Assembly: GCA_937925335.1 (NCBI GenBank)
Contig: CALEWY010000012.1
Coordinates: 14,137-78,136 of the forward strand
Length of the DNA stretch: 64,000 nt
Direction: 5' to 3'
DNA from: an uncultured Acidimicrobiales bacterium
GTDB lineage: Bacteria > Actinomycetota > Acidimicrobiia > Acidimicrobiales > SZUA-35
A program made the translations under genes and the position numbers. Positions 1 to 64,000 of the stretch are shown here, piece by piece. How positions within the stretch are numbered: the stretch's first letter is position 1; the number at the start of each line of letters is the position of its first letter. The notes below the pieces were generated by a model that saw only the letters and a program-made list of their open reading frames with translations, did no database searches and was not told where the DNA came from.

Positions 1-117
1 GTCGATGTCGAGATCAACCTGGTTGAGCACGAGCGAGTCGCCGTAGTACTTCGTCAGATTGCGGATGCTGACTTTCGGCTCGCGCCCGGTGGTCTCGCGC
101 ATGTTCGATTCAGACAC
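1..117 (-). CDS. amino-acid ABC transporter ATP-binding protein, N-terminal fragment (continues past the left edge)
   Basis: Reverse translation from GTG 117 (or ATG 102) reads VSESNMRETTGREPKVSIRNLTKYYGDSLVLNQVDLDID. This is a typical GlnQ/HisP-type ATPase N-terminus. It starts 3 nt after the permease stop. Confidence 0.7.
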   Translation of the reverse strand, partial: MSESNMRETTGREPKVSIRNLTKYYGDSLVLNQVDLDID

Positions 118-120
118 GGC

Positions 121-1008
121 TCAGCGAGTCCTTTGCAGACGTCGTTCTTGATCTCGTCTCGCATACCAATCAGTGAAGCGGGCGAGCGGAACCGACGCAA
201 TCAAGAAGAGCACCGCGGCCACGATGAGCGACGAGTAGTTGAACGTGCGGTCCTTGATGATCTGTGCTTCTCGAACCGCATCTCGAATGCCGATGATGCT
301 CAGCAGCGCAACGTCTTTTTGCAGCGACACCGCACCGTTCAACAGCGCAGGTCCGACGTTACGAATCGCCTGCGGGATCACGGCGTGGCGCATGGTCTGC
401 CACTGGTTCAAGCCGAGTGCCTTTGCAGCGGCTCGCTGGCCGTCATGAACCGAGCTCATGCCGGCTCGATAGACCTCGGCTGTGTAGGCCGAGTAGCCGG
501 CGACGAGGGCAACCGTTCCCCAGAACAGGGCGCTCTTTGGGAGGCCGCTCAGCTGCAGTGCAGGCACGCCGAAGCCGAGCAGCAAGATGAGCAGTAGCGC
601 TGGAATGCCACGCAGGAAGTCGATGTAGACAACGGCGAAGAACCGCAGCGGGGCGAAGATCGGTCCGGTGAGCGATCGCATGACGGCCAACAAGAGGGCC
701 ACCACGAGGATCAGAACCTCGGCGATGACCCACACCTTCATGTTGATCCAGAACCCGCCAAGCACATCGGGGAAGGCATCGCGCATCGCCGACAAGCTGA
801 AGAACTGGCGCTGAACGGCGGGCCATTGCTCCGAAGAGCCGACCCACCAGGCGAGCAGCCCCACCACGATCGCCGTGCTCACGGCACTGATTGCGATCGG
901 GGTGAGGCGTTCGCTCGTCGAAAGCCGCGCCGGTGCGGGTGGCGGCGCGTCAGAATTCGTCAGCGCCGAAGCGCCGTCGTGATCACTCCCTGATTGGCTA
1001 AGTGTCAC
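121..1008 (-). CDS. amino-acid ABC transporter permease
   Basis: 295-aa ORF with several hydrophobic helices and a permease EAA-like loop (AKALGLNQWQTMRHAVIPQAIRNVGPAL). Its GTG start overlaps the binding-protein stop (GTGA). Confidence 0.85.
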   Translation of the reverse strand: MTLSQSGSDHDGASALTNSDAPPPAPARLSTSERLTPIAISAVSTAIVVGLLAWWVGSSEQWPAVQRQFFSLSAMRDAFPDVLGGFWINMKVWVIAEVLILVVALLLAVMRSLTGPIFAPLRFFAVVYIDFLRGIPALLLILLLGFGVPALQLSGLPKSALFWGTVALVAGYSAYTAEVYRAGMSSVHDGQRAAAKALGLNQWQTMRHAVIPQAIRNVGPALLNGAVSLQKDVALLSIIGIRDAVREAQIIKDRTFNYSSLIVAAVLFLIASVPLARFTDWYARRDQERRLQRTR

Positions 1009-1898
1009 TCGGAGATGAGTGGGATGTCACCGTTGCCCTGGAGCCACTCGACGGCGAGTGCCTCGAGGGTGCCAGCGCTGTCGAGCGCGGAGATCGCCTG
1101 GTCAACACAGGACCTGAGCGGGCTGCCATCAGCAAAGAGGAGACCCATACCCTCGCCCTCTTCGCCACCTTCGGTGGGAAGCACGGCGGCGATGGTTGAG
1201 TCGTCGATCTCAACAGCGGTGAGGTAGAGGGCGGTCGGCAATGCGGCCACCGTTGCGTCGATCTGACCGGCGAGCATTGCGGCGACGACGTCAGCCTGGG
1301 TGTCATACACGGCGACGTTTTCGAGGCCGAGTGTGTTCTCCATGTAGTCGAGGTCGGTGGTGCCGATGGTGGCGCCCCACGTTGCGTCGGCGAGTTCAGC
1401 GAAGCTGCCGGCGGATGCCGCAGGCGACGAGCTGAGAGCAATCACGGACTTCTGACCCTCGTAGTAGGGAAGGGAGAAGTCGACGATCTCTTCGCGCTCG
1501 GCGGTGATCGAGTACTGCTGCATGTTGAAGTCGTAGTCCTTGTCACCGGGAGCGATGGCGGCATCAAACTCGGTGCGGACCCACACGACGTCGGCTTCAT
1601 CGAAGCCCATCTCGGCAGCGATGGCGTATGCCGTTGCGCTTTCGAAGCCCATGCCGTTGGAGGGATCGTCGTCGATCATCCATGGCGGGAAGACTGGCTC
1701 GCCCGTGGCGATGGTGAGCTTGCCATCGGCGAAGGTCGGGAGGTTCTCCACCGAGCAATCGGTTGCATCGCCTCCTCCGTCGCTCTCACCCCCAGCGTCT
1801 TCAGTTGCGTCACTGCCGCCGCATGCGGCAAGAACGAATGCGAAGACGGCGAGAAGAGCAAGGAGTCTCTTGGTTGAAGAAACCATCGAGGTAGTCAT
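1005..1898 (-). CDS. amino-acid ABC transporter substrate-binding lipoprotein
   Basis: 297 aa with a signal peptide and lipobox (LAVFAFVLAACGG). Composition fits a family-3 solute-binding protein. It is the first gene of the SBP-permease-ATPase operon. Confidence 0.85.
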   Translation of the reverse strand: MTTSMVSSTKRLLALLAVFAFVLAACGGSDATEDAGGESDGGGDATDCSVENLPTFADGKLTIATGEPVFPPWMIDDDPSNGMGFESATAYAIAAEMGFDEADVVWVRTEFDAAIAPGDKDYDFNMQQYSITAEREEIVDFSLPYYEGQKSVIALSSSPAASAGSFAELADATWGATIGTTDLDYMENTLGLENVAVYDTQADVVAAMLAGQIDATVAALPTALYLTAVEIDDSTIAAVLPTEGGEEGEGMGLLFADGSPLRSCVDQAISALDSAGTLEALAVEWLQGNGDIPLISE

Positions 1899-2021
1899 GA
1901 AGAAGTCGCTTTCGGCGGGAAAGGGGAACAGCCAAACCTATCCCCGCCGACTCAGGACCTGCCAGGGAGTTCAAGGGGCACGCCTCGGTTCACCTGACGT
2001 CGATCTCGCTTGGCGATGAGA

Positions 2022-3101
2022 TCAGGGGCTGGTTCGTCCGGCGAGAACACCGGCGGCGATGTCGAGCGCTGATTGCTCGACCGCATTTTGAGCCTCGGTG
2101 CTCTGAAGACTGTCGACGTAGGTCGAGACTCGCAGGCGACCTTCGGGAAGCACGATGTCGATACTCGTTCGTGGGGTCGATCGGTCAGGGTCGACCGGAG
2201 CAACAGCGACGTCGAATCCGGCGACGGACTCTGAACGTCCGACTTCGACGGGAGCAAGCCCGGCTTCGAGCGAGCTGCGGGCCTCTTCGTCCCAAACGAA
2301 GGAAACACTCGCCGACCAGCCTTCAACGCCGTTGACGGAGCACGACATGGCGCCGTCGCTGTAGTCGATGGAGAGCCATTCTTCTGCGAGAACCTTGTTC
2401 ATCGCATTCGCCACGCCAGAGAAATTCAGTGCGCTGCTGCCGACTGCACCCGGGCGAGAGCACTCGAACCACTCCGGCGTCCCGAGTTCTGGCTCGACGG
2501 GTGGGGCGAATGTGACCTTGTCGAGAAAGAGGTCGAGCAGTTGCTCTCGTACAGCCGCTTGCTCCGGCGCAGGTTGGGTCTCTCGGGCGTCGTACCCGAC
2601 GGAGAACGTCGTCCATCCGCCGTAACCCTGTGAGGGAAAGAGCACCGTGATCTCCTCGCCAGCGGTAACGACGGACCAGCCGTTGCGTTCAGTTTGGACA
2701 GCGTCCGGCTCGTCCGATTTCAGATCGAAGTACCAATCACCAGGGTCCATACGAAGGCTGAACGTCCCGTCCTTGAGGAACCACAGGCAGCGGACGCCGG
2801 AGGAGAGAAAGCTGTAGGCGTCGAGATACGGACTGCCGCCTGTCGCCATGAACTCATCGTCGAAGCCTTGTACGCCGGCGCCTCGAACATCATCGAAACT
2901 GACCGCACCGGTGACTGGGGCATCGAAGCCGCACAGGTCGTAGGGAGCGAAGCCTTCGCCGCTGACAGCGACGGACTGGCCGGTCGGCAAGACCGCGCCG
3001 GCGTCGGACGTGTCCGAGTCGGGCAACCCAAAGCCACAGGCGTTCAGGCTGAGTAGCAGGGCAAGAATGGAAAGGACGCGGGGCGAGCGGAGCAACGGCA
3101 T
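2022..3101 (-). CDS. hypothetical lipoprotein
   Basis: 359-aa ORF with lipobox LLLSLNACG and high GC3. No family recognised. Confidence 0.6.
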   Translation of the reverse strand: MPLLRSPRVLSILALLLSLNACGFGLPDSDTSDAGAVLPTGQSVAVSGEGFAPYDLCGFDAPVTGAVSFDDVRGAGVQGFDDEFMATGGSPYLDAYSFLSSGVRCLWFLKDGTFSLRMDPGDWYFDLKSDEPDAVQTERNGWSVVTAGEEITVLFPSQGYGGWTTFSVGYDARETQPAPEQAAVREQLLDLFLDKVTFAPPVEPELGTPEWFECSRPGAVGSSALNFSGVANAMNKVLAEEWLSIDYSDGAMSCSVNGVEGWSASVSFVWDEEARSSLEAGLAPVEVGRSESVAGFDVAVAPVDPDRSTPRTSIDIVLPEGRLRVSTYVDSLQSTEAQNAVEQSALDIAAGVLAGRTSP

Positions 3102-3306
3102 GTCCGGAACGTATGACAGACAAGCCCAGCCGTAATCGGGGAAGTCCCTGGCATCGGGAGCGTCGGTTCAGAACGATCGGCGGGCCCGGAGCTCACTCAA
3201 CGCAGCGGCTGCGAGCCTCAGCTCGTGGCCAAAGTTCAGAACAATCGAGACTTGACCCCTGAACTTTGTCGCTCAATCCCGCACCGGAAGGCGCCGATGA
3301 CCGATC

Positions 3307-4050
3307 ATGCGGTTCTTGCAGTTCGGACGACGTATCGCCAAGACGCCGCGCCTCACCAGCATCACGGTGCTCTTTCATCACATCTCGACCCAGTCGCCGA
3401 GTGGCGACGACGCCGACGATGTTGCTGCGCGGCCGCGCGACCTCGATCGCTACTTCAGCGTTCTCGAACCAGTTGACCCGAAGACGGGGAAGCCAACGAA
3501 GAAGGGCCCGCAGGCCATCCGGGAGATCGACGTCCTCGATGCCAGCGGGGCACCACTCTTCTCATGCGTCGAGCGAGGCCATCCAAGCGACGAGCTTCGC
3601 AACGAACTGGTCGAGGCAGCAGCGAAATGGGAAGCGGCATCAATCGCCGTGCACCCCGCTGGAACGGATCGCCGGCACGCCTGCTGCGAACCAACGCTCG
3701 TCGAACGAACCATCCCCGAGGGCCGCCAAGCAAAATGGATGCGCCACGACTCGAAGATCTCTGGCCCTGAGGGCTGGCATCGTCGTCTCTACGGTGAGGA
3801 CGGTTCGGTCATCGAGGAACACACGATGGAAGACCTCCAGCTGTTCGAGTTCCTCCCCTACTGCAATCCTCAGACGGGCACGCTCGCCAAAGCTGCATCG
3901 AGTTGGACGATCCGCTCGCTCGATGATGACGCTGAAAGCACGCCGGACGCGAGCGACGAATCAACCGCCCCGCCGGTCCCCGAGCCCGCCGCCCCCGGCA
4001 AAGGCGACTCGCCTCATCTCGAACCAGAGGGCTCAGTCGAAGCGGAGTGA
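3307..4050 (+). CDS. hypothetical protein
   Basis: 247-aa ORF. This frame has G/C-rich third positions and balanced composition, whereas the overlapping 3266..4240 frame is Arg/Ser-rich. The start codon is uncertain. Confidence 0.5.
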   Translation: MRFLQFGRRIAKTPRLTSITVLFHHISTQSPSGDDADDVAARPRDLDRYFSVLEPVDPKTGKPTKKGPQAIREIDVLDASGAPLFSCVERGHPSDELRNELVEAAAKWEAASIAVHPAGTDRRHACCEPTLVERTIPEGRQAKWMRHDSKISGPEGWHRRLYGEDGSVIEEHTMEDLQLFEFLPYCNPQTGTLAKAASSWTIRSLDDDAESTPDASDESTAPPVPEPAAPGKGDSPHLEPEGSVEAE

Positions 4051-4980
4051 CTCCAAGATCGCTGGCCCACTCTCGATGAGCGGGTCACCGACTCGGCTGG
4101 TTTGCTCGACCCACCAGACTCTTTCACCATCGGGGCCGATCAGCTCCACGACGAAGTTCATGCTGCGAGACCACATCTCGAGCTCGCCGAGCGGAAGACA
4201 AGGGCCGACCGCCTCGCATTCGAACCGCTCCGCCGCCTGATTCGTCAGTCGAACCTCCCATTCGTCGACGAGTCCTTGGCTCGAGCGGCCCATCGCCCGA
4301 AACGGATTGATGAGTCCATCAGCTTCGAGGTCGGCGACCGCCGCTTCCAGCGATCGGTCGCCCTCTGGCTCCACAATCGTGATGACGGCACGCGGTTCAA
4401 CCTCATCGCCAACCCAGCCAAGCACGATGAGGCCGGGCTGCTCCTGGAGCACCTCGATGCCTGCTGGCAGCTCAAGGCGAATCCCGCCAGCAACTTCGTT
4501 GGACCGGTGCTCACCCTGGGCGATGGGGGCTGGCAACTCCTCCCCCTCGGCGATCAGACTCGACTCATCATCCGACACCGCTTCCACATTGGCTCCACCG
4601 CCCTCGCTGTTGAGCAGCGCGAAGCCGCCAATCCCGCAACACACAAGAAGCGCTGCCGCCGCAAGCAGCCATCGGCTGTCTCGCAAGCGGCCCTCCGAAC
4701 GCTCCTCCCCCACGTCGAAGATGAAGACATCGGCAAGATCTTCATCTGAAAGATCGGCTTCCAACAGCCCGTCTTCAGGCCCCCGGGCATTGAGGTGGGA
4801 CACACCGGTCGAACGAGGCCGAACGCGATCCGCCGGCGGCGATTCGAGCTCTTCAAGAATTCGCTCGCGCAGTCGCGCACGACCAGGAAACGCCTGCGTG
4901 CCCTCGTCGACGACGGACCGGAGCAGTCGCTCGATCTCCTCATCCGCCAGCACGTCATCATCCTTCGACGAGTTGGTCAT
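4033..4980 (-). CDS. putative anti-sigma factor (single-pass membrane protein)
   Basis: The ATG at 4980 overlaps the sigma-factor stop (ATGA). It has a cytoplasmic N-terminus, one TM helix (WLLAAAALLVCCGIGGFALL) and an extracytoplasmic C-terminal domain. Confidence 0.6.
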   Translation of the reverse strand: MTNSSKDDDVLADEEIERLLRSVVDEGTQAFPGRARLRERILEELESPPADRVRPRSTGVSHLNARGPEDGLLEADLSDEDLADVFIFDVGEERSEGRLRDSRWLLAAAALLVCCGIGGFALLNSEGGGANVEAVSDDESSLIAEGEELPAPIAQGEHRSNEVAGGIRLELPAGIEVLQEQPGLIVLGWVGDEVEPRAVITIVEPEGDRSLEAAVADLEADGLINPFRAMGRSSQGLVDEWEVRLTNQAAERFECEAVGPCLPLGELEMWSRSMNFVVELIGPDGERVWWVEQTSRVGDPLIESGPAILESLRFD

Positions 4981-5549
4981 GCCCGCTCCTCCTGTCGTCG
5001 CGAGGTTTCTTGCCATGCCCTTGAAAACCCACGGCGCCCCCTCGCCAACAGTGATTCAGCAGCCCGGTACTCAACACCAAGTGCGGTCGCCACCTCAGCA
5101 ACCGAGCACTCATCGAGATACCGAAGCGCCAACGCTGCTCGCTGTCGCGATGGCAGCGATTGCAACGCTTCGACAACGGCCTCGCTCGTGTGGTCGAAGA
5201 CCCCCGGCCCGTCCGCCTCGAGATTGATTGTCTGGTCAATTGCTTTACGAGCCTTCTCAACACGACGCCGATTGCGCTCTTCCGCTCGCCACTGATCAAC
5301 GATCCGTCGCTTCGCAACGACAAAAAGCCACGGTCGGTCGATCTCGCTCCCGCGCCCGCCAGCAAAGGCTCGCGCTGCAGCAACGAATGCCTCGGACGTA
5401 ACCTCTTCGGCGGTCACGGTGCTGCCGGTCCGTGCAAGACAGAACCGGTAGAGATCGTCGACGTTGGTCTCGTAGAGCGCGACGAGGGCAGCCTGCCGTG
5501 GCTTGTGGCCTCCCTCAAGGTGTTGTTCCACCCGACTCCTCGTGCCCAT
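4977..5549 (-). CDS. ECF (sigma-70 family) RNA polymerase sigma factor
   Basis: Region 2 (DDLYRFCLARTGSTVTAEEVTSEAF) and region 4 (LPSRQRAALALRYLDECSVAEVATALG) motifs are present. Confidence 0.85.
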   Translation of the reverse strand: MGTRSRVEQHLEGGHKPRQAALVALYETNVDDLYRFCLARTGSTVTAEEVTSEAFVAAARAFAGGRGSEIDRPWLFVVAKRRIVDQWRAEERNRRRVEKARKAIDQTINLEADGPGVFDHTSEAVVEALQSLPSRQRAALALRYLDECSVAEVATALGVEYRAAESLLARGRRGFSRAWQETSRRQEERA

Positions 5550-5699
5550 GACGCCTACAACGACGCGCGGCCGCTCAATCCGTCGCTCAATCTGTCATGC
5601 CGCCGAGTTTTCCAGAAGATCGCCACATGCGCTCGTGCTCAACTGGCCTCCACCTGCCCGCTTGGGTACCTTCCGAGCCGACTCACGAAGGGGAACATC

Positions 5700-7424
5700 A
5701 TGGGGACCAGGTGGATTATCGAGGGCTCGATCGACGATCGCTGGCCGATCAACACGCGGGGCAATGTCGGCGAGGTGTTCCCCGAAGTCGTCACGGCTCT
5801 CGGATTCGAATACGCCGTGCGGCCTGCCGAGCGAGCGTGGCGCCAGGCCTACGTCGACCTTGGAATCCACAACGACGGTGATTTCAGCAGTGACGAGCCG
5901 GTGATCATCGGTCTCTACGGCGGCTACACCTATCTCAACCTCTCGTATCTGCGAATGATGGGCGTCCGAGCCCCCGGTTCGTCAGCTGAAGCGATCGATG
6001 TGGCCTTCTTCGGCGAGGGCAACCCGCCGCCCTATGAACCTCGTGATGGCGACAAGAGCATCAAGTCATCGCTGAAGATTCTGCTGACCGTGTTGAAGGC
6101 ACTCGGACAAAAGGATCTGCCCGAGCCCGCCACCGACAGCTTCAAACGAGTGGCAGCGTTCGAAGCGAAGCGCCCGTCGCTCGACGCGGATGACGACGTG
6201 CTCCTCGCCTACCTCGATTCGTTCCCGGCAGCGTTCGAGCCAGTGTTTGCCAACCACATGAAGACCACGGCGCTCGCCGCCATCGTTTCGGGCGTGCTCG
6301 CCGATGCGGCAACCGCTGCCGGCAAACCCGGTCTTGTGACCGAGCTGATCGGCGCGGCCGGCGATGTTCATTCAGCGCAGTACTCAGTTGCCCTCTACGA
6401 GATCGCCAAGCAGGTGAAGGCGTCGTCGTCGATGACGGCCGCGTTCGACACCGGCGTCGACGGCCTGCTCGGACGCCTTCCCGATGATGACGACGGCGCA
6501 GCGTTCACGAAGGCCTTCGACGCCTTCACCGCCGAGCACGGCCAACGGGGCCCGAACGACTGGGAGCTGTCGGCCCGCACATGGGACAACACCCCCGAGC
6601 TCGCTCTCGCCGCCATCGACTCGATGCGCCGGGCCGACCATGACCTGTCACCGGCGAACCGCCTCGCCGACGACGACTCCAAGCGAGCCGCAGCGATCGA
6701 AGCCGTGCGTCCGCACGTGAAGTTCCTCGACAAGTTGAACTTCGACAAGGCAATCAAGGCCGCTCCGTATTGGGCACAAGGCCGAGAAGCCACCCGCGAC
6801 CGAGCGGTGCGCATCATGTTGCCGGTCAAGCAGGTCTATCGCGAGCTCGTTCGACGCGGCGCCGAACGAGGCGGGATCGACGATCCGGTAAGGGTTGCGT
6901 TGCTGGAGCCCAAGAAGGAGCTGCGCGACTACCTCAAGGACCCCTCGTCGATGCTCGGAATCCTCGAAGAACGGGGCGCCTTGTTTGATCGCTATGCGGC
7001 GGTTGAGCCTCGCTTCTTCATCTCATCCCAGAGCGAGGTGCCGACCCTCGAAGAGCTCGAGGCCGAGAACGCCGAGCGGGCAGGAGCTGCGGCCGTCGGT
7101 GATGTGCTCAAGGGCGATGCCGGCTCATCTGGTGTTGCTCGAGGCAAGGCTCGTGTCGTGCTCGACCCGGCTGATGGCTCGGCGCTTGAGCCCGGCGAGA
7201 TTCTCGTCGCTCCCCTGACCGATCCGAGTTGGACACCGCTGTTCCTTCCGGCCGAGGCGGTCGTCGTCAACGTCGGTGCCCTCATGAGCCACGCCGTGAT
7301 CGTGGCCCGCGAGCTCGCAATCCCAGCCGTCATTGCGCTCGAAGGTGCGACCGAGCGCATCGAAACCGGAATGCTGATCGAGGTCGACGGCACGGCCGGC
7401 ACCGTCACCGTGATCGAAAGCTGA
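5700..7424 (+). CDS. PEP-utilizing enzyme (mobile/swivel His domain) family protein
   Basis: The ATG at 5700 follows GAAGGGGA. The C-terminus reads GSSGVARGKARVV...ILVAPLTDPSWTPLF...GALMSHAVIVARELAIPAV, a phosphohistidine swivel domain. The N-terminus reads WPINTRGNVGEVFPEVVT. Confidence 0.75.
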   Translation: MGTRWIIEGSIDDRWPINTRGNVGEVFPEVVTALGFEYAVRPAERAWRQAYVDLGIHNDGDFSSDEPVIIGLYGGYTYLNLSYLRMMGVRAPGSSAEAIDVAFFGEGNPPPYEPRDGDKSIKSSLKILLTVLKALGQKDLPEPATDSFKRVAAFEAKRPSLDADDDVLLAYLDSFPAAFEPVFANHMKTTALAAIVSGVLADAATAAGKPGLVTELIGAAGDVHSAQYSVALYEIAKQVKASSSMTAAFDTGVDGLLGRLPDDDDGAAFTKAFDAFTAEHGQRGPNDWELSARTWDNTPELALAAIDSMRRADHDLSPANRLADDDSKRAAAIEAVRPHVKFLDKLNFDKAIKAAPYWAQGREATRDRAVRIMLPVKQVYRELVRRGAERGGIDDPVRVALLEPKKELRDYLKDPSSMLGILEERGALFDRYAAVEPRFFISSQSEVPTLEELEAENAERAGAAAVGDVLKGDAGSSGVARGKARVVLDPADGSALEPGEILVAPLTDPSWTPLFLPAEAVVVNVGALMSHAVIVARELAIPAVIALEGATERIETGMLIEVDGTAGTVTVIES

Positions 7425-7434
7425 GGCGTTGCGA

Positions 7435-8286
7435 ATGGCCACGAATTATCTGACCGACAAGGTGATCGTGATCACCGGAGCAGCCGGCGGCTTTGGTCGA
7501 CTGCTGTGCCGAGACGCCGTCGCTGGCGGAGCGAAGGTGGCGGCGCTCGACATCGACGCTGATGCGATCGCCGCGCTGCGCGATGAACTCACCGCCGAAG
7601 GGCTCGACGTCGCCGGCGCGTTTCTCGGCGCGCCGACCGATGTCACCGACCTCTCTGCGATGACCGGATCGGTGGGGCAAGCGGTTGCCAGGTTCGGCGC
7701 TGTCGACGTCATCATCAACAACGCCGGAACGATGCCGCTCGCCTTCCTCTCCGACCACGCCGAGGCAGCCGATGCGTGGTCGCAGTGCATCGACATCAAC
7801 ATCAAAGGTGTCCTCAACGGCATGATCGCCGTCCACGACCAGATGATGAAGCAGGGCCGTGGCCACATCATCAACCTCTCATCGATCTACGGAAACGCAC
7901 CCGTCGTCGGGGCAGCGGTCTACGGCGCGACGAAGGCTGCAGTCAACATGATGTCCGAGTCCGTTCGAGTCGAAACACAGGGAACGATCAAGGTCACGAT
8001 TGTGAAACCGACGGGTGTGCCCGGCACCGGTCTCGGCGCTGGAATCATCAACCGCAACGCATCCATTGGCATCATCGGGCAGAACGCTGCAGAACATGCG
8101 AAGAGCTCGGCCGCTCTCCGAGAAGGCAGAGCGTCAGAGGTTGATCTCGACCCAGAATCGGTCGGCTATCAAGCGCTCGATCCTCAGCACATCGCCGATC
8201 AAATCCTTCACGCGATCAATCAGCCGTGGGGTGTGTCGATCGGCGACATCACCATTCGCGCTGCTGGCGATCGGTACATCCTCTAG
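7435..8286 (+). CDS. SDR family oxidoreductase
   Basis: TGAAGGFG Rossmann motif and a YGATK catalytic motif. An alternative TTG start lies at 7429. Confidence 0.85.
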   Translation: MATNYLTDKVIVITGAAGGFGRLLCRDAVAGGAKVAALDIDADAIAALRDELTAEGLDVAGAFLGAPTDVTDLSAMTGSVGQAVARFGAVDVIINNAGTMPLAFLSDHAEAADAWSQCIDINIKGVLNGMIAVHDQMMKQGRGHIINLSSIYGNAPVVGAAVYGATKAAVNMMSESVRVETQGTIKVTIVKPTGVPGTGLGAGIINRNASIGIIGQNAAEHAKSSAALREGRASEVDLDPESVGYQALDPQHIADQILHAINQPWGVSIGDITIRAAGDRYIL

Positions 8287-8397
8287 TCGGCTGAGTCTCG
8301 AGAACTCGTGCCAAGGGTTCCACAGAACTTTTGGATGAGACCGACGGAAACTTCACCTCGTTGACGATGTAGGCGGCAATCGAGAGGGAGAAACATT

Positions 8398-9873
8398 GTG
8401 AACACACCATCTGTGACATCGCGGAAGCGCCCGCAACGAACCCGCTGGTTCGTCGCACTCGTTGCCAGCTTGGCCATGATCAGCGCAGCCTGCAGCGGGA
8501 GCTCTGGCGAGGCCGTCACCGAGGACGTCGAAACCGAGGCTGTCGAGACAACAGACGCGAGAGCGCCGGAGGACGAAACAGCCGAGGAAGACAGCACCGA
8601 TGACGCGGACGACGACGCGGCCGAGGACGGGGACTCTGCGAGCGTCGATGAAGAACTCATCACGATCGAGGCCGATGATGGACCGAGCTCGACGTTCGCC
8701 TCCTCGGCGATGGGAGGTGTGCGCTTCGAAGTACCCGACACCCATACGTTGCTGGTCACGGGTGATCAGTTGCTGGTCTCCACCGCAGAGGGACTGGTGG
8801 TGGGGGACGACGGGGTGTCGTTTGCGGCGGTTGCTCTGACATCACAGCTCTCGAGTGGAACGCCGATCGAAACAGCCGAGGAGTACCTCGCTGCAGCCGA
8901 AGCCGCTGATGTCGACATCGTTCCGACCGGCACAAAGATCGAGCTGCTCGGATACGAGCTGGTTGGCTACAACATGGAGGGTGACAAGGACCTGTTCACC
9001 TTCGCCAATGATCGTCGTGGCGCACCCGTCGAGAGCGGGTTCGGACCCGGAGAGAACGCCATCGAGTTCGTCGGGACCACCCCGAGCGGTGTCCTGACCG
9101 CAATCGCGTCGAATCCCGGCGGCTCGCTAGACGATTGGTTGCCCACGCTCGGGACACTTGTTGCGAGCATCGAATTCACGGGATCGGGCCTTGATCCAGC
9201 GCTGCCCGATGGAGAGGCGATTCAATTTGCCGACGAGGGCCCGCCACCACCAGCCGCCGAGGCTTCAGAGGATCCGGACGGACTCCCACCACTTGGAGAG
9301 CCGTTCTCGCCGATCGACCCCGGCCGCTACGAATTCCTGAACTTTGGCTTGTCTGTCTCGATTGATGTTCCAGGCGATTGGTTCGTTCAGCCGAACTTTC
9401 CCGGTGTCGTGGTTCTCACCCGGGCAGGAAGCATCGGGCCCGGCGATCGCGACATCGTGTTCCTGAATGACATCCGAGAGCTCGTTCCAATCGGTGGTGG
9501 TCCGATCCAGGCGGGTGACGCACTCAGCGTCGATGACATCGAGGCGATCATCAGCGATCCCCCGCCGGGAGCGATCATCGACAACGTCGAACGGTTCGAT
9601 CTCACTGCTCCAAACGGCTCGGCCACTCGTGTCATCGCGTTCGATTTCACTGGTGATCCGTCTGCGGCTTGCTCACTCGATGAGCCGTGCGACTTTGCCC
9701 TCGTCACCCCCTACGGGTTCGTCAAGAAGCTCCTGTCGACGAGCGACCAGCGGATCTGGTTCTTCCCAGAACATCCAACCGGTCCGGCCGCCGCAGTTGC
9801 CCAGAACAGTCAAGGAACCGACTTCATCGCAGAAGCGTCAGCGGTGATCGCAACGCTCGAACTCAGCCGCTGA
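8398..9873 (+). CDS. hypothetical secreted lipoprotein
   Basis: GTG start, lipobox (LAMISAACSG) and an acidic linker. No family recognised. Confidence 0.6.
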   Translation: MNTPSVTSRKRPQRTRWFVALVASLAMISAACSGSSGEAVTEDVETEAVETTDARAPEDETAEEDSTDDADDDAAEDGDSASVDEELITIEADDGPSSTFASSAMGGVRFEVPDTHTLLVTGDQLLVSTAEGLVVGDDGVSFAAVALTSQLSSGTPIETAEEYLAAAEAADVDIVPTGTKIELLGYELVGYNMEGDKDLFTFANDRRGAPVESGFGPGENAIEFVGTTPSGVLTAIASNPGGSLDDWLPTLGTLVASIEFTGSGLDPALPDGEAIQFADEGPPPPAAEASEDPDGLPPLGEPFSPIDPGRYEFLNFGLSVSIDVPGDWFVQPNFPGVVVLTRAGSIGPGDRDIVFLNDIRELVPIGGGPIQAGDALSVDDIEAIISDPPPGAIIDNVERFDLTAPNGSATRVIAFDFTGDPSAACSLDEPCDFALVTPYGFVKKLLSTSDQRIWFFPEHPTGPAAAVAQNSQGTDFIAEASAVIATLELSR

Positions 9874-10081
9874 AGGTTGACGTGATCGAGCATCCGACTT
9901 GTGACCACGCTTCTCACAAGCACTCACGATCATGCTCGTCGTTGCAGCCCTGCTGATGGCACTTGTGCTCATGGCACTCACCGGCAGCACCGAAATCGCT
10001 GGCAATGGCACCGACTACATCTGAGTCGGATCCGATTGACGAAGTGAGAAGACAGCGAGCGAACGTTCGCTGATCGATGCG

Positions 10082-11053
10082 TCACCCGAGGAGGACACTC
10101 TCCTTGGGTGACGCCTCAACAAGTCTCGACGCCGTTTCCCAAAGCTCAGCGGCGTTGTCGTCGTCCAACGCAAGTGACGCCAACGGCTCCGGGTGACCGT
10201 CGTCGATGTACTCGAAGCCAACGTCGACGAAGCGGTGCGAGTCCAGAAGCTCTCGGACCATCGAAGCCGTATCGGCTGACAGCCGCATGTTGTCGACGAA
10301 CGGCGTGACGGCCCGCCCAACGAGCCGCAAAAGGAATCGTGCAAGAGCAGGAGCATCGCGAGCCAGGTCGGTATCGACCATCAGACCGGGGTCGAGGGCA
10401 AAGACTTCTGGATCCAACCCGACGGCATCGAGTCGTCGCTGAAGCTCGCGAGCTTGATACACGTTGGCGAGCTTGGAGGTCGAGTATCGGCCAGGACCAT
10501 CGGTGATGAAGTCCGACCCGGTTTGTGCCTGTTGGAAGGCGAGCTTCTCAGTGCCAACCCAGGTCGGCAACGGAATGCGCAATCGACGGGCGAGTTTGTT
10601 GCCCGGGTGGTGCACGCCGCTCGACACGATCACGATCCGACACCCCTGCATGAGGTGTGGTGAGAGGCGATGTAGGAGCAGCTGGTGAGCCAGAACGTTC
10701 ACTCCGAACGTCAGGTCAAAGCCTTGCGCACTCGTCGTCAACGTGTCCGTCGTCGAGATCCCAGCGTTCGCAACGATTCCGTGGAGCGGAGGCAACTCGT
10801 CGTTCTCAAGAGCCTGATCGATCGTTCGATTGAGGTCGTCGAGGTCGGCAAGGTCTGCCACGAACACCGAGGCACTCCCTCCGCTCGAAACGATCTCATC
10901 GACGACCGCTTCAACAGCGTCGGGCCGTCGGCCAGCCACAACGACGTGGCGTCCATTGGCCGCGAGCTCGCGGGCAACGTTGCGACCAAGGCCTCCCGTT
11001 GCGCCAGAGACAAAGACGGCTCCGGAAGGGTTCGGTTGTTCGTTGTTGGTCAT
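10082..11053 (-). CDS. SDR family oxidoreductase
   Basis: SGATGGLG glycine motif and a YSTSK catalytic motif. Confidence 0.85.
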   Translation of the reverse strand: MTNNEQPNPSGAVFVSGATGGLGRNVARELAANGRHVVVAGRRPDAVEAVVDEIVSSGGSASVFVADLADLDDLNRTIDQALENDELPPLHGIVANAGISTTDTLTTSAQGFDLTFGVNVLAHQLLLHRLSPHLMQGCRIVIVSSGVHHPGNKLARRLRIPLPTWVGTEKLAFQQAQTGSDFITDGPGRYSTSKLANVYQARELQRRLDAVGLDPEVFALDPGLMVDTDLARDAPALARFLLRLVGRAVTPFVDNMRLSADTASMVRELLDSHRFVDVGFEYIDDGHPEPLASLALDDDNAAELWETASRLVEASPKESVLLG

Positions 11054-11070
11054 AGCGACGACTCGTTTCG

Positions 11071-11751
11071 TTGAAGATGGACGCTGTCGACCTTACTCTG
11101 AAGATGGACGACGTACACCTTCGTGATGATCGGTACGATGCCGATGTGCCCTACCCCTCCCAGATCGACCCCACTCGCATCGGTGCTGCTGGGTTGGAGA
11201 TCGTGGAGGCGAAGGGCTGGGAGGCGTGGTCGCTACGCGACGTCGCGAAAGAGCTCGGCGTCACACCGAACGCGATCTACGGCCATGTCGATGGACGCGC
11301 GGGCCTCCTCACGGAGATCGGTGCCGAGGCCGCTCGGCTCCTCGCGGCCGAACTCGAGCCCCACGATCTACCGCCCGAACCATTCGAAGCCGTCATCGAG
11401 GTCGCACAGCGGTACGTCCGTTTTGCCACCGCTCGACCCCATGCGTACCAAGCGTTCACCGCGGCAAAACCGGAGATATCGGATCCAGCGGTGCAGCCGT
11501 GGATCGAGCTTTGGGTCGCGGTTCGAAGCGTGGTCGCCCTGGCCGTGCCGGCATCACCGGACGCTGCAGCCTTCGCACTCTGGGCATTGATTCATGGGCG
11601 GACGAGCTTGGCGGCCGGACCCGCACGGATGACCGACGCAAGCACTGGGCTGAGCGATTCGGTCAGAGCGTTGCTGGCCGGGTTCGCAGCGGCACAGCCC
11701 ATAGGGTCGCCGATACCGGATCTACACGACAGAGTTCCGCCGATCGAGTGA
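11071..11751 (+). CDS. TetR family transcriptional regulator
   Basis: HTH segment WSLRDVAKELGVTPNAIYGHV. It is divergent from the SDR gene. The start may be an internal ATG near 11104. Confidence 0.8.
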   Translation: MKMDAVDLTLKMDDVHLRDDRYDADVPYPSQIDPTRIGAAGLEIVEAKGWEAWSLRDVAKELGVTPNAIYGHVDGRAGLLTEIGAEAARLLAAELEPHDLPPEPFEAVIEVAQRYVRFATARPHAYQAFTAAKPEISDPAVQPWIELWVAVRSVVALAVPASPDAAAFALWALIHGRTSLAAGPARMTDASTGLSDSVRALLAGFAAAQPIGSPIPDLHDRVPPIE

Positions 11752-11758
11752 GCCGCTT

Positions 11759-12109
11759 TCAGCAGACCGGGTTGTGGCCGAGGAGGCACAAGCCGAGTTC
11801 CATGACGCCGCCAACACACGGGTCGATCAACCGGTAGAAGATGCGATTGCCGTCGCGCCGGGTTGCGACGATCTGTTGGTCAGCCATCCGTTGCAGATGG
11901 TTTGAGACGGCTTGGGCGCTCGACCCGATCTCTTCGGCAATGTCGGAAACCGACGACTCTCCTGCTCGGGCGATGGCGTGAAGGATGCGCAGGCGCGTGT
12001 CGTTCGCGAGGACGCGAAAGAGCGCCGCCAGTTCGTCGACCTCTGGCTGATCGATGAGGTCGCGTTGAGCGAGCGCGGGCGGAATGAGGGTTTCTTGAGG
12101 GGTTGACAT
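11759..12109 (-). CDS. arsR: ArsR/SmtB family metalloregulator
   Basis: LFRVLANDTRLRILHAI...SVSDIAEEIGSSAQAVSNHLQRM winged-helix signature. It is divergent from the ars-type genes. An alternative TTG start lies at 12118. Confidence 0.85.
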   Translation of the reverse strand: MSTPQETLIPPALAQRDLIDQPEVDELAALFRVLANDTRLRILHAIARAGESSVSDIAEEIGSSAQAVSNHLQRMADQQIVATRRDGNRIFYRLIDPCVGGVMELGLCLLGHNPVC

Positions 12110-12169
12110 CTCTTCCAAACTATTACAGTGTGTTGTGTAACAGTTGAATACTACTCAAGAGGAGACCCA

Positions 12170-12934
12170 ATGTCCAGGTTCCAGCTCTCGGTCAACGTCG
12201 CCGACGTTGACGCCGCCGTCGGCTTCTACACCAAGCTCTTCGGCGTCGAACCAGCAAAGCACCGGCCCGGCTACGCCAACTTCGTCGTTGCCGATCCACC
12301 CATGAAGTTCATCGTTGTCGAGGACGAAGGCACGCCGGGTTCGATCAACCACCTTGGCATCGAGCACGACAGCCCTGAAGCCGTCGCAGCCGAAACACGT
12401 CGAGTGATCGGAGCCGGGCTCGAGATGGAGCTCGATGATCCGCACACGTGTTGTTACGCCACCCAGGAAAAGGCCTGGGCGCAAGATGCCGACAGTCTTC
12501 CGTGGGAGATCTACACGGTCGTCGCCGACACGGAGAACTTCGGAGCAAGCCCTCGCGGCGGCACCCCACTCGACGTCATGCTCCCTCCCGTCGATGCCGA
12601 TTTCGTTGAGCGGGCGCTGTTGGACGACACAGCCATCGTGATCGACGCTCAGGGTGAGGGCGGATTCGACAACGCACATATCCCCGGTTCGATCGACGTC
12701 AGCCTCGACACGGTTCTCGAGCAAGCGAAGACGCTCTTTCCTCGGAAGGATCAGCCGATCATCGTTGCGTGCACTGACGAGGGTTGCGCAGGGAGCGAGT
12801 TCGTTGGGACCCAGTTGGTTCATGCCGGGTATACCCACGTCAATCGCTTCCCGGGTGGCGTCGCTGAGTGGGAGGCGACCGGTCGGTTGGTCGCTCGTCC
12901 CACCGCCGACCCCAAACAACCTGCCGGCGCGTGA
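12170..12934 (+). CDS. ArsI/CadI-type VOC (glyoxalase-fold) domain fused to a rhodanese-like domain
   Basis: SD AAGAGGAG precedes ATG 12170. The N-terminal half reads MSRFQLSVNV...FYTKLFG..PGYANF...HLGIE..HTCCYA..W.IY, the CadI/ArsI pattern with the vicinal Cys pair. The C-terminal half has a rhodanese loop (PIIVACTDEGCAGS). Confidence 0.75.
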   Translation: MSRFQLSVNVADVDAAVGFYTKLFGVEPAKHRPGYANFVVADPPMKFIVVEDEGTPGSINHLGIEHDSPEAVAAETRRVIGAGLEMELDDPHTCCYATQEKAWAQDADSLPWEIYTVVADTENFGASPRGGTPLDVMLPPVDADFVERALLDDTAIVIDAQGEGGFDNAHIPGSIDVSLDTVLEQAKTLFPRKDQPIIVACTDEGCAGSEFVGTQLVHAGYTHVNRFPGGVAEWEATGRLVARPTADPKQPAGA

Positions 12935-14028
12935 GCATCGGCCAGACGGGACCGCTCACATCCGGACCGCCCAAGTCCGGACCGGCCGAGTCAGGACCGC
13001 TTGAGTTGGATCAGACCGACCCTGCGCAAGCTGCGCTGAGTCGGTCCGATCGGTTCCAGCCGGTCGTGTTGCTGGCGTCGGTCGGGTTGGGATTGGCGCT
13101 CGCCAAGATCGCTCCCTCGGCATCAGACCTGTTCGGGGCCCTCGTGTCCGTCGGGGTATTCGCGCTGATCTATCTCGTCATGCTCAGCGTCGACCTGAGC
13201 GGTATCGCAAGGGCCTTTGACCAGCGTCAATTTCTGGTCGTTGCCGTCACGATCAACTTCATCGTGAACCCGCTCATCGCCTGGGGCCTTGGAGCATTGT
13301 TCCTCGGCGATGAGCCAGAGCTTTGGGTCGGCCTCATGTTGTTCTTGGTGACGCCGTGTGTTGGTTGGTATCTGATCTTTACCGAGCTGGCAGGAGGCGA
13401 CGCCGTTCTCGGTGTCAGCCTCTTGGCGGTCAACATCGTGCTTCAACTGCTGCTGTTGCCGGTCTACCTGTGGCTCCTCGCCGGGCAGGTGCTCACCCTC
13501 AACCCGTCGACGATCGCATCGAGCGTCGGGCTCTTCCTTGTGCTGCCACTCGCTGGAGCCGCACTCACTCGATCGGCCATCACTCGTTCCGGTCAGACGC
13601 TCAACGAGATCGAAGTGAGGCTGCCATTTTCAACGATCAAGACCGGCGCACTCGTCATGGTCATCGTCTCGATGTTCGCATCACAGGGCGAGGTCCTCTT
13701 CGAGAACCCGGCCGTCCTCTGGCAGGTGACCCCACCGATTCTCGCCTTCTTCGTCGTCGCATTCGGCGTGGCGATCATCGGAGCGAAGCTCGCAGGACAG
13801 ACCTACGAGCAGGCCGCACTTCTCGTGTTCACCACAACATCTCGCAACTCCGAAGCGTCACTTGCGATCGCGGCGACCGCCTTCACCAGTCCGCTCGTTG
13901 CGCTCACCGTTGTCATCGGACCCGTCATTGAACTTCCGCTCCTCGTGGTGATGGTCCACGCGCTGAAACGCCTGCGGCCGCTCTTTCAATCATCGGTCGC
14001 TTCGGAAGCCGTCCAACCGGGCATCTAG
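12931..14028 (+). CDS. acr3: ACR3/BART-superfamily arsenite efflux permease-like protein
   Basis: GTG 12931 overlaps the upstream stop (GTGA). It is a polytopic membrane protein with a conserved Pro-Cys helix (LFLVTPCVGWY), comparable to the ACR3 catalytic-Cys helix. It sits in an ars context. Confidence 0.7.
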   Translation: MSIGQTGPLTSGPPKSGPAESGPLELDQTDPAQAALSRSDRFQPVVLLASVGLGLALAKIAPSASDLFGALVSVGVFALIYLVMLSVDLSGIARAFDQRQFLVVAVTINFIVNPLIAWGLGALFLGDEPELWVGLMLFLVTPCVGWYLIFTELAGGDAVLGVSLLAVNIVLQLLLLPVYLWLLAGQVLTLNPSTIASSVGLFLVLPLAGAALTRSAITRSGQTLNEIEVRLPFSTIKTGALVMVIVSMFASQGEVLFENPAVLWQVTPPILAFFVVAFGVAIIGAKLAGQTYEQAALLVFTTTSRNSEASLAIAATAFTSPLVALTVVIGPVIELPLLVVMVHALKRLRPLFQSSVASEAVQPGI

Positions 14029-14029
14029 C

Positions 14030-15447
14030 GTGCTCCGCATGACAGCGGAAGCATCCATGCCCGAAGCCCAGATGCCAGAAACCCAGCTGCCGAACGCCCA
14101 GACACCAAACATCCTTACTCCCGACGCTCTTGCGACGGCGGCTCGTGATGGGAGTATCGACACGGTCATCGTGGGGTTCACCGACCACTACGGGCGCCTC
14201 GTTGGGAAGCGCTTCGATGCAGAGTTCTTCGTCGAGTCAGCGATCGTCGACGGCACTCATGCGTGCGACTACCTCTTCACCGTCGACATGGAGATGGAGC
14301 CGGTGGAGGGGTACTCGTTCGCCAATTGGGAGGGTGGGTATGGAGACGTCCACTCGTGCCAGACATGGGCACGCTCCGTCTGGCCGGCTGGACCGAACGC
14401 GTTGCGATCGTGCTGTGTGATGTCCACACCGCCGGCCACGAGCTGGTCGAGATCGCCCCTCGCACGATCCTTCATCGCCAGGTCGAAGCGGCCGCCGCAC
14501 AGGGTCTGCGGGTTGAGGCGGCGTCGGAACTCGAGTTCTTCTTGTTTCGCACGAGCTACCGAGACGTGCATCATGGCACCACCCCTGAACCGGCGGGGTG
14601 GTACGTCGAGGACTACCACCTCCTCCAGGGAGCACGCGTGGAGGACTACGTCGGGGCGGCTCGACGAGCCCTGAAAGCGTCGTCGATACCGGTCGAGAAC
14701 TCCAAGGGTGAAGCCGCGATCGGCCAGCACGAGCTGAACATTCGCTACGCGCCGGCGGCCGATATGGCCGACCGCCATGCGGTGATGAAACACGGCATGA
14801 AGGAGCTGGCCGACTCGATGGGCGTGAGCGTGACGTTCATGGCCAAGCCCGACGCCGGCCAGCCAGGGAACAGCTGCCATCTCCACGTGAGCCTGTGGGA
14901 TGGCGAGCGCAACGTCTTCGATGATCGCGACGGTGGCCGAACCGACATGTTCCGCTGGTTCCTGGGCGGATGGATGCGCCACTGCGCCGACCTCTTCGTG
15001 ATGTACGCACCCACGATCAATTCCTACAAGCGCTACCAGGATCAGTCGTGGGCGCCGACCGGTTTGGCGTGGTCAACCGACAACCGAACGGCCGGGTTCC
15101 GGGTGGTCGGCAGCGGTCCGAGTTTGAGGATCGAATGTCGGCTCCCCGGTGCTGATGCGAATCCCTACCTTGCCTTTGCCGCAGCGATCGCCAGCGGGCT
15201 CGATGGAGTCGCAAACAAGATCGAGCCGCCAGCCGAGTTCGACGGCGACGTGTACCGGTCCGATGTTGAGCGCGTCCCGACCACACTTCGAGCGGCGACC
15301 GAGCGCTTCGAAGCAAGCGAAGATGCTCGCCGGTTGCTCGGCGATGCAGTGGTCGAGCACTACAGCCACTTCTTCAAGAACGAAGTCGCCGCGTTCGATG
15401 CCGCGGTGACGGATTGGGAACAGCGTCGCTACTTCGAACGCATCTGA
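14030..15447 (+). pseudogene. glutamine synthetase family gene (GlnA3/GlnA4 or gamma-glutamyl-amine ligase-like), frameshifted
   Basis: The N-terminal beta-grasp domain is in the 14030 frame (IDTVIVGFTDHYGRLVGKRF...GGYGDVH). The catalytic domain is in the 14263 frame (LVPDMGTLRL...ELEFFLF...NSCHLHVSLW...YAPTINSYKR...NRTAGFRV). The two frames meet at 14351-14356 and differ by one base. Confidence 0.75.
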
Positions 15448-15491
15448 CCGAGCAGACCGGCTGCCAAACCAGAACCTGGCATCATCGTTCG

Positions 15492-15791
15492 ATGGAGCTC
15501 CGTCTGACGTTCGTCGCCGAACTGCGCCCGTGGTCATCCAATCCCGCAATGACGTTGGTGACACTTCCCGTCGATGATGCGGAAGACATTCGCGAACTCG
15601 TGCCTGAGCGGCGCGGCTTTGGATCGGTGCCGGTCGGGGTTGAGATCGGTGACACGCACTGGAACACCTCGGTCTTCCCGGACAAGGAGGCCGACTCGTT
15701 CGTGCTGCCAATCAAGAAGGCCGTTCGTGTTGCACAGGGAATCGACATTGGTGACGAGGCGGAGATCACGCTCGTGATTCAGCTCGACTGA
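15492..15791 (+). CDS. DUF1905 domain protein
   Basis: MELRLTFVAEL...WNTSVFPDKEADSFVLPIKKAVR pattern. The ATG lies within the longer 15414 ORF. Confidence 0.7.
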   Translation: MELRLTFVAELRPWSSNPAMTLVTLPVDDAEDIRELVPERRGFGSVPVGVEIGDTHWNTSVFPDKEADSFVLPIKKAVRVAQGIDIGDEAEITLVIQLD

Positions 15792-16057
15792 CCTCGTCGT
15801 TTCCAAATTGGGCTTCCCCAGTTGGGCTTCGCATCGGCGCAACAAGGCTGCGCTCCAAGGGGCCTCCGCCGCATGCTGGTCGACCGCTGTTGTGTGCCGG
15901 AAGAGGCGCCGGTCAAGCTGCAACGGGTGGACGCCAAGATGCTGTTCATCCTGGCCAGCATCGCCCTCAGTGTGTGGTTCTTGATTCCTCTACTCGCCGA
16001 CGTCGACGACATCTGGCGCCAGGTCGAGATCCCCGCGTCGCCTTGCGGAGCTTTGCT

Positions 16058-16483
16058 CTACTCATCGAGCTCATTCGACAACGGATCGGTGCCGCTCACC
16101 GCATCGATTCGGCTGTCGCTGACCTCGACCGAACAGGTTGCGGGTGCTGCCACGGGCACTCCGAGCCACGATGACTCGACCACCGATTCGCCAGGGGCAA
16201 GCAGGTCGATCGGGTGGAGGTCGAAGTCTTTCGTCTCGCCATTGGCATCGGTGATCGAAACCAGCACGTTGAACCGGCGGTACCGGTCTTCGAGGTTGGT
16301 GATCTCAATCTCGTAGGCCGTCGTGCCTTCCGCCGTCTCAGCCTCACAACTCGTGAGCTCGATCGCGAAACTGTCCGGATCGGCGGGACCGGGGTTCGGA
16401 GCCACGCATCCAGCACACAGGCCGCTGACGATGGCTCCAAAGGCCAAGAGTTTCGATCGACGCATCGTTGGAAAGGATGTCAC
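16058..16483 (-). CDS. small lipoprotein (candidate immunity protein)
   Basis: Lipobox LCAGC after MRRSKLLAFGAIVSG. It starts 20-38 nt downstream of the hydrolase gene on the same strand. An alternative start lies at 16465. Confidence 0.55.
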   Translation of the reverse strand: MTSFPTMRRSKLLAFGAIVSGLCAGCVAPNPGPADPDSFAIELTSCEAETAEGTTAYEIEITNLEDRYRRFNVLVSITDANGETKDFDLHPIDLLAPGESVVESSWLGVPVAAPATCSVEVSDSRIDAVSGTDPLSNELDE

Positions 16484-16503
16484 GGAACCAGCGAACCTCG
16501 TTC

Positions 16504-18294
16504 TCAGCGGATGGAAACGTCGACCGCCACGCTGTCACCCGCGGTGGTGTAGCCAGCGGCATCAACGCTCTCGAAGAACGAGGTGAGCGCAGCATCGTCT
16601 GGATGGTCGTTCAGTGCCGCGATGTAGTTGTTCTGGTGATGACCGGCGCCTTCCCCATCACCCGAGAACACGTACATGATCTGGCTGTCGGTCACCTGCG
16701 TGACACCCGCATCGGGGAGGAATCCGATCGTGTCGGCGTAGAACTGCGACGTGTCGTTGTTCCACACGTCCTGCGCGATCTCGACGGGATTCGTGACGAC
16801 GTTGACGACAACCTCGTTCGGTTTGTTCGCCAGCGAACCGACGCCCCAGAGCATGTTTCCTGATGCCGTCACGCCGTCCCACATGCTGCCGGCGAAGCCT
16901 CGGGGGTCGCCGGAGAACACGGCATCGACTGCGTCGTAGGCCGCGTGAGCTGCTGCGTTCGGGTGTTCAAACGCTCGCTCAGCGAGCACCGGTAGATCGA
17001 TGTCGTTCTGAAGGATCAACACTTCGGTGTGGTCGGGGATGTGATCGAGCTGTGGCTCGGAGTGATAGGCCGCAGACACGACGTGCGTGACGTTGAAACC
17101 GTCCGGACCGTTGAACGATGAATCTGCCGCAAGGTCAGCAACCGTGTCTCCGCCATAGCTATGACCAACGAGCATGATGTTCGCCCCCGCTGGCAGCTCC
17201 TCGCGCAGGTAGCGGCGAACGAGGATTGCGTACTCGTTGTCGTCAACATCAGAACCGGTCGCCGAACGCAGTGCGTATTGATCGACGTCGCGAACCGTTT
17301 CGTTGAACGGATCCAGGCCGAATCCAGCCGGCATGGAGGAAAGGTCTGTGACGCCTGGAAGCACGACGGTGAAGGTGTTGTCGCCGTGATCGACGATCTC
17401 GAATTCGTCGTTCAGAATCTGCGTCGGATTTCCCGTGTCGGTCAGGAACTGATTGATCGCAGCGATGCCTCGATCGTGGGCATCAGCGCCATCGATCGAG
17501 AAGGGATCTCGTTCCTCGGATGTGAACTGGCCGCCGAGATCACCGTGCTGAGGTGTGTTGATCGGCGTGAAGAGACCAACGAGCCAGTCGGCAACGACGA
17601 GGCCAGGATCGTTCCCGGTCGGGAGCAACGCCATGGCGCCACGCTCGAACCAGCTTCTGTCATCGCTCGGCAGGGCGAGCGGTGACTCACCGAGTGCCGT
17701 GGCTGTCGCAGTGTTCAACCGAGATTCGTCGCCAGACAGCCGATCGTGAACACCAAGAAACGACCCGAGCGCGTCGCCGGCCGACGAGAACGCCGTCACC
17801 GCCTGATTGAAGAGCCGTTCCGAATCGCGTTCGGTTTGTTCGAGCAGCGGCCGACCGGGATCGTCGAGCGCAACCCCGTCGAGTGCACGTCGGGCTCGGC
17901 CAAGGTCGCCCCGCCGCCGATCACGCGTCTCTTTGGCCTTGCTTTCCTCGACCGCTGCTTGTTCGGCTGCCTCCCGCTCTCGGGTGTCTTCGGCGATCAA
18001 CTCGTCGAGCTCGGTTCCATGGCCTCGCAACGTTGCCTCGATCTCCGAAAGCCGAGCCGGCATCTCTGCATGATCGGCAACGACTGCGTTTGCCAGGGCG
18101 TGAAACGCATCTGCTGACAAACCTTCGAACCCGTCACCGGCGGTTGCGATCATCACGTCGACCTCGACCAACGCTTCCTCGAGTTCGACTCGTTTGGCGG
18201 CGATGTCATCGGCCGCACTTCGAAACTCGACCGGGTCGCCCTTCACGGGGTTGTCATCGATGCCGAACAGGTTCGTCCACGACCAGCCCATCAC
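16504..18294 (-). CDS. helical N-terminal domain + alpha/beta-hydrolase (GHSYG) protein, candidate secreted lipase-type effector
   Basis: 596 aa with no signal peptide. Residues 1 to about 230 are Ala/Glu/Arg-rich and helical. The C-terminal domain carries the nucleophile elbow IMLVGHSYGGDTVADL. Confidence 0.7.
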   Translation of the reverse strand: MMGWSWTNLFGIDDNPVKGDPVEFRSAADDIAAKRVELEEALVEVDVMIATAGDGFEGLSADAFHALANAVVADHAEMPARLSEIEATLRGHGTELDELIAEDTREREAAEQAAVEESKAKETRDRRRGDLGRARRALDGVALDDPGRPLLEQTERDSERLFNQAVTAFSSAGDALGSFLGVHDRLSGDESRLNTATATALGESPLALPSDDRSWFERGAMALLPTGNDPGLVVADWLVGLFTPINTPQHGDLGGQFTSEERDPFSIDGADAHDRGIAAINQFLTDTGNPTQILNDEFEIVDHGDNTFTVVLPGVTDLSSMPAGFGLDPFNETVRDVDQYALRSATGSDVDDNEYAILVRRYLREELPAGANIMLVGHSYGGDTVADLAADSSFNGPDGFNVTHVVSAAYHSEPQLDHIPDHTEVLILQNDIDLPVLAERAFEHPNAAAHAAYDAVDAVFSGDPRGFAGSMWDGVTASGNMLWGVGSLANKPNEVVVNVVTNPVEIAQDVWNNDTSQFYADTIGFLPDAGVTQVTDSQIMYVFSGDGEGAGHHQNNYIAALNDHPDDAALTSFFESVDAAGYTTAGDSVAVDVSIR

Positions 18295-18608
18295 TGCACC
18301 CCTTCGAGATTCGCCGCGACGTTTGCGTCTGCCGCTGTGAACTGCTGGTCGGTCGACACCGCGATCGCCCGCAGGTCGTCAACTCGTTCCTGTAGTGCAA
18401 GCAGCGCGGCATCAACACCAGCGATCACATCGCCGTGAGCACTTGTCACGTCGCCCGCACCCGAGAACTCCCTCGATTGCACCGATGCGCCGCCGGCGAT
18501 CATTTGTACAACTCGACTCGCAACGTCAGCGGTTGCGCCGAGCACGCTGGATCGAATCAGAATCCCTGCCATCGCTCGAGCATGAGCGAAGTCGGTCGAC
18601 GACAACAT
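18291..18608 (-). CDS. small helical EspC/WXG100-like protein
   Basis: 105 aa from ATG 18608, preceded by a GGGGGAG SD. It is Ala/Val-rich helical and ends ...VSTDQQFTAADANVAANLEGVQ. Its stop overlaps the next start (ATGA). Confidence 0.55.
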   Translation of the reverse strand: MLSSTDFAHARAMAGILIRSSVLGATADVASRVVQMIAGGASVQSREFSGAGDVTSAHGDVIAGVDAALLALQERVDDLRAIAVSTDQQFTAADANVAANLEGVQ

Positions 18609-18728
18609 GGGGACCACTCCCCCAGCCGCTTCTCGGCGAAAACCTGACTCCACATTTGGGCTCTGACGGCTACCGTCGCCTTCGTCCGGATCCGGCGGGA
18701 AGACCGCACCTCAGACGATGGAGCCACG

Positions 18729-20849
18729 ATGACCACGATCGAGAACGACCAAAACGGTTCGACCCCGCTCACCCAACCGTGGACCGGGCCCTATGGCGGC
18801 GTGCCACCCTGGGAGTCGGTCGACACCTCGGACTTCATCGCTGCCTTCGATGCGGCAATCGAACGATCGAACGCCGAGATCGATGCCATTGCGAACAATC
18901 CTGAGGCCGCAAGCTTCGAGAACACGATCGCAGCGCTTGAGCGAAGCGGCGGAACACTCGAACGCCTGACGGCGATCTTCGAGGTGCACACCCACAACCT
19001 CAACGTCGACCCGATTCCTGACATCGAACGCGAAGTTGGTCCGAAGCTGGCCGCGTTCTCCGACTCCGTCGTGCAGAACCAAGCCCTGTTCGCCCGAATC
19101 AGCGCCGTCTACGAATCTCTCAACACCGCCGATGGTGCAACGATCAGCGATCCGGCTCGTCGTCTCGTCGAAGATCGCTACCGCTCGTTCATTCGCAACG
19201 GGGCAGAACTCGAAGCGGCCGACAAGGCTCGGCTTTCCGAGATCAACCAGCGCCTGGCTTTGCTCTTCACCGAGTTCTCGCAGAACGTCCTCTTCGACGA
19301 GGTCAATCAAGTCACCTGGATCGATGACGAGGCCGAACTCGAGGGCATGTCGGACAGTCTCATTGCATCGCTCGCCGCCGCAGCGACCGAGCAGGGCAAG
19401 GCAGGTTCATGGGCTGTGTTGAATACGCGATCGTCGATGGATCCGGTCCTCACCGACGCGGCAAACCGGGCGCTTCGAGAGCGCGTGTGGCGGACCTACT
19501 ACGGCCGGGGCGACGGTGCTCCCCACGGCGATCCGGCGCATGACAACAAGCCGCTCATCGTCGAGATGTTGAAGCTCCGAGCGGAACGAGCGAACCTCCT
19601 CGGGCACGAAACACACGCTCATTGGCGCCTCGAAGACACGATGGCCGGCTCGCCGGAAGCCGCCATGGGTTTGATGAACGCCGTGTGGCCAAAGGCGCGT
19701 GCTCGAGCGATCGAAGAGGTCGCCGACATGCAGCGCATCGCCGATGCCGAGGCGGAGGCCAACGGCACCGAAGCGATTGCGATCGAGCCGTGGGACTACC
19801 GCTTCTACGCCGAGAAGGTTCGCAAGGATCTCTACGACCTCGACTTCAACGAGGTAAAGCCCTATCTCCAAATGGAGAAGTTGATCGAGGCGATGCACTG
19901 GTGCTCGACCGAGCTGTACGGCCTTCACTACACGCCGGTTGAGAACGTCGACCAGGGGCCCGTTCCCGTCTTCCACAACGACGTGCGCGTCTGGCACGTC
20001 ACCGGTGCGAACGGCGAACACATCGGCCTGTGGTATCTCGACCCCTACGCACGCGAAGGCAAGCTCAGCGGCGCATGGATGACCGCCTATCGAGACCAAG
20101 AGAACATGGACGACGCAATCGCCACGCTCGTCTCGAACAACTCGAACTTCGTGAAGGGTGCGCCGGGCGAGGCGGTCCTCATCTCGTGGGATGACGCCAC
20201 CACGCTCTTCCACGAGTTTGGTCACGCACTACACGGGCTGCTGTCAAAGGTGGAGTACCCATCACAGTCCGGCACCTCGGTCGCCCGGGACTACGTCGAG
20301 TTCCCGTCGCAGATCAACGAGCACTGGCTCTCGACGCCCGAGGTGCTCAACCGATTCTGTCGCCATCACGAAACCGACGAACCGTTGCCGGCCGAGTTGA
20401 TCGAGCGGATGCAACGAGCCGAAACGTTCAACCAGGGATTCGACACCGTCGAATACTTGGCGAGCGCGTTGATGGACATGAAGCTCCATCTGGCCGGCGA
20501 TGCCGACATCGACCCGGCCACGTTCGAGGCCGAGACGCTCGCCGAGCTTGGGATGCCGTCCGAGATCGTCATGCGTCACCGCACGCCGCAGTTCGCTCAC
20601 ATCTTCTCGGGAGATTCCTACTCCGCTGGCTACTACAGCTACCTCTGGGCCGACGCGCTCACCGCCGACGCGGCCGAAGCCTTCACCGAAGGCGACGGAT
20701 ACTTCGACCGCTCGGTCGCGAAGAGCCTGCACGACAACGTGTTCTCGGTCGGCGACACCATCGATCCAGCTGCCGGGTTCCGGGCGTTCCGAGGCCGCGA
20801 CGTCGATACCGATGCGCTGCTCCGCAAGCGGGGCTTCCCGGTCGACTAA
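18729..20849 (+). CDS. dcp: M3 family peptidyl-dipeptidase
   Basis: 706 aa with the HEFGHALHG zinc motif and overall M3 (Dcp/oligopeptidase A) layout. Confidence 0.9.
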   Translation: MTTIENDQNGSTPLTQPWTGPYGGVPPWESVDTSDFIAAFDAAIERSNAEIDAIANNPEAASFENTIAALERSGGTLERLTAIFEVHTHNLNVDPIPDIEREVGPKLAAFSDSVVQNQALFARISAVYESLNTADGATISDPARRLVEDRYRSFIRNGAELEAADKARLSEINQRLALLFTEFSQNVLFDEVNQVTWIDDEAELEGMSDSLIASLAAAATEQGKAGSWAVLNTRSSMDPVLTDAANRALRERVWRTYYGRGDGAPHGDPAHDNKPLIVEMLKLRAERANLLGHETHAHWRLEDTMAGSPEAAMGLMNAVWPKARARAIEEVADMQRIADAEAEANGTEAIAIEPWDYRFYAEKVRKDLYDLDFNEVKPYLQMEKLIEAMHWCSTELYGLHYTPVENVDQGPVPVFHNDVRVWHVTGANGEHIGLWYLDPYAREGKLSGAWMTAYRDQENMDDAIATLVSNNSNFVKGAPGEAVLISWDDATTLFHEFGHALHGLLSKVEYPSQSGTSVARDYVEFPSQINEHWLSTPEVLNRFCRHHETDEPLPAELIERMQRAETFNQGFDTVEYLASALMDMKLHLAGDADIDPATFEAETLAELGMPSEIVMRHRTPQFAHIFSGDSYSAGYYSYLWADALTADAAEAFTEGDGYFDRSVAKSLHDNVFSVGDTIDPAAGFRAFRGRDVDTDALLRKRGFPVD

Positions 20850-20967
20850 CACTCAGAGGTCGGTGCGGCTCGGAGTTGGGCGACTCAGCAGTTGGCGCCC
20901 CTCAGAGGTCGGTGCAACTCAGGGTTTGAGCCAGCACAGGGTTTGAGGCAGCCCAGGGTTTGGGCGG

Positions 20968-21486
20968 CTACAGGCCGAGGTCGATCAATGCTTGGCGCAT
21001 CGTGCTCGTCATGTGGTCGAGGTAGTTCGGCTTCATCGCTTCGATGATCTGAATCAGATGCGCCTGGTCGTGGTAGGGCCATTCGTGGGCGAAGTCGCCA
21101 GCGGCATAGCCCGGCTCGCCGCGCACGCTACCGGTCAGCGTGAGTTGTTCTAGCGTAAGCGTCCGCACGATTGCAGCTGACTCAGTGCGCAGTTCGTCGA
21201 GCTCGGACAGCAACGAGTCGAGCGACTCCGCCGCAAAGTCTCTGGCTGCCATACCCGGTCGCGGATCGAAGCCTGCGACCTCGTTGGCTCCCTCGGCGAG
21301 TTCGACCGTGCGCCCACGGAACGCTCCAAGTTCGCAATCGATCAGGTGGCCGATCACCTCGAGCACGCACCACTCACCTGGCGCAGGCTTGGCGACGAGT
21401 GCGTCGCGAGTTGCGTGGCCGAGCAGCTCTCGCAGCACAGTCGGAAACGCTTCAATCGAGTCCGCCAGTTCGTTCACGTCGAGCAT
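20968..21486 (-). CDS. DinB family protein
   Basis: 172 aa with the DinB_2 pattern (GEWCVLEVIGHLIDCE ... HEWPYHDQAHLIQI). Confidence 0.8.
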   Translation of the reverse strand: MLDVNELADSIEAFPTVLRELLGHATRDALVAKPAPGEWCVLEVIGHLIDCELGAFRGRTVELAEGANEVAGFDPRPGMAARDFAAESLDSLLSELDELRTESAAIVRTLTLEQLTLTGSVRGEPGYAAGDFAHEWPYHDQAHLIQIIEAMKPNYLDHMTSTMRQALIDLGL

Positions 21487-21568
21487 TCGAGAACCCTATT
21501 CGCTTCCGGTTGGAGCAGCCGATTTGCCACTTGCTGCGTTGCGTTCAGAGCGGCATTGAGGCGTCTCT

Positions 21569-22264
21569 TCACTCGCGGGTTCGCACATCCAAGTCATCGA
21601 GCGCTCCCACGTTGAGGTCGACTCGGCCGTCGACTCCCTCAACCCAATACACACCGCCAAGTTGCCAGATCGGCAGGGGCTCACCGGGTCGGCGTAGGAA
21701 GTTGAGCGCCCACTCCGGACGGTCGAACCACTCGAATGGTTGGTAGACCTCGACGAATTCTGCGCCGACATTGAACACCAGCTCGCGACCAGCCGCTTGT
21801 TCGACCAACTCGACGAAGGTTGAGAGTTCGGTCTTCATCTCCCCCCGGCTCGGCAACGTTGTGCAGTTGCCAGCGATCTCCAGGTCGACCGCGGGTGGAA
21901 GGTCGGCCGAATCAAAGTCGACGATCGAGATGAAGTGATCAGCTTGCTCGCGACCCGGCGAGCAGAATGTGAAGAAGTGATAGGGACCGATCAGCAAGTC
22001 GGTGGCCGAGGATGCACGCCAGTTCTCCTCGAATCGGGGGTCGATCCAATCCATGCCCTCGGTCGCTTTGATGTAGACAAACTCAGCTTCAGAATCGGCA
22101 ACAGCTGGCCAGTCGATCGGGCCTTGATGGTGCGAAACATCGATCCCGAAGACTTCTCCTGACTCGAGGCCAGGGCGGTAGTTCGGAAGCCACCACCACC
22201 AGACGATCGTTGCGACAAGCGCAACACTCAGTACACATCCGCTCAACCATTTGAGAACCCGCAC
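21569..22264 (-). CDS. GH25 muramidase with N-terminal membrane anchor
   Basis: GIDVSHHQGPIDW...FVYIKATEG...GPYHFF motifs follow the TM segment LSVALVATIVWWWWL. Confidence 0.85.
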   Translation of the reverse strand: MRVLKWLSGCVLSVALVATIVWWWWLPNYRPGLESGEVFGIDVSHHQGPIDWPAVADSEAEFVYIKATEGMDWIDPRFEENWRASSATDLLIGPYHFFTFCSPGREQADHFISIVDFDSADLPPAVDLEIAGNCTTLPSRGEMKTELSTFVELVEQAAGRELVFNVGAEFVEVYQPFEWFDRPEWALNFLRRPGEPLPIWQLGGVYWVEGVDGRVDLNVGALDDLDVRTRE

Positions 22265-22633
22265 GCCCTCAATAGTCGCGGCCCGACAGGCCGAGGAGTC
22301 GTCGGGCCACGTAGTGGTCCACAGTCGACAGCACTCGATCGGTCGGCGGCACCTTCATCGTCGGTGCAAGCCCTGGCTCCCACTGCAACAACATGCATAA
22401 GGTTGCTTCATCATGAATTTGTCTAAGCAGGTCAGTGCAGGGGGCAGTGTGCGTGGGCAGTACCCCACAATTGGTGCAGGGTGACAGGGGTTGGCCGTGT
22501 CACGGACACGGTCGTCGGCGGTTGAACCGGAGGGGTAGCCCCTTGTTCATCGCTGAGATACCCCCGAACTGCGCCGTTTGGGTTCAGGGGTACCCCCGAT
22601 TCGTGATCGTCAGCCCTTTCCTAGGTTGCAGAC

Positions 22634-22819
22634 ATGACCGACCTCGGAACACACGAAGGACACCGCAACACCCGCTACTTCCTCGGGCACCAGATCCTCC
22701 GGCACTCCGGCCGGGGTTGCCGTTGGTTCACCATCGACGAGGGCCAGCAGCGCTTCGACAGCTCACAGGCCGCGGTGCAGTTCATCCGCTCACTCGAGCC
22801 GATTCAGCTCGCCGCCTGA
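22634..22819 (+). CDS. hypothetical small protein
   Basis: 61-aa ORF with G/C-rich third positions. The SD is weak and no family was recognised. Confidence 0.4.
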   Translation: MTDLGTHEGHRNTRYFLGHQILRHSGRGCRWFTIDEGQQRFDSSQAAVQFIRSLEPIQLAA

Positions 22820-22909
22820 GCGACCGCTGTTCGGACCAAACTGCACCCTGGTCGACTACCTGAACGAATCTGCCTGAACGAATCTGCCTCGACCAAAGCC
22901 GCCAACACA

Positions 22910-24439
22910 CTACGAACCGGAATCGACCACCGTGATCGTGATCGTCCGGGTCACCCCAGCGTCGCCCCCTGCATCGGCTTCATCGAATGGTGTGACGGAG
23001 ATGACGAATTCTCCCGGGACGAGATCCCACTGGCCGTAGTGGCTGTAGTCACCTTGCTGGTCTCCAAACATGGCAAACGGCAGGACGCTCTCGATTCGGA
23101 TGTGTTCGCCGTCGTTGAGATCGAATCGAACGCTCGCCACATCGACCGTTGCGTCGGCTCGCATGTTGAGCGCCGAACCAATCTCCGCGATGTCGAGAAC
23201 CTGGCCATCGTGAAGGCCGACGACATCCTCGTCAGTCTCGGCATCGACCAGCGTGAGGCCGGTCACACCCGCCGGCCACGATGCTGGAGGTCGATCGTCG
23301 ACGACCGTGAAGGAGAGGACCGTCGCCTCCGCCCGCTCGCCGGAACGGTTTGGCCCAGAGAATGGCGTCACCGAAACCTGGATCGGCCCGGGTGTTGGCG
23401 TCCAACCGCCACCGGGAGCCATGACGAACGGCGCCGCTGAATCCGTCGCTCCTCGGCGATCGACGACGAAACGAACGCTGATCACATCAGCACCAGCATC
23501 CGCCTTGATGCCGAATCGGTCGGGAAGGTCGGTGAGGTTCACGGTGGCACCATCGGTCACCTGAACCGCTTCGACGCCTGTCGCAGGGTCGGTGATCACG
23601 ATCGACCGAATCAAGAGATCGAGCGGCGCTGGATCACCCGAGTCGAAGACTGGCGCATCGTCGGTGATGCCCTCGTCAGCGGTGCCGTCAGCGCCCTGCC
23701 CCGTGTCGTCAGCACTGCCGTCAGCGCTGCCGCCACCAGGACCGACGGTGCCGTCATCAGAGCGGGAGTGGGTGGATTCAGAATCATCAGAGCCATCGAC
23801 GACGTTGGTCGAGTCGTCGGCGGTTGCATCGGTCGACACGGCTCCGTCGTCACTTCCGGACACCCCTGATGCCTCGTCGGTCAGGTCGACCGGATCGTCA
23901 CCACCTGGGATCGGCAGGCCTTCAAGATCTCGACTGGAGCCGGTGTCATCCCCAAATGGCAGCTCGGATACTTCTGGCACCGAGTCGGCCGGCGTTTCGG
24001 TCAACACTTGGCTCGCTCCGGTCGCAGCGAGCCCAACGACGACCAGAACCGCAGCCGCGACGGCTCCGAGGAAGGCGAAGCGCCGGCGGTTGCCTTCGGG
24101 TTGCGCCGATCCCGGGAACGCAAGAACGTTCTCACCACCAGCGCCGCCTGCTGGATCCTCGTCGAACTCGTTCCAGTCGAAGGACGTCGGCGCAAGATCT
24201 GCGTTGGTGTCGGGGTCGAGCAGCACAACCGGAGCCAACACGTCGTTGTCATTCGAGCAATCGTTGTCTGGGGTAGCGAGCGAGGCTCGGACGTCACGAG
24301 CGGACCGGGCGGCGAGCGCGCTCACCCATGACCCGTCGACGTCAGCGGCGAGCTCGGCATTGACCGAGTCGGTCCAGTCGTCGAATATCTCTTGTTCACC
24401 AGCGCTGAGCTGGTCCATCTCTTCGTCGCGCATCGTCAT
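22910..24439 (-). CDS. anti-sigma factor with two extracytoplasmic beta-sandwich-like repeats
   Basis: ATG 24439 overlaps the sigma stop (ATGA). It has one TM helix (FAFLGAVAAAVLVVVGLAATGA), an acidic linker, then two repeats of about 110 aa that are homologous to repeats in the 25185..28631 protein. Confidence 0.65.
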   Translation of the reverse strand: MTMRDEEMDQLSAGEQEIFDDWTDSVNAELAADVDGSWVSALAARSARDVRASLATPDNDCSNDNDVLAPVVLLDPDTNADLAPTSFDWNEFDEDPAGGAGGENVLAFPGSAQPEGNRRRFAFLGAVAAAVLVVVGLAATGASQVLTETPADSVPEVSELPFGDDTGSSRDLEGLPIPGGDDPVDLTDEASGVSGSDDGAVSTDATADDSTNVVDGSDDSESTHSRSDDGTVGPGGGSADGSADDTGQGADGTADEGITDDAPVFDSGDPAPLDLLIRSIVITDPATGVEAVQVTDGATVNLTDLPDRFGIKADAGADVISVRFVVDRRGATDSAAPFVMAPGGGWTPTPGPIQVSVTPFSGPNRSGERAEATVLSFTVVDDRPPASWPAGVTGLTLVDAETDEDVVGLHDGQVLDIAEIGSALNMRADATVDVASVRFDLNDGEHIRIESVLPFAMFGDQQGDYSHYGQWDLVPGEFVISVTPFDEADAGGDAGVTRTITITVVDSGS

Positions 24440-25080
24440 GACGGTGCGACCTCCTCCAGCGTGCGGGTCAATCGTTTGAGGGCACGAAAGCGAAGCGCTC
24501 GTACCCCGCCTTGTTTCTTGCCGAGCATCGTTGCGATCTGCGCTGTCGACAGCTGGCCGAGCACGCTCAGCCGGATCACTTCGGCCTGGTCGATGGGCAG
24601 TTCGTCGATCAACGCGCTCGCTTCACCAGTGGAGAACCGAGCGAGGACGGCTGCCTCGGGATCATCCGCACTGACCGCTCGGTCGATTTCAGAGTCGTCG
24701 TCACTCGCTTGGGGGCGAACCGACCGCTTTCGATAGTCGTCGATCACGAGGCGATGCATGATCGTGAAGGTCCATGCTCGGAAGTCGGCCTCGTCACCGT
24801 CGAAGTCAGCGATTTTCTTTGTGATCCGAAGGAACACTTCGCCGACCGCATCTTCAGGGTCCGGCGCTCCCTTCGATCGGGCGTAGCCGAGGAGCTGGCC
24901 GGCGACGCTGCCGATCAAGACGTTCCACGCCGCATCCTCACCGCGTTGAGCGGCGGCCAAGAGGCCATCGAAATCGTGGAGCGACGGCGTGTGATCAGAG
25001 GACCGACGGCGCGGCACGCCACCCGGATACCGGGACACCGATTGCGGTGTCGACGAAGAGGAGGGCGATGACAAAACCAT
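24436..25080 (-). CDS. ECF sigma factor
   Basis: The start is taken at ATG 25080. Region 2 (FLRITKKIADFDGDEADFRAWTFTIMHRLVIDDYRKR) and region 4 (LPIDQAEVIRLSVLGQLSTAQIATMLGKKQGGVRALRFRALKRL) are present. Confidence 0.85.
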   Translation of the reverse strand: MVLSSPSSSSTPQSVSRYPGGVPRRRSSDHTPSLHDFDGLLAAAQRGEDAAWNVLIGSVAGQLLGYARSKGAPDPEDAVGEVFLRITKKIADFDGDEADFRAWTFTIMHRLVIDDYRKRSVRPQASDDDSEIDRAVSADDPEAAVLARFSTGEASALIDELPIDQAEVIRLSVLGQLSTAQIATMLGKKQGGVRALRFRALKRLTRTLEEVAPS

Positions 25081-25184
25081 ACGAGGCAAAGCGAGCCGGG
25101 CCGGGCTCTCCTTGTTGTCGACACAGCTGGCGCAGAGCTGTAGCGACGGTGTCCACGGGGACTGCAAGGGGAGCCCGGTCCGCA

Positions 25185-28100
25185 TCAGCCGACCCGAGGT
25201 GACTCGGGCCGACTGAGGTCGGTGGCGGTGTTGGTGGCAACATCCCCGCCGTCTCCGTTGCCGGAGCGATAGAGAACAAATCGATCGATGCGGTGACCCG
25301 CCGAACGACCAGAGATCTCGATCGTGTAGGTGCCTGGTGAATCGAAGCGAGCAAACACGGAGTGGGCGTCGCTGTCGCTGGTGTTCGACGTCCAACCGAA
25401 CTGGCCGTTCGATCCGCCGGATCGGAAGATCTTGAACCAACCATCCTTCGTGGCTCCCTCAACGATCGGTCCGGAGCAGTCATTGCCAGGAAGCGGATGA
25501 CGTGGGCACTTGATGCTGGAGCCACGCTCGCCATAGAAGGAGTCGCCGTGGATCCGGAGCCATGAATCGTTCGACTCGGTCGGGTTCGTTCCTTCGCCGA
25601 AGGCGTTGTACCACTGGAAGCGATAGCTGCCGGGTTCGTCGATCTGGACCTGCACGGTGATGGTGCCATTGCCAGGTGTGCCGAAGTTGTTCGATCCGCC
25701 CCACTTGATGGAGCTACGGCCGGCCTGGGTGTGGGTGGTCCACGGGCTCGGTGCGTTCAACGACTCCGACTCGACAACCACCACACCATCAACCGCCTGG
25801 AACGCACCGTCGCTTGACGGTTGGGTGGTCGGTGCTTGGGTGGTCGGCGCTTGCGTAGTCGGCGCTTGCGTAGTCGGCGCTTGGGTCGTTGGCGGCTGGG
25901 TCGTTGGCGGCTGCGTTGTCGGAGCTTGGGTCGTTGGTGAGGTCGACGAGCGGACCACCTGGACGGTGATCGAGCGTGTCGTACCCGCCGTTCCCTGGGC
26001 GCCGTCGGCGCCAAACGGTGTGGCGGCAATGGTGTAGGTGCCGGGTGCGGGCGACCACTTGAGGTAGTCGCTGTTTCGATCACCGGCGAGGGCGTACGGA
26101 GCGATGTTCTCAACCCGCAGACGGTTGCCGTTCAGGTCGAATCGGACACTCTCCACGCTGGCGGCTGCGTCCGCTCGAACGTTGAGCGAGGAACCAACAG
26201 CCGAGAGATCGATGACCGAGCCGTCGACGAGCGCTCCGAGATCTTGATCGGTGTTGGAGTCGACGAGCACGAAGCCCGAGATGTCGCTCGATGGCACGGT
26301 TGTTGGAGCGGTGGTGGTCGGCGCAGCGGTCGTCGGGACCGTTGCGTCGTCGATGATCGTCACCGTGATCGTTCGACTCTCACCAGCCGATCCACTCGCG
26401 CCTTGCTCGGTGTAGGGCGTTGCCGAGATCGTGTGAGTGCCAAGCGTCGGCTCCCACGAATCGAAGTAGTCACCATCGGTGTCCCCAAAGAGGGCGAACG
26501 GTGCAACGTTCTCAAGACGGAACCGCTGGTTGCCATCGAGACCAAACCGAACGCTCGAAGTGTCAGCTCCGGCGTTCGCCCGAATCGTGATGGACGAGCC
26601 AACGTCGGCGAGGTTGATGACCGCACCATCGGTGAGACCCGCTATGTCGGTGTCAGAATCCGCGTCGACGAGCACGAACCCGTCGATCAGGTTTCCAGTC
26701 GTCGGAGCAGCGGTTGTTGGAGCCTGGCTCGTTGGTGCTGCCGTGGTCGGTGGCTGGGTCGTTGGAGCCTGCGTGGTCGGTGGCACGGTGCCGTCGAGGG
26801 TCAACATCACCGCCCAGTCCTCACCGGTTTGGTTCGGCGCCGATCCGAGATCGACCGTTGCGCCACCCGTGACCGAGCCGCTCCTCGTGTATTCGCCGGT
26901 GCGTGGGTTGAACCACGAGACGATGTAGGTGGCGCTGTCGCCCCTCAGATCGAGACGGAGGTTGGAGCCGGTGCGGTCGTTGAAGACGGCGTAGCTCTCA
27001 CCGGGCTTGGCGAGCACGTAGGTGTTGCCTGTTGGGCCGCTGCCGAGGTTGTGGTTCGGTGCCATCTCCTGCACCGGCAACACATCGAAGAAGCCTGTTG
27101 CGTAGCCGGTCCACGTGAGGGCCGGGCCGAGGATGGAGAAGTCGTCGATCTGCTGGTCGAAGCTGTGGCCGCCGCCGTCTTGTTGGACGTACCACTCAAA
27201 GCCGCCACCACCGCTCATGTAGAGCGGCCACATCTTGTCTCGACGAGCTGCGATGTAGCCGCGCGTCGTGTCGGTGAGGTCGTTGTGAATCGGTTGGGGT
27301 TCGTCCATCGACACGACGAGAGGCGTGCCGGCAGCAGCGGAACGATCACGCCATTCGATGACGAGGTCCGACATATCGGTGCGGGACTGGGTTCCCTGGA
27401 AGGCCGTGATGTCAAAGTCCTCATTGCCGAGAAGCGGTCCGTAGAACTCCTCGAACCGGTTGGTATGCGTGTGTGTGGTCACGGCGTTGTCGTAGCCGTC
27501 GATGCTCTTCAGGTAGTCGGCGAACTCACGATGGCGAGCGGTTCCGTAATCGTTCTCCTCGCCGATGTCCCACTCGACGCCGAGGTTGTGGCCAAAGCGT
27601 GCGACGAGCTCTCGGTAGAAGAGGCGCCGTTCGTTGCCGAGCTGTCCGTTATCGAAGAAGTTCTCGTTGCCGGGTTCGGTCTCGGCCAACACGATGTGGA
27701 GGTAGATGCCCTGTGTTTGAGCGTGGTCGAACACCATGCCCCATTGATCGAGCTTCGAAAGGTCGTAGCGGCTTCGCTCTGTCTCGCTCACCATCGGGAA
27801 GGTGTCCCGGCCGTCGCCGCCGAGATTCATCGGCAGGAAGTAGATGTTGTTCGCACCGGTGCGGTTCAAATAGTTGAGGGCGCCGATGATGGCGCGGCCG
27901 TCGTTGAGCCCAGGGTTGTCGGGAGAGTCCCAATCGGGATCGCCGGGGTTCCAGTCGCCAACGTGCGAATCGAAGTCGTGGCCAGCGTCTGGTGTGTTGT
28001 CAAAGCCGACATAACCAAGGAAGTTCTCGGGGATGTTGGCGCCGCCCTTGATGAACGCATCGCCGCTGCCTTCGAACGTGAGGTAGTGCCCGCCGGTGTT

Positions 28101-28631
28101 CGTGATGCGACCGTTGTTCGTGTTGCGGAAGTCAGACTCCGGTTTGTCCGACGGGGCGACGTCGAAACTTCCGGACTCACCATCGAAGAACGCAGCATTG
28201 CCCGCGTTCGGGTCGGCGGCGACGGACACGTTTGCGCCGGATCGGAAGCTCGCTTCATACGTCCAACGACCGGTGGTTGGCGGCGCGAAGTTGGCCTGCC
28301 ATTGATCGCCGCTGCCTCCGCCGGATCCATCACCGGCGTAGAAGCCGGGAACGGTGATCGATCGCGAGCCTTGCGTGAAGGTCACGTCGAGCCGGTAGTC
28401 GAGGAACGGATTGACGAGTGCAGACTCGGAGGTTTGCGGGCCCGAGAAACTCACCGTGGTGCGGTGCCATTGCATCGTGTCGCCGGAGACTGCTGCATCG
28501 TCGGCCGGCATCAGCGCAGCGATCGCAGGAACGACGTCGGTCGTTGCGATCGCCGCCCCCGAAAGCAGCGTGGCAGCGACCGCAAGGGCGCAGGTGCGAG
28601 ACCGGAACGATGAGCGGTGAGGGAAAGGCAT
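25185..28631 (-). CDS. secreted multidomain DUF5060 + GH5-like glycoside hydrolase with Pro/Thr linkers, two beta-sandwich repeats and a C-terminal CBM-like domain
   Basis: 1148 aa with a signal peptide. The DUF5060 pattern is present (WHRTTVSFSGPQTSE..NPFLDYRLDVTF..VPGFYAGDG). A TIM-barrel-like core follows. There are three (A/Q)PTT linkers and a C-terminal domain (DGVVVVESESL...HRIDRFVLY). Confidence 0.8.
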   Translation of the reverse strand: MPFPHRSSFRSRTCALAVAATLLSGAAIATTDVVPAIAALMPADDAAVSGDTMQWHRTTVSFSGPQTSESALVNPFLDYRLDVTFTQGSRSITVPGFYAGDGSGGGSGDQWQANFAPPTTGRWTYEASFRSGANVSVAADPNAGNAAFFDGESGSFDVAPSDKPESDFRNTNNGRITNTGGHYLTFEGSGDAFIKGGANIPENFLGYVGFDNTPDAGHDFDSHVGDWNPGDPDWDSPDNPGLNDGRAIIGALNYLNRTGANNIYFLPMNLGGDGRDTFPMVSETERSRYDLSKLDQWGMVFDHAQTQGIYLHIVLAETEPGNENFFDNGQLGNERRLFYRELVARFGHNLGVEWDIGEENDYGTARHREFADYLKSIDGYDNAVTTHTHTNRFEEFYGPLLGNEDFDITAFQGTQSRTDMSDLVIEWRDRSAAAGTPLVVSMDEPQPIHNDLTDTTRGYIAARRDKMWPLYMSGGGGFEWYVQQDGGGHSFDQQIDDFSILGPALTWTGYATGFFDVLPVQEMAPNHNLGSGPTGNTYVLAKPGESYAVFNDRTGSNLRLDLRGDSATYIVSWFNPRTGEYTRSGSVTGGATVDLGSAPNQTGEDWAVMLTLDGTVPPTTQAPTTQPPTTAAPTSQAPTTAAPTTGNLIDGFVLVDADSDTDIAGLTDGAVINLADVGSSITIRANAGADTSSVRFGLDGNQRFRLENVAPFALFGDTDGDYFDSWEPTLGTHTISATPYTEQGASGSAGESRTITVTIIDDATVPTTAAPTTTAPTTVPSSDISGFVLVDSNTDQDLGALVDGSVIDLSAVGSSLNVRADAAASVESVRFDLNGNRLRVENIAPYALAGDRNSDYLKWSPAPGTYTIAATPFGADGAQGTAGTTRSITVQVVRSSTSPTTQAPTTQPPTTQPPTTQAPTTQAPTTQAPTTQAPTTQPSSDGAFQAVDGVVVVESESLNAPSPWTTHTQAGRSSIKWGGSNNFGTPGNGTITVQVQIDEPGSYRFQWYNAFGEGTNPTESNDSWLRIHGDSFYGERGSSIKCPRHPLPGNDCSGPIVEGATKDGWFKIFRSGGSNGQFGWTSNTSDSDAHSVFARFDSPGTYTIEISGRSAGHRIDRFVLYRSGNGDGGDVATNTATDLSRPESPRVG

Positions 28632-28999
28632 AACGAGAACTCCTGGAGGGTGATGAATCCAAACGAGACGTGCTGTTCATGACCGACGCGTGTTTGCTTC
28701 GTGAGTCCGCGCCGATTCAGAGACGTCAACGGGCCGCCCGGCGCAGGTGTTACGGGTCGGGCAGAACTCCTCGGGCGTGTGAGGCGTTTGGCCTCACCCT
28801 TGTTGCCACATGATCAGCGACACACCCAAGGTTGATCAGTCACAGAACGTGCGGACCCAACACCGTTTGCGGCCATTACCTGTCGGTAACTTTCTCGCGA
28901 CTTTGAAGGTGCTTCGGGGGTCTGATTTCTGACGCCACAGTGACGTCGACGCGGTCGCCCACCGGCCGCAACCCCCGTATGAAGGAAGTACCCCCGACC

Positions 29000-31177
29000 A
29001 TGGCAATGTTCCAAGAACTGGGCGAGTTGTTGTCCAGCAGCGGCGACCTCGGCACAGCCTCACGAGCAATCGGTTCCGACGACGAAGGCACGCGATCCGC
29101 GCTCGCCTCGGCCGTCCCTGTTCTGCTGGGCAGCCTCGGAAAACGAACGAACAGTCCCGGAGGTGCATCAGCGCTCTTCGACCTCGTCAAGGGTCAGGAC
29201 GGATCGATTCTGACGAACCTCGGCGCTGCGTTCAGCGACAGCGACGACAGCGGCCTCAACAGCTCGTTCGTCGACGGACTCCTCGGCGGCGGCAAGGAGC
29301 AGGTCTCACAAGGTCTCTCACAACAGACCGGCCTCGGCACTGGCCAGATCGCAAAGCTCCTGCCGATGCTCGCACCGATCGTGCTGGGCTTTCTCGGGAA
29401 GAAGCAGACCGACGGCAACCTCGACCAGGCCGGACTCGTCGGCTCGTTGGCGAACGAACGAGTGGCGATGGAGTCGGCTGGCTTCGGCTCGCTCCTCGGC
29501 CTGCTCGACAGCGGTGACGCAGAAGAAGACGACCGAGGCTTCCTCGGAAGCATGGGAACCATGACCGGCCTCGGCGGACTCGCAGCCGGCACCGCAGCGG
29601 CCAGCCAACTCACCGGCCGCGCCGGTGAAGGACTGAGCGGAGCCGCTGATGGCCTTGCCGGCCGCGCCGGTGAAGGACTGAGCGGCAGCAGCGATGGACT
29701 CGCTGCGGCTCGCGGAGGAATCGACGGTGCAGCTGACAAGCTCACCGGAGGAGCTGCGGCGGCAGCAGGTGGCGTGTCCGACGGAGTCACCGGTGCGGCT
29801 GACAAGCTCGCCGGTGGCGCCGCGGCCACCGTTGGTGGAGTGGCTGGCGGAGTCACCGGCGCGGCAGGCGGCATGACCGACAAGGTCACCGGTGCGGCAG
29901 GCGGTGCAGCCGGCAAGGTGACCGGCGCGGCAGGCGGTATGACCGACAAGGTCACCGGTGCCGCTGCAGGAGTTGCTGGTGGAGTCACCGGTGCTGCAGG
30001 CGGTATGGCGGGCAAGGTGACCGGTGCGGCAAAGGCGCCCTCCACCGCAGTTCGCAACACAACCGGCGCAGCCGGAGCCGCTGTGGCAACACCCGTGATG
30101 GCTCATGACGACGACCGCAAGGGCGGGGCGCTCAAGTGGCTCCTTCCGTTGCTGCTCGTTGGAGTCATCGGCGTTGGTCTCTGGGCCGCATTCAGCGGTG
30201 GAGACGACGAGGATGTCGCAGCCACCGCCGACAACGCCGCAACAACGACCCAGCTCGAAGAGATGGCTGACGAGGTCGAAGAGATGGCCGACGAAGTCGC
30301 GATGACCGACGAAGACGGTGCTGACCACTCTGACGGCGCCGACGACGCGATGGCCGACGACGAGGCAATGGAAGACGACGAGGATGCGATGGCAGACGGA
30401 TCGGCCGACGGTTTCGTCGCCGGCAACATCCTCGACGCTGGCGACAAAGACGGTCAGGTCAGCGGGTTCTTGGGTGCGGTCTCCGCAACGGGACTCAACG
30501 CTGAACTCGACGGTGAGGGCCCACTCACGATCTTTGCTCCAAGCGACGAAGCGCTTGCCTCGCTGCCCGAGTCGATCACGAGTGATCCCGAGAAGCTCGA
30601 GCGAGTGCTTCGCAACCACGTCGTGTCCGGCGACTTCCCGGCCGATGCTCTCGTCGACGGCCCGCTCACCTCACTCGATGGATCAGACCTCAACGTTTCG
30701 CTCGGGTCCGGCAGCCCCGTGATCAACGGCGCAAACGTGGTCACCGCCAACCTCGGCGGCGGCAACGGAACGATGCACGTGATCGATCGGGTTCTCCTCC
30801 CAGCCGATTTGATCAGCGCTGCTGGCGGCTCGCTCAATGAGGCGCTTGGCATCCAGCCGATCAACTTCGAAGTGGGATCAGCCGTGATCACCGCAGACAG
30901 CACCGCGGTCCTCGACGGTGCCGCTGACTTCCTCATCACAAACGGAACGGTCGTTGAGATCGCCGGTCACACCGATGCTGATGGCAACGATGCATCGAAC
31001 CTCGCACTGAGCCAGGCTCGGGCCGAGTCGGTCATGGCCTACCTCACCGAGAAGGGTGTAGCCGCCGAGAACATGACGGCGGTTGGCTACGGCGAGACCG
31101 AGCCGATCGCGAGCAACGACACGCCAGAGGGCAAGGCGGAGAACCGCCGCATCGAGTTCGTCGCCTCGGCGAGCTAA
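29000..31177 (+). CDS. DUF937 - Gly/Ala repeat - TM - acidic region - fasciclin (FAS1) - OmpA_C mosaic protein
   Basis: SD AAGGAAG precedes ATG 29000. The segments are DUF937-like (LLGSLGKR...LLPMLAPIVLGFLGKKQ), FAS1 (PLTIFAPSDEA...GTMHVIDRVLLP) and OmpA_C (GHTDADGNDASNLALSQARAESV...NRRIEFV). Confidence 0.8.
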   Translation: MAMFQELGELLSSSGDLGTASRAIGSDDEGTRSALASAVPVLLGSLGKRTNSPGGASALFDLVKGQDGSILTNLGAAFSDSDDSGLNSSFVDGLLGGGKEQVSQGLSQQTGLGTGQIAKLLPMLAPIVLGFLGKKQTDGNLDQAGLVGSLANERVAMESAGFGSLLGLLDSGDAEEDDRGFLGSMGTMTGLGGLAAGTAAASQLTGRAGEGLSGAADGLAGRAGEGLSGSSDGLAAARGGIDGAADKLTGGAAAAAGGVSDGVTGAADKLAGGAAATVGGVAGGVTGAAGGMTDKVTGAAGGAAGKVTGAAGGMTDKVTGAAAGVAGGVTGAAGGMAGKVTGAAKAPSTAVRNTTGAAGAAVATPVMAHDDDRKGGALKWLLPLLLVGVIGVGLWAAFSGGDDEDVAATADNAATTTQLEEMADEVEEMADEVAMTDEDGADHSDGADDAMADDEAMEDDEDAMADGSADGFVAGNILDAGDKDGQVSGFLGAVSATGLNAELDGEGPLTIFAPSDEALASLPESITSDPEKLERVLRNHVVSGDFPADALVDGPLTSLDGSDLNVSLGSGSPVINGANVVTANLGGGNGTMHVIDRVLLPADLISAAGGSLNEALGIQPINFEVGSAVITADSTAVLDGAADFLITNGTVVEIAGHTDADGNDASNLALSQARAESVMAYLTEKGVAAENMTAVGYGETEPIASNDTPEGKAENRRIEFVASAS
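29615..30035. repeat. in-frame tandem repeats (about 45-bp and about 36-bp periods) encoding GRAGEGLSG and GAAGGMTDKVTG units
   Basis: ggccgcgccggtgaaggactgagcgg occurs at 29615 and 29660. ggcggtatgaccgacaaggtcaccggtgc-type units recur between 29860 and 30035. Confidence 0.8.
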
Positions 31178-31259
31178 CGCATCGGATCGCTCCGCTGATT
31201 CCAGCGCAACGCGATCCACACAACCTGCTCTCGGCACCGACGCCGGGAGCGAAGACCGA

Positions 31260-31294
31260 ACGGCCCCCGCATCGCTGCTGCGGGGGCCGTTTCG
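31260..31294 (+). terminator. candidate intrinsic terminator
   Basis: Perfect 12-bp stem (acggcccccgca / tgcgggggccgt) with a 7-nt loop, 83 nt after the stop of the OmpA-domain gene. The T-tract is weak (ttcg). Confidence 0.45.
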
Positions 31295-31401
31295 CGTCTG
31301 AGGTCGGCTGCGAAGGACTGTTGTGCGAGTTCGAATGTCACAACATTCGGCTCTGCGCGTAGTGTCGGCTCACGTCGAGAACACGCAAAGAGGGGCACAC
31401 C

Positions 31402-32463
31402 TTGTCTGGACAGGAACCGTCGCAGCATCCACTCGTACTGGCGGGCCAGTACGGGTCGCCGTACTCGCTCAAAATGCGCGCCGTGTTGCGCTATCGCCAC
31501 ATCCCGTTTCGATGGGTGTTGCGCGACTCCAAATGGGACGACCTTCCGAAGCCGCCGGTTCCGATCATCCCCGTGATCGTTTATCCGAACGACGAGGGTG
31601 GTCACGGTGAAGCGACCGTCGACTCGTCTCCCCAAATCACGAGGCTCGAGGGTGAGTTCGAGGGCCGCAGCGTCCAGCCGCCCGACCCGGCTCTGGCCTT
31701 CATCGATCTCCTGATTGAAGACTTTGGCGACGAGTGGGTCACCAAGGCGATGTATCACTATCGCTGGGCCTACGAAGAGGACATCGACAAGGCCGGCAAC
31801 CTGCTCCCCCTCTCACGCAACCTGCAGATGAGCAGTGATGAGGGTCAGAAGATGTACGAGTACATCACCCAACGCCAGATCGGTCGGCGCGAGCTCGTTG
31901 GGTCGACCGAGTTGAACCAACCGATCATCGAAGGTTCCTACGAGCGCTTGCTCGACATCCTGATGGAGCAGTTCGCCACCCACGACTTCTTGTTGGGCGA
32001 TCGCCCTGGACGTGGCGACTTTGGGATCTACGGCCAGTTCACACAACTCGTGAAGTGGGACCCGACATCGATGGCGATCGCAACGAAGCGAGGCCCGAAG
32101 ACGCTCAACTGGGTCGATCGAATGGATGATCTGAGCTGGCTTCCCGTCGACGGTGATGACGGTTGGGTCACGCTCGAAGCGCTCCCCAAAGCAACGAAGG
32201 CGCTCCTGGCCGAGGCAGGCAGGACCTACGCGCCGTTCATGGTCGCCAACGCCAAAGCACTCGCCACCGGCGATGCCGAGATGAGCTGCTCGATCGCCGG
32301 CCTCGACGGTGGAGAAGCGCAGACCTACCGACAGGGCCCGTTCGCCTATCAGGGCAAGTGTTTGATGTGGCTTCGTGAGGCCTACGAGGCGCTCGAGCCG
32401 TCCGACCGGGAACGAGTCGATGCCGCCCTCGCAGGCACGGGTTGTGAGGTGTTGTTCGCGTAG
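31402..32463 (+). CDS. glutathione S-transferase family protein
   Basis: TTG start. GST_N-like start YGSPYSLKMRAVLRYRHIPFRWV and a long GST_C-like helical domain. Confidence 0.75.
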   Translation: MSGQEPSQHPLVLAGQYGSPYSLKMRAVLRYRHIPFRWVLRDSKWDDLPKPPVPIIPVIVYPNDEGGHGEATVDSSPQITRLEGEFEGRSVQPPDPALAFIDLLIEDFGDEWVTKAMYHYRWAYEEDIDKAGNLLPLSRNLQMSSDEGQKMYEYITQRQIGRRELVGSTELNQPIIEGSYERLLDILMEQFATHDFLLGDRPGRGDFGIYGQFTQLVKWDPTSMAIATKRGPKTLNWVDRMDDLSWLPVDGDDGWVTLEALPKATKALLAEAGRTYAPFMVANAKALATGDAEMSCSIAGLDGGEAQTYRQGPFAYQGKCLMWLREAYEALEPSDRERVDAALAGTGCEVLFA

Positions 32464-32603
32464 GTTTGGACGCGAGAACTGACCCAGCGCGCCGAAGTGT
32501 TGGTGATCCAGACTGAGGCATGCCATCACTGCTCGTCACCGGCCACGACGCCACCGCCGCCCTTGGGTTGGCGAAGCGATCGTTCGTCGAATGACCCGAG
32601 CGG

Positions 32604-33413
32604 GTGACGCACCGAGCAACGCTCTGCCATAACGTCGCTTCGGTGGCCTTCCCCATTGCAGAACGTTGGTTTGAACGATCGACCGTCGATGACGACATCA
32701 CGCTCATCTGGGAGCCGCACGTCATCGAGCTCATGCGGTGCAACATCTGGCACGTGAAGGGCCGAGATCGCGATCTCATCGTCGACACGGGCATGGGTGT
32801 TGGCAGCATCGTCGACGAGCTCCAGGACTTGCTCGACAAACCCGTCACCGCCGTTGCCACACATGGCCACGGTGATCACATTGGCTCGCACTACGAGTTT
32901 GATGAGGTGCTCGTTCATCCTGCTGAGGCGAACGACGTCAGCAACCCCTTGCTCGATTCGCTGCACATCGTGGAGGCGTGGGGCCAGGAGACCGTCGATG
33001 GGCTCGCTCGGGCGGGTTATGAGATGAACGAGGAGTACTTCGTTCGGGCACTTCCTGCCGGCATGGCGCTCGAGGGTTTCCGTCAGCGCCCCGCCACGAT
33101 CACTGGCCTGATCGACGAAGGTGATGTTGTCAGCACGGGCGATCGTCACTTCGAAGTGCTGCATCTACCAGGTCATTCACCCGGCTCGATCGGCCTCTGG
33201 GAGGAGGCGACCGGCACGCTGATGTCTGGTGACGCCATCTACGACGGGCCGCTGTTGGACGAACTCGAAGATTCCAACATCGCCGACTACTGCGCAACGA
33301 TGGAACGGCTGATGAAGCTGCCGGTCACAGTTGTGCACGGTGGCCATGATCCAAGCTTCGGACGAGATCGGTTGCGCGAAATCGCTCGCAGCTACCTTCA
33401 GCGGCGCGGCTAG
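32604..33413 (+). CDS. MBL-fold metallo-hydrolase
   Basis: HGHGDH metal motif (ATHGHGDHIGS) with later HLPGHSPGS and GGHD motifs. The start is uncertain. Confidence 0.8.
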   Translation: MTHRATLCHNVASVAFPIAERWFERSTVDDDITLIWEPHVIELMRCNIWHVKGRDRDLIVDTGMGVGSIVDELQDLLDKPVTAVATHGHGDHIGSHYEFDEVLVHPAEANDVSNPLLDSLHIVEAWGQETVDGLARAGYEMNEEYFVRALPAGMALEGFRQRPATITGLIDEGDVVSTGDRHFEVLHLPGHSPGSIGLWEEATGTLMSGDAIYDGPLLDELEDSNIADYCATMERLMKLPVTVVHGGHDPSFGRDRLREIARSYLQRRG

Positions 33414-33463
33414 CCAGCTGGTGCGATACTGCGGCGCCGGTATCCCGAAGCTGAAGGAACAAC

Positions 33464-34456
33464 GTGAGTGAACTCATAGGACTCGACGAGATCGAACAGG
33501 TCACCACGCAAGCACTCGTTCGCCATGGTGCATCGGTGGCAGTCGCCGGCCAGGTCGCCCATGCGGTTCGAATCGCTGAGGCAAAGGGCAACCGCATCTG
33601 CGGCCTCTACTACCTGGAGAGCTACTGCAAGCAGCTCGAGACGGGGCGAGTGCTCGGCGACGTTGCGCCAGAGGTGATCCACGAGCGTCCGGGGACGGTG
33701 CGAGTCGACGCCAAGTTCGGTTTCGCACAAGCCGCATTTGCTGCGGGGGTCGACACCGCGCTGGCTGCCGCACGCGCCAACGGAACGTGTGCGTTTGCGA
33801 TCGAACACAGCCATACATGCACGTCGCTCGGATACTTCACCGAACAGCTCGCCGAGGCTGGAATGATCGCTCTCGGCTTCACCAACTCGTCCGCCCGTGT
33901 CGCGGCGCCAGGTGGCACCACCCGCCTGCTCGGCACCAACCCCATGGCCATGGCGGTGCCGAATCGAGACGGCGGCATCGCTTTCCAGTTCGACTTCAGC
34001 ACGAGCGCGATCGCTCTCGGCAAGATCACGATGGCCAACGCTGCGGGGGAATCGATTCCGCTCGGCTGGGCCGTCGATGCTGATGGCAACGACACGACCG
34101 ATCCGGCCGCTGCTCTCGAAGGCTCGATGCTTTCAGCCGGCGGCTACAAGGGGTTCGGCCTCGGCCTCATGGTTGAGGTACTCGCCGCGGCGTTGACGTC
34201 GTCGATCGCCAGCGTCGACATGGCGCCGCTCAAAACCCCCGAAGGCCCACATCACGACATCGGTCAGTTCTACTTGCTGATCGATCCCGCCAGCTTCAGC
34301 GGCGATGCCTTCTTCGACTCGATCGAGCGCCTCGCCGCCGCCGTCGAAGCCGACCCAGACGCCCGGCTTCCCGGCACCAGCTTCACCATGCCCGACGCCG
34401 TCGAACTCGAACCGCACGTGTGGACGGCAACTCAAGACCTCGCCGGCAACCGCTAG
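33464..34456 (+). CDS. Ldh_2 family (malate/L-lactate/sulfolactate) dehydrogenase
   Basis: GTG start. Motifs include HSHTCTSLGYF, LGTNPMAMAVP and GGYKGFGLGLMVE. Confidence 0.8.
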   Translation: MSELIGLDEIEQVTTQALVRHGASVAVAGQVAHAVRIAEAKGNRICGLYYLESYCKQLETGRVLGDVAPEVIHERPGTVRVDAKFGFAQAAFAAGVDTALAAARANGTCAFAIEHSHTCTSLGYFTEQLAEAGMIALGFTNSSARVAAPGGTTRLLGTNPMAMAVPNRDGGIAFQFDFSTSAIALGKITMANAAGESIPLGWAVDADGNDTTDPAAALEGSMLSAGGYKGFGLGLMVEVLAAALTSSIASVDMAPLKTPEGPHHDIGQFYLLIDPASFSGDAFFDSIERLAAAVEADPDARLPGTSFTMPDAVELEPHVWTATQDLAGNR

Positions 34457-34554
34457 CGGTCAGGTACCAATTCGATAGAGGTTGGTCGACCGTTTGATCA
34501 CCACCGGCCGCTTCATGGCCGTTCGATCACCGCCGTTCGGTCAGGACCGTTCGG

Positions 34555-35016
34555 TCATGGCCGTTCGATGGCAACAGCCCAACAACCGCGCTCGGCGTTG
34601 TGCACGTGCAGGTGGGTGGAGTTCGGGTCGGCGAAGAACCGTTCGATCATCGCTTCGAGATCGCCGCCGTCGATCACCGACGCCGCAATCATCATCTCGT
34701 CGGAATCGAACGACCGAACGGACAGCTGCCTGATCGTGAGCTGGTCGGGCAATCGCTCGTTCGCCGCCACCACGTCGATCGTGCAGGTCTCTCGATGGAT
34801 GAAGATCGGGCTCGCTGATCGATACGGACTGTCACCGTCGAATGGATCATGCGAGACGAGGATCAACTCCTCGCCGATGTCTGCATCTCGAAGACACTGA
34901 CGACACGGATAGCCGGGGTTCGAATCAGCGACGTACACCTCGCCACCTGTAGCCCGAAACCGCTCGGCTGCATCGTTGGGGATCGGCTTCAGGACATAGC
35001 TCTGGGTGCTCAACAT
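34555..35016 (-). CDS. DUF1203 domain protein
   Basis: 153 aa with the NPGYPCRQCL motif. Confidence 0.7.
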   Translation of the reverse strand: MLSTQSYVLKPIPNDAAERFRATGGEVYVADSNPGYPCRQCLRDADIGEELILVSHDPFDGDSPYRSASPIFIHRETCTIDVVAANERLPDQLTIRQLSVRSFDSDEMMIAASVIDGGDLEAMIERFFADPNSTHLHVHNAERGCWAVAIERP

Positions 35017-35074
35017 GTCTTCATCCTGTGCGTTCCGCGGTCCATCGACCGGCGGGAATCAGACAGCCAGAAGT

Positions 35075-35731
35075 TCAGCGGTCTTGCCAGGTGCAGACAC
35101 ATGCTTCGTTGCCATCAGCATCGGCAAGAACCCAAAAGGCTCGGGCTCGTTCGTCGCTCACGAGCGTTCCCCCAGCTTCGATCGCTGCGCCAACGCGGGC
35201 CTCGGCTTGATCGTGGGGAACCGACACGTCGAGGTGGAATCGGTTGCGCTCGGTTCGAGGTTCATCCATCTGTTGAAACCAGAGCGACGGACCCATGTTG
35301 GCCGGATCAACGAGCGATCCGTGGCGCTCGGTGTAGCCAAGAACCGCTGCCCAGAACGGCCGAATCTGATCCGCATCCATCGTGTCGATCGCAAACTCGA
35401 CCGCTTGGGGCCGAGACGGTTCAGCCACGGCACCAACCGCGGCGGCGAGAGCTGAGATTTCCTGCGCCAAGTTCACGTCTGCATCGGAGATTCCGCCGAC
35501 GTCGTGCGTCGAAAGGAGCACCATCACGCGCCCCGGCCACCGGAGTGAGACGTCGGGATGGTGGTCGGCAACATCGGCCGCCTCGGCGATCTTCGCCACG
35601 AGAGCTCCACCGCCGGCATAGGAATCGGCGACGAATTCGGCGCGAATCTCACCGAGCACAAAGCGCCAGTCGGCGAGTGATTCATCAGCAGCGATGTCGG
35701 CGGGCGAGACAGCGGTGTAACGGCTCATCAC
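35075..35731 (-). CDS. pterin-4a-carbinolamine dehydratase-like domain fused to a VOC/glyoxalase-like domain
   Basis: The N-terminal half has ADHHPDVSLRW (PCD signature). The C-terminal half reads FWAAVLGY...RNRFHLDV...FWVLADADGNEACV. Confidence 0.75.
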   Translation of the reverse strand: MMSRYTAVSPADIAADESLADWRFVLGEIRAEFVADSYAGGGALVAKIAEAADVADHHPDVSLRWPGRVMVLLSTHDVGGISDADVNLAQEISALAAAVGAVAEPSRPQAVEFAIDTMDADQIRPFWAAVLGYTERHGSLVDPANMGPSLWFQQMDEPRTERNRFHLDVSVPHDQAEARVGAAIEAGGTLVSDERARAFWVLADADGNEACVCTWQDR

Positions 35732-35737
35732 AAAAGA

Positions 35738-36712
35738 CTAGGGCCCCGCCTCGACCCACGCTTCTGGCGTCGCCGGCTCGAGTGTCGCGAGGAACGCTTC
35801 GAGTTCTTCAACCGTCGGTTGTCCAGCCGATTCAGTGCACGCTCGGGCACTGCTCAGAATCCACGCGCCCGATGGTCGAGTCACATCGATGCGGCCGAGC
35901 GCCGTCTGGCCCTCTTCACACTCACGACCCGATGTCACCCTGGTCACGGAGCTCCCGTCATCAAGAGATGCAAGGGGTTCGCAGGTTTGAGAATCCAAGC
36001 AATCAAACGTGCGCAAACCTGCGTTGAGCTCGAGCTCGAACCCCGTGTCGGTGACGACATTGATGTCGACGTCACTGATCGCATAGCTCCCAACAGATCG
36101 GTCGTACTCCACGACCTGCCACCCTGGGAGTGTTGCAGCGAGTGCGTCTTCGTTCACCACTGCAAGAGGGATCCCGCTCTCCTCGAGGCGGTTGGCGAAA
36201 GCGTTGTTCCGGTTCGCCAGACCGGCGACCGTCGCCGCGCCCACGAGCACTACCGAGAACAGGAGCGCAAGGCCCCTCGGAAGCGATGGAGACTCTCCGA
36301 CACCAAAGATCAGGCCGAGGAACACGAGGCACGACACCGCAATGCCCACGATTGGGCCGAGCGCCGGATAGCCGTTCGATGCTGCGCCGACGTCAACGAT
36401 CCAACCCGCGATGAGGCCAGCCGGAAGCCACGCACCGGCCAAGAGGCGCGAAAACGGTCGATGGTTGCGACCACGAGTCAGCAGCCAACCGCCGGCCAAA
36501 CAGCCGATGAAAAATCCGAGAGCGAAGCCGATCAACATGCCGTAGAGGCCGGGAAGAGCTTCGGTATCGGTCCCTCGGTTTCGGTCAGAAATCAAGAACC
36601 CGGCGAAGACTCCGACGATGCCGCACACCACTGCGAACGCAAGGCCAAGAATCGGACTGACAAGCGCTGGAGCAACGATCGATCGCTGCTCGTCGGATCG
36701 AACCTGTGCCAT
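35738..36712 (-). CDS. hypothetical polytopic membrane protein with extracytoplasmic C-terminal domain
   Basis: ATG 36712 is preceded by a GGGAGGAGGAG SD. There are about 6 hydrophobic helices. Confidence 0.55.
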   Translation of the reverse strand: MAQVRSDEQRSIVAPALVSPILGLAFAVVCGIVGVFAGFLISDRNRGTDTEALPGLYGMLIGFALGFFIGCLAGGWLLTRGRNHRPFSRLLAGAWLPAGLIAGWIVDVGAASNGYPALGPIVGIAVSCLVFLGLIFGVGESPSLPRGLALLFSVVLVGAATVAGLANRNNAFANRLEESGIPLAVVNEDALAATLPGWQVVEYDRSVGSYAISDVDINVVTDTGFELELNAGLRTFDCLDSQTCEPLASLDDGSSVTRVTSGRECEEGQTALGRIDVTRPSGAWILSSARACTESAGQPTVEELEAFLATLEPATPEAWVEAGP

Positions 36713-36760
36713 CTCGCTCCTCCTCCCGAGCTCAATCGGGTGCAATACAAGCTCGGGTCT

Positions 36761-36802
36761 CACACTGCTTGTTTCACACTGCTTGTTTCACACTGCTTGA
36801 AT
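36761..36802. repeat. 14-bp tandem repeat x3 (cacactgcttgttt, third copy cacactgcttgaat)
   Basis: Read directly. It lies between the CGNR gene stop and the membrane-protein start. Confidence 0.85.
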
Positions 36803-36846
36803 CACACCGTTCGACGTGACGAGATCACATCCGGTTCAGAAGTTAC

Positions 36847-37419
36847 TCAAACACCACCGGCTCGACGCGCCCGGTGATCGGCCGTGTGCGTCTTGCTCGC
36901 ACACCGCGGATCATCGCAGAACCGACGCGAACGGTTACGAGTGCCGTCGTAGAACAGCCGCTCACAATCGGCGGCGGCACAGCGCCCAAACCGGATCGTG
37001 CCGTTCTCGACGAGTTCTTGTGCCGACGCCATCACGAGGTCGGCGATGACCTGGTCATCAAACGTTGCCGTGTTCGGCGTCCAGTGCATATGGGGGCCGG
37101 TGCCATCGTGGGCCACGATCGAGGGGGTGATCGGAAGCTCGGTCAACTCTTCGTTGACCCGGGCCAGTGCCTCCTCGGTCGAACACTCCGGGAACTCGGC
37201 GACCAGTTGGGTCAACGACACGAGCCGTGTGCTCAACCGTTGAATCGACGCCGCTGACGCTCCGCTCGCCCGACTGAATCCGCCGTTGGCCAACGTCGAT
37301 CTGGCATCGAGTTCACCAGCAGCCAAGTCATTCGCGAGCGCAACGAAGGCCTCGAGCGTGATCCGAATCTCTGATTGCGCGGTCGATGCAACGTGCATGT
37401 GACGCACGCTACCAAACAA
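36847..37419 (-). CDS. CGNR zinc-finger (ABATE domain) putative regulator
   Basis: The C-terminus reads RFGRCAAADCERLFYDGTRNRSRRFCDDPRCASK. Confidence 0.8.
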   Translation of the reverse strand: MFGSVRHMHVASTAQSEIRITLEAFVALANDLAAGELDARSTLANGGFSRASGASAASIQRLSTRLVSLTQLVAEFPECSTEEALARVNEELTELPITPSIVAHDGTGPHMHWTPNTATFDDQVIADLVMASAQELVENGTIRFGRCAAADCERLFYDGTRNRSRRFCDDPRCASKTHTADHRARRAGGV

Positions 37420-37489
37420 AAGGGTTGCGTGAAGGTCTAATCGCGTTTAGAACCTTACGAACGAGAGCTACTAACCGATAGGTCCTTAC

Positions 37490-38113
37490 ATGACGTTCCT
37501 CCTCATCGTCGCAAACATCCTCGGGGCCGGCATGGTCGTTCCGCAGGTCATCCACCTCCATCGATACCGCTCGCTCGACGGAGTTTCTTCCGCGTGGACC
37601 GGCGTGGGCATCGCGATGAACGCCTGGTGGATCATCTACGCCTTCGGCGCAGACATACTCGGCGTGCTGCCCGTTTCGATCCTGGGCGTTGCGCTCTACG
37701 CGACGATGGCAGCTCAGGTCATCAGGATTGATCGACGCCAGATCCGCCCGGTGTTGATGGGTGGCCTCGCCATCGGATCGGTCCCAGGGGTTGCGCTCGC
37801 CATCGGTGGTTGGCCAGGCGCAGGGCTCGCGATCGGCCTCTGCTACGGCATCCAGTTCGCGCCCGCAGCCATCGCTGCTGTGCGCTCTGAACGGCTGACT
37901 GGCATCTCCGCTCCGACATGGATCATGGCATTCACCGAAGCAGTGATCTGGGCGATCTACGGCCTGCCGATCAACGACCCAGCGCTGATCCTCGGAGGAG
38001 TGGGCGGTTCGATCGCTTCCGCGATCATCTTGATCCGCCTTGCATCTGAGACTCGAGCGCCAAAGGCTCGGCGAGGAATGCCATCAGGTCCGCTCAACCC
38101 GGGCATGGCCTGA
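37490..38113 (+). CDS. 7-TM double PQ-loop (SWEET-like) membrane protein
   Basis: Two internally homologous 3-TM units are joined by one TM. The units are VVPQVIHLHRYRSLDGVSSAWTGVGIAMNAWWIIYAF and FAPAAIAAVRSERLTGISAPTWIMAFTEAVIWAIYGL. Confidence 0.65.
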   Translation: MTFLLIVANILGAGMVVPQVIHLHRYRSLDGVSSAWTGVGIAMNAWWIIYAFGADILGVLPVSILGVALYATMAAQVIRIDRRQIRPVLMGGLAIGSVPGVALAIGGWPGAGLAIGLCYGIQFAPAAIAAVRSERLTGISAPTWIMAFTEAVIWAIYGLPINDPALILGGVGGSIASAIILIRLASETRAPKARRGMPSGPLNPGMA

Positions 38114-38142
38114 CGAACAGGTGCGCACCGGGGCGTGCAGGC

Positions 38143-38676
38143 TTAGCCGGGGTAGGTCCCCGTCACGGCGTGATGCTCGTAGAACGCAACGACGAGTGCA
38201 CAGCACGGCTGATCACTCGAGGTGTGGACGATCTCGAACTCCGGACCTGCGCTCAAGTCGAGATAGGGGCGTCGCTCGATCATCTCCGCCATGCCGAGCT
38301 CGAGGTCGGACCGAACGCGATCAACATCTTCGTGGTGAGCCTCGAGGAAGATTCCACCGCGACCCTCGGCGTCGACGGCCCATGCAACACCAGCAGCGAC
38401 GGAACCGGACATGGCCCGCTGCTCAGCCATCACGCAGTGAACGATGTCGCCGACCCCAAGGTCCATCGCTGGTGGATTGACCGAGATCGTCGCTCCGGCC
38501 GGGATGACCGAAGACAACGACAACAAGTTCACATCACCCAGTCCGATCTCGGTAAGAGCTGCATCGAACGCAGAGATGGGAGTGACGCCGACGGCGGTCG
38601 ACGACCAGATGGGAAGGATCATGGGCGAGAAGTGTGGACCGAGCGCCCCGCGACTCACATGATCGAACCGGATCAT
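38143..38676 (-). CDS. pdaD: pyruvoyl-dependent arginine decarboxylase family protein
   Basis: GVTPISAFDAALTEIGLGDVNLLSLSSVIP matches the PvlArgDC self-cleavage region (Ser-Ser). The start could be 38676 or 38622. Confidence 0.75.
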   Translation of the reverse strand: MIRFDHVSRGALGPHFSPMILPIWSSTAVGVTPISAFDAALTEIGLGDVNLLSLSSVIPAGATISVNPPAMDLGVGDIVHCVMAEQRAMSGSVAAGVAWAVDAEGRGGIFLEAHHEDVDRVRSDLELGMAEMIERRPYLDLSAGPEFEIVHTSSDQPCCALVVAFYEHHAVTGTYPG

Positions 38677-38686
38677 TCCAAGTGAG

Positions 38687-39925
38687 CTAAATCGCGAATG
38701 ACCGGCCAATCACGCCAGCTGCGGCCGCGACGCCCGAACCACCCATCGGTGCATCGAGGGCGATCAGCCCAGCTTCGATCGTGGCGAGCGCACCCAACAA
38801 CATCGGCGGATTCAGGTGGCCCATGTGGCCGATGCGAAAGGCTCGTCCATCAAAACTGCCGATGCCGAGCCCGAGTGTGAGCGCTGCTTCCTGCTCGCAG
38901 ATGTCACGCAGGCGATCGGGATCGATCGAACCGGTGAGAACGGTGGTGACCGCATCGGAGCGAGCGGCAGGGTTGGTGATGTTGAGTTCGATGCCGCCCG
39001 GTGTCGCCCACGTCTCGACCGCAGCGCGCACCGCCGAGGCCAAGATCGCATGGCGCTCCCACACCGCTTCGAGTCCACCCTCCTCGTCGATGATGTTCAT
39101 GGCTTCTCGCATCGCGTAGAGATGCGAGATCGGTGGGGTCCCCGAGTAGAGCTCGTAGTGAGCGTTGACGTTCGTGCGTTGATCCCAGTCGAGGTAACCG
39201 ACCTTCAGGTCGGCCGATTCGTAGGCCGCCATCGCCTTTGGACTCGCCCAGAGAAAGCCGAGGCCGGGAGGCACCATCAGGCCCTTTTGTGACGCGCTCA
39301 CCATCAGGTCGACGCCCCACGCATCCATCTCAAAGGGTTCACAGCCGAGCGATGCAATGCAATCAACCATGAACAGCGCAGGGTGGCCGGCGTCATCGAT
39401 CGCCTTGCGGAGCGCGGGCACGTCGTTTCGAACCGAGGTGCCCGTGTCGGTCTGCACGCAGAGCACGGCTTTGATCTCGTGGTTCGTGTCGGCGAGCAGG
39501 CGGCTCTTGAGAGCCTCGGGATCGACAGGATCACGAAGCGAGCCGTCGAGAATCTCGACGTCGACACCCGACATCTCGGCCATCTCCCCCCAGGCGATTG
39601 CGAAGTGGCCGGATTCGAGAGCGAGCACCTTGTCGCCGCGAGACATTGTGTTGCACACCGCCATCTGCCACGGTCCGTGACCGTTCGACATGATCACGAA
39701 TGACTCGGCGGTGGTGGTGCGCGCCAGCGCCGGCAGGCGCTCGAACACCTCGTCGGAGATCTCGACGAGCTCACCTTCGTAGATGTTCGGCATCGCCGTC
39801 GCCATTGCCGCCAGCACTCGATCGGGCATGACTGAGGGGCCAGGAATGGCGAGGGTTTGACGTCCGTGACGCAGGCGACCGGGGCGGCTCGCGTCGGCGG
39901 AGGATGGGCCCGAATCAGCTGACAT
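38687..39925 (-). CDS. class V aminotransferase (serine-pyruvate/alanine-glyoxylate type)
   Basis: 412 aa. The PLP-lysine region reads DLMVSASQKGLMVPPGLG, and the overall layout is AGXT-like. Confidence 0.85.
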   Translation of the reverse strand: MSADSGPSSADASRPGRLRHGRQTLAIPGPSVMPDRVLAAMATAMPNIYEGELVEISDEVFERLPALARTTTAESFVIMSNGHGPWQMAVCNTMSRGDKVLALESGHFAIAWGEMAEMSGVDVEILDGSLRDPVDPEALKSRLLADTNHEIKAVLCVQTDTGTSVRNDVPALRKAIDDAGHPALFMVDCIASLGCEPFEMDAWGVDLMVSASQKGLMVPPGLGFLWASPKAMAAYESADLKVGYLDWDQRTNVNAHYELYSGTPPISHLYAMREAMNIIDEEGGLEAVWERHAILASAVRAAVETWATPGGIELNITNPAARSDAVTTVLTGSIDPDRLRDICEQEAALTLGLGIGSFDGRAFRIGHMGHLNPPMLLGALATIEAGLIALDAPMGGSGVAAAAGVIGRSFAI

Positions 39926-39959
39926 CCCGAGACTGTACGAACCCTAGAGTGGTCCTGCC

Positions 39960-40562
39960 ATGTCGAATGCTGCCGCACATCCACTCCCCGCCCTTCCGCC
40001 AACACCCGAGGCCCGCCGAGCGGCGCTGCTCGAGGTGTTGAAGACCAAGGGTCTTCTCGAATTGCCAGAGCCCGTAACGTTGTCGTCCGGTGCCCAGAGC
40101 CGCTTCTTCCTCGACGGGAAGGCTGCTCTTTCGCTCGGCGGCGACCTTGCTCTGGCATGCCAGTGCATGGCCGATCTCGCAGCGGCGCGCGGGATCGAGT
40201 TCGACGCTGTTGGCGGACTCACACTCGGCGCTGATCAGTTCGCCCATGGCGTCGCCATCGTGGCGAACAAGGAGTGGTTCGTCGTCCGCAAACAGCCGAA
40301 GGGCAGGGGCACCGATCGTTACGTCGAAGGCGCAACACTCAAGGGCAAGCGGGTGCTCCTCGTCGACGACGTGATCACCACCGGTGGATCGAGCTTGGTC
40401 GCCAAAGAGCGCATCGACGCGGAGGGCGGCATCGTCGTGCTGGCCTCCACGCTGGCTGCTCGCAGCGACGAGCCGGCGACCACCTTTGCCGACGCCAACG
40501 TCGAGTTCGCTCCCGTGTTCACCTACGTCGATCTCGGCATCCCAGCCGTGGGAACCGAGTAG
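39960..40562 (+). CDS. pyrE: orotate phosphoribosyltransferase
   Basis: PRPP-binding motif KRVLLVDDVITTGGS. 200 aa. Confidence 0.9.
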   Translation: MSNAAAHPLPALPPTPEARRAALLEVLKTKGLLELPEPVTLSSGAQSRFFLDGKAALSLGGDLALACQCMADLAAARGIEFDAVGGLTLGADQFAHGVAIVANKEWFVVRKQPKGRGTDRYVEGATLKGKRVLLVDDVITTGGSSLVAKERIDAEGGIVVLASTLAARSDEPATTFADANVEFAPVFTYVDLGIPAVGTE

Positions 40563-40564
40563 CC

Positions 40565-41179
40565 ATGAGCACCGAATCATCCGCTGCCGGCGAGCCCGGC
40601 TCGAAGACTGACTCCACTCCTGACCCAAGCGGTGATTCGGGCGCTGACCCAGGCGCGGACTCCAGCACGGACTCAGGCCCTGGCTCCAGCACTGACTCGG
40701 GCGCGGAGCTGCATCCGCAGGCCGCCAAGGTGGCTGGCGCCGCGGCCGAGGCTGGCGTCACGATCAGTCCCGTCGAGTACCCGACGGGCGTACGCACCGC
40801 TGCTGAGGCGGCTGAAGCCGTCGGCTGTGATGTTGAGCAGATCGTGAAGTCGCTGATCTTCGAGGTCGATGGTGAGATTGTCTTGGCGCTCACGAGCGGG
40901 AAGAACACGATCGATACCGACAAACTCGCGGAGGCTGCTGGCGGGGCGGCGTGTGGTCGAGCTAACCCGGATCAGGTCCGAGCCACCACCGGCTACGCAA
41001 TTGGTGGAGTGCCGCCGATCGGGCATGACCAGACCGTGCGCAGCTGGTTTGACCCGCATCTACTGACCCTGCCATCGGTGTGGGCCGCGGCCGGCACCCC
41101 TCGACACGTGTTTGAGATCGAGCCGTCTGAGCTTGTCCGCATCTCTGGCGCGTCCGTTGTCGACTTCACGAATCACTGA
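40565..41179 (+). CDS. YbaK/EbsC-type aminoacyl-tRNA deacylase domain protein with acidic low-complexity N-terminus
   Basis: ATG 40565 lies within the longer 40274 ORF. Motifs include IVKSLIFEVDG...LALTSG and GYAIGGVPPIGH. Confidence 0.8.
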   Translation: MSTESSAAGEPGSKTDSTPDPSGDSGADPGADSSTDSGPGSSTDSGAELHPQAAKVAGAAAEAGVTISPVEYPTGVRTAAEAAEAVGCDVEQIVKSLIFEVDGEIVLALTSGKNTIDTDKLAEAAGGAACGRANPDQVRATTGYAIGGVPPIGHDQTVRSWFDPHLLTLPSVWAAAGTPRHVFEIEPSELVRISGASVVDFTNH

Positions 41180-41197
41180 TCACATCTTCGAGAACCG

Positions 41198-41824
41198 ATG
41201 ACTCCCGATCCCCGCGAGAAACCACCACACGATGTTGGTGTTGGGCCACATCCTGAACCGTGGCCTGACGATGAGCACTTCGACCGAGAGCTTCTCGCCG
41301 AGGGTGATCGACGCAACGTGGTCGACCGCTATCGCTACTGGTCGATGGACGCGATCATCGCCGATCTCGACACCCGCCGGCACCCGTTTCACGTCGCCAT
41401 CGAGAACTGGCAGCACGACTTCAATATCGGCACCGTCGTTCGAGCGGCGAACGCCTTTCTTGCAGCCGAGGTGCACATCGTCGGCAAGAAGCGATGGAAC
41501 CGGCGTGGCGCGATGGTGACCGATCGTTATCAGCACGTTCGCCACCACCCCACCGTCGAGGCGTTTCGAGCGTGGGCTGACGCCGAGGCCATCACACTGA
41601 TCGGGATCGACAACCTGCCCGGTTCGACACCGCTCGAGGGTGATCCGCTGCCGGAGCGGTGTGTGTTGGTCTTCGGCCAAGAGGGCCCCGGTCTGTCAGA
41701 CGAGATGCGCCCGGCGCTCGATCAGTGTCGGTCGATCGCGCAGTTCGGCTCGACCCGGTCGATCAACGCCGGCGTCGCCGCCGGCATCGCCATGCACAGC
41801 TGGATCGTCGAGCACATTTCCTAG
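41198..41824 (+). CDS. TrmH/SpoU family RNA 2'-O-methyltransferase
   Basis: SpoU motifs are present (NIGTVVRAANAF; LVFGQEGPGLS; SINAGVAAGIAMH). Confidence 0.8.
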   Translation: MTPDPREKPPHDVGVGPHPEPWPDDEHFDRELLAEGDRRNVVDRYRYWSMDAIIADLDTRRHPFHVAIENWQHDFNIGTVVRAANAFLAAEVHIVGKKRWNRRGAMVTDRYQHVRHHPTVEAFRAWADAEAITLIGIDNLPGSTPLEGDPLPERCVLVFGQEGPGLSDEMRPALDQCRSIAQFGSTRSINAGVAAGIAMHSWIVEHIS

Positions 41825-42063
41825 CCACCCAGCACCGAGCCCACGCCAGCGAACCCTCATCAACCTCTGAGGTGCGGCAGGTTGGTGAGCGGGAGCGCGC
41901 CCGGTTCGCGCCCGACCCGCGCCCGAGGGAATGTTGCGTAGATAGTGGGTTTCCGCGACTTCCGCGCCATGTCTGGTCGAAAACGGCACCTGCAGCACCT
42001 CAGAGGTGCGGCAGGTCGCACGTTCGCGCATAAAGGTGCCTACGTTGGCCGAGCGCTGGGTGT

Positions 42064-42636
42064 CTAGATACGGATGCGGCGGTTCTTGAAACGCCGCAGG
42101 CCGAGCTCGATGAACACGACGGCACCGAGCACGAGCAGCAGGTAGAAGACGCCATTGGTGATCGTTCGCACGACGTCTGGCACTTCGCGCTCGGGCTCTT
42201 CGGTCACGTTGATGAAGTAGGTCATCACCGCTTCACCGGGGGTGGCGGCTTCACGAGCCGCCTCGAGCGCTTGGGTCTTTCGCTCGTCGAGCTCTTCAGA
42301 CACGCTCGCTTCGACCGTGCCGTCACGATCGAAGAGCACGGCGATATCAGCATCGGCGGCTTGTCGAACCCGAAGTGCGAACGCTGATCCGCTCGGAATC
42401 GATTCGTTCGGAACCACGACGATCATGACGATGCCGTCCTTGGTCGCCTCGGAGATGGCACCCTCAAACATCTCGGGTGTCGCGTCAGAAGATCGAGTCG
42501 AATGGATGTACACACCATCGACTAGATCTTCGACAACCTCGGACGGGGTCTCCGCATTCGCCGTGCTCGGAAGGCCGAGCGCGAGAGTCGCAATCAGCGC
42601 GACAACGAAGAGTGAACGAGAGATTGAGGGCAACAC
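42064..42636 (-). CDS. hypothetical secreted protein with C-terminal membrane anchor
   Basis: GTG start, signal peptide (ATLALGLPSTANA) and a C-terminal TM helix (VFYLLLVLGAVVFIELGL). Confidence 0.55.
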   Translation of the reverse strand: MLPSISRSLFVVALIATLALGLPSTANAETPSEVVEDLVDGVYIHSTRSSDATPEMFEGAISEATKDGIVMIVVVPNESIPSGSAFALRVRQAADADIAVLFDRDGTVEASVSEELDERKTQALEAAREAATPGEAVMTYFINVTEEPEREVPDVVRTITNGVFYLLLVLGAVVFIELGLRRFKNRRIRI

Positions 42637-42677
42637 CGCCGAAAGTGTGTCACGGCAGTGGGGTCAAGCGGTGACGC

Positions 42678-43295
42678 TTAGCCAAGCATCCAATCGCGGG
42701 CCTTGTCCTTGCCCGTCTCCGCATCGAAAAAGCGGTTGAACGCATCGTCGGATTCTTCGTCCTGACCGGAGCCAAACGACGAATCGTCGCTCGGCGTGAC
42801 CGAACCGGGAGTCACCGTGATCTCGTCACCTTCGATGAGCGCGATGTCGCGCTCGTTACGCAGCGCTTCGACCTCAAGCTTGAGGGTCTCACGCTCTTGC
42901 ATCAATCGGATCGCATCGACCCTGATCGATTCGATCTCCGCCATCAGCTCCGAAACCTCGGAGGCCAGGACACCATGTTCTGCCTCAATAATGGTCATCG
43001 CCTCATCCTTTTCTTTCTTTTCAAGCAACAGGACTGAAACCTCTGACCGCAACGCATCTCGCGTCGAGGTCAGAGCGTTAACCCGCTCGGTGGCTGCTTC
43101 TTCAGCCGTAAGAAGCACATCCATCGCTGCCTGAGCAGCGACGGCCTCTGGGGTTGTCTTCTGCTCTCGTGCGATCTCTTCGAGTCGTTTGAAAGCTGCG
43201 AGTCGGGGTGAAGCCGACTCAAATGCGCGTTCGTACTCAGACAAACGCTCCCTCAGTAGTTCGATCTCATTCGATCGATCCATGTCGTTCGACAC
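42678..43295 (-). CDS. hypothetical coiled-coil protein
   Basis: GTG 43295 is preceded by a GAAGGAGG SD. The protein is heptad-rich and Glu/Leu/Ala-rich over 205 aa. Confidence 0.55.
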   Translation of the reverse strand: MSNDMDRSNEIELLRERLSEYERAFESASPRLAAFKRLEEIAREQKTTPEAVAAQAAMDVLLTAEEAATERVNALTSTRDALRSEVSVLLLEKKEKDEAMTIIEAEHGVLASEVSELMAEIESIRVDAIRLMQERETLKLEVEALRNERDIALIEGDEITVTPGSVTPSDDSSFGSGQDEESDDAFNRFFDAETGKDKARDWMLG

Positions 43296-43505
43296 AGGCC
43301 GCCTCCTTCAGACTCCAACTCCATCGGACGGAGGAGGGCATCCATGAGGCTTCTCACAACCCAAGATCGGTACTCTCGATCGCAACGCATCAGCGGGCAA
43401 ACGCCGAAATCGCCTCCATCTCGCGGTGGCGAAGCGTGCAGCCCAGTGGGTGTGCGGGTTGATGACTTGGTCAGACCACCGGCGATTTCCTCAACTGTCG
43501 GGCCA

Positions 43506-44219
43506 TCAATGGCCAAACATCATCAGCCATTGCTCCATCGATGACGGCTTGTAGACGACGTTTGTGCGCCGAGTCTCACCCATCGACTTGCTCGGCTCCG
43601 GCGAATAGAGGTGGCCCGGATAAAGAATGGACGAGTCGGGAACCTTGCCCAAACGATCGTTCAACGACCGATACAGCTCCTCTGGGTCGCCACCGGGGAG
43701 GTCGGTTCGGCCACAACCGTCGAGGAAGAGCGTGTCACCGGCGACGAGGCAGTTGTCGACGAAGAAGCACTGGCTGCCCGGCGTGTGGCCTGGCGTGTGG
43801 ATCAGTTCGATCTCGATCTCGCCAACCTTCACAATGTCGCCAGAATCATGGCCGACGAGATGATCCGGAGTCACCCCGGTCACCTTGGTGACGTATTCGA
43901 CCTCGGGTGTTTGCAGATGCACCGGAACGTCGACACGTTCGAGCAGCTCGGCGATGCCGTTGATGGAGTGGCCCATCATGTTTCCGCCCACATGGTCGGC
44001 GTGATAGTGGGTTCCGAGCACGCCGGTGAGGGTCATTCCGTCAGCTTCGAGAATGTCGAGCAGGCCATCCGGGTCGTATGCGGGATCGATCACAACCGCC
44101 TCACCGGTCTCGGTGTCACCAACGACGTAACAGAAGTTGACCATCTGCTGCGCGATCGGATCGTTCGTGGCGAAATCTCGCCCGGAGAGCAGCTGACGGA
44201 AATAGAGGCGGCCATGCAT
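43506..44219 (-). CDS. MBL-fold metallo-hydrolase (glyoxalase II-like)
   Basis: The start is taken at MHGRLYFRQLLSGRDFA. Motifs include THYHADHVGG, HTPGHTPGS and GDTLFLDGCGRTD. Confidence 0.85.
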   Translation of the reverse strand: MHGRLYFRQLLSGRDFATNDPIAQQMVNFCYVVGDTETGEAVVIDPAYDPDGLLDILEADGMTLTGVLGTHYHADHVGGNMMGHSINGIAELLERVDVPVHLQTPEVEYVTKVTGVTPDHLVGHDSGDIVKVGEIEIELIHTPGHTPGSQCFFVDNCLVAGDTLFLDGCGRTDLPGGDPEELYRSLNDRLGKVPDSSILYPGHLYSPEPSKSMGETRRTNVVYKPSSMEQWLMMFGH

Positions 44220-44246
44220 TCCGCCACAGTAGCTATCGTGAGCGCC

Positions 44247-45167
44247 ATGACCCAGCGGCGGATTGCGTACCTCGGGCCCGAGGGCACCTTCACAGAGGAG
44301 GCCCTTCGGTCTCAACCCGATCTCCTCGACGCTGAGTTCGTGCCGATGCGCACCTTCGTCGACGTGCTCAACGCCACCCAAGATGGCGATGTCGACCTCG
44401 GATTCGTCGCCATCGAGAACGCCATCGAAGGAACGGTCAACGTCACCCTCGACACCCTGGCATTCGACACCGATCTCGCCATCCAACGCGAAGTCGTCCT
44501 CGATATCGAAATGCATCTCATGGCGGCACCGGGCACGTCGATCGACGACGTCCACACCGTCACCTCACACCCCGTCGCCAATGCTCAGTGCCGAGCCTTC
44601 CTTCGTTCCGGGCTACCCGACGCCGATGTGCAGCCGGCGAACTCAACCGCCGAAGGTGCACGCATCGCCGCCGAAACGCCAGGTGTCGCAGCACTCGGAC
44701 CTCGGATTGCCGGTGAGCGACACGGCCTCGAAATCCTCGCATCCGACGTCGCCGACATGCAGGGCAACCAGACCCGCTTTCTCGTCGTTGCTCCCGACGG
44801 TGTGCCATCACCGAGCGGCCACGACAAGACTACGCTCGTGCTCAACCAGCGCGTCGACAAACCCGGCAGCCTCGTTGCGATCCTCCACGAGTTCTCCGCC
44901 CGCAACCTGAACCTGTCGAAGCTGACATCGCGCCCGGCGCGAACCACCCTCGGTCAGTACTGCTTCATCGTCGACGTGTTCGGCCACATCGCCGACGACG
45001 TCATGGCGAACTGCCTCACCAACATCCACGCCAAACACGCAGATGTGAAGTTCCTCGGCAGTTACCCAACAGCGGGCGACGGCTCACTCCAAGTTCGAGC
45101 TGCTGCGTCAGAAGCATGGGACGACGCCGAGAAGTGGATGCAGACGCTGCGAGATCAGATCGCATGA
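44247..45167 (+). CDS. pheA: prephenate dehydratase
   Basis: IAYLGPEGTFTEEA, ENAIEGTV, an ACT domain (GSLVAILHEFSARNLNLSKLTSRP) and FLGSYP. An alternative GTG start lies at 44238. Confidence 0.9.
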   Translation: MTQRRIAYLGPEGTFTEEALRSQPDLLDAEFVPMRTFVDVLNATQDGDVDLGFVAIENAIEGTVNVTLDTLAFDTDLAIQREVVLDIEMHLMAAPGTSIDDVHTVTSHPVANAQCRAFLRSGLPDADVQPANSTAEGARIAAETPGVAALGPRIAGERHGLEILASDVADMQGNQTRFLVVAPDGVPSPSGHDKTTLVLNQRVDKPGSLVAILHEFSARNLNLSKLTSRPARTTLGQYCFIVDVFGHIADDVMANCLTNIHAKHADVKFLGSYPTAGDGSLQVRAAASEAWDDAEKWMQTLRDQIA

Positions 45168-46117
45168 CCGAGCTCAGCCAGGGCCGAGTGAACGCTGATG
45201 GCAGCGAGTTCGTGGACCTGCGCTGCACGTTCCAGACCGCCGCGCTCGAGGAGCCGCCGGCAGGAACGATGGGCGACGATGATCGCTACGTCCTGGTCGA
45301 GCTGCCGCTGCCCTGGCCGAAGAAGATCGATCAGCACCCAAGCCTTCCCTCCTTTGCGATGCGCGGCCGCCTCCTCGCGATCGCACCAAACGAGCCAACA
45401 GAACTCGCCACCGTGATCTGCTACGACCGACCGCCAGGAGCCTTCCGTTCCTTCGAACGTCGTGAAGCGAGGGTCGACCCAGCCGACCTCGATCAGGTGT
45501 TTCAGGATCTCCAGCGCGACGACTTCTCCCGCTTTGATGCCGACACCGCAGACGCTGCAGCTGGGTCAACGACCGACCATGTCATCGACGTGTTGGTCTG
45601 CACCCACGGCTCACGCGATCGCTGCTGTGGCCAGTTCGGCGCACGCCTCTTTATGGATCTCACCGACCGGCAAGCACACGGCGAATGGGACTCTCGAGTG
45701 CGCGTCTGGCGGACGAGCCACATCGGCGGCCACCGGTTCGCTCCGACGGCCATGACCTTTCCCGATGCGATGGGTTGGGCCTGGCTCGACATCGATTCGC
45801 TGGCGGGCATCACGGACCGAACGCTCGACATTCACATCGCCGCCGAGATGGCGCGTGGGAGCGGTGGCGTTGCCGGCAAGGCGGCGCAGGTGGCCGATGT
45901 TCGAGGCTTCGCCCACCACGGTTGGGCGTGGCTGGATGCACCACGATCCGCAACCGTCGTGTCAGACGGCGATCGTGAAATCGTCACGCTCGAATCAACA
46001 CTCGGCGTCGGGACGATCGAGCTTCGTCATGGCGAACCCATCCCCGTGCCAACGTGTGGCGAAAAGACCTCGACCAAATCAACCCGCCAGCTTGAGGTCG
46101 TCTCCGAAACCTGGTGA
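45164..46117 (+). CDS. sucrase/ferredoxin-like (thioredoxin-like [2Fe-2S]) family protein
   Basis: The ATG overlaps the pheA stop (ATGA). The VCTHGSRDRCCGQFG motif is present. Confidence 0.75.
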   Translation: MTELSQGRVNADGSEFVDLRCTFQTAALEEPPAGTMGDDDRYVLVELPLPWPKKIDQHPSLPSFAMRGRLLAIAPNEPTELATVICYDRPPGAFRSFERREARVDPADLDQVFQDLQRDDFSRFDADTADAAAGSTTDHVIDVLVCTHGSRDRCCGQFGARLFMDLTDRQAHGEWDSRVRVWRTSHIGGHRFAPTAMTFPDAMGWAWLDIDSLAGITDRTLDIHIAAEMARGSGGVAGKAAQVADVRGFAHHGWAWLDAPRSATVVSDGDREIVTLESTLGVGTIELRHGEPIPVPTCGEKTSTKSTRQLEVVSETW

Positions 46118-46153
46118 AGCAGCTCGCCGTTCGCTGCGCTCACTAACGGAGTT

Positions 46154-46421
46154 GTTCGCTGACGCTCACAACTCCCACCTGTCCAGGTCACCGAGCGCGT
46201 CACCCACGCCAGCCCGGCCTCGCCGTTCGCTGACGCTCACAACCCCCACCCTGTCCAAGTCACCGACAACCCACGCCAGCCCGGCCTCCGTGGCCATGAA
46301 CGGCCCCCGGAGGGAATCACAGGAACGCTCCGTGCAACGGCCCCCGGAGGGAATCACAGGAACGCTCCGTGCAACGGCCCCCAGAGGGAATCACCGCTGG
46401 GCCTCCGTGGCCATGAACGGC
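46154..46421. repeat. compound tandem-repeat tract: two units of about 66 bp, then a 37-bp unit x2.6, plus a flanking 22-bp duplicate
   Basis: 46154..46221 and 46225..46288 are near-identical. acggcccccggagggaatcacaggaacgctccgtgca occurs at 46300..46336 and 46337..46373, with a partial third copy. ggcctccgtggccatgaacggc occurs near 46284 and near 46400. Confidence 0.9.
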
Positions 46422-46433
46422 TCCCAGAGGGAA

Positions 46434-47753
46434 TCAGAGTCGGGCTTGGCCTTCGGGTGATTCGGCGAAACCGACGAGCACGTGCCAGCGCGAGGTGGCT
46501 TCGGCGCGCTCGACCCAGAACTCCAGACCACCGGCATCAGGTTCTCGACCGAAGACGATTCGGTAGGTCTGTTCGACGAAGGCTTCGGTGTCGGAGAGCC
46601 CGAAGCGAGCTTCGTATTCGGGGCTGTTGCCGATTAACGCGGCAAGTTCGACGAGTGAATCGCCACCTTGGAAACGAGCGGTCCAGTAGTAGCCGCCGGC
46701 CGATTCAGGTTCGCGCCCGAGCACGGCGACGTACAAGCGTCGAACGGACGGGTCGATCAACTCGCTTGCGATCTCGTCGACGAAGTCGTCGGACTGCGCC
46801 GCGTCAACCAGCGCATCGACGCTCACCGGTTCTTCGCCAGCGAATCGCGTCACGAACTCGTCGCCGGAAGCGATCCACGCTGCAACCTCTTCGAGTGTTC
46901 GACCGTTGCGGCACTGATCGATCCAGAAGGTGAGCGCTGCGGCATCGGGCAACCGGCCGAACGCCTGCTGGTAGAGCCGCTGGATCTGGAACTGCGCTTC
47001 TTCGTGCGCTTCGATTGCGATTCTCGGTTCAGGCAGGTCCTGAATGAACCAACGGGGGTTAACGGGAACACCACCGAGTCGAGTCTCGAAGTGCAGGTGT
47101 GCTCCGGTCACCCGGCCGGTTCGCCCGATCTGGCCGATCAATTGGCCAGCCTCGACGACGTCGCCGACGGCGACATTGAAGGCTGAAAGATGAGCCGACA
47201 CGGTCGAGAAACCGTCGCCGTGATCGACCACGATGGCGTTGCCGTAGCCACCGATCGAACGAGCCGCCACGACCGTTCCGGGAGCGAGCGCTTGCACCGG
47301 AACACCGACTGGATGCACGACATCGATGCCGTTGTGCCACCGAAGGGTTCGGTAGATCGGATGGATTCGATTGCCAAACCGAGCGAGTGCTGGGAGACCA
47401 GCGATCGGGACCGGGCTCGGCACAAACTCTGAGAGGTCCGTGGGGACGGTGTAGTCCGCCGACCCGATCACATCGCGATAGAGCGAGTCGACTCGGAACG
47501 TTGCGGCGAGGTGGGCTTCTCGCTCGGCTCGGATCTGCGCAACGTCGATCGAGGTGAGCTCCTCTGTTGCGAAGAAGCAGCTGACCGGCGGTTGTGTCAC
47601 TGCGGCGTCCGGTGCGATCGACTTGCCGATGCTCGCATCGTCGCCGGGCGCGCCGCTCTCAGGCACTCCCCCGTTTGCGGTGTCGATCGGCGCACTGAGT
47701 ACGCCAACAACACACACCACAAAGACCGCGACTCTCCCTCTCCACCAACTCAC
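46434..47753 (-). CDS. M23 family metallopeptidase with C-terminal DUF4214 repeats
   Basis: HNGIDV...GGYGNAIVVDHGDG...GAHLHFE M23 motifs. Three DUF4214-like repeats follow (FGR.PD..GL.FW). Confidence 0.85.
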   Translation of the reverse strand: MSWWRGRVAVFVVCVVGVLSAPIDTANGGVPESGAPGDDASIGKSIAPDAAVTQPPVSCFFATEELTSIDVAQIRAEREAHLAATFRVDSLYRDVIGSADYTVPTDLSEFVPSPVPIAGLPALARFGNRIHPIYRTLRWHNGIDVVHPVGVPVQALAPGTVVAARSIGGYGNAIVVDHGDGFSTVSAHLSAFNVAVGDVVEAGQLIGQIGRTGRVTGAHLHFETRLGGVPVNPRWFIQDLPEPRIAIEAHEEAQFQIQRLYQQAFGRLPDAAALTFWIDQCRNGRTLEEVAAWIASGDEFVTRFAGEEPVSVDALVDAAQSDDFVDEIASELIDPSVRRLYVAVLGREPESAGGYYWTARFQGGDSLVELAALIGNSPEYEARFGLSDTEAFVEQTYRIVFGREPDAGGLEFWVERAEATSRWHVLVGFAESPEGQARL

Positions 47754-48040
47754 GCCGCCGAGGACGCTAGACGCGCTCCGCGTTCAAGAAAACTCCGCTA
47801 CGTGAGCACTCCGACCTAGTCCGGATTGCCTCATCGCCAGTTTGAACTGGGGTCACGCGATGGTGACGATTGGTAACCCCCAAAAAGTTGAACGCTCTCT
47901 GCGGTCGTGACGAGCTGGTTTTCATAGTCCATATGAACTACGCTCCTCGTCGCTGAGATGGTGGGCGATCGCGTTGGATGAAGACGACGGGACCATTCCG
48001 CCCTTGGCAACCGCCGCATAGAAATTTGAGGAGCCAATCC

Positions 48041-48280
48041 ATGGCTGAAATCGAAGGCCGCAAGGCCTTGCATGCTTACGTGTCTGACGACGCGCATGAT
48101 CACTGGCACGACTTTTGTGCCGAACAAGGAATCAGCGTGAGCGCTCTCCTTGAAGCACTCGCCCCCGCTCTCGACATCGAAGCGGTTGAGTCAAAGCAAC
48201 CAAAGTCCGAACGCCTTGCCAGCCTCATCACCGAGGCACGCAAGATCGATGCAGCTCGCCGCCGGCGTCGCCGCGGTTAG
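48041..48280 (+). CDS. hypothetical small protein (79 aa)
   Basis: A GAGGAG SD lies 8 nt before ATG 48041. The sequence is MAEIEGRKALHAYVSDDAHDHWHDFCAEQGISVSALLEAL... with a basic tail. Confidence 0.5.
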   Translation: MAEIEGRKALHAYVSDDAHDHWHDFCAEQGISVSALLEALAPALDIEAVESKQPKSERLASLITEARKIDAARRRRRRG

Positions 48281-48284
48281 CCCA

Positions 48285-49595
48285 TTAGGAGCGGCCGTTC
48301 GTCGCTTCCAAAACCACGAACTTTGCAGTTGAACCAACCGTACGAACCGAACTGAAACGGCGACCAAGTTCTCGGTGATAGCCAAGGTGCCGGTTCCCAA
48401 CCACAACGAGACGACCGCCTGGCGCTAACAAGCGCCGGGCGTCGTCGAACATGGCCAAGGCAATAGAGTCCGACCGGCTTTGGTGCGTGTGGAACGGCGG
48501 GTTGTTCACGACGAGATCAACCGAGCCGTCGTCGAGGTCATCCAGCGTCCGAGCGACGATGAACCGCACGGCTTGAGCCAGCCCCGTCTGGGCCAGCTCG
48601 GTTTTCGCTAGCCCTGTTCTTGCAAGCCCCGGTTCTGCAGACCAAGCCTGTGCAGACCCGGACTCTGCAAACCAGGACTGTGCGGTTCGTTCGGCTGAGG
48701 CGACCGCCTGATAGGACTCGTCGACGAAGGTGAGCGAGCCCAGCCCGGTTCCCGGCGCCTGCTCAGCGATGTGCAATCCGAGCAGACCATTCCCACACCC
48801 AAGATCGAGCACATGCTGGCCCTCAGCAACGTTTGGCAGATGATCGAGCATTGCCCGTGTGCCAATGTCGAGCTTGCCTCGCGAGAACACGTTGGCAAAT
48901 TCGTGCACCGGACGACCCGAGGCGAGTTGATAGGTCGCAACTTCGCCGGGGGCAGCGCGCCCGTCGCCGTCGGCAGCGAACTCCAAGACGTCCAAACTGT
49001 CGTCCAACGTCGAGCGAATCAGTCGAGCCTTCTTCTTCGCAAGTGACGTCGGTGACGGCCCAATGATCGAAGCGAACAATTCGATCGTTGAGTTGTGAAT
49101 CGCTTTGACCATGCCGGCACCGATCACGACCGAATCGGGATGCAACAGTGGGCGGAGGCGTCGCAGCTGATCCTCGAGCAGGGCCAGGCTCCGAGGGATC
49201 TTGATGACCGCAACGTCGATTGGTCCAACAGGGTCTTGAGTGCTCGGCACCACCGCCACGCGAGACGGATCATGACCGTTGCGCTCGAGGTTTCGCGCCG
49301 TCGCTTCGTGTGACGTGATCGAGTCGCCCCACGACTGAACCGACAGCTCGGTTCCATCGCTGCTCGCATCTCGGGCACACAGGCTCACGGCAAGCGCACC
49401 AAAGAGATCGTTGACGACAAGCCAGCGGCGTTGGCCATCGTTCGCCCAGGCGTCGGTCGAATCGGCGAGGTCAGCGAGCACGAATTCGTCAGCGGCATCC
49501 CACGCTCGCAACGAAGGGTCGTGCTCAGCTGGCAAACGGTGAAGCTCGACCGCACCGGCTGACCCCACCATCGTGGTCTCCGGTTTGCGGCTCAT
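48285..49595 (-). CDS. class I SAM-dependent rRNA (guanine-N2) methyltransferase, RsmC/RlmG-like
   Basis: VLDLGCGNGLLG SAM motif and VVNNPPFH catalytic motif. The layout has two domains. Confidence 0.8.
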   Translation of the reverse strand: MSRKPETTMVGSAGAVELHRLPAEHDPSLRAWDAADEFVLADLADSTDAWANDGQRRWLVVNDLFGALAVSLCARDASSDGTELSVQSWGDSITSHEATARNLERNGHDPSRVAVVPSTQDPVGPIDVAVIKIPRSLALLEDQLRRLRPLLHPDSVVIGAGMVKAIHNSTIELFASIIGPSPTSLAKKKARLIRSTLDDSLDVLEFAADGDGRAAPGEVATYQLASGRPVHEFANVFSRGKLDIGTRAMLDHLPNVAEGQHVLDLGCGNGLLGLHIAEQAPGTGLGSLTFVDESYQAVASAERTAQSWFAESGSAQAWSAEPGLARTGLAKTELAQTGLAQAVRFIVARTLDDLDDGSVDLVVNNPPFHTHQSRSDSIALAMFDDARRLLAPGGRLVVVGNRHLGYHRELGRRFSSVRTVGSTAKFVVLEATNGRS

Positions 49596-49741
49596 TCGAC
49601 CGGCTCGCCCTCGACATCACAGTCCGGGTTTTCACACACGAAACCCGAACCGAAGCCCTCCGCGGGAAGTGCGGTCACGCCGCAGGATCGACAGATGGGC
49701 GCATCACTCCCGTCATCTCCACCTTCGAGCCACGAGTTCAC
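49592..49741 (-). CDS. possible 49-codon zinc-ribbon-like ORF (not in the supplied track)
   Basis: Hand translation gives (V)NSWLEGGDDGSDAPICRSCGVTALPAEGFGSGFVCENPDCDVEGEPVE. Its stop overlaps the methyltransferase ATG (ATGA). Only a GTG start is available, and the SD is weak. Confidence 0.3.
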   Translation of the reverse strand: MNSWLEGGDDGSDAPICRSCGVTALPAEGFGSGFVCENPDCDVEGEPVE

Positions 49742-49771
49742 GACGAATATCTTGCCGTCGCGAACCGGGGA

Positions 49772-50539
49772 TCAGCGTGACGTTGCGATGTACTCGACGA
49801 TCTCGTCTGCTTGGCCGTCGATCACCACGTCGAACTGTTCCGCCGCCGCTGGTGAAGGGTCGAGGCTGAACAACACCGTCGGCACGTCGTAGTCGCGTCG
49901 ACAGAACCTGGCCCAGCTCGAGATCGTGCCGGTCTCAACCGAGGTGCCGATGGCCAAGAACAGGTCCGCATCGGGGAGTGCTCGTTTCACCTTCCACTCG
50001 GGTTCGACCATCACTCGTTCCCCGTAGAGCACAACATCAGCTCGAACCTGTCCGCCACAGGAGCGGCAGGGGTCGGAAGTCCACGGGCCGGCGTGCATCG
50101 CGGCGCATTGTTCACAACGAAGCCGGTGCGCTGAGCCATGAAGTTCGAGTGTTTCGGCGCCGGCTCGCTCGTGCAGCCCGTCGATGTTCATCGTGACGAG
50201 CGTGAGATCGCCACCCTTCGCACGAAGACTCCGTTGCCATTCGGCGAGTGCGAAGTGGGCGGCCGTCGGCTCACACCTTGCTGCGTCGTCCGCCATGCCG
50301 GTGACGAATGCCCGAACATCCTCAGGGTCAGCTTCGAGGTGGCGACCGGAGAGTCGCTCGGTCATGTCGTCGGTGGATGCGAGGCCGGTCGGCCCTCGAA
50401 AGGTGGCGAGCCCAGCCGCCGCCGAAATGCCAGCTCCGGTGATCACAACAACTCGTCGAGCATCAGCAAAGAGGTGCTGTCGCTCGAGGTTTCGTTTCGA
50501 GTCCGTCGTGCTCGATCGCCCCATGAGATTCGTCTTCAT
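49772..50539 (-). CDS. cobB: Sir2 family NAD-dependent protein deacylase
   Basis: VVVITGAGISAAAGLATFRG motif, a Zn module (CEQC...CRSCGG) and LFLAIGTS. The start is taken at ATG 50539 to avoid overlap with the upstream gene. Confidence 0.85.
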   Translation of the reverse strand: MKTNLMGRSSTTDSKRNLERQHLFADARRVVVITGAGISAAAGLATFRGPTGLASTDDMTERLSGRHLEADPEDVRAFVTGMADDAARCEPTAAHFALAEWQRSLRAKGGDLTLVTMNIDGLHERAGAETLELHGSAHRLRCEQCAAMHAGPWTSDPCRSCGGQVRADVVLYGERVMVEPEWKVKRALPDADLFLAIGTSVETGTISSWARFCRRDYDVPTVLFSLDPSPAAAEQFDVVIDGQADEIVEYIATSR

Positions 50540-50582
50540 CAAACGACTATCGGCACGAATCGCCCCGCCACTTAATCGAGCG

Positions 50583-51410
50583 TCACCGCATCGTGAACAG
50601 CTGGCGAGCACGGATACGACCGTTGGCAAGGTCTCGAGCAAGCTCGCCGAACCCGCCGATCAGAACATCGGAGAAGCGACCGATCGTGTAGTCGTGAAGG
50701 ATTCCGTAGCGAACGTCGATCGAGTCGTCATAGGGCTGGTAGGTCCCGAACAGTCGATCCCAGATGATGAACGAGGCGCCAAAGTTCTTGTCCAGGTACT
50801 CATCGTTCGATGCGTGATGGGCGCGGTGATTGAGCGGCGTGACGAAGATCTTGTCGAGAACGCCGAGGGAGCCAACCGACTCTGAGTGTTGGAGCTGCCC
50901 AACGATCAGAGCGATCGCTCCGAGGGCTGCATACATCACCGGGTTGAATCCCACGAGCGGTGCCCACAACACGATGACTGGCTTGTAGAGCATCTCCATC
51001 CAGGGCATCCGGACGGCGGTTGTGTAGTTGAAGTCGGTTGATGAGTGATGGATCGAATGTGATGCCCAGAAGAGCCGCGTGGAGTGCTCCATGCGGTGGA
51101 TCCAGTAGTAGGCGAAGTCGCCGATGACCCAGAGCACCAGCCATGACCACCAGGCGAAGACGGGAATGTCGAAGATCCTGAAGTTCTCCCAGATCCAGAC
51201 GTAGAGGACGAAGATGGAGAGCTTGGTGCCGACGACCTTGCCGATCAGGTAGGCGAATCCAGCAAACGCCGAGAGCGATGTCTGACGACGGTCGATCGAC
51301 CGCCGACGGAGCAAGTGGATGGCGGTCTCGACGGAGAAGATTGCGGTGACAGCACCGACAAGAAGGATGAGGTTGTGGTCGAGCAACCATTGGGTGGCGT
51401 TGCGAAGCAT
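50583..51410 (-). CDS. fatty acid hydroxylase / sterol desaturase family membrane protein
   Basis: His boxes HRMEH, HSIHHS and HRAHH, with 4 or more TM helices. Confidence 0.85.
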   Translation of the reverse strand: MLRNATQWLLDHNLILLVGAVTAIFSVETAIHLLRRRSIDRRQTSLSAFAGFAYLIGKVVGTKLSIFVLYVWIWENFRIFDIPVFAWWSWLVLWVIGDFAYYWIHRMEHSTRLFWASHSIHHSSTDFNYTTAVRMPWMEMLYKPVIVLWAPLVGFNPVMYAALGAIALIVGQLQHSESVGSLGVLDKIFVTPLNHRAHHASNDEYLDKNFGASFIIWDRLFGTYQPYDDSIDVRYGILHDYTIGRFSDVLIGGFGELARDLANGRIRARQLFTMR

Positions 51411-51496
51411 GCCTTCAATGTCGACGCGCCATCACCAACGATCGATCCGGCCAATCCCCCAACGATGCCTGGGGGATTCTTTGCCAAGCCCGGGCG

Positions 51497-52348
51497 CTAC
51501 TCCTCGTCGATCACCGAATTCGTCAGGCGACCAACACCTGGAATGTCGACCGTGATCTCTCGTCCAGGAGCGAGGAAGACCGGCGGCGTGCGAGCGAAGC
51601 CAACGCCGCCGGGTGTGCCCGTTGCGATGACGTCGCCAGGTTCGAGCGTGGTGAAGGTCGAGCAGTAGACGAGGATGGCTTCGAGATCGAAGATCAACTG
51701 GGTGGTGGCTGCCGATTGCATCTCTTCGCCATCGACGAGGGATCGAAGATGCAGGGCATAGGGGTCGCCAACTTCGTCTCCGGTGGTGATCCATGGGCCC
51801 CACGAGCCGGACTTGTCGTAGTTCTTGCCCGGAGTGAACTGCTTTGTGTGGCGCTGCCAATCGCGAATCGATCCATCCATGAAGCAGCTGTATCCCCCGA
51901 CGGCGTCGAGCGCGTTTTCGCGCGTTGCTCGCCGCGTGGTTCGACCGATCACGATGGCGAGCTCGCCCTCGTAGTCGAACGCTTCACTCTCCGGAGGACG
52001 AACGAGAGGCTGCCCGTGACCAACGAGCGACGACGCGAATCGAGTGAAGATCATCGGGTGATCGGGCGCCTCGGTGACACTCGGCGATTCAGCGACGTGC
52101 TCGGCGTAGTTCGTGCCGACGCAGAGGATTCGTTTCAGGGCCAACACGGGAGGCAAGAAGGCAACCGACGCAAGGTCGATGCGGGGTGACGACGTCATCG
52201 CAGCGACAACCTCATCGCCTGAGCCGCCGGAGACGGCCTCGAGAATGGCCACCGAATCGGCGTAGGAGTCCCGAAGGTCGACCAGCGTGTCGTCGACGAC
52301 AACTCCGTGCATCGTTTCTGAACCCGCTTGGACCGTTGCGATCTTCAT
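51497..52348 (-). CDS. fumarylacetoacetate hydrolase (FAH) family protein
   Basis: FDYEGELAIVIG, FTPGKN and GDVIATGTPGGVG motifs. Confidence 0.85.
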   Translation of the reverse strand: MKIATVQAGSETMHGVVVDDTLVDLRDSYADSVAILEAVSGGSGDEVVAAMTSSPRIDLASVAFLPPVLALKRILCVGTNYAEHVAESPSVTEAPDHPMIFTRFASSLVGHGQPLVRPPESEAFDYEGELAIVIGRTTRRATRENALDAVGGYSCFMDGSIRDWQRHTKQFTPGKNYDKSGSWGPWITTGDEVGDPYALHLRSLVDGEEMQSAATTQLIFDLEAILVYCSTFTTLEPGDVIATGTPGGVGFARTPPVFLAPGREITVDIPGVGRLTNSVIDEE

Positions 52349-52668
52349 GCCACGAACTTACGGCGCTGTCGTCTCTCGGTGGTAGAACCCACGAATGAGC
52401 CGACCGACAAACAAGAGCCGAGTCACCAAGAAGGCCGCGAAGCCCGTTCACGGCGAGACCCGCCGCCGCAAGCATGGCGACCACTTCCACGACGAGCGTT
52501 GGTGCGAGAATCATCAGCAGTGGGAACCCGCTCGATAAGCGGGCAAGCGGGTTCTCGCGGGCTTGAACGCGGGCGCTAAGACAGCTCTCAGAGTCACTCC
52601 GTCATCGTTTGGTTCATCGGATCCCCCGATGCCCCAAAACCCTGACCACGCCAAGGAGCCGACGTCCC

Positions 52669-53925
52669 ATGAGCACCACCCCCAACTCCCCCAAGCCACC
52701 GTTCACCAACAGCTCGATCATCACCGCTGACGAACGGCGCGGTCGACGGACTCGTATCTTCGCCGCCTTTGGAATCGCCGCCGTCGTTGCGTCGGTTGGA
52801 TTCGGCGGCCACGCCATCGCTGCTGCGACGAGCGACCAAGCGACCCCCGTTCTTCGCTCCGAGCTGAAGCAGACGAACGACAGCGAGCGTTACGCCAACA
52901 ACCGCCAGGGTGCGGTCGAACTCGGCGACATCACACTCGACGAACTGGCAGACGAGCTCGCCGAGCAGGGCCTCATTCTCCAGGTCACCCCGCTCCGCGA
53001 TGGCGACGAGGCCGGTCCAGACTCCAACGAACCCGGTTCCAACGAGCCGGACTCAGGCGAGCCAGACGATTCTGGCGAGGTCGATCCGTTCGCCGGGATG
53101 ACCGACGAGGAAATCGAGAACCTCAGCGACGAAGACTTCTTCGCCCTTCTCGAAGAGGCCGGAATCGACATCGATGACCTCGAAGTGGTCGAGGACGACG
53201 ATCACGATGACGAGGACCATGGCGGCGATCACGACCATGACTTCGGAGACGAAGAGGTCCTCGGGACCTTCGCGGTCGACGGCGACTCGATCGACGTGTC
53301 CAACGCAACCGATCAGGAGACCGCCGACCAGGCGAAGGAGATCTGGGAGCGCTTCATCACCCTGATCCCGGCCGATCAGCGACAGATGTTGACGTCATTT
53401 GAGCTGAACCCCGCCGAGGCGGGTGGCGCCTACGTCTACCCGAACGGCGACCCGTCGACCTGGTCGATGGGCGTGAGCCTCGGCCTCGGCGATGACCTCG
53501 ACTACGTGTTGATCCACGAGTTCGCTCACCTGCTCACACTCCAGGCGAGTGAGGTGCCGCCGGCAGCTGATGCCGACCCCGGCGCATGCTCCACCTATTT
53601 CACCGGCGAGGGTTGCGCACTCAGCGGCACGACCGTCGATCAGTTCGTCGCCAAGTTCTGGCCACAGTCTCAGATCGATGAAGTCAACCGTCTGCAAGAG
53701 GAAGAGGACTACGACGGGTTCGAAGCGTTCTACGAGGAGCACAAGGACGACTTCGTGACCGACTACGCCACCACCAACCCAGCGGAGGATCTCGCCGAGA
53801 CCTTCACCGTGTTCGTGCTCAACGATCGGCCGACGGGCGACACGATCGCCGACCAGAAGATCAACCTCTTGTGGGCCGATCCGGACATGGTTTCGCTCCG
53901 AGCGGAAATTCGAGCGAACCGATAG
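52669..53925 (+). CDS. membrane-anchored putative zinc metalloprotease (HExxH) with acidic linker
   Basis: An AAGGAG SD precedes ATG 52669. It has a TM helix (IFAAFGIAAVVASVGFGG), the LIHEFAHLL motif and a downstream NPAEDLAETF (M90/MtfA-like third-ligand region). Confidence 0.65.
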   Translation: MSTTPNSPKPPFTNSSIITADERRGRRTRIFAAFGIAAVVASVGFGGHAIAAATSDQATPVLRSELKQTNDSERYANNRQGAVELGDITLDELADELAEQGLILQVTPLRDGDEAGPDSNEPGSNEPDSGEPDDSGEVDPFAGMTDEEIENLSDEDFFALLEEAGIDIDDLEVVEDDDHDDEDHGGDHDHDFGDEEVLGTFAVDGDSIDVSNATDQETADQAKEIWERFITLIPADQRQMLTSFELNPAEAGGAYVYPNGDPSTWSMGVSLGLGDDLDYVLIHEFAHLLTLQASEVPPAADADPGACSTYFTGEGCALSGTTVDQFVAKFWPQSQIDEVNRLQEEEDYDGFEAFYEEHKDDFVTDYATTNPAEDLAETFTVFVLNDRPTGDTIADQKINLLWADPDMVSLRAEIRANR

Positions 53926-53965
53926 CGGTTAGAACCAAGTAGCACTCCTTGGGCTCCGGTCCCCC

Positions 53966-54082
53966 TCCCCCCTGCCGGTGGCCCAAGTCGAGAACAGTTC
54001 GAACCCCGGCGCTCTGCACAGCGTCGGGGTTCGAGCGTTTTCCACAGCACCGAGGTTCGAGCTCATTGGTCAGCGAGCGGCC
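53966..54082. repeat. intergenic repeat element, copy 1 (63-bp identical core 53981..54043 containing a 16-bp-stem hairpin)
   Basis: The core gcccaagtcgagaacagttcgaaccccggcgctctgcacagcgtcggggttcgagcgttttcc is identical to 56120..56182. The hairpin is gttcgaaccccggcgc / gcgtcggggttcgagc. Confidence 0.9.
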
Positions 54083-54197
54083 AGGCAACCACCGAACGAG
54101 CAAGGTCAACGATTCAGCCCGTTCGTCGGATGACTGCCATCACCCTCCTCACGCGTGTTCGGAGGTTGTGAGGGGTTCGGTGGGTGCGTCGAGGTGG

Positions 54198-55883
54198 TCA
54201 GCTCGTGCCGGTCAGCTGCTTGTGCTCGGGCGACTGGGCGAAGAACGACATTACTGACGCTCGCGTGTGAGAACCGTCGGCGATGGCTGACGCCCAGAAG
54301 TCACGACCGGAATCCTCTGGCGGGCGACCGAGCACGTTGAGATAAATCGTCGTCACGAAGTCCGCATCGGACACCGAGTCGCCATAGAGCGCTTCGAACT
54401 CAGGACTCGTCGTGAAGAAGGCGGAGACAGGGACAAGTTCGCTCGGATCCGCATCGAGACGATCACGCCAAAACTCGAAACCTTCGGTTTCAGGCAGACG
54501 ACCAAAGGTCGCGACATAGAAGCGCACGACAGTTCCTTCGTTGCCGGAAACCCCGGCATAGGTGCCAGCGATCCCCCAATCAGCGGCGACCGTTGCCGTC
54601 TGGGTTGATGTATTACCTGATGCATCAACACCGGTCACGACGATCACCGCTGGCGAGTTGGCCGACGTGGGGATCGCTGCACCCGAGTTGTAGGTAGCAC
54701 CGTTGAGCGTGGCTGTGCAAGATGCGAGTGCGCCATCGGTGCACGAGAACGTGGCCGAGGAACGAGCTCCGAATCGGGGAGCTGAGGCTGGAGCATCGAG
54801 CGTTACAACCGGTGCGACCGGATCGGCGATCAAGCGGACAGCTCTGGACTCTGTCACCAACAGGCCGCCATCATCGAGCACAAGCATGTGCCGTGGGTTG
54901 CTGAACCCTGCCTCCAGTAGCGGGCCACCGTCACCGCCGGATGCTCCACCATCGCCAGCGAGCCGCTCGATCACACCGTCAGCCCCAACACGACGAATCA
55001 CATCAGTGCTCTCGTCGCTGATGTAGAGGTTGCCAACGTCATCGACCGCGATGCCTTTCACGTCACCGAACTCGGCATCCGTCGCCGGGCCACCGTCGCC
55101 GCCCGACCCTCGCGTCCCCGTCCCAGCGACCGTGGAGATAATGCCAGAGCTGGTGATCATGCGAACTCGACGGTTGAAGAACTCGTAGACGTAGAGATTG
55201 TCCTCGTCGTCGATCGACATCGCTCGTGGACCGGACATCTCTGCGGCTGTTGCTGGGCCACCGTCACCGCTGAACCCCCCGCTATTCGTGCCAGCAATCG
55301 TCGAGATGACACCGTCAGGCGAGATGCTCCGGATGTCATTTGAGGAGAAGTTGGAAACGTAGAGATTGCCTGCTGAATCGAACACAACGTCGTGAGGTAA
55401 TGCCAGCTCAGCATCGGTCGCCGGGCCACCGTCGCCGCTCGACCCTCGCGTCCCCGTCCCAGCGACCGTGGAGATGATGCCGCTCGCATCCACCCTCCGG
55501 ATGCGTTCGTTTGAGGAATCGGCGATATAGAGCGCTCCCGACGAGTCGACCGCCAAACCTCGTGGATCATTCAACTGCGCTGAGGTCGCCTGGCCACCGT
55601 CACCGCTGAACCCGCGCGTGCCATCACCGGCGACGATCACGATCGCACCCTGTGGCGTGACCTTCTTGACGACGCCGTCACCGATCTCCGCAAAGTAGAC
55701 GTTTCCTTCGGCGTCGACAGCGACGCCAAAGGCGTCGGACAGTCCGAAAGCGACACTCGAGATCTCATTCTCTTCGTTGTCCGGCGCTGGACCGGTGGCC
55801 GCACCTCCTGGACTCGCAGTGCTCAGCAGTATTGCGAGGACGGACGCGATGATGAAAGAACGAGAAGTCGGTGGGCGACGCAT
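54198..55883 (-). CDS. secreted NHL-repeat beta-propeller protein with Ig-like and DUF4214 C-terminal domains
   Basis: The start is taken at MRRPPTSRSFIIASVLAILL (signal peptide). It has at least 6 units of G.G..G(F)SGDGGPAT.A.L..P.G...D..GN(L)Y(I/V). The C-terminus has FGR.PE..G..FW repeats. Confidence 0.8.
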   Translation of the reverse strand: MRRPPTSRSFIIASVLAILLSTASPGGAATGPAPDNEENEISSVAFGLSDAFGVAVDAEGNVYFAEIGDGVVKKVTPQGAIVIVAGDGTRGFSGDGGQATSAQLNDPRGLAVDSSGALYIADSSNERIRRVDASGIISTVAGTGTRGSSGDGGPATDAELALPHDVVFDSAGNLYVSNFSSNDIRSISPDGVISTIAGTNSGGFSGDGGPATAAEMSGPRAMSIDDEDNLYVYEFFNRRVRMITSSGIISTVAGTGTRGSGGDGGPATDAEFGDVKGIAVDDVGNLYISDESTDVIRRVGADGVIERLAGDGGASGGDGGPLLEAGFSNPRHMLVLDDGGLLVTESRAVRLIADPVAPVVTLDAPASAPRFGARSSATFSCTDGALASCTATLNGATYNSGAAIPTSANSPAVIVVTGVDASGNTSTQTATVAADWGIAGTYAGVSGNEGTVVRFYVATFGRLPETEGFEFWRDRLDADPSELVPVSAFFTTSPEFEALYGDSVSDADFVTTIYLNVLGRPPEDSGRDFWASAIADGSHTRASVMSFFAQSPEHKQLTGTS

Positions 55884-55991
55884 GACAGCACCCTTGCAGC
55901 CCCTGGAGCATCGAACGCGGACCAAAACATCAATTTTGACGCGATCTCGATGTTCGCTGAGATCATCGACAGCGCACTCGACCAATCGTGG

Positions 55992-56108
55992 TCAGTGATG
56001 GTGACGCGGGCCGTCGAGAATCAACTTGTCGCCGACACGGATGAAGCCTCGACCAAACGCTGCCCGAAGATAGGGCTCGCTGAGCATCTCGGCCTGTGCG
56101 CCGCACCT
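55992..56108 (-). pseudogene. 3'-terminal remnant of a znuC-like metal ABC ATPase gene
   Basis: Reverse translation gives CGAQAEMLSEPYLRAAFGRGFIRVGDKLILDGPRHHH*. The intact gene at 60594..61328 ends CGTPAEVLTETHLRAAFGRGFIRVGDKLILDDPHHHH*. Homology stops at the edge of the repeat element. Confidence 0.65.
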
Positions 56109-56204
56109 CCCTGCCGATCGCCCAAGTCGAGAACAGTTCGAACCCCGGCGCTCTGCACAGCGTCGGGGTTCGAGCGTTTTCCGCAGCTTTGTCAGCGAGC
56201 AGCC
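56106..56204. repeat. intergenic repeat element, copy 2 (identical 63-bp core 56120..56182)
   Basis: Character-by-character match to 53981..54043. The flanks are similar (c.tccc..tgccg on the left; cagc...gtcagcgagc.gcc on the right). Confidence 0.9.
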
Positions 56205-56794
56205 ATCCCGTGAACCATGTAGTTCGCAAATTCATCGACCAGAACGTTGACCGGTGTCGCCTTCGTCCCGGTATCGGAGGCGACATCGTCGAGCTTGGGC
56301 GACAGTGAAACGAGACCCTGGATCGACGCCCAGCAAAACGTCGCTGCGGTGTCGATGTCGAGATCCGGATTGAGCTGATCTCGGACCAACTCCATCCCAC
56401 GCTGCAACGCCGCATAGGCCCGGAGACTGTGCTCCATCAAGGCCGGATCGTCGTTGCACACCAGGTCGGACTGAATCATCACGGCAAAGTGACCGGGATT
56501 CTCGAGAGCAACGCGGACGTAGCCCGCTCCGACGGTTCGCAACCGTTGGAGGGCATCGTCGATGTGGTCCCCATCGGCCTCCATCGCATCGGCCAAACGC
56601 TGGAAACCTTCGGCCGCCACCGACGTGAGCAAACCCTCGGCATCGCCGAAGTGATGAGCCGGAGCGGCGTGTGACACGCCCGCTCGGCGAGCGACCTCAC
56701 GCAGGGAAAACCCTGACGGTCCCTTCTCGGCAACCAACTCGGCAGTCGCCGCGCGCAGCGCCGCTGGAAGGTCGCCGTGGTGGTACTTCGTCAC
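56192..56794 (-). CDS. TetR family transcriptional regulator
   Basis: GTG start. HTH segment FSLREVARRAGVSHAAPAHHF. It is divergent from the MMPL transporter. Confidence 0.85.
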   Translation of the reverse strand: MTKYHHGDLPAALRAATAELVAEKGPSGFSLREVARRAGVSHAAPAHHFGDAEGLLTSVAAEGFQRLADAMEADGDHIDDALQRLRTVGAGYVRVALENPGHFAVMIQSDLVCNDDPALMEHSLRAYAALQRGMELVRDQLNPDLDIDTAATFCWASIQGLVSLSPKLDDVASDTGTKATPVNVLVDEFANYMVHGMAAR

Positions 56795-56810
56795 GAGGGG
56801 AGATTATATC

Positions 56811-56865
56811 TTGACACTGTCCAGGTCAATCTTTACGGTGGCAACTTACCAGTGGCAACTTACCA
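56811..56865 (+). promoter_or_regulatory. candidate promoter (TTGACA-17-TACGGT) followed by a 14-bp tandem direct repeat (gtggcaacttacca x2), possible TetR operator
   Basis: Read in the AT-richer TetR/MMPL divergent region. The repeats occupy 56838..56865, overlapping the last two bases of and extending downstream from the putative -10. Confidence 0.35.
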
Positions 56866-56912
56866 CTGCATAGTTCGGCACCCCGGCCGGACCTCGCCCA
56901 AAGGAGTGATCC

Positions 56913-59657
56913 GTGGTCACCGACTTGTTCTCTCGAATCGAACGAAACGCCGGACGAGTATTTGCCGGTTTCGCCATCGTGACGATGCTGCTCGTCGTGC
57001 CATTTCTCACGATGGCCCCAACCGAATCAGCGTCGACGGAACCAACGGGTGACGTCTTTGCCGCGCGTGATCGGGTCGACGATTCCTTCGTCTCGTCAGT
57101 GCGCGCCGGCTTCTACATCGCCGAGTCGACCTCCGGCGATGTGCTCCTCGCCGAACCGCTCCGGTCGATGCTGGCGGCTCACGACGCACTGCGAGTCGAC
57201 CCCGAACTCGGGCCGTCGATGTTCAGCTTCTTCGACGTCGAGACCGGCATCACCATCGATGGCGCCATCAGCCTCGCCGAGCTCGTCGATGCCGAGCTTC
57301 AAGCGCAGGGCAACTCACTCGCAACGGCAACCGATGCCGACGTGAAGTTGGCCGGCGCAACATTGATCGAACGACTCGGCGAGACGAACCAGCTGCTCGG
57401 CATCTCAACACAATCGGCGCTGAACGCCGACGGTGAATGGGTCGTGCCCGCCGTGACCACCATCGTGTTCTCCGACGACAACGTCCTCGGCTTTGGTAAC
57501 ACATCGGTCAACCTCGGCGGCGGGACCGAAGCTGAGGAGTACGACCGCGAGATCCAAGACGCGCTTCGAGCCGCCGACGGCTTCGACATCTACGGCGTGG
57601 CAATCGACGTCAACCTCACGTCACAAGAGCAGGGAGCAGTTGCCGGGCCGTTCATCGGATTCACGATCCTGGCCGTCCTGCTCATCGTCGGCCTCACGTT
57701 CCGCAGCTACTGGGTTCTGGCCACCGTCAGCGTGGCGCTCATCGGTCTGATCATCTGGCTGAAGGGCATCTCGAACCTGCTCGGGCTCAAGGACGACTTG
57801 GTTCTCTCGCTCATCGTGCCGGTCGCGATGATCTCCTTCGGCGTCGACTTCGCCTTCCATTCGATCGGCCGCTACCGAGAGGAGCGGGCAGCCGGCAAAC
57901 GAGCCCGCCCCGCCTACCGCTCGGGTTTGACGGCGGTCTCCGGCGCCCTGTTGTTGGCGCTTGCCTCCGGTGTTGCCGCCTTCATGTCAAATGTCGTGTC
58001 TGGCATCGAATCCATCATCCAGTTCGGCGTCGGAGCCGCGGTCGCCCTCGTCGCCGCCTATCTCCTGCTCGGTGTTGTGTCGCCACTCGTGATCGCCCGC
58101 ATCGAAGCGTCGGTGCCGCCTCCAACACCGGGGCGACGCTCGACGACACTTCGGGTGCTCGGCGCCCTCGGCGTCGCATCACTCACGATGGCATCGGTTC
58201 TCATGTTGGTCTTCGTGCTGCCGTGGGTCGGCGTTGTTCTCGCACTCGTCACCGTCACGCTCGGCCTCATCCTCCCGTTCCTCGTGCAGCGCAGGCGTTC
58301 AACCAGCGCGACCGCTGGCGAAGTGGCGATCCAAGAAGCCGCTTCGTCGCTCGCTGCTCCGCTCGCATCGGTGATCGGCGCCACGGCGAGCCGGCCGTGG
58401 TTCGTGCTGCCTGCGGCACTCGCTCTCTCAGCGGTCGCCGCAGTCTTTGCGGTGCGAGTCCCCGCCGAGTTCGACGTCAACGACTTCTTTGCGCCTGATA
58501 CCGACTTCGTCGTCGGCCTCGATCAACTCGATGCCCACGTCGGTGAACGAGGCGGCGAACCGGCGCTCCTCTATGTCGAAGGTGACCTCACCGATCCGTC
58601 AACGCTGGCCTTGCTTCGTGGGCACGTCGAGGAGATCCGCAACTCCGACACCACCCTTCTCGCTCGAGATGCCCAGGGCGTCATGATCAACGGCGGGATC
58701 TTCTCCGTCTTTGACGCAACGTGGGACTCGCCCGTGATGACATCGATCGTTGCAGAACAGACGGGCGTCGAACTGAGCGACGTCGATGGCGACACGATCC
58801 CCGACACCACCGAGGGAATCGAAGCACTGCTCAGCGTCGCATCGGAGATCGGTGTCCCCCTCGATGTTGATCGGTCGATCCTCACACCGGACGACGTTGC
58901 AACCAGCGTGGCGTTCACCGAAGGGGGGCCAGCGCGCACCTTCTTCGAGTTCGGCCTCGTCAACAGCCGCAGCCAGGAATCGGTGCGAGAAGCACGACAG
59001 TTCCTCGAACCGACGGCGCAAGCAATCAGCACCGACCTCGATGGCAGCTTCGTGCAGGTGACCGGCAGCGCCTTCGTCCGAGAGGCATCGCTCAATGCAA
59101 CGAACGACGCGCTGCAGACCTCGCTGCCGATCGCACTCGTGTTGTGTTTCATCGTCTCGACCCTCTTCCTGCGATCGATTCGATACGGCCTCGCGAGCAT
59201 CGTCCCGATCGTCATGGTCGTGTCGTGGCTCTACGCCTTCATGGAGCTCGCCGGGTACAGCATCAACATCGTGACCGCCACGATCGCCGCCGTGTCGATC
59301 GGCATCGGAATCGACTTCGCCATTCACTTCATCGCTCGCTACGACGAAGAGCTCGCTCGTATGGGCAACCGGATCGCAGCCGTGCGAGCCGCAGGCGAAG
59401 GAACCGGCGTTGCCCTTGTGGCCTCAGCGTTCAGCTCGTCGGTCGGGTTCGGCATTCTGGCCCTGGCTCCGATGCCGCTCTTCGCCGCCTACGGCCTACT
59501 CACTGCATTGATGATTGCCATGGCGCTCACCGCAACCCTGTTGGTGTTGCCGAGCATCCTCGTTCTGATCACCTGCGACGCCGACGTTGATCCGATCGAT
59601 GAGCCGACGCTTGATCTCGACGAGCTGGATTCGCACCGAGCCCCGGTCCTGGCCTGA
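56913..59657 (+). CDS. MMPL/RND superfamily transporter
   Basis: 914 aa with two blocks of 6 TM helices, each preceded by a large extracytoplasmic domain. GTG start after an AAAGGAG SD. Confidence 0.85.
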   Translation: MVTDLFSRIERNAGRVFAGFAIVTMLLVVPFLTMAPTESASTEPTGDVFAARDRVDDSFVSSVRAGFYIAESTSGDVLLAEPLRSMLAAHDALRVDPELGPSMFSFFDVETGITIDGAISLAELVDAELQAQGNSLATATDADVKLAGATLIERLGETNQLLGISTQSALNADGEWVVPAVTTIVFSDDNVLGFGNTSVNLGGGTEAEEYDREIQDALRAADGFDIYGVAIDVNLTSQEQGAVAGPFIGFTILAVLLIVGLTFRSYWVLATVSVALIGLIIWLKGISNLLGLKDDLVLSLIVPVAMISFGVDFAFHSIGRYREERAAGKRARPAYRSGLTAVSGALLLALASGVAAFMSNVVSGIESIIQFGVGAAVALVAAYLLLGVVSPLVIARIEASVPPPTPGRRSTTLRVLGALGVASLTMASVLMLVFVLPWVGVVLALVTVTLGLILPFLVQRRRSTSATAGEVAIQEAASSLAAPLASVIGATASRPWFVLPAALALSAVAAVFAVRVPAEFDVNDFFAPDTDFVVGLDQLDAHVGERGGEPALLYVEGDLTDPSTLALLRGHVEEIRNSDTTLLARDAQGVMINGGIFSVFDATWDSPVMTSIVAEQTGVELSDVDGDTIPDTTEGIEALLSVASEIGVPLDVDRSILTPDDVATSVAFTEGGPARTFFEFGLVNSRSQESVREARQFLEPTAQAISTDLDGSFVQVTGSAFVREASLNATNDALQTSLPIALVLCFIVSTLFLRSIRYGLASIVPIVMVVSWLYAFMELAGYSINIVTATIAAVSIGIGIDFAIHFIARYDEELARMGNRIAAVRAAGEGTGVALVASAFSSSVGFGILALAPMPLFAAYGLLTALMIAMALTATLLVLPSILVLITCDADVDPIDEPTLDLDELDSHRAPVLA

Positions 59658-59755
59658 CAACCAAAAGCGACCTGCGTCGTCACCACGTCGGCAGTGACAC
59701 GGTGGCGACGCACGTCGCAACAGGACACGGTGACGATCCACGTCGGCAGTCAGCG

Positions 59756-60457
59756 TCAACTCGTCTCGCGTGTTGTCTCTCGGTCGGCGGGCACATCGGC
59801 TGAGTCATCTCGTGGGCCAGCACCTCGACCGTCCGCATCGGGAGTCGAGTTCATGAGCGACGCAAAGCTCTCGACCGACCGCGCCACACGATTATCGGCC
59901 TGCTCCTGAGTGAGTTCGCCGACCTTCACAAGTCGGTCAAAGCACTCGGTGTGGATCAGTTCGGCCGCGCCGACCAGGGTGCTCTCCGTATATCCGTAGT
60001 CGGACGAGATCTCGAGGAGCGTCCGCTGCTCAAGCCGCTCGTCAGTCGTCACGTCATGAGGGATGCCGAGAAATTCGTCGCGAGCGATCCGCCAGCTACT
60101 GAGGCGCTCAGCCGCCGACAGCTCGTCGTCGACATACCGACAGTCCGCATCCTCGACCCTGATGGCGACGAGGTCGAGCGGGTCGACGTCTTGCTCCGCC
60201 TCTACTTCCGTACTCGCGATTTCAGCAGCCGAGACCTGCACCGGTTCGGTTGCAGCCGAAGTGGTCCGCTCCGCCAAGTCCTCAGCCGCCAAGTCCTCAG
60301 CTGCCCGATCAGCGCCCCGGCCATCACAGCCGGTGAGACCGATCACCATTGCGGCCGAGGCCACCACGCTCGTGCGAAAAGACACTGAACGAAAAGACAC
60401 TGAACGAATAGGCGCTGAAACAATGGGTGCTGAACGAATGGGCGCTGAACGAGGCAT
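59756..60457 (-). CDS. hypothetical lipoprotein
   Basis: ATG 60457 follows a GGAGA SD. It has a repetitive n-region (SAPIRSAPIVSAPIRSVSFRSVSFR) and lipobox IGLTGC. It lies downstream of znuC on the same strand. Confidence 0.55.
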   Translation of the reverse strand: MPRSAPIRSAPIVSAPIRSVSFRSVSFRTSVVASAAMVIGLTGCDGRGADRAAEDLAAEDLAERTTSAATEPVQVSAAEIASTEVEAEQDVDPLDLVAIRVEDADCRYVDDELSAAERLSSWRIARDEFLGIPHDVTTDERLEQRTLLEISSDYGYTESTLVGAAELIHTECFDRLVKVGELTQEQADNRVARSVESFASLMNSTPDADGRGAGPRDDSADVPADRETTRETS

Positions 60458-60593
60458 CGACGTTCTCCGATTCTTGCGGGATCGAGGTTTGACGATGTCA
60501 TCCTCGGCTCCGCTCGTTAGGGGAGGGTTAGGGCCGAGTTCGGAGCGCGGGACCAATCGCACCGCAGCGCCAACGAGATGGTTCGGCTCTTCG

Positions 60594-61328
60594 TCAGTGG
60601 TGATGATGCGGATCGTCGAGGATCAACTTGTCACCGACCCGAATGAAGCCTCGACCGAATGCGGCTCGAAGATGAGTCTCGGTGAGCACCTCAGCCGGTG
60701 TGCCACAAGCGATGGCTTCGGTGTTCAACAACAGCACTTGGTCACACCGACGAGCGTCGTCGAGCTCGTGCGTGGTCACGATGACCACCTTGCCCGCCTT
60801 CACTTGCTCATCGATCACCTCGAGAATGATCGCCTGCGACGTGAGATCGAGGCCGGTGATGGGCTCATCCAAGAGCAACACGTTGCTGTCTTGGGCAAGA
60901 CCTTGTGCCACCAGAACTCGCTGTCGTTGACCACCGGAAAGTTCGTGCAGCTGGCGTGATGCAAGATCGGCGACGTCGAGCCGTTCGAGGGCGGTCTGCA
61001 CGGCATCTCGATCGACCTGACGGAATCGACCGAGCAACCCGAGCGAGGGGTAACGAGCCAGCGAAACGGTGTCGAGAACCGTGATCGGCAGGCTTGGGTC
61101 GACGTCGGTCGATTGCAGGACAAATGCTGGAGTTGGGCCATCGACGACTGCGGTGCCGCTCGCAGGCTGAATCGTGCCAGCAAGCACGCCAAGAAGTGTT
61201 GACTTGCCCGATCCGTTCGGTCCGATCACGGCGAGCGACGACCCGGCCTGGATGTCGAGATCAACGCCTTGCAGGACGATCGCATCGTCGTATCGCACTT
61301 CGAGAGAGCGCGTAGAGATGATCGACAT
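60594..61328 (-). CDS. znuC: metal (Zn-type) ABC transporter ATP-binding protein
   Basis: Walker A GPNGSGKST, signature LSGGQRQR, Walker B LLLDEP and a C-terminal HHHH tail. Confidence 0.85.
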   Translation of the reverse strand: MSIISTRSLEVRYDDAIVLQGVDLDIQAGSSLAVIGPNGSGKSTLLGVLAGTIQPASGTAVVDGPTPAFVLQSTDVDPSLPITVLDTVSLARYPSLGLLGRFRQVDRDAVQTALERLDVADLASRQLHELSGGQRQRVLVAQGLAQDSNVLLLDEPITGLDLTSQAIILEVIDEQVKAGKVVIVTTHELDDARRCDQVLLLNTEAIACGTPAEVLTETHLRAAFGRGFIRVGDKLILDDPHHHH

Positions 61329-61412
61329 AGCCAGGCCACGCTAACCGCGAACAGGACTGAAACTGATTCTCATTCCGAGTTGTGACCTGCTGGTCCGCGT
61401 GTCTAAGTTGTC

Positions 61413-61442
61413 GAAATGATAATCATTCTCAATAGTGAGAAT
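61413..61442. promoter_or_regulatory. Fur-family (Zur-like) operator: two overlapping perfect palindromes directly upstream of znuA
   Basis: gaAATGATaATCATTctc occupies 61413..61430 (6-1-6 perfect). It matches 15 of 19 positions of the classical Fur box GATAATGATAATCATTATC. ATTCTCAatagTGAGAAT occupies 61425..61442 (7-4-7 perfect). The ATG is at 61445. Confidence 0.55.
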
Positions 61443-61444
61443 CA

Positions 61445-62623
61445 ATGAGAGACCCCAAGACGTACGCCGCTGCACTCTTGGCGGCTGCTGCGATGCTGGC
61501 CAGTGCCTGCGGAACCGAGTCCTCGACCGAAGCCGCCGCAGAACCGGTTGACGGTCCGACGATCGCCGTCTCCACCAACATCATGGGCGACGTGGTGCAG
61601 AACCTCGTGGGTGATGCCGCCAACGTGATCACGATCATGCCCGTTGGCGCTGACCCGCATGACTTCCAACCTTCAGCTCGCCAGATCGCTGAGCTCAACG
61701 ACGCCGATGCCGTGATCGTCAACGGCGGTGGATTCGAAGAGGGCCTGCTCGACATCATCGAAGCAGCCGAAGCTGACGGCACGCCCGTCTTCGAAGCCAT
61801 CTCCGCCATCGACGTTCTCGAGTTCGCCGGTGATGAAGAACACGGCGAGGACCACGGTGACGAACACGGCGAGGACCACGGTGACGAGGACGACGAACAC
61901 GCCGACGAAGAAGACCACGGCGACGAAGACGGCGACCACGCCGACGAAGAAGACCACGGCGACGAAGACGGCGAACATGCCGACGAAGATGACCACGGCG
62001 ACGAACACGCCGACGAAGAGCACGCCGACGAACACGGCGATGACGACCACAAAGAAGACGGCGACGAGCACGCTCACCACGGGCATGACGGCGACGACCC
62101 TCACTTCTTCAGCGATCCGGTGCGAATGGCGACAGCCGTCACCGCCATCAGTGCGTTCTTGATCGCCGACGTCGAAGGCATCGACGCCGACACGGTGCAA
62201 GCCGCGACCGACTCCTACCTTGCCGAGCTGGCAGCCCTCGATGAAGAGATGACCAGCGTGCTCAGCACAATCGACGACGCTGATCGCGTGCTCGTCACCA
62301 ACCACGAGGTGCTCACCTACTTCGCCGACCAGTACGACTTCGAAATCGTCGGCACCGTCATCCCCGGCGGCACCACGATCGACAGCACCAACGCCGAAGC
62401 GCTCGCAGAACTGGCGTCGATCGTTGAGGCGGAGGGCATTCCCGCGGTCTTCTCCGACACCTCAGCATCAAGCGAACTCGCCGAGACGCTGGCCCAAGAG
62501 GCCGGCGGCGTTGCGGTCGTCGAGCTCTATTCAGAGTCGCTCGGTCCTGAGGATTCCGACGGATCGACCTACCTCGACATGATGCTGACCAACGCTGAAC
62601 GTATTGCCGAAGCGCTGAGCTGA
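61445..62623 (+). CDS. znuA: metal ABC transporter substrate-binding lipoprotein (ZnuA/TroA family) with a very long His/Asp/Glu loop
   Basis: Lipobox MLASACG and a cluster-9 SBP core. An insert of about 95 aa reads GDEEHGEDHGDEHGEDHGDEDDEHADEEDHGDEDG...HAHHGHDGDDPHFF. Confidence 0.85.
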   Translation: MRDPKTYAAALLAAAAMLASACGTESSTEAAAEPVDGPTIAVSTNIMGDVVQNLVGDAANVITIMPVGADPHDFQPSARQIAELNDADAVIVNGGGFEEGLLDIIEAAEADGTPVFEAISAIDVLEFAGDEEHGEDHGDEHGEDHGDEDDEHADEEDHGDEDGDHADEEDHGDEDGEHADEDDHGDEHADEEHADEHGDDDHKEDGDEHAHHGHDGDDPHFFSDPVRMATAVTAISAFLIADVEGIDADTVQAATDSYLAELAALDEEMTSVLSTIDDADRVLVTNHEVLTYFADQYDFEIVGTVIPGGTTIDSTNAEALAELASIVEAEGIPAVFSDTSASSELAETLAQEAGGVAVVELYSESLGPEDSDGSTYLDMMLTNAERIAEALS

Positions 62624-62636
62624 GAGGTCCGGACCC

Positions 62637-63482
62637 GTGAGTTTCATCCTCGAGGCGTTTGAGCCCGCATTCATGCAACGAGCCCTCATCGGGAGTCTTG
62701 TCGCGGTGGCCGCCACATCGCTCGTTGGCACGTGGGTCGTGCTTCGTGGTCTCGCGTTTCTTGGCGATGCTCTCGCCCACGGTGTGATCCCCGGCATCGC
62801 CCTTGCTGTGTTGTGGGGGTTCAACCCCATCGTTGGAGCCTTCGTCGCCGCACTGTTGATGAGCGGCATGGTCAGCGTCGTCTCGTCGAGGACCGCGATT
62901 CGCGAAGACACGGCGATCGGCCTGCTCTTCGTTGGCATGTTGTCGCTCGGCATTGTGATCGTCTCGAAGTCACAATCGTTCTCGACCGAGGTGACCTCGT
63001 TGCTCTTCGGCGACGTGCTCGGCGTGACCGTCACCGACATCCGAAACCAAACCATCGCAACCGTCACGGTCGCTCTGGCATCGATCGTTCTTTACCGCCC
63101 GCTGCTCGCGCTCACGTTTAATCGGACGAAGGCGCAGACCCTCGGCATGCGACCAAACCTCGCCCACGCGGCGCTGCTCATCATGCTGGCGCTCAGCATC
63201 GTCGCCAGCTTCCAGGCGATCGGGACACTCCTCGTGTTTGGTCTGCTCGTTGGCCCGCCGGCAACCGCATCGCTCATGGTGCGACGCGTGCCGCTCATCG
63301 CCCTCATCTCGATCGTCCTCGGGTCCGTCTGTGTGGTGGCCGGACTCGTCGTGAGCTTCCACTACGGCACGGCGGGTGGAGCGACGATCGCTGGCTTCAG
63401 CGTGTTGCAGTTCTTCGTCGTCCTCACCGGACACGAGCTGCGCGACGCACTCCGCATCCGCCCACAGGTCCCTGCGACCTAA
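62637..63482 (+). CDS. znuB: metal ABC transporter permease
   Basis: GTG start and 8 or more TM helices. The ABC-3 family pattern is present (LAFLGDALAHGVIPGIA). Confidence 0.85.
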   Translation: MSFILEAFEPAFMQRALIGSLVAVAATSLVGTWVVLRGLAFLGDALAHGVIPGIALAVLWGFNPIVGAFVAALLMSGMVSVVSSRTAIREDTAIGLLFVGMLSLGIVIVSKSQSFSTEVTSLLFGDVLGVTVTDIRNQTIATVTVALASIVLYRPLLALTFNRTKAQTLGMRPNLAHAALLIMLALSIVASFQAIGTLLVFGLLVGPPATASLMVRRVPLIALISIVLGSVCVVAGLVVSFHYGTAGGATIAGFSVLQFFVVLTGHELRDALRIRPQVPAT

Positions 63483-63592
63483 CCCGAGCTCGCACCCGTC
63501 CGAACGCGGTTCGGCTCAACAACCATCCAGAAAACCGGCGTAACCCCCGATACAACCCCCGACCAGCGCCCGAACACAACGGAGAACATCCA

Positions 63593-64000
63593 ATGCCCCC
63601 GGTACTTCCCCAACTTGTGAATCGACTCACGTCACCCGTCCGCGGCCTTGCCGTTCTGTTCTGTCTCGCGCTTGCCCTTTCAGCCTGTGGCAGCGACAGC
63701 ACCACCACGAGCGCCGACGCGTCGCAGTCCCCCGACTCGCTTTCTGACTCCGACACCGACGTCGACACCGATGCCGAAAACGCCGCCGACGCCGAGGGAG
63801 AGGATGACGACCACGGCGACGAAGATCACGATGGCGAAGAGCACGACGAGGACCACGAGGGCGAAGACCACGACGATCACGACGACGAGTCCGGATCACT
63901 CGGCGCTCATGAACATGGAACCGCCGAGATGACCATCGCTTGGGTCGACGGGGATCTCACGATCGACATGATCAGCCCGAACTTCAACGTCTTTGGCTTC
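63593..64000 (+). CDS. DUF2796 (ZrgA-like) metal-binding lipoprotein, 5' part (runs off the right edge)
   Basis: A GGAGA SD precedes ATG 63593. Hand translation gives MPPVLPQLVNRLTSPVRGLAVLFCLALALSACGSD..., then an Asp/His-rich tract, then HEHGTAEMTIAWVDGDLTIDMISPNFNVFGF. Confidence 0.6.
   Translation, partial: MPPVLPQLVNRLTSPVRGLAVLFCLALALSACGSDSTTTSADASQSPDSLSDSDTDVDTDAENAADAEGEDDDHGDEDHDGEEHDEDHEGEDHDDHDDESGSLGAHEHGTAEMTIAWVDGDLTIDMISPNFNVFGF

Follow-up and report, generated by a model that had tools for sequence, protein, structure and literature searches.

Do three tightly packed open reading frames (ORFs) on the minus strand of this DNA, encoding a small protein, a 596-aa hydrolase and a putative lipoprotein (Table 1), form a unit in which an enzyme is exported as a toxin and its producer is protected? 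[quoted passage not shown] We consider it fairly probable that the triad is an "orphan" cargo module of an EssC/WXG100-type T7SS in an Acidimicrobiia-like actinobacterium, standing apart from the secretion genes. This reading is built on observations, described below, of domain architecture, homology, conserved motifs and gene linkage. Throughout, "the window" means the whole 64-kb stretch of DNA that was analyzed.

Soils, freshwater and the sea harbor abundant Acidimicrobiia, few of which have been cultured; our literature search found no paper naming type VII secretion together with Acidimicrobiia. If the proposed reading is true, T7SS-mediated antagonism and its logic of helper, toxin and lipoprotein immunity would extend to these bacteria. 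It would also add three protein families absent from annotation libraries, namely those of the hydrolase domain, lipoprotein and partner, and provide a three-gene unit compact enough for testing in a heterologous host.

Table 1. Coordinates of the features of the three-gene locus within the window.
Feature	Position	Strand	Basis
Small helical partner protein	18291..18608	-	ORF, 105 aa from ATG; putatively assigned to the "partner 2" family as a divergent member
Partner hairpin-turn motif F48-S-G50	18459..18467	-	F48 and G50 are invariant columns (alignment A9)
FTAAD (FxxxD) at partner residues 90-94, putative T7SS-type export motif near the C-terminus	18327..18341	-	Alignment columns
Candidate effector of 596 aa, comprising a helical targeting domain, a linker and the alpha/beta-hydrolase domain	16504..18294	-	ORF; 596 aa from GTG, 595 aa from ATG
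N-terminal helical domain, residues 1-205, WXG100-like	17680..18294	-	Pfam WXG100 and alignment A7
[W/F/L]-x-G turn of the N-terminal domain (DGFEG)	18121-18135	-	Alignment A7
HxxxLxxL motif of the N-terminal domain	17998-18021	-	Alignment A7
Linker between targeting and catalytic domains, residues 206-249	17548..17679	-	Not conserved among homologues
Alpha/beta-hydrolase domain, residues 250-596	16507..17547	-	64 homologues share only this domain; AF2 model
Nucleophile elbow IMLVGHSYGGDTVADL, residues 373-388	17131-17178	-	Sequence; GHSYG with Ser379
Ser379	17158-17160	-	Invariant in 50 diverse sequences
Asp433	16996-16998	-	Invariant in 50 diverse sequences
His552	16639-16641	-	Invariant in 50 diverse sequences
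Putative lipoprotein, candidate immunity protein/inhibitor	16058..16483	-	ORF; 141 aa from GTG 16483
Putative lipobox Cys20 of the lipoprotein	16406-16408	-	Nearly invariant in the family
Cys40 of the lipoprotein	16346-16348	-	Invariant in the family
Cys111 of the lipoprotein	16133-16135	-	Invariant in the family

Gene organization and genomic context

The three compact genes that the first-pass annotation had described are all present. It had also noted that the stop codon of the small ORF overlaps the next start, which is correct, but the literal ATGA that it gave is not found: the junction reads GTGATG, so that the TGA overlaps the hydrolase gene by 4 nt if the latter starts at GTG (GTGA) or by 1 nt if it starts at ATG, and the partner gene is translationally coupled to the 596-aa gene. 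The small ORF has two other possible starts, GTG 18653 (120 aa) and ATG 18572 (93 aa), the latter being the version that the public record of the source contig gives. The lipoprotein, placed earlier at about 140 aa and 20-38 nt downstream of the hydrolase gene, has 141 aa after a gap of 20 nt (GTG) or 135 aa after a gap of 38 nt (ATG 16465, the form on record). The GC content by codon position is coding-like in the hydrolase (0.69/0.44/0.71) and in the lipoprotein (0.61/0.49/0.73), and the coding signal is weaker in the small ORF (0.71/0.50/0.63). Moreover, a near-identical triad occurs on an independent metagenome contig (L066).

The triad is flanked by housekeeping genes, the GC content is flat and there is no compositional anomaly; given the flat GC and the housekeeping neighbors, an origin from a prophage or mobile island was set aside. 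Scanning for promoters and terminators gave a result no better than in shuffled sequence. A Pfam scan of the 51 other ORFs of the window revealed no T7SS component among the 25 of 27 matched families listed, in agreement with the earlier statement that Ecc/Ess machinery is absent from these 64 kb.

The hydrolase domain

The C-terminal half of the 596-aa protein had been described as an alpha/beta hydrolase with a nucleophile elbow. The elbow was confirmed, the residues Ser379, Asp433 and His552 do not vary among the homologues compared, and the fold of the AF2 model agrees with the assignment (pLDDT 80.7, pTM 0.81): the three residues each follow a strand (123-129, 175-181 and 289-294, domain numbering) in the canonical order Ser-Asp-His, with a helical lid inserted between strands 7 and 8. 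Judged from this model, the C-terminal region of about 345 aa is predicted to be a serine hydrolase of the alpha/beta-hydrolase fold.

No Pfam or NCBIfam family is assigned to this domain. Of the named hydrolase families in Pfam, only Abhydrolase_1 matched the window protein, with 13.3 bits where the cut-off is 25.8, and no PDB relative was significant by sequence or by fold (best Foldseek E = 0.05). The PGAP1 and Lipase_3 families suggested by the first-pass annotation were matched by homologues below threshold (PGAP1 in five of 50, best E = 9.5e-4; Lipase_3 in four of 50, best E = 0.038), but not by the window protein at E <= 1, while Abhydrolase_8 was absent among the 25 families listed for the 50 homologues. 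The label "lipase" would denote only the nearest sub-threshold neighborhood of the hydrolase fold.

The closest relative of the hydrolase (L002, 52% identity) is accompanied neither by the lipoprotein nor by a credible partner ORF. Overall, the domain is joined to N-termini of at least five types, and no secretion-system context was seen for the homologues labelled Proteobacteria. Some other homologues are fused to peptidoglycan-binding domains, and these fusions were counted for an envelope site of action.

A broader proposal, which we regard as rather doubtful, is that the hydrolase is the founder of an unrecognized cross-phylum envelope-targeting toxin domain, accompanied by a new two-cysteine beta-sandwich family of lipoprotein immunity proteins and by an undescribed FHA-ATPase variant of the T7SS in Acidimicrobiia that would use scattered orphan modules with a single partner. 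Under this proposal, the domain is seen on T7SS targeting domains in Acidimicrobiia, as against peptidoglycan-binding or other scaffolds in MAGs labelled Proteobacteria.

The N-terminal domain and its partner

As the first-pass annotation had stated, the 596-aa protein lacks a signal peptide; it also lacks transmembrane segments (its 19-residue Kyte-Doolittle means peak at 1.03) and cysteines. Its residues 1-249 are rich in Asp, Glu, Arg, Ala and Leu, and the linker region contains hydrophobic segments in some relatives. In an alignment of seven N-terminal domains from six partner-carrying loci, four of which also hold an ATPase (alignment A7), residues W6, P16 and G19 are invariant. The Pfam WXG100 model (PF06013, gathering cut-off 27.3 bits) matched the whole protein with 28.0 bits (E = 2.7e-6, residues 18-95) and the isolated domain with 30.5 bits, a marginal pass in a family of which two of the eight members reach the cut-off. 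The NCBIfam model WXG100_ESAT6 (TIGR03930) gave 24 bits, below its cut-off of 44.85 bits, which the bona fide small WXG100 genes of related loci do not reach either (24-39 bits). Additionally, the profile of the domain family matched EsxA (3zbh) in the PDB at E = 0.008, in a search that also returned coiled-coil noise (spike HR1, designed helical proteins), and the A7 profile weakly matched WXG100 proteins encoded upstream of related genes (partner 1, below). Of the other models that had been put forward, LXG, T7SS_signal and Abhydrolase_8/DUF1023 returned nothing for the window protein at E <= 1, and the eight members of the N-terminal domain family likewise gave no Pfam match to LXG (PF04740) at this level; since there were no matches, membership in the LXG, DUF1023 or TslA-type families was set aside.

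The same type of N-terminal domain was found in L022, L023, L035, L051, L067, L068/L069 and L070, preceded by genes for a partner 1 of about 97 aa and a partner 2 of about 93 aa; partner 1 has a Pfam WXG100 match on record in L067 and L070 and matches TIGR03930, below its cut-off, in L023. An FHA-bearing ATPase gene follows the gene with this domain on all four clean and long-enough contigs (L022, L023, L067 and L070), as well as on the fragmented L051. Across the hydrolase family, an ATPase lies at most 10 kb from the hydrolase gene in 13 loci, and in L028 the ATPase, hydrolase and lipoprotein genes are consecutive. Four full-length ATPases (L022, L023, L028 and L064) reached 270-549 bits with the NCBIfam models of T7SS EssC/EccC versus 23-57 bits with those of FtsK, and the possibility of generic FtsK DNA translocases was rejected because the EssC/EccC models scored about ten times higher. 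Taken together, the narrowly passed WXG100 gathering score and the homology over about 205 aa to domains clustered with an EssC/EccC-type ATPase speak for the N-terminal T7SS-type targeting domain that had been postulated.

The small protein had been taken for a helical partner of T7SS type, which its comparison with the second of the two partner genes of the relatives bears out. A partner-2 profile searched against 7,848 ORFs had the window small protein as its sole match outside the family (E = 0.0062); the direct hhalign comparison is weak (E = 6.8e-4, probability 27%), and the MAFFT alignment with the family is gapless from end to end. Its F-x-G turn occupies the position of W-x-G in WXG100 proteins, and its FTAAD aligns in register with the FxxxE that is invariant in full-length partner-2 proteins. 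Thus placed in the alignment, a putative export motif of the F/YxxxD/E type, whose role in T7SS has been described (PMC10730906), is present near the C-terminus, and the window small protein can be classed, from the profile match and these columns, as a divergent partner 2. A word-indexed search of 5.8 billion proteins with this sequence retrieved the query itself only, and a full HMMER scan of 1.84 billion proteins added only low-complexity Ala-rich matches. The 64-kb window holds no homologue of partner 1, which gives one partner gene in the triad versus two in related loci. With its helical N-terminal domain, its small helical partner and no Sec/Tat signal, the hydrolase is predicted to have the general layout of a T7SS substrate.

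A WXG100 score barely over threshold, the coiled-coil noise in the PDB profile search and a window free of secretion genes would also be expected if the protein were a cytoplasmic hydrolase with a helical regulatory N-terminal domain, not secreted at all, and if its WXG100 match were a coiled-coil artefact. This is the least probable of the explanations considered, since the N-terminal domain family stands beside EssC-type ATPases and WXG100 genes wherever the contig permits checking, the FxxxD/E motif is kept in the partner, and other hydrolase homologues carry textbook WXG N-termini (e.g., L028, L034 and L059-L064) or peptidoglycan-binding fusions.

The lipoprotein and the alternatives to an immunity role

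The N-terminus of the lipoprotein begins MRRSKLLAFGAIVSGLCAGC, and its putative signal peptide consists of MRRSK, the stretch LLAFGAIVSGL and then C-A-G-C20, the Cys at -3 being unusual in a lipobox. Cys20 aligns with a lipobox Cys (AAC, ASC, SGC, GAC or TGC) in eight of the nine other family members; L024 and L025 have no signal peptide as called. Besides Cys40 and Cys111, G92 is invariant in the family, and the two invariant cysteines would fit a disulfide-bonded extracytoplasmic protein. A single-sequence AF2 model shows seven strands at a modest pLDDT of 64, and the fold search with it gave generic small beta-sandwich matches only. No relative other than the query emerged from a word-indexed search of 5.8 billion proteins, DUF576 was absent from the Pfam matches, and a metagenome pattern search for the family yielded 238 pattern matches of which 0 were confirmed. 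The lipoprotein belongs to a new two-cysteine beta-sandwich family.

In 10 other loci, a member of this family immediately follows the hydrolase gene, at distances of -3 to about +124 nt. The 11 distinct members in about 1.2 Mb of Acidimicrobiia DNA are all on the same strand and right after a hydrolase-family gene, with none elsewhere, as found with a profile built from trimmed domains and with all examples coming from hydrolase-selected loci. The hydrolases with which they are paired belong to at least five clades, show four N-terminal types and are mutually only 35-50% identical. Adjacency to the hydrolase and co-variation with it, whatever the targeting domain, is a pattern that suggests an immunity gene. 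The immunity role that the first-pass annotation had assigned by layout agrees with a family that accompanies the hydrolase domain in several clades and together with several N-terminal types, next to a majority of homologous loci that have no lipoprotein. Indeed, about 50 of some 65 homologous hydrolase loci do not encode it, including a clade of about 15 loci that keep a fixed place upstream of clpB and in which the catalytic residues are intact and the immunity position is empty; therefore, the hydrolase family is not always paired with the lipoprotein and may not always be self-toxic.

That majority, the generic beta-sandwich matches of the fold and the origin of every example from hydrolase-selected loci could be accommodated if the lipoprotein gene were a mere neighbor with an unrelated envelope role and the functional unit consisted of partner and hydrolase. 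We consider this very unlikely, because 11 of 11 members occur on the same strand within the short distances given above and because they accompany hydrolases that diverge so widely in their catalytic and N-terminal domains.

A weightier alternative, although still unlikely, is a T7SS-exported housekeeping or nutritional enzyme, comparable to LipY and other secreted mycobacterial hydrolases, that remodels envelope lipids or esters of its own cell or releases nutrients, with the lipoprotein as an anchored regulator, docking partner or chaperone. The clpB-linked clade is monophyletic and retains the hydrolase with a small partner, and its fixed position with intact catalytic residues suggests vertical inheritance of a useful enzyme; moreover, the window locus itself lies amid housekeeping genes without compositional anomaly, and in the L048-L057 group the hydrolase is followed by a protein of about 590 aa with no family assignment. 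However, the hydrolase domain has been shuffled onto at least five targeting domains, the lipoprotein follows the catalytic domain and not the N-terminal type, like immunity genes, and both lipoprotein and partner evolve very fast, as their query-only matches in 5.8 billion proteins indicate. The L064 locus also argues against a housekeeping enzyme: beside an ATPase, the same WXG N-terminus is found on a CHAP-domain protein, on a protein with an uncharacterized C-terminus and on the hydrolase, an array typical of polymorphic toxins.

Proposed mechanism

For the orphan cargo module that we favor, we infer secretion, substrate, toxicity and inhibition as follows. The small protein would pair with the N-terminal domain in a helical bundle displaying a composite export signal, made of the [W/F]-x-G turn and the FxxxD of the partner, and this signal would be recognized by an EssC-type ATPase whose gene lies in another part of the genome. 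Once exported, the Ser-Asp-His hydrolase would attack an ester or lipid of the envelope, most likely in competing bacteria. On the outer face of the producer membrane, the lipoprotein may bind and block the hydrolase, shielding the producer and its kin; to judge from its predicted anchor and its linkage, the membrane-anchored lipoprotein probably neutralizes the enzyme.

Comparison with known systems

The triad would be a fresh example of an already known type of bacterial weapon and not a new type; the concept is unchanged because the same layout has already been described for mycobacteria and staphylococci. The T6SS Tle/Tli pairs also combine GxSxG serine hydrolases acting on the envelope with extracytoplasmic immunity proteins, periplasmic or lipoprotein, and the sub-threshold PGAP1-like matches in five of 50 homologues of the window hydrolase recall the Tle4 family, which is PGAP1-like. 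Nevertheless, those matches stay below threshold, the window has neither T6SS genes nor T6SS-type N-terminal domains, and the delivery system differs.

Among T7SSb effectors, the LXG toxins of Bacillota with Lap1/Lap2 resemble the triad in their helical N-terminal targeting domain of about 200 aa, small upstream partners, F/YxxxD/E on a partner, variable C-terminal toxin and downstream immunity gene, but the phylum is different and the window domain scores as WXG100-like, with no Pfam LXG match at E <= 1. In Staphylococcus aureus, the TslA/TilA/TlaA1-TlaA2 system comprises a T7SSb phospholipase A toxin (PMC10730906). TslA is a T7SS-exported Ser-Asp-His alpha/beta-hydrolase toxin with a lipoprotein immunity protein, features to which the predicted layout of the window triad is similar; it requires small helical partners for export and is toxic only from outside the cell (PMC10730906). 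[quoted passage not shown]

Regarding the secretion machinery, one subtype known from Actinomycetota, the T7SSd, has an ATPase (TsdC) that bears an FHA domain; its description is based on Olsenella and Bifidobacterium (Garrett et al., Microlife 2024, PMC11217815). Acidimicrobiia are not mentioned in that description and the window itself has no T7SSd-type genes; the likeness rests on the ATPase, WXG100, FHA and kinase content of the relatives' clusters, which hold an FHA-bearing EssC-type ATPase, WXG100 genes, separate FHA proteins and a Ser/Thr kinase (L028).

The Eat loci of Mycobacteriales/Actinomycetota, composed of TapA1/TapA2, EatA and EatI, depend on ESX-4 (Benedict et al., Nat Commun 2026, PMC13444075). 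They differ from the triad in carrying a GH183 arabinanase payload instead of an unclassified alpha/beta hydrolase and two accessory genes instead of one, and in their lineage, and Acidimicrobiia are not mentioned in that study; besides, the ATPases of the window relatives bear FHA domains, whereas the mycobacterial EccC does not. Alpha/beta hydrolases are, however, among the commonest predicted Eat payloads, and predicted extracellular targets go together with lipoprotein immunities (PMC13444075). The Eat loci and the triad share the phylum and, in their layout, the gene order, helical accessory gene(s), an elongated helical N-terminal domain joined to a C-terminal enzyme, and a small lipoprotein that acts as inhibitor in the former and would do so in the latter.

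Gene organization of the triad

ORF calling recovered the three minus-strand genes of the triad where the first-pass annotation had placed them, as well as the 20 nt (GTG start) or 38 nt (ATG start) that it had counted between the hydrolase stop codon and the lipoprotein (see the table). The small ORF has other possible starts at GTG 18653 (120 aa) and ATG 18572 (93 aa); the Shine-Dalgarno sequence is better at the 105-aa start, and the 93-aa form is the one in the public record of the source contig and agrees with the N-terminus of the partner-2 family, the second of two small helical proteins encoded upstream of related hydrolases. The stop codon of the small ORF does overlap the hydrolase start, as had been described, but the junction reads GTGATG rather than literally ATGA, so that the overlap amounts to 4 nt if the hydrolase starts at GTG and to 1 nt if it starts at ATG. 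The hydrolase lacks a signal peptide, as previously claimed, and also transmembrane segments and cysteines, and its nucleophile elbow (residues 373-388) is IMLVGHSYGGDTVADL. The N-terminus of the predicted lipoprotein is MRRSKLLAFGAIVSGLCAGC.

The whole triad is also present as a near-identical copy in an independent metagenome contig (L066). GC content is 61-65% across the window without local anomaly, and the triad is flanked by housekeeping genes (glutamine synthetase, DUF1905, M3 peptidase, DinB and GH25 lysozyme). No T7SS family was matched among the 51 other window ORFs scanned (25 of 27 matched families listed in the batch scan), which agrees, among the matches listed, with the earlier view that the window contains no Ecc/Ess machinery. 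Four window genes outside the triad match Pfam families connected with the envelope or the cell wall, and two sizeable ORFs match none (see the table). Additionally, an ORF on the plus strand overlaps the lipoprotein gene at its 3' end. Codon-position GC is coding-like (0.67/0.46/0.79) in the first part of this ORF (15822-16057), which contains the hydrophobic MLFILASIALSVWFLIPLL; the overlapping part is not coding-like. The ORF could represent a small gene for a membrane protein in convergent orientation, or mere chance.

Coordinates of features in the window and in homologous loci (L###, positions on their own contigs)
Feature	Locus	Position	Strand	Length or remark
Small partner ORF	window	18291..18608	minus	105 aa
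Hydrolase	window	16504..18294	minus	596 aa from GTG, 595 aa from ATG
Lipoprotein	window	16058..16483	minus	
ORF overlapping lipoprotein gene	window	15822-16316	plus	
GH25 lysozyme	window	21569-22264	minus	Pfam match, envelope/cell-wall-related
M23 peptidase with DUF4214 repeats	window	46434-47753	minus	Pfam match
DUF937-fasciclin-OmpA protein	window	28940-31177	plus	Pfam match
DUF5060/collagen-binding-type protein	window	25185-28631	minus	1,148 aa; Pfam match
ORF	window	22910-24439		509 aa; no Pfam match
ORF	window	8398-9873		491 aa; no Pfam match
ATPase	L022	7588-11913		
ATPase	L023	11619-15770		
ATPase	L028	4653-8990		
ATPase	L032	3784-8583		
ATPase	L059	1983-6311		
ATPase	L061	3607-7941		
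ATPase	L063	3421-7833		
ATPase	L064	2237-6688		
ATPase	L065	3514-7842		
Gene-4 protein	L023	10933-11622		
Gene-4 protein	L067	4108-4872		
Gene-4 protein	L068	4607-5335		
Gene-4 protein	L070	3363-4022		
CHAP-domain (peptidoglycan-hydrolase) gene	L064	7146-8042		
Gene with unrecognised C-terminus	L064	8085-8963		
Lipoprotein-family member	L024	about 10.8-11.2 kb		
Lipoprotein-family member	L025	10791-11201		
MprF-like membrane protein	L061	10874-11995		
clpB-linked hydrolases	L006-L015, L027, L031, L037, L040, L042	about 9.5-11 kb		

The hydrolase domain and its family

Homologues of the 596-aa protein (n=64) share similarity only in the C-terminal ~58%, and their N-termini differ. Neither Pfam nor NCBIfam assigned a family to the hydrolase domain, and a library search with 50 diverse homologues returned only sub-threshold matches, to PGAP1 (5/50), Abhydrolase_1 (5/50) and Lipase_3 (4/50). 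The α/β hydrolase fold proposed initially is borne out by the invariance of Ser379, Asp433 and His552 in a 50-sequence alignment and by a confident AlphaFold2 model from 32 sequences (pLDDT 80.7, pTM 0.81), in which a β-strand precedes each of the three residues in the canonical arrangement; the assignment of the C-terminal domain as a Ser-Asp-His α/β hydrolase is thus well supported. Between the final two strands of the core, a helical insertion modelled with lower confidence could be a lid. Sequence-profile search found no solved relative, and Foldseek gave no significant structural match (best E-value 0.05), with class-3 lipases, cutinases and thioesterases at the top of the non-significant list, so the term lipase is a reasonable guess and not a result.

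Scanning 185,579 species genomes yielded 62 loci, none of them a close match to the window, and nearly all from Acidimicrobiia MAGs (Ilumatobacter, Ilumatobacteraceae and Acidimicrobiaceae), with a few labelled Proteobacteria. At least five helical N-terminal types are joined to the hydrolase domain in Acidimicrobiia, namely the window type, a textbook WXG type (e.g., '...GGFWEGDDA...'), a type of ~120 aa yielding 461-aa proteins, and two further helical ones. The proteins from MAGs labelled Proteobacteria (P0004/L005, P0006, P0008, P0027, P0032 and similar), a label that comes from the MAG and may reflect binning errors, have N-termini that are Pro-rich or peptidoglycan-binding, are extended at the C-terminus by a conserved ~250 aa, and lie in housekeeping neighbourhoods with no obvious secretion genes nearby. 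Besides, three window-type homologues (P0051, P0057 and L022:2442-4421) have long hydrophobic, transmembrane-like stretches between the N-domain and the hydrolase domain (residues about 250-330), at the site of a charged linker in the window protein.

Links to type VII secretion

The helical N-domain, first read as a possible type VII targeting region, narrowly passed the Pfam WXG100 check (28.0 and 30.5 bits against a cut-off of 27.3), and its family profile matched EsxA (3zbh) with E = 0.008 amid coiled-coil noise. Seven N-domains, two from L022 and one each from L023, L035, P0051, P0056 and P0057, align with it along ~205 aa, and the profile also picked up a window-type N-domain in L051; W6, P16, G19, a [W/F/L]-x-G turn and HxxxLxxL are conserved.

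Stronger evidence than this marginal match comes from the homologous loci. Window-type relatives have one common order of six genes, starting with partner 1 (~97 aa; annotated with Pfam WXG100 in the records of L067 and L070, while the L023 copy matches NCBIfam TIGR03930 below cut-off) and the helical partner 2 (~93 aa), followed by the window-type toxin candidate, a conserved protein of ~220-250 aa, an FHA protein and an ATPase of 1,383-1,441 aa with FHA and FtsK/SpoIIIE domains. The fourth protein had no Pfam or NCBIfam match, its L023 and L067 copies have '...F G. A L P P E W ...' in common near the N-terminus, and its candidate roles are chaperone, core component and cytoplasmic immunity protein.

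EssC/EccC-like ATPases occur in the available flank of 13 hydrolase loci, including every clean window-type locus whose flank is long enough (4/4), plus the fragmented L051. In an NCBIfam scan the full-length ATPases of L022, L023, L028 and L064 scored 270-549 bits against T7SS EssC/EccC models versus 23-57 bits against FtsK models, remaining below the equivalog cut-offs, and are therefore divergent. ATPases of the Acidimicrobiia MAGs (1,380-1,600 aa) combine an FHA domain at the N-terminus with several FtsK/SpoIIIE domains, and their neighbours include WXG100 genes and separate FHA proteins, joined in L028 by a Ser/Thr kinase that has WD40 repeats. The gene series in L028 runs from a WXG100-like gene through a 336-aa gene without family to the ATPase, and on to a WXG-fronted hydrolase and a lipoprotein-family member. 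Moreover, the genes after the ATPase in L064 are a 90-aa WXG100 gene and three larger ones with one common WXG N-terminus and different C-termini (CHAP domain, unrecognised and hydrolase), a signature of interchangeable toxin cargo; these three would form a small polymorphic effector array beside the ATPase.

The small partner protein

Neither a word-indexed search of 5.8 billion proteins nor a full scan of 1.84 billion returned anything real for the small protein. Of 7,848 ORFs, it was the sole match of the partner-2 profile from outside that family (E = 0.0062). The hhalign E-value is 6.8e-4, though at a probability of just 27%, and MAFFT aligned the protein with the family without gaps from end to end, the F-x-G turns coinciding. 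Its FTAAD near the C-terminus aligns under FxxxE, invariant in full-length partner-2 members; F/YxxxD/E on T7SS partners is required for export (PMC10730906). Partner 1 has no counterpart among the window ORFs, and there is no room for it because the small gene lies only about 120 nt from the divergent M3 peptidase gene.

The lipoprotein family and the loci without it

A lipoprotein profile built from trimmed domains found 11 distinct members in ~1.2 Mb of Acidimicrobiia DNA, where all (11/11) share the strand of a hydrolase-family gene and follow it at -3 to about +124 nt, and none lies elsewhere, in loci that had all been picked for the presence of the hydrolase. C40, C111 and G92 show no variation and the lipobox cysteine almost none; the L024 and L025 members, as called, have no signal peptide or lipobox and carry Gly/Gln/Arg-rich or charged N-termini, so that either their starts are miscalled or they are cytoplasmic versions. 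A single-sequence model predicted a seven-strand β-sandwich (pLDDT 64) with generic matches only. In a neighbour-joining tree, hydrolases with a lipoprotein occupy at least five clades, and they carry four N-terminal types; the lipoprotein therefore goes with the catalytic domain, in the manner of immunity genes.

The lipoprotein is absent from about 50 of some 65 hydrolase loci, and the closest hydrolase relative (L002) has neither partner nor lipoprotein. A monophyletic group of ~15 loci encodes ~461-aa hydrolases directly upstream of clpB with nothing between, each with an overlapping small upstream gene (with a PPAPW... ending in both partners examined). This clade looks vertically inherited and lacks the lipoprotein, which argues that some family members are not self-toxic weapons. 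It is also the best argument for the main rival explanation, an enzyme family secreted to serve the producing cell itself, the lipoprotein having a regulatory role, which we consider unlikely for the triad. Other loci have different genes after the hydrolase: a ~590-aa protein outside recognised families in L048-L057, and a ~370-aa MprF-like membrane protein directly after it in the deepest hydrolase clade (L061, L063 and L065, the L061 copy matching Pfam LPG_synthase_TM with E = 4e-16). A lipid-modifying membrane protein in the putative immunity slot would fit a lipid-directed enzyme.

Comparison with known systems

Based on the homologies, motifs and linkages observed, the triad is probably an orphan T7SS cargo module comprising an export signal, an envelope-acting hydrolase and a protective lipoprotein. 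We infer that secretion would depend on a signal formed jointly by the partner and the hydrolase N-domain, that the enzyme would find its substrate in the envelope, and that the lipoprotein would protect the producer from its toxicity by inhibition. The toxin, immunity and partner families are all unannotated and the lineage is unexplored; our literature search returned no paper naming Acidimicrobiia together with type VII secretion. The FHA-bearing ATPases of the relatives recall the Actinomycetota-specific T7SSd, described from outside Acidimicrobiia (PMC11217815). Staphylococcal TslA/TilA offers a functional parallel, although the domain order, canonical in the window hydrolase, is reversed in TslA (PMC10730906). 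The layout of the triad matches that of the Eat loci of Actinomycetota, in which Tap accessory proteins and the lipoprotein inhibitor EatI accompany a toxin whose N-domain is helical; these loci depend on ESX-4 for export and are reported to have α/β hydrolases among their commonest predicted payloads (PMC13444075).

Follow-up and report, generated by a model that had tools for sequence, protein, structure and literature searches.

The anti-sigma sensors of the SigI/RsgI systems in Clostridium (Acetivibrio) thermocellum carry CBM3, CBM42, tandem PA14 or GH10 modules (PMC4711584, PMC10328401, PMC6852018), and RsgI6 has a GH10 module with 57% identity to Xyn10D, a xylanase that the system regulates (PMC4711584). 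The actinobacterial sigma factors of groups ECF52 and ECF53 have C-terminal extensions, in which a proline-rich extracytoplasmic linker connects to domains predicted to bind carbohydrate or to be glycosyl hydrolases, with function unvalidated (PMC8999054, PMC10766802, PMC5826349). RsbN of Streptomyces venezuelae, which partners BldN, is unlike other anti-sigma factors in sequence and has 117 cytoplasmic residues, one transmembrane helix and a large ectodomain (PMC6101532). Finally, in the PUL-linked ECF/anti-sigma/SusC-like systems of Bacteroides the availability of a glycan is coupled to the expression of glycan-degrading genes, with a TonB-dependent transporter sensing the glycan and signaling to the anti-sigma (PMC10766802).

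We have analyzed a stretch of 64 kb of bacterial DNA, termed the window below, in which three successive genes encode a secreted glycoside-hydrolase-like protein (H), a sigma factor of the ECF type and a putative anti-sigma factor (A). Our preferred explanation, with chances that seem to us about even, is that these form an ECF switch that senses an extracellular polysaccharide and controls its own glycoside hydrolase. Such a switch would probably be analogous to SigI/RsgI of cellulose-degrading clostridia, built from different, unstudied parts. In both cases a single-pass anti-sigma, putative here, has an extracytoplasmic C-terminus of CAZyme type, and the sensor is homologous to modules of secreted enzymes, which in SigI/RsgI are controlled by the sigma factor. 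The SigI/RsgI operon is autoregulated, as is predicted for this one. There are also clear differences. The sigma factor of the window is a two-domain ECF protein, nearest to BldN and ShbA and not SigI, and matches ECF models only. A has neither RsgI_N nor the juxtamembrane autoproteolytic SEAL domain, with an acidic tether following the transmembrane helix instead. Uncharacterized families supply both the sensor module and the enzyme, and the host is an Acidimicrobiia-like actinobacterium. With the Bacteroides systems the locus would share the coupling of glycan availability to gene expression, but there the anti-sigma lacks a CAZyme-type module and the envelope is Gram-negative (PMC10766802).

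The features of the locus are as follows, with the basis of each in brackets.

28726..28754, minus strand: putative ECF-type promoter CGTAAC-N17-CGTTGA (motif search)
25185..28631, minus strand: H, secreted 1148-aa multidomain glycoside-hydrolase-like protein (open reading frame, Pfam, AF2, Foldseek)
26346..26690, minus strand: module H1, H aa 648-762 (pairwise alignment, tblastn, AF2)
25947..26285, minus strand: module H2, H aa 783-895 (pairwise alignment, tblastn)
25188..25817, minus strand: Hc, uncurated C-terminal domain of ~210 aa, H aa 939-1148 (Pfam and PDB searches, co-occurrence)
24436..25185, minus strand: ECF sigma factor (Pfam, NCBIfam, GC3, independent gene call)
22910..24439, minus strand: A, putative anti-sigma factor, 509 aa (ATGA coupling, topology, two related loci)
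23294..23623, minus strand: module A1, A aa 273-382, degenerate (pairwise alignment, tblastn)
22919..23266, minus strand: module A2, A aa 392-507, intact, at the far end of the ectodomain (pairwise alignment, tblastn)

Gene order and the encoded proteins

Read 5' to 3' on the minus strand, H is followed by the sigma gene and then by A, and an ATGA overlap, read directly in the sequence, joins the sigma stop to the A start. A preliminary description of this DNA placed a gap of 104 bp between H and the sigma gene, a width that applies only if the ATG at 25080 is taken as the sigma start, giving a protein of 214 aa. In the sigma frame there is also an ATG at 25185-25183, which shares letters with the H stop codon (TGATG) and probably begins a protein of 249 aa, which was also picked by an independent gene call at the same locus. 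Over the 35 codons between 25185 and 25080 GC3 is 0.83 in the sigma frame, compared with 0.62 in the other two frames; the in-frame mean for real genes here is 0.74 ± 0.08, and 0.83 is reached by 1% of off-frame windows. The supposed gap is probably sigma coding sequence, so that H, sigma and A look like a single operon, for which the TGATG and ATGA overlaps and the GC3 profile argue. The remaining anatomy of the preliminary description stands, with an 1148-aa DUF5060/GH5-like protein, an ECF sigma factor and A joined to it by ATGA.

H begins with a signal peptide, followed by DUF5060 (aa 53-130, Pfam E 2.6e-20), a (beta/alpha)8 barrel and a Collagen_bind_2 sandwich (Pfam, aa 535-610). The C-terminal part comprises H1, H2 and Hc, each preceded by a PT linker. 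Residues 1-645, modeled with AF2 (pLDDT 88.8), were matched by Foldseek to structures of a GH5 mannanase (9gpg, E 9e-23), the putative glycoside hydrolase 4n0r and GH140 (including 5msy), with E values from 9e-23 to 1e-15. By these matches the model has the (beta/alpha)8 barrel fold of clan GH-A (GH5/GH140-like). At the level of sequence profiles the PDB match is weak (4n0r, E 3e-4). Four glutamates, E317, E358, E359 and E444, are invariant in 32 homologues, and have putative catalytic roles. There are 1559 homologues of the catalytic region at E<=1e-10, and where these are named it is only as 'DUF5060 domain-containing protein' or 'hypothetical protein'. Hc gives no Pfam match above noise and no PDB sequence match. 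It is found together with the module in nine other proteins, and four of eight relatives weakly match GH115_C.

The sigma factor contains Sigma70_r2 (59-120) and Sigma70_r4_2 (156-204) and no r3 in Pfam, scores 79.3 bits with TIGR02937 (cutoff 42.9), and its PDB matches are all ECF sigma factors; it is a member of the ECF (group IV) sigma-70 family. The closest specific NCBIfam models are BldN (TIGR02952) and ShbA (PRK09648), but the scores of 79.0 and 66.7 bits fall far below the respective cutoffs of 206.45 and 209. The sigma factors of two related loci described below, L002 and L010, reach 98 and 85 bits with the ShbA model, and on these models none of the three is a member of the BldN or ShbA families.

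A is a single-pass membrane protein, with a lone hydrophobic segment at aa 121-143 that has RRR just before it. The parts in order are a cytoplasmic N-terminus (aa 1-120), the transmembrane helix, an acidic linker (aa 144-270), A1 and A2. The linker is of low complexity (D27, G20, S17, T12; net charge -32), and no folded domain was recognized in it. A probably acts as an anti-sigma factor, because of the ATGA coupling, the topology and the two related loci. It has the generic traits of a membrane-bound ECF anti-sigma, being encoded directly downstream of the sigma gene to which it is coupled, and single-pass with the N-terminus inside and an extracytoplasmic C-terminus. This is also the layout of RsbN (PMC6101532), although A has no detectable similarity to the solved N-terminal domain of that protein. 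No Pfam or NCBIfam match was found for A, including any anti-sigma domain, and residues 1-146 gave no PDB match at E<=10. The N-terminal 120 residues contain no HxxxCxxC motif, with no histidine and a single cysteine; A thus has neither the domain match nor the zinc motif of the class I anti-sigma domain (ZAS). Like ECF52/ECF53 proteins such as SCO4117, this is an actinobacterial ECF arrangement with an extracytoplasmic linker to predicted carbohydrate domains. In those groups sigma factor, zinc-finger anti-sigma-like segment, transmembrane helices and carbohydrate domain are a single polypeptide, whereas in the window sigma and A are separate coupled genes, with the stop inside ATGA and no zinc-finger motif (PMC8999054, PMC10766802, PMC5826349).

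A putative promoter upstream of H

Some 95 nt ahead of the H start codon is the sequence CGTAAC-N17-CGTTGA, with the -35 hexamer at 28754-28749 and the -10 hexamer at 28731-28726. The former contains AAC and the latter CGT, as in ECF-type promoters. Both hexamers are identical to those of the BldN promoter motif CGTAAC-N16-CGTTGA (PMC2375139), and the motif resembles that of ShbA, CGTAAC-N16-CGATGA (PMC12019637). Sigma factors of the clade to which that of the window belongs score best with the BldN and ShbA models. The spacer is 16 nt there as against 17 nt upstream of H, and the targets there are chaplin/rodlin genes or hrdB, with no hydrolase. GTAAC-N15-18-CG[AT]TGA has two matches in the window where 0.12 are expected, and only one of 100 shuffled windows reached two. 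The second exact motif is located at 36911-36939, and the motif is therefore not specific to the H/sigma/A operon and could be that of a different ShbA/SigD-like sigma. No comparable motif was found upstream of the L002 and L010 sigma genes. The sequence upstream of H is a candidate promoter, and the local sigma factor may be its reader. The preliminary description proposed looking for an ECF-type promoter shared between the regions upstream of 28631 and 25080; for 25080 the matter is moot because the region is probably coding.

The module shared by H and A

H and A each contain two modules of ~113 aa that are clearly homologous across the two proteins, with Smith-Waterman z = 18-46 for the module pairs (300 shuffles each). 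Together with tblastn, which finds exactly these four copies and no more in the window, this confirms the earlier claim that two modules of ~110 aa in the A ectodomain align with the pair in H. Identity is 55% between H1 and H2, 47-49% between A2 and either of them, and 30-37% between A1 and the rest. A1 is without the E...GD..G.Y loop that is the signature of the family, and agrees with the consensus at 20 of 50 positions, the fewest among 185 modules compared. The loop is present in A2, which keeps 33 of the 50, including E60, P64, G69, D70, G73, Y75 and W78. Of these, E60, D70, Y75 and W78 belong to the conserved acidic/aromatic loop of the family. The nearest relatives of A2 are both modules of a fusion protein in L002 (52% identity). 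The A modules are no closer to those of H (47-48% identity) than to modules of other genomes. On these identities they are not recent copies of each other, and there is therefore no sign of recent co-evolution.

The module falls in no Pfam or NCBIfam family and is not covered by any PDB sequence, in keeping with the failure of the preliminary description to name one. The AF2 model of H1 (pLDDT 92.8) is an all-beta sandwich of generic Ig/Fn3-like class without a close solved relative. The best PDB structure matches are the Fn3-like module of CbhA (E 6e-4, TM 0.48-0.52, query-normalized) and the BT4663 sensor (TM ~0.6, E 0.03-0.09). In common with CBMs it is a discrete beta-sandwich appended to carbohydrate-active catalytic domains, but neither sequence nor structure places it in a defined CBM family. 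The Ig-like sandwich raised as a possibility in the preliminary description is found in the model, and a named CBM family is not.

The family comprises 8709 clusters, with up to 45 tandem copies per protein, long repeat arrays occurring elsewhere. The partners extend across many unrelated enzymes and proteins, including beta-lactamases, GDSL lipases and PKD/T9SS surface proteins. The module is also a habitual partner of the DUF5060 GH5-like enzyme family. Of the 120 homologues closest to H, 59 carry it at a terminal position, usually as a single copy, and in others CBM6/CBM35 or CBM96 occupy its place. Module and enzyme are in one open reading frame at 27 of 79 genomic module loci, including nearly all that are top-ranked.

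The L002 locus, from an Acidimicrobiales MAG, encodes a sigma factor that looks orthologous to that of the window (46% identity, phmmer E 2.8e-44). The gene that follows encodes an N-terminus of ~100 aa, a transmembrane helix, DUF5060, the barrel, Collagen_bind_2 and two modules. The anti-sigma-like ectodomain is the whole enzyme with both modules. It aligns with H at 56% identity across 911 aa and retains intact EENDY and DEPQ motifs; the identity parallels the 57% between RsgI6 and Xyn10D. At L010 the sigma factor is 41% identical, and is followed by a single-pass protein likewise ending in two modules. The N-terminus of A has no significant similarity to those of the L002 and L010 proteins (z ~1; HMM E 0.33), and all three share the short motif W-x3-[LV]-[RN]-A-[DE]-[LV]. 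Across the three loci the ectodomains vary in the middle and are constant at the distal end, which is formed by the module pair. A further 80 metagenomic sigma relatives (35-44% identity) have short partners without the module, many of them single-pass. The proposed link between enzyme and sensor emerges stronger than when first described, through the L002 fusion, the 59 of 120 homologues and the motif upstream of H.

A candidate polysaccharide-sensing switch

The observed basis for a polysaccharide-sensing switch lies in the gene order and overlaps, the module homology, the fold classes, the association of module and enzyme, the L002 fusion and the promoter motif. From these we infer binding between sigma and A, binding of a ligand by the module, a mechanism for release of the sigma factor, and that this sigma reads the promoter. 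A would keep sigma at the membrane through its cytoplasmic N-terminus of ~120 aa, and the acidic disordered tether of ~130 aa would carry the two modules, one degenerate and the other intact, out across the cell wall. A2, being of the same kind as the companions of DUF5060 GH5-like enzymes, would bind the target polymer of H or its fragments. Occupancy by the ligand would inactivate A, presumably by regulated proteolysis, releasing sigma to transcribe the operon from CGTAAC-N17-CGTTGA upstream of H. Enzyme, sigma and anti-sigma would then rise together, providing positive feedback with a built-in reset.

The module might instead be a generic structural Ig-like unit with no specific ligand, serving as stalk, spacer or means of surface retention. 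Its presence in both H and A would then reflect the pool of extracytoplasmic domains of the same organism, and the anti-sigma would respond to a cue that has nothing to do with the substrate of the enzyme, for instance envelope stress or the state of the cell wall, perceived through the acidic disordered region. We regard this as rather unlikely, while giving it real weight. The module pair of A, L002 and L010 lies at the distal C-terminus and not between the membrane and another domain, a poor place for a spacer. Of the 'generic, ubiquitous Ig-like spacer' put forward in the preliminary description, the generic fold and the 8709 clusters hold and the spacer role is rather unlikely. The fold without a close CBM relative, the arrays of up to 45 copies, the many unrelated partners and a kinship between A and H modules no closer than with those of other genomes all agree with a structural unit. 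So too does the 127-aa acidic disordered segment of A, the sensing element of RsgI in B. subtilis being an extracytoplasmic disordered region (PMC9732909). Yet half of the closest enzyme homologues have a terminal module where others have true CBMs, and the strongly conserved E60, D70, Y75 and W78 are kept in A2. Moreover, the fusion of a whole enzyme to the anti-sigma-like protein in L002 ties the switch to the DUF5060 GH5-like family, whatever the module does.

We think it improbable that A senses H or its products and not the polymer, either through pairing of A and H modules, which would tether or count secreted H at the cell surface, or by binding released oligosaccharides. The modules are single in most homologues, which argues against this, even though the same type of module is present on both proteins of one probable operon. 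The ectodomain in L002 is itself the enzyme, its catalytic motifs intact, and products formed on the spot could thus act as the signal. Least probable of all, and very much so, is that A is a membrane-anchored surface protein and no anti-sigma, the real regulator of sigma being elsewhere or nonexistent: the missing anti-sigma domain matches and HxxxCxxC and the dissimilar N-terminus would suit this, but A is translationally coupled directly behind sigma, has ~120 cytoplasmic residues in an N-in single-pass layout as in RsbN (PMC6101532), shares the W-x3-[LV]-[RN]-A-[DE]-[LV] motif, and has counterparts behind the L002 and L010 sigmas, with single-pass partners behind many of the 80 relatives.

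For a polysaccharide-sensing switch there is a broader reading that we put forward tentatively, at somewhat less than an even chance. The locus may represent an undescribed class of polysaccharide sensors in Acidimicrobiia/Actinomycetota, in which anti-sigma factors of a new type act on BldN/ShbA-like ECF sigma factors, their ectodomains interconvert with the DUF5060 GH5-like enzyme, and the module is a new CBM family. If this is correct, the interconversion would run by fusion and fission. In one genome the sensor would be a membrane-tethered, catalytically intact enzyme, while the window would pair a free enzyme with an anti-sigma that retains only the modules of that enzyme. The ~113-aa module would then be a very widespread new carbohydrate-binding family, with more than 8000 sequence clusters.

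The three genes and the module that they share

The gene calls place all three genes in the same orientation on the minus strand, in the layout given by the preliminary description, and the stop codon of sigma overlaps the start codon of A as ATGA.

25185-28631, minus strand: H, secreted DUF5060/GH5-like protein of 1148 aa
Ending at 24436, minus strand: gene for the ECF sigma factor (sigma)
22910-24439, minus strand: A, 509-aa single-pass membrane protein and putative anti-sigma factor
H aa 53-130: DUF5060 (Pfam)
H aa 535-610: Collagen_bind_2 (Pfam)
H aa 648-762: module H1
H aa 783-895: module H2
A aa 273-382: module A1 (proximal)
A aa 392-507: module A2 (distal)

An AlphaFold model of H residues 1-645, made from 32 homologues, has a pLDDT of 88.8. 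Its best match in the PDB is the GH5 beta-mannanase 9gpg (E 9e-23), and it also matches 4n0r, a structural-genomics 'putative glycoside hydrolase', and the GH140/GH5-like structures 5msy, 3kzs and 4qfu. On these predicted similarities and the Pfam assignment, the original label DUF5060/GH5-like was correct. A profile search of the PDB with the enzyme returned 4n0r alone, weakly. At least 1559 homologues of the catalytic region were found at E<=1e-10, and the only names they bear are 'DUF5060 domain-containing protein' and 'hypothetical protein'; a literature search for DUF5060 found no relevant study. The C-terminal domain of H (25188-25817, minus strand; aa 939-1148, ~210 aa) is covered by no Pfam model, matched no PDB sequence and gave only weak GH115_C-like hits. 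It recurs beside the module in nine other proteins, mostly N-terminally, and could represent a second CBM-like domain outside the curated families.

Sigma is built of regions 2 and 4 alone and scores above the cutoff of the ECF superfamily model. A begins with ~120 residues, followed by RRR and a single hydrophobic helix (121-143), a 127-residue acidic stretch of low complexity with a net charge of -32, and the two modules that end the protein. A search of 5.8 billion clusters for orthologues of A returned A itself and three module-sharing matches only, although its acidic stretch of low complexity could have saturated the word filter.

The neighborhood also contains a GH25 muramidase gene (21569-22264, minus strand; N-terminal hydrophobic segment; Pfam Glyco_hydro_25, E 1.6e-30), on the same strand as A and 645 bp downstream. 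Divergent from H (28940-31177, plus strand) lies the gene for a 745-aa protein with DUF937, an acidic segment, and fasciclin and OmpA-like domains, in which long Gly/Ala-rich tandem repeats occupy 29614-30031. No Rfam families were found in the window.

The sharing of the module, earlier seen by eye, is borne out by Smith-Waterman alignment of H1, H2, A1 and A2, with z = 18-46 relative to shuffled sequences, and the 64-kb window contains no others. A2 shares 47-49% identity with H1 and H2, retaining 33 of 50 consensus positions and the near-universal E...GD..G.Y loop. A1 has lost this loop and, with 20 of 50 positions kept, ranks as the most degenerate in a comparison of 185 modules.

None of the Pfam and NCBIfam models or PDB sequences searched covers the module. 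A profile built from 12 copies matched 8709 clusters (50%-identity representatives) at E<=1e-3, of which 6042 reach E<=1e-10, with up to 45 copies in some proteins. Genomes in which the module occurs belong to Bacteroidota, Planctomycetota, Chloroflexota, Actinomycetota, Verrucomicrobiota and other phyla, the closest module among GTDB species representatives standing at 54%. Module-rich proteins also carry T9SS tails, PKD, Big_7, fn3, beta-lactamase, GDSL lipase and PA14 domains. The AF2 model of the module (pLDDT 92.8) is an all-beta sandwich, for which Foldseek found only distant Ig/Fn3-like matches in the PDB, namely the Fn3-like modules of CbhA (E 6e-4, TM 0.48-0.52) and a portion of the ectodomain of the BT4663 sensor (TM ~0.6, E 0.03-0.09). 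The profile search and model proposed in the preliminary description place the module in a large family, and by themselves its fold and spread match the ubiquitous Ig-like unit which that description had set against its own reading.

The probable operon and its putative promoter

The 104 bp between H and sigma, at first taken as a gap, are probably sigma coding sequence. An upstream ATG in the sigma frame overlaps the H stop codon (TGATG), and the GC3 of the 35 intervening codons is 0.83 in this frame versus 0.62 in the others. For genes here a value of 0.83 is typical, while out of frame just 1% of windows attain it. An independent gene call at the same locus also chose the resulting 249-aa sigma. 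Streptomyces coelicolor BldN is made as a pro-sigma factor with an N-terminal extension.

25081-25185, minus strand: probable N-terminal extension of sigma, MRTGLPLQSPWTPSLQLCASCVDNKESPARLALPR, holding a CxxC pair
28726-28754, minus strand: putative promoter CGTAAC-N17-CGTTGA, ~95 nt before the H start codon
36911-36939, minus strand: second exact site, CGTAAC-N17-CGATGA, with ShbA-type hexamers

GTAAC-N15-18-CG[AT]TGA occurs twice in the window against 0.12 expected, while matches allowing up to two mismatches are at chance level. With two exact sites in 64 kb, far above chance, the CGTAAC...CG[AT]TGA-type motif is probably a real promoter class of the source genome. The second site lies within the 3' end of a CGNR-zinc-finger-like ORF (36847-37419), ~150-200 nt upstream of the gene for an unrelated 341-aa multi-TM protein (35738-36763). 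BldN reportedly recognizes CGTAAC-N16-CGTTGA (PMC2375139) and ShbA CGTAAC-N16-CGATGA, and GTAAC-N17-18-CGAT is a reported target of mycobacterial and corynebacterial SigD (PMC12019637). For sigma, the BldN family model ranks first and ShbA fifth in the list of models, and the related sigmas at the loci L002 and L010 (described below) score highest on ShbA, all three falling far below the cutoffs. Given the motif near H and these BldN/ShbA-type scores, it is a reasonable inference that H, sigma and the anti-sigma factor are transcribed in a sigma-dependent manner from one putative promoter.

The promoter that the preliminary description had sought in common between H and sigma did not emerge. 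Bipartite words shared by the two upstream regions numbered 3 versus 7.7 expected, not above chance, and the region 'upstream' of sigma is probably coding. No word was common to all four upstream regions, the motif was not found before the L002 or L010 sigma genes, and a de novo search upstream of 75 related sigma genes yielded nothing convincing. Scanning for sigma-70 promoters and terminators gave no informative signal.

Several other elements were observed:

28779-28797: perfect 7-bp hairpin GTGAGGC-caaac-GCCTCAC, ~25 nt before the putative H promoter's -35 hexamer; neither strand has a T-run after it
36760-36807: 14-nt tandem repeat TCACACTGCTTGTT x3.4, between the second promoter-like site and the 341-aa gene
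34513-34569: 14-nt tandem repeat TCACGGCCGTTCGA x4.1
22859-22889: 14-nt tandem repeat CCTGAACGAATCTG x2.2, just past the anti-sigma stop codon
4977-5549, minus strand: second ECF sigma factor, SigM/SigE-like (NCBIfam), unrelated to the sigma studied here (phmmer E 1.4e-8)

Related sigma factors and their partners

We scanned 79 module loci with sigma, and at two of these a close sigma lies directly upstream of a module-bearing gene. In this comparison of synteny, which the preliminary description had called for, sigma again precedes a module-bearing single-pass protein. In L002, an Acidimicrobiales MAG, sigma shares 46% identity with its counterpart in the window, and the module-bearing gene begins 28 nt past the sigma stop codon. 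The encoded protein starts with ~100 residues and a TM helix, continues through DUF5060, the barrel and Collagen_bind_2, and ends in a PT linker, a module, a second PT linker and a second module. Its identity to H is 56% across 911 residues, in an alignment that is collinear through both modules, and the EENDY and DEPQ motifs are intact. In L010, an Actinomycetota MAG with a sigma of 41% identity, the single-pass protein (4969-7146 of that locus, plus strand) starts 4 nt after sigma and has two modules at its C-terminus. Ahead of these lies an unrelated middle ectodomain of ~250 residues (~150-400) that matched nothing in Pfam or the PDB, and is a third ectodomain variant of this small family. 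The constant part of the ectodomain is the distal module pair. With fusion in L002 and adjacency in the window, one sigma clade is tied in two ways to one enzyme family.

The N-termini of the L002 and L010 proteins are similar (z = 5.9), whereas that of A has no significant similarity to either (z ~1), and W-x3-[LV]-[RN]-A-[DE]-[LV] is the sole short motif common to all three. An HMM made from partners of related sigmas matched L002 (E 1.7e-5) but not A (E 0.33). RsbN provides a parallel, with ~120 cytoplasmic residues, one TM helix and a large ectodomain, and it too lacks similarity to known anti-sigma domains (PMC6101532).

There were no other fusions of anti-sigma factor and enzyme among the 120 closest enzyme homologues, and no late TM segment of anti-sigma type. 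The partners of 80 metagenomic sigma relatives (35-44% identity) are short, single-pass proteins, and none (0/80) has the module. The module-bearing anti-sigma factor is therefore a small offshoot, with three loci known.

Proposed sensing by an enzyme module

Among the 120 best homologues of H, 59 contain the module, mostly as one copy right behind the signal peptide and at times C-terminally; in other homologues its usual place is taken by CBM6/CBM35 or CBM96. Module and enzyme share one ORF at 27 of the 79 genomic loci with an H-type module, including nearly all the top-ranked loci. The flanks of 23 DUF5060-plus-module genes (89 genes) gave no pointer to the substrate, as no shared family occurred in more than two cases. 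In being terminal, shuffled between termini and exchanged with true CBMs, the module behaves as CBMs do, which is circumstantial evidence for such a role. In the main alternative the module would have a structural role and something else would be the signal, a reading that keeps substantial weight because the module family is promiscuous.

The best-supported reading, by analogy, is that H, sigma and A would form a SigI/RsgI-like switch, in which an ECF sigma factor responds to polysaccharide with positive feedback on its own hydrolase. The substrate-sensing circuit first suggested is supported in part, and is strengthened by the L002 fusion, the association of enzyme and module, and the putative promoter. 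In Clostridium thermocellum the RsgI ectodomains are CBM3, CBM42, tandem PA14 or a GH10 module, the last being 57% identical to the regulated xylanase (PMC4711584). The likeness is in the working, and the present system is not a member of that family: its sigma is of ECF type, and RsgI_N and the SEAL autoproteolysis domain are lacking (PMC10556640, PMC10328401). It differs also from actinobacterial ECF52/53, where sigma and sensor are parts of a single zinc-finger-containing chain (PMC8999054, PMC10766802).

The window and L002 provide a natural split and fused pair with which to ask whether catalysis or binding is the signal, and the sigma factor and promoter could be used as a reporter. Two large uncharacterized families are brought to notice, the beta-sandwich module and the DUF5060 GH5-like enzymes, with a concrete, testable context for finding the ligand of both. 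To our knowledge, sensing of polysaccharide by an anti-sigma factor through the enzyme's own module has been shown experimentally only for SigI/RsgI of cellulolytic Firmicutes. The present system would extend that principle to true ECF sigma factors and, among the actinobacteria, to an uncultured lineage.
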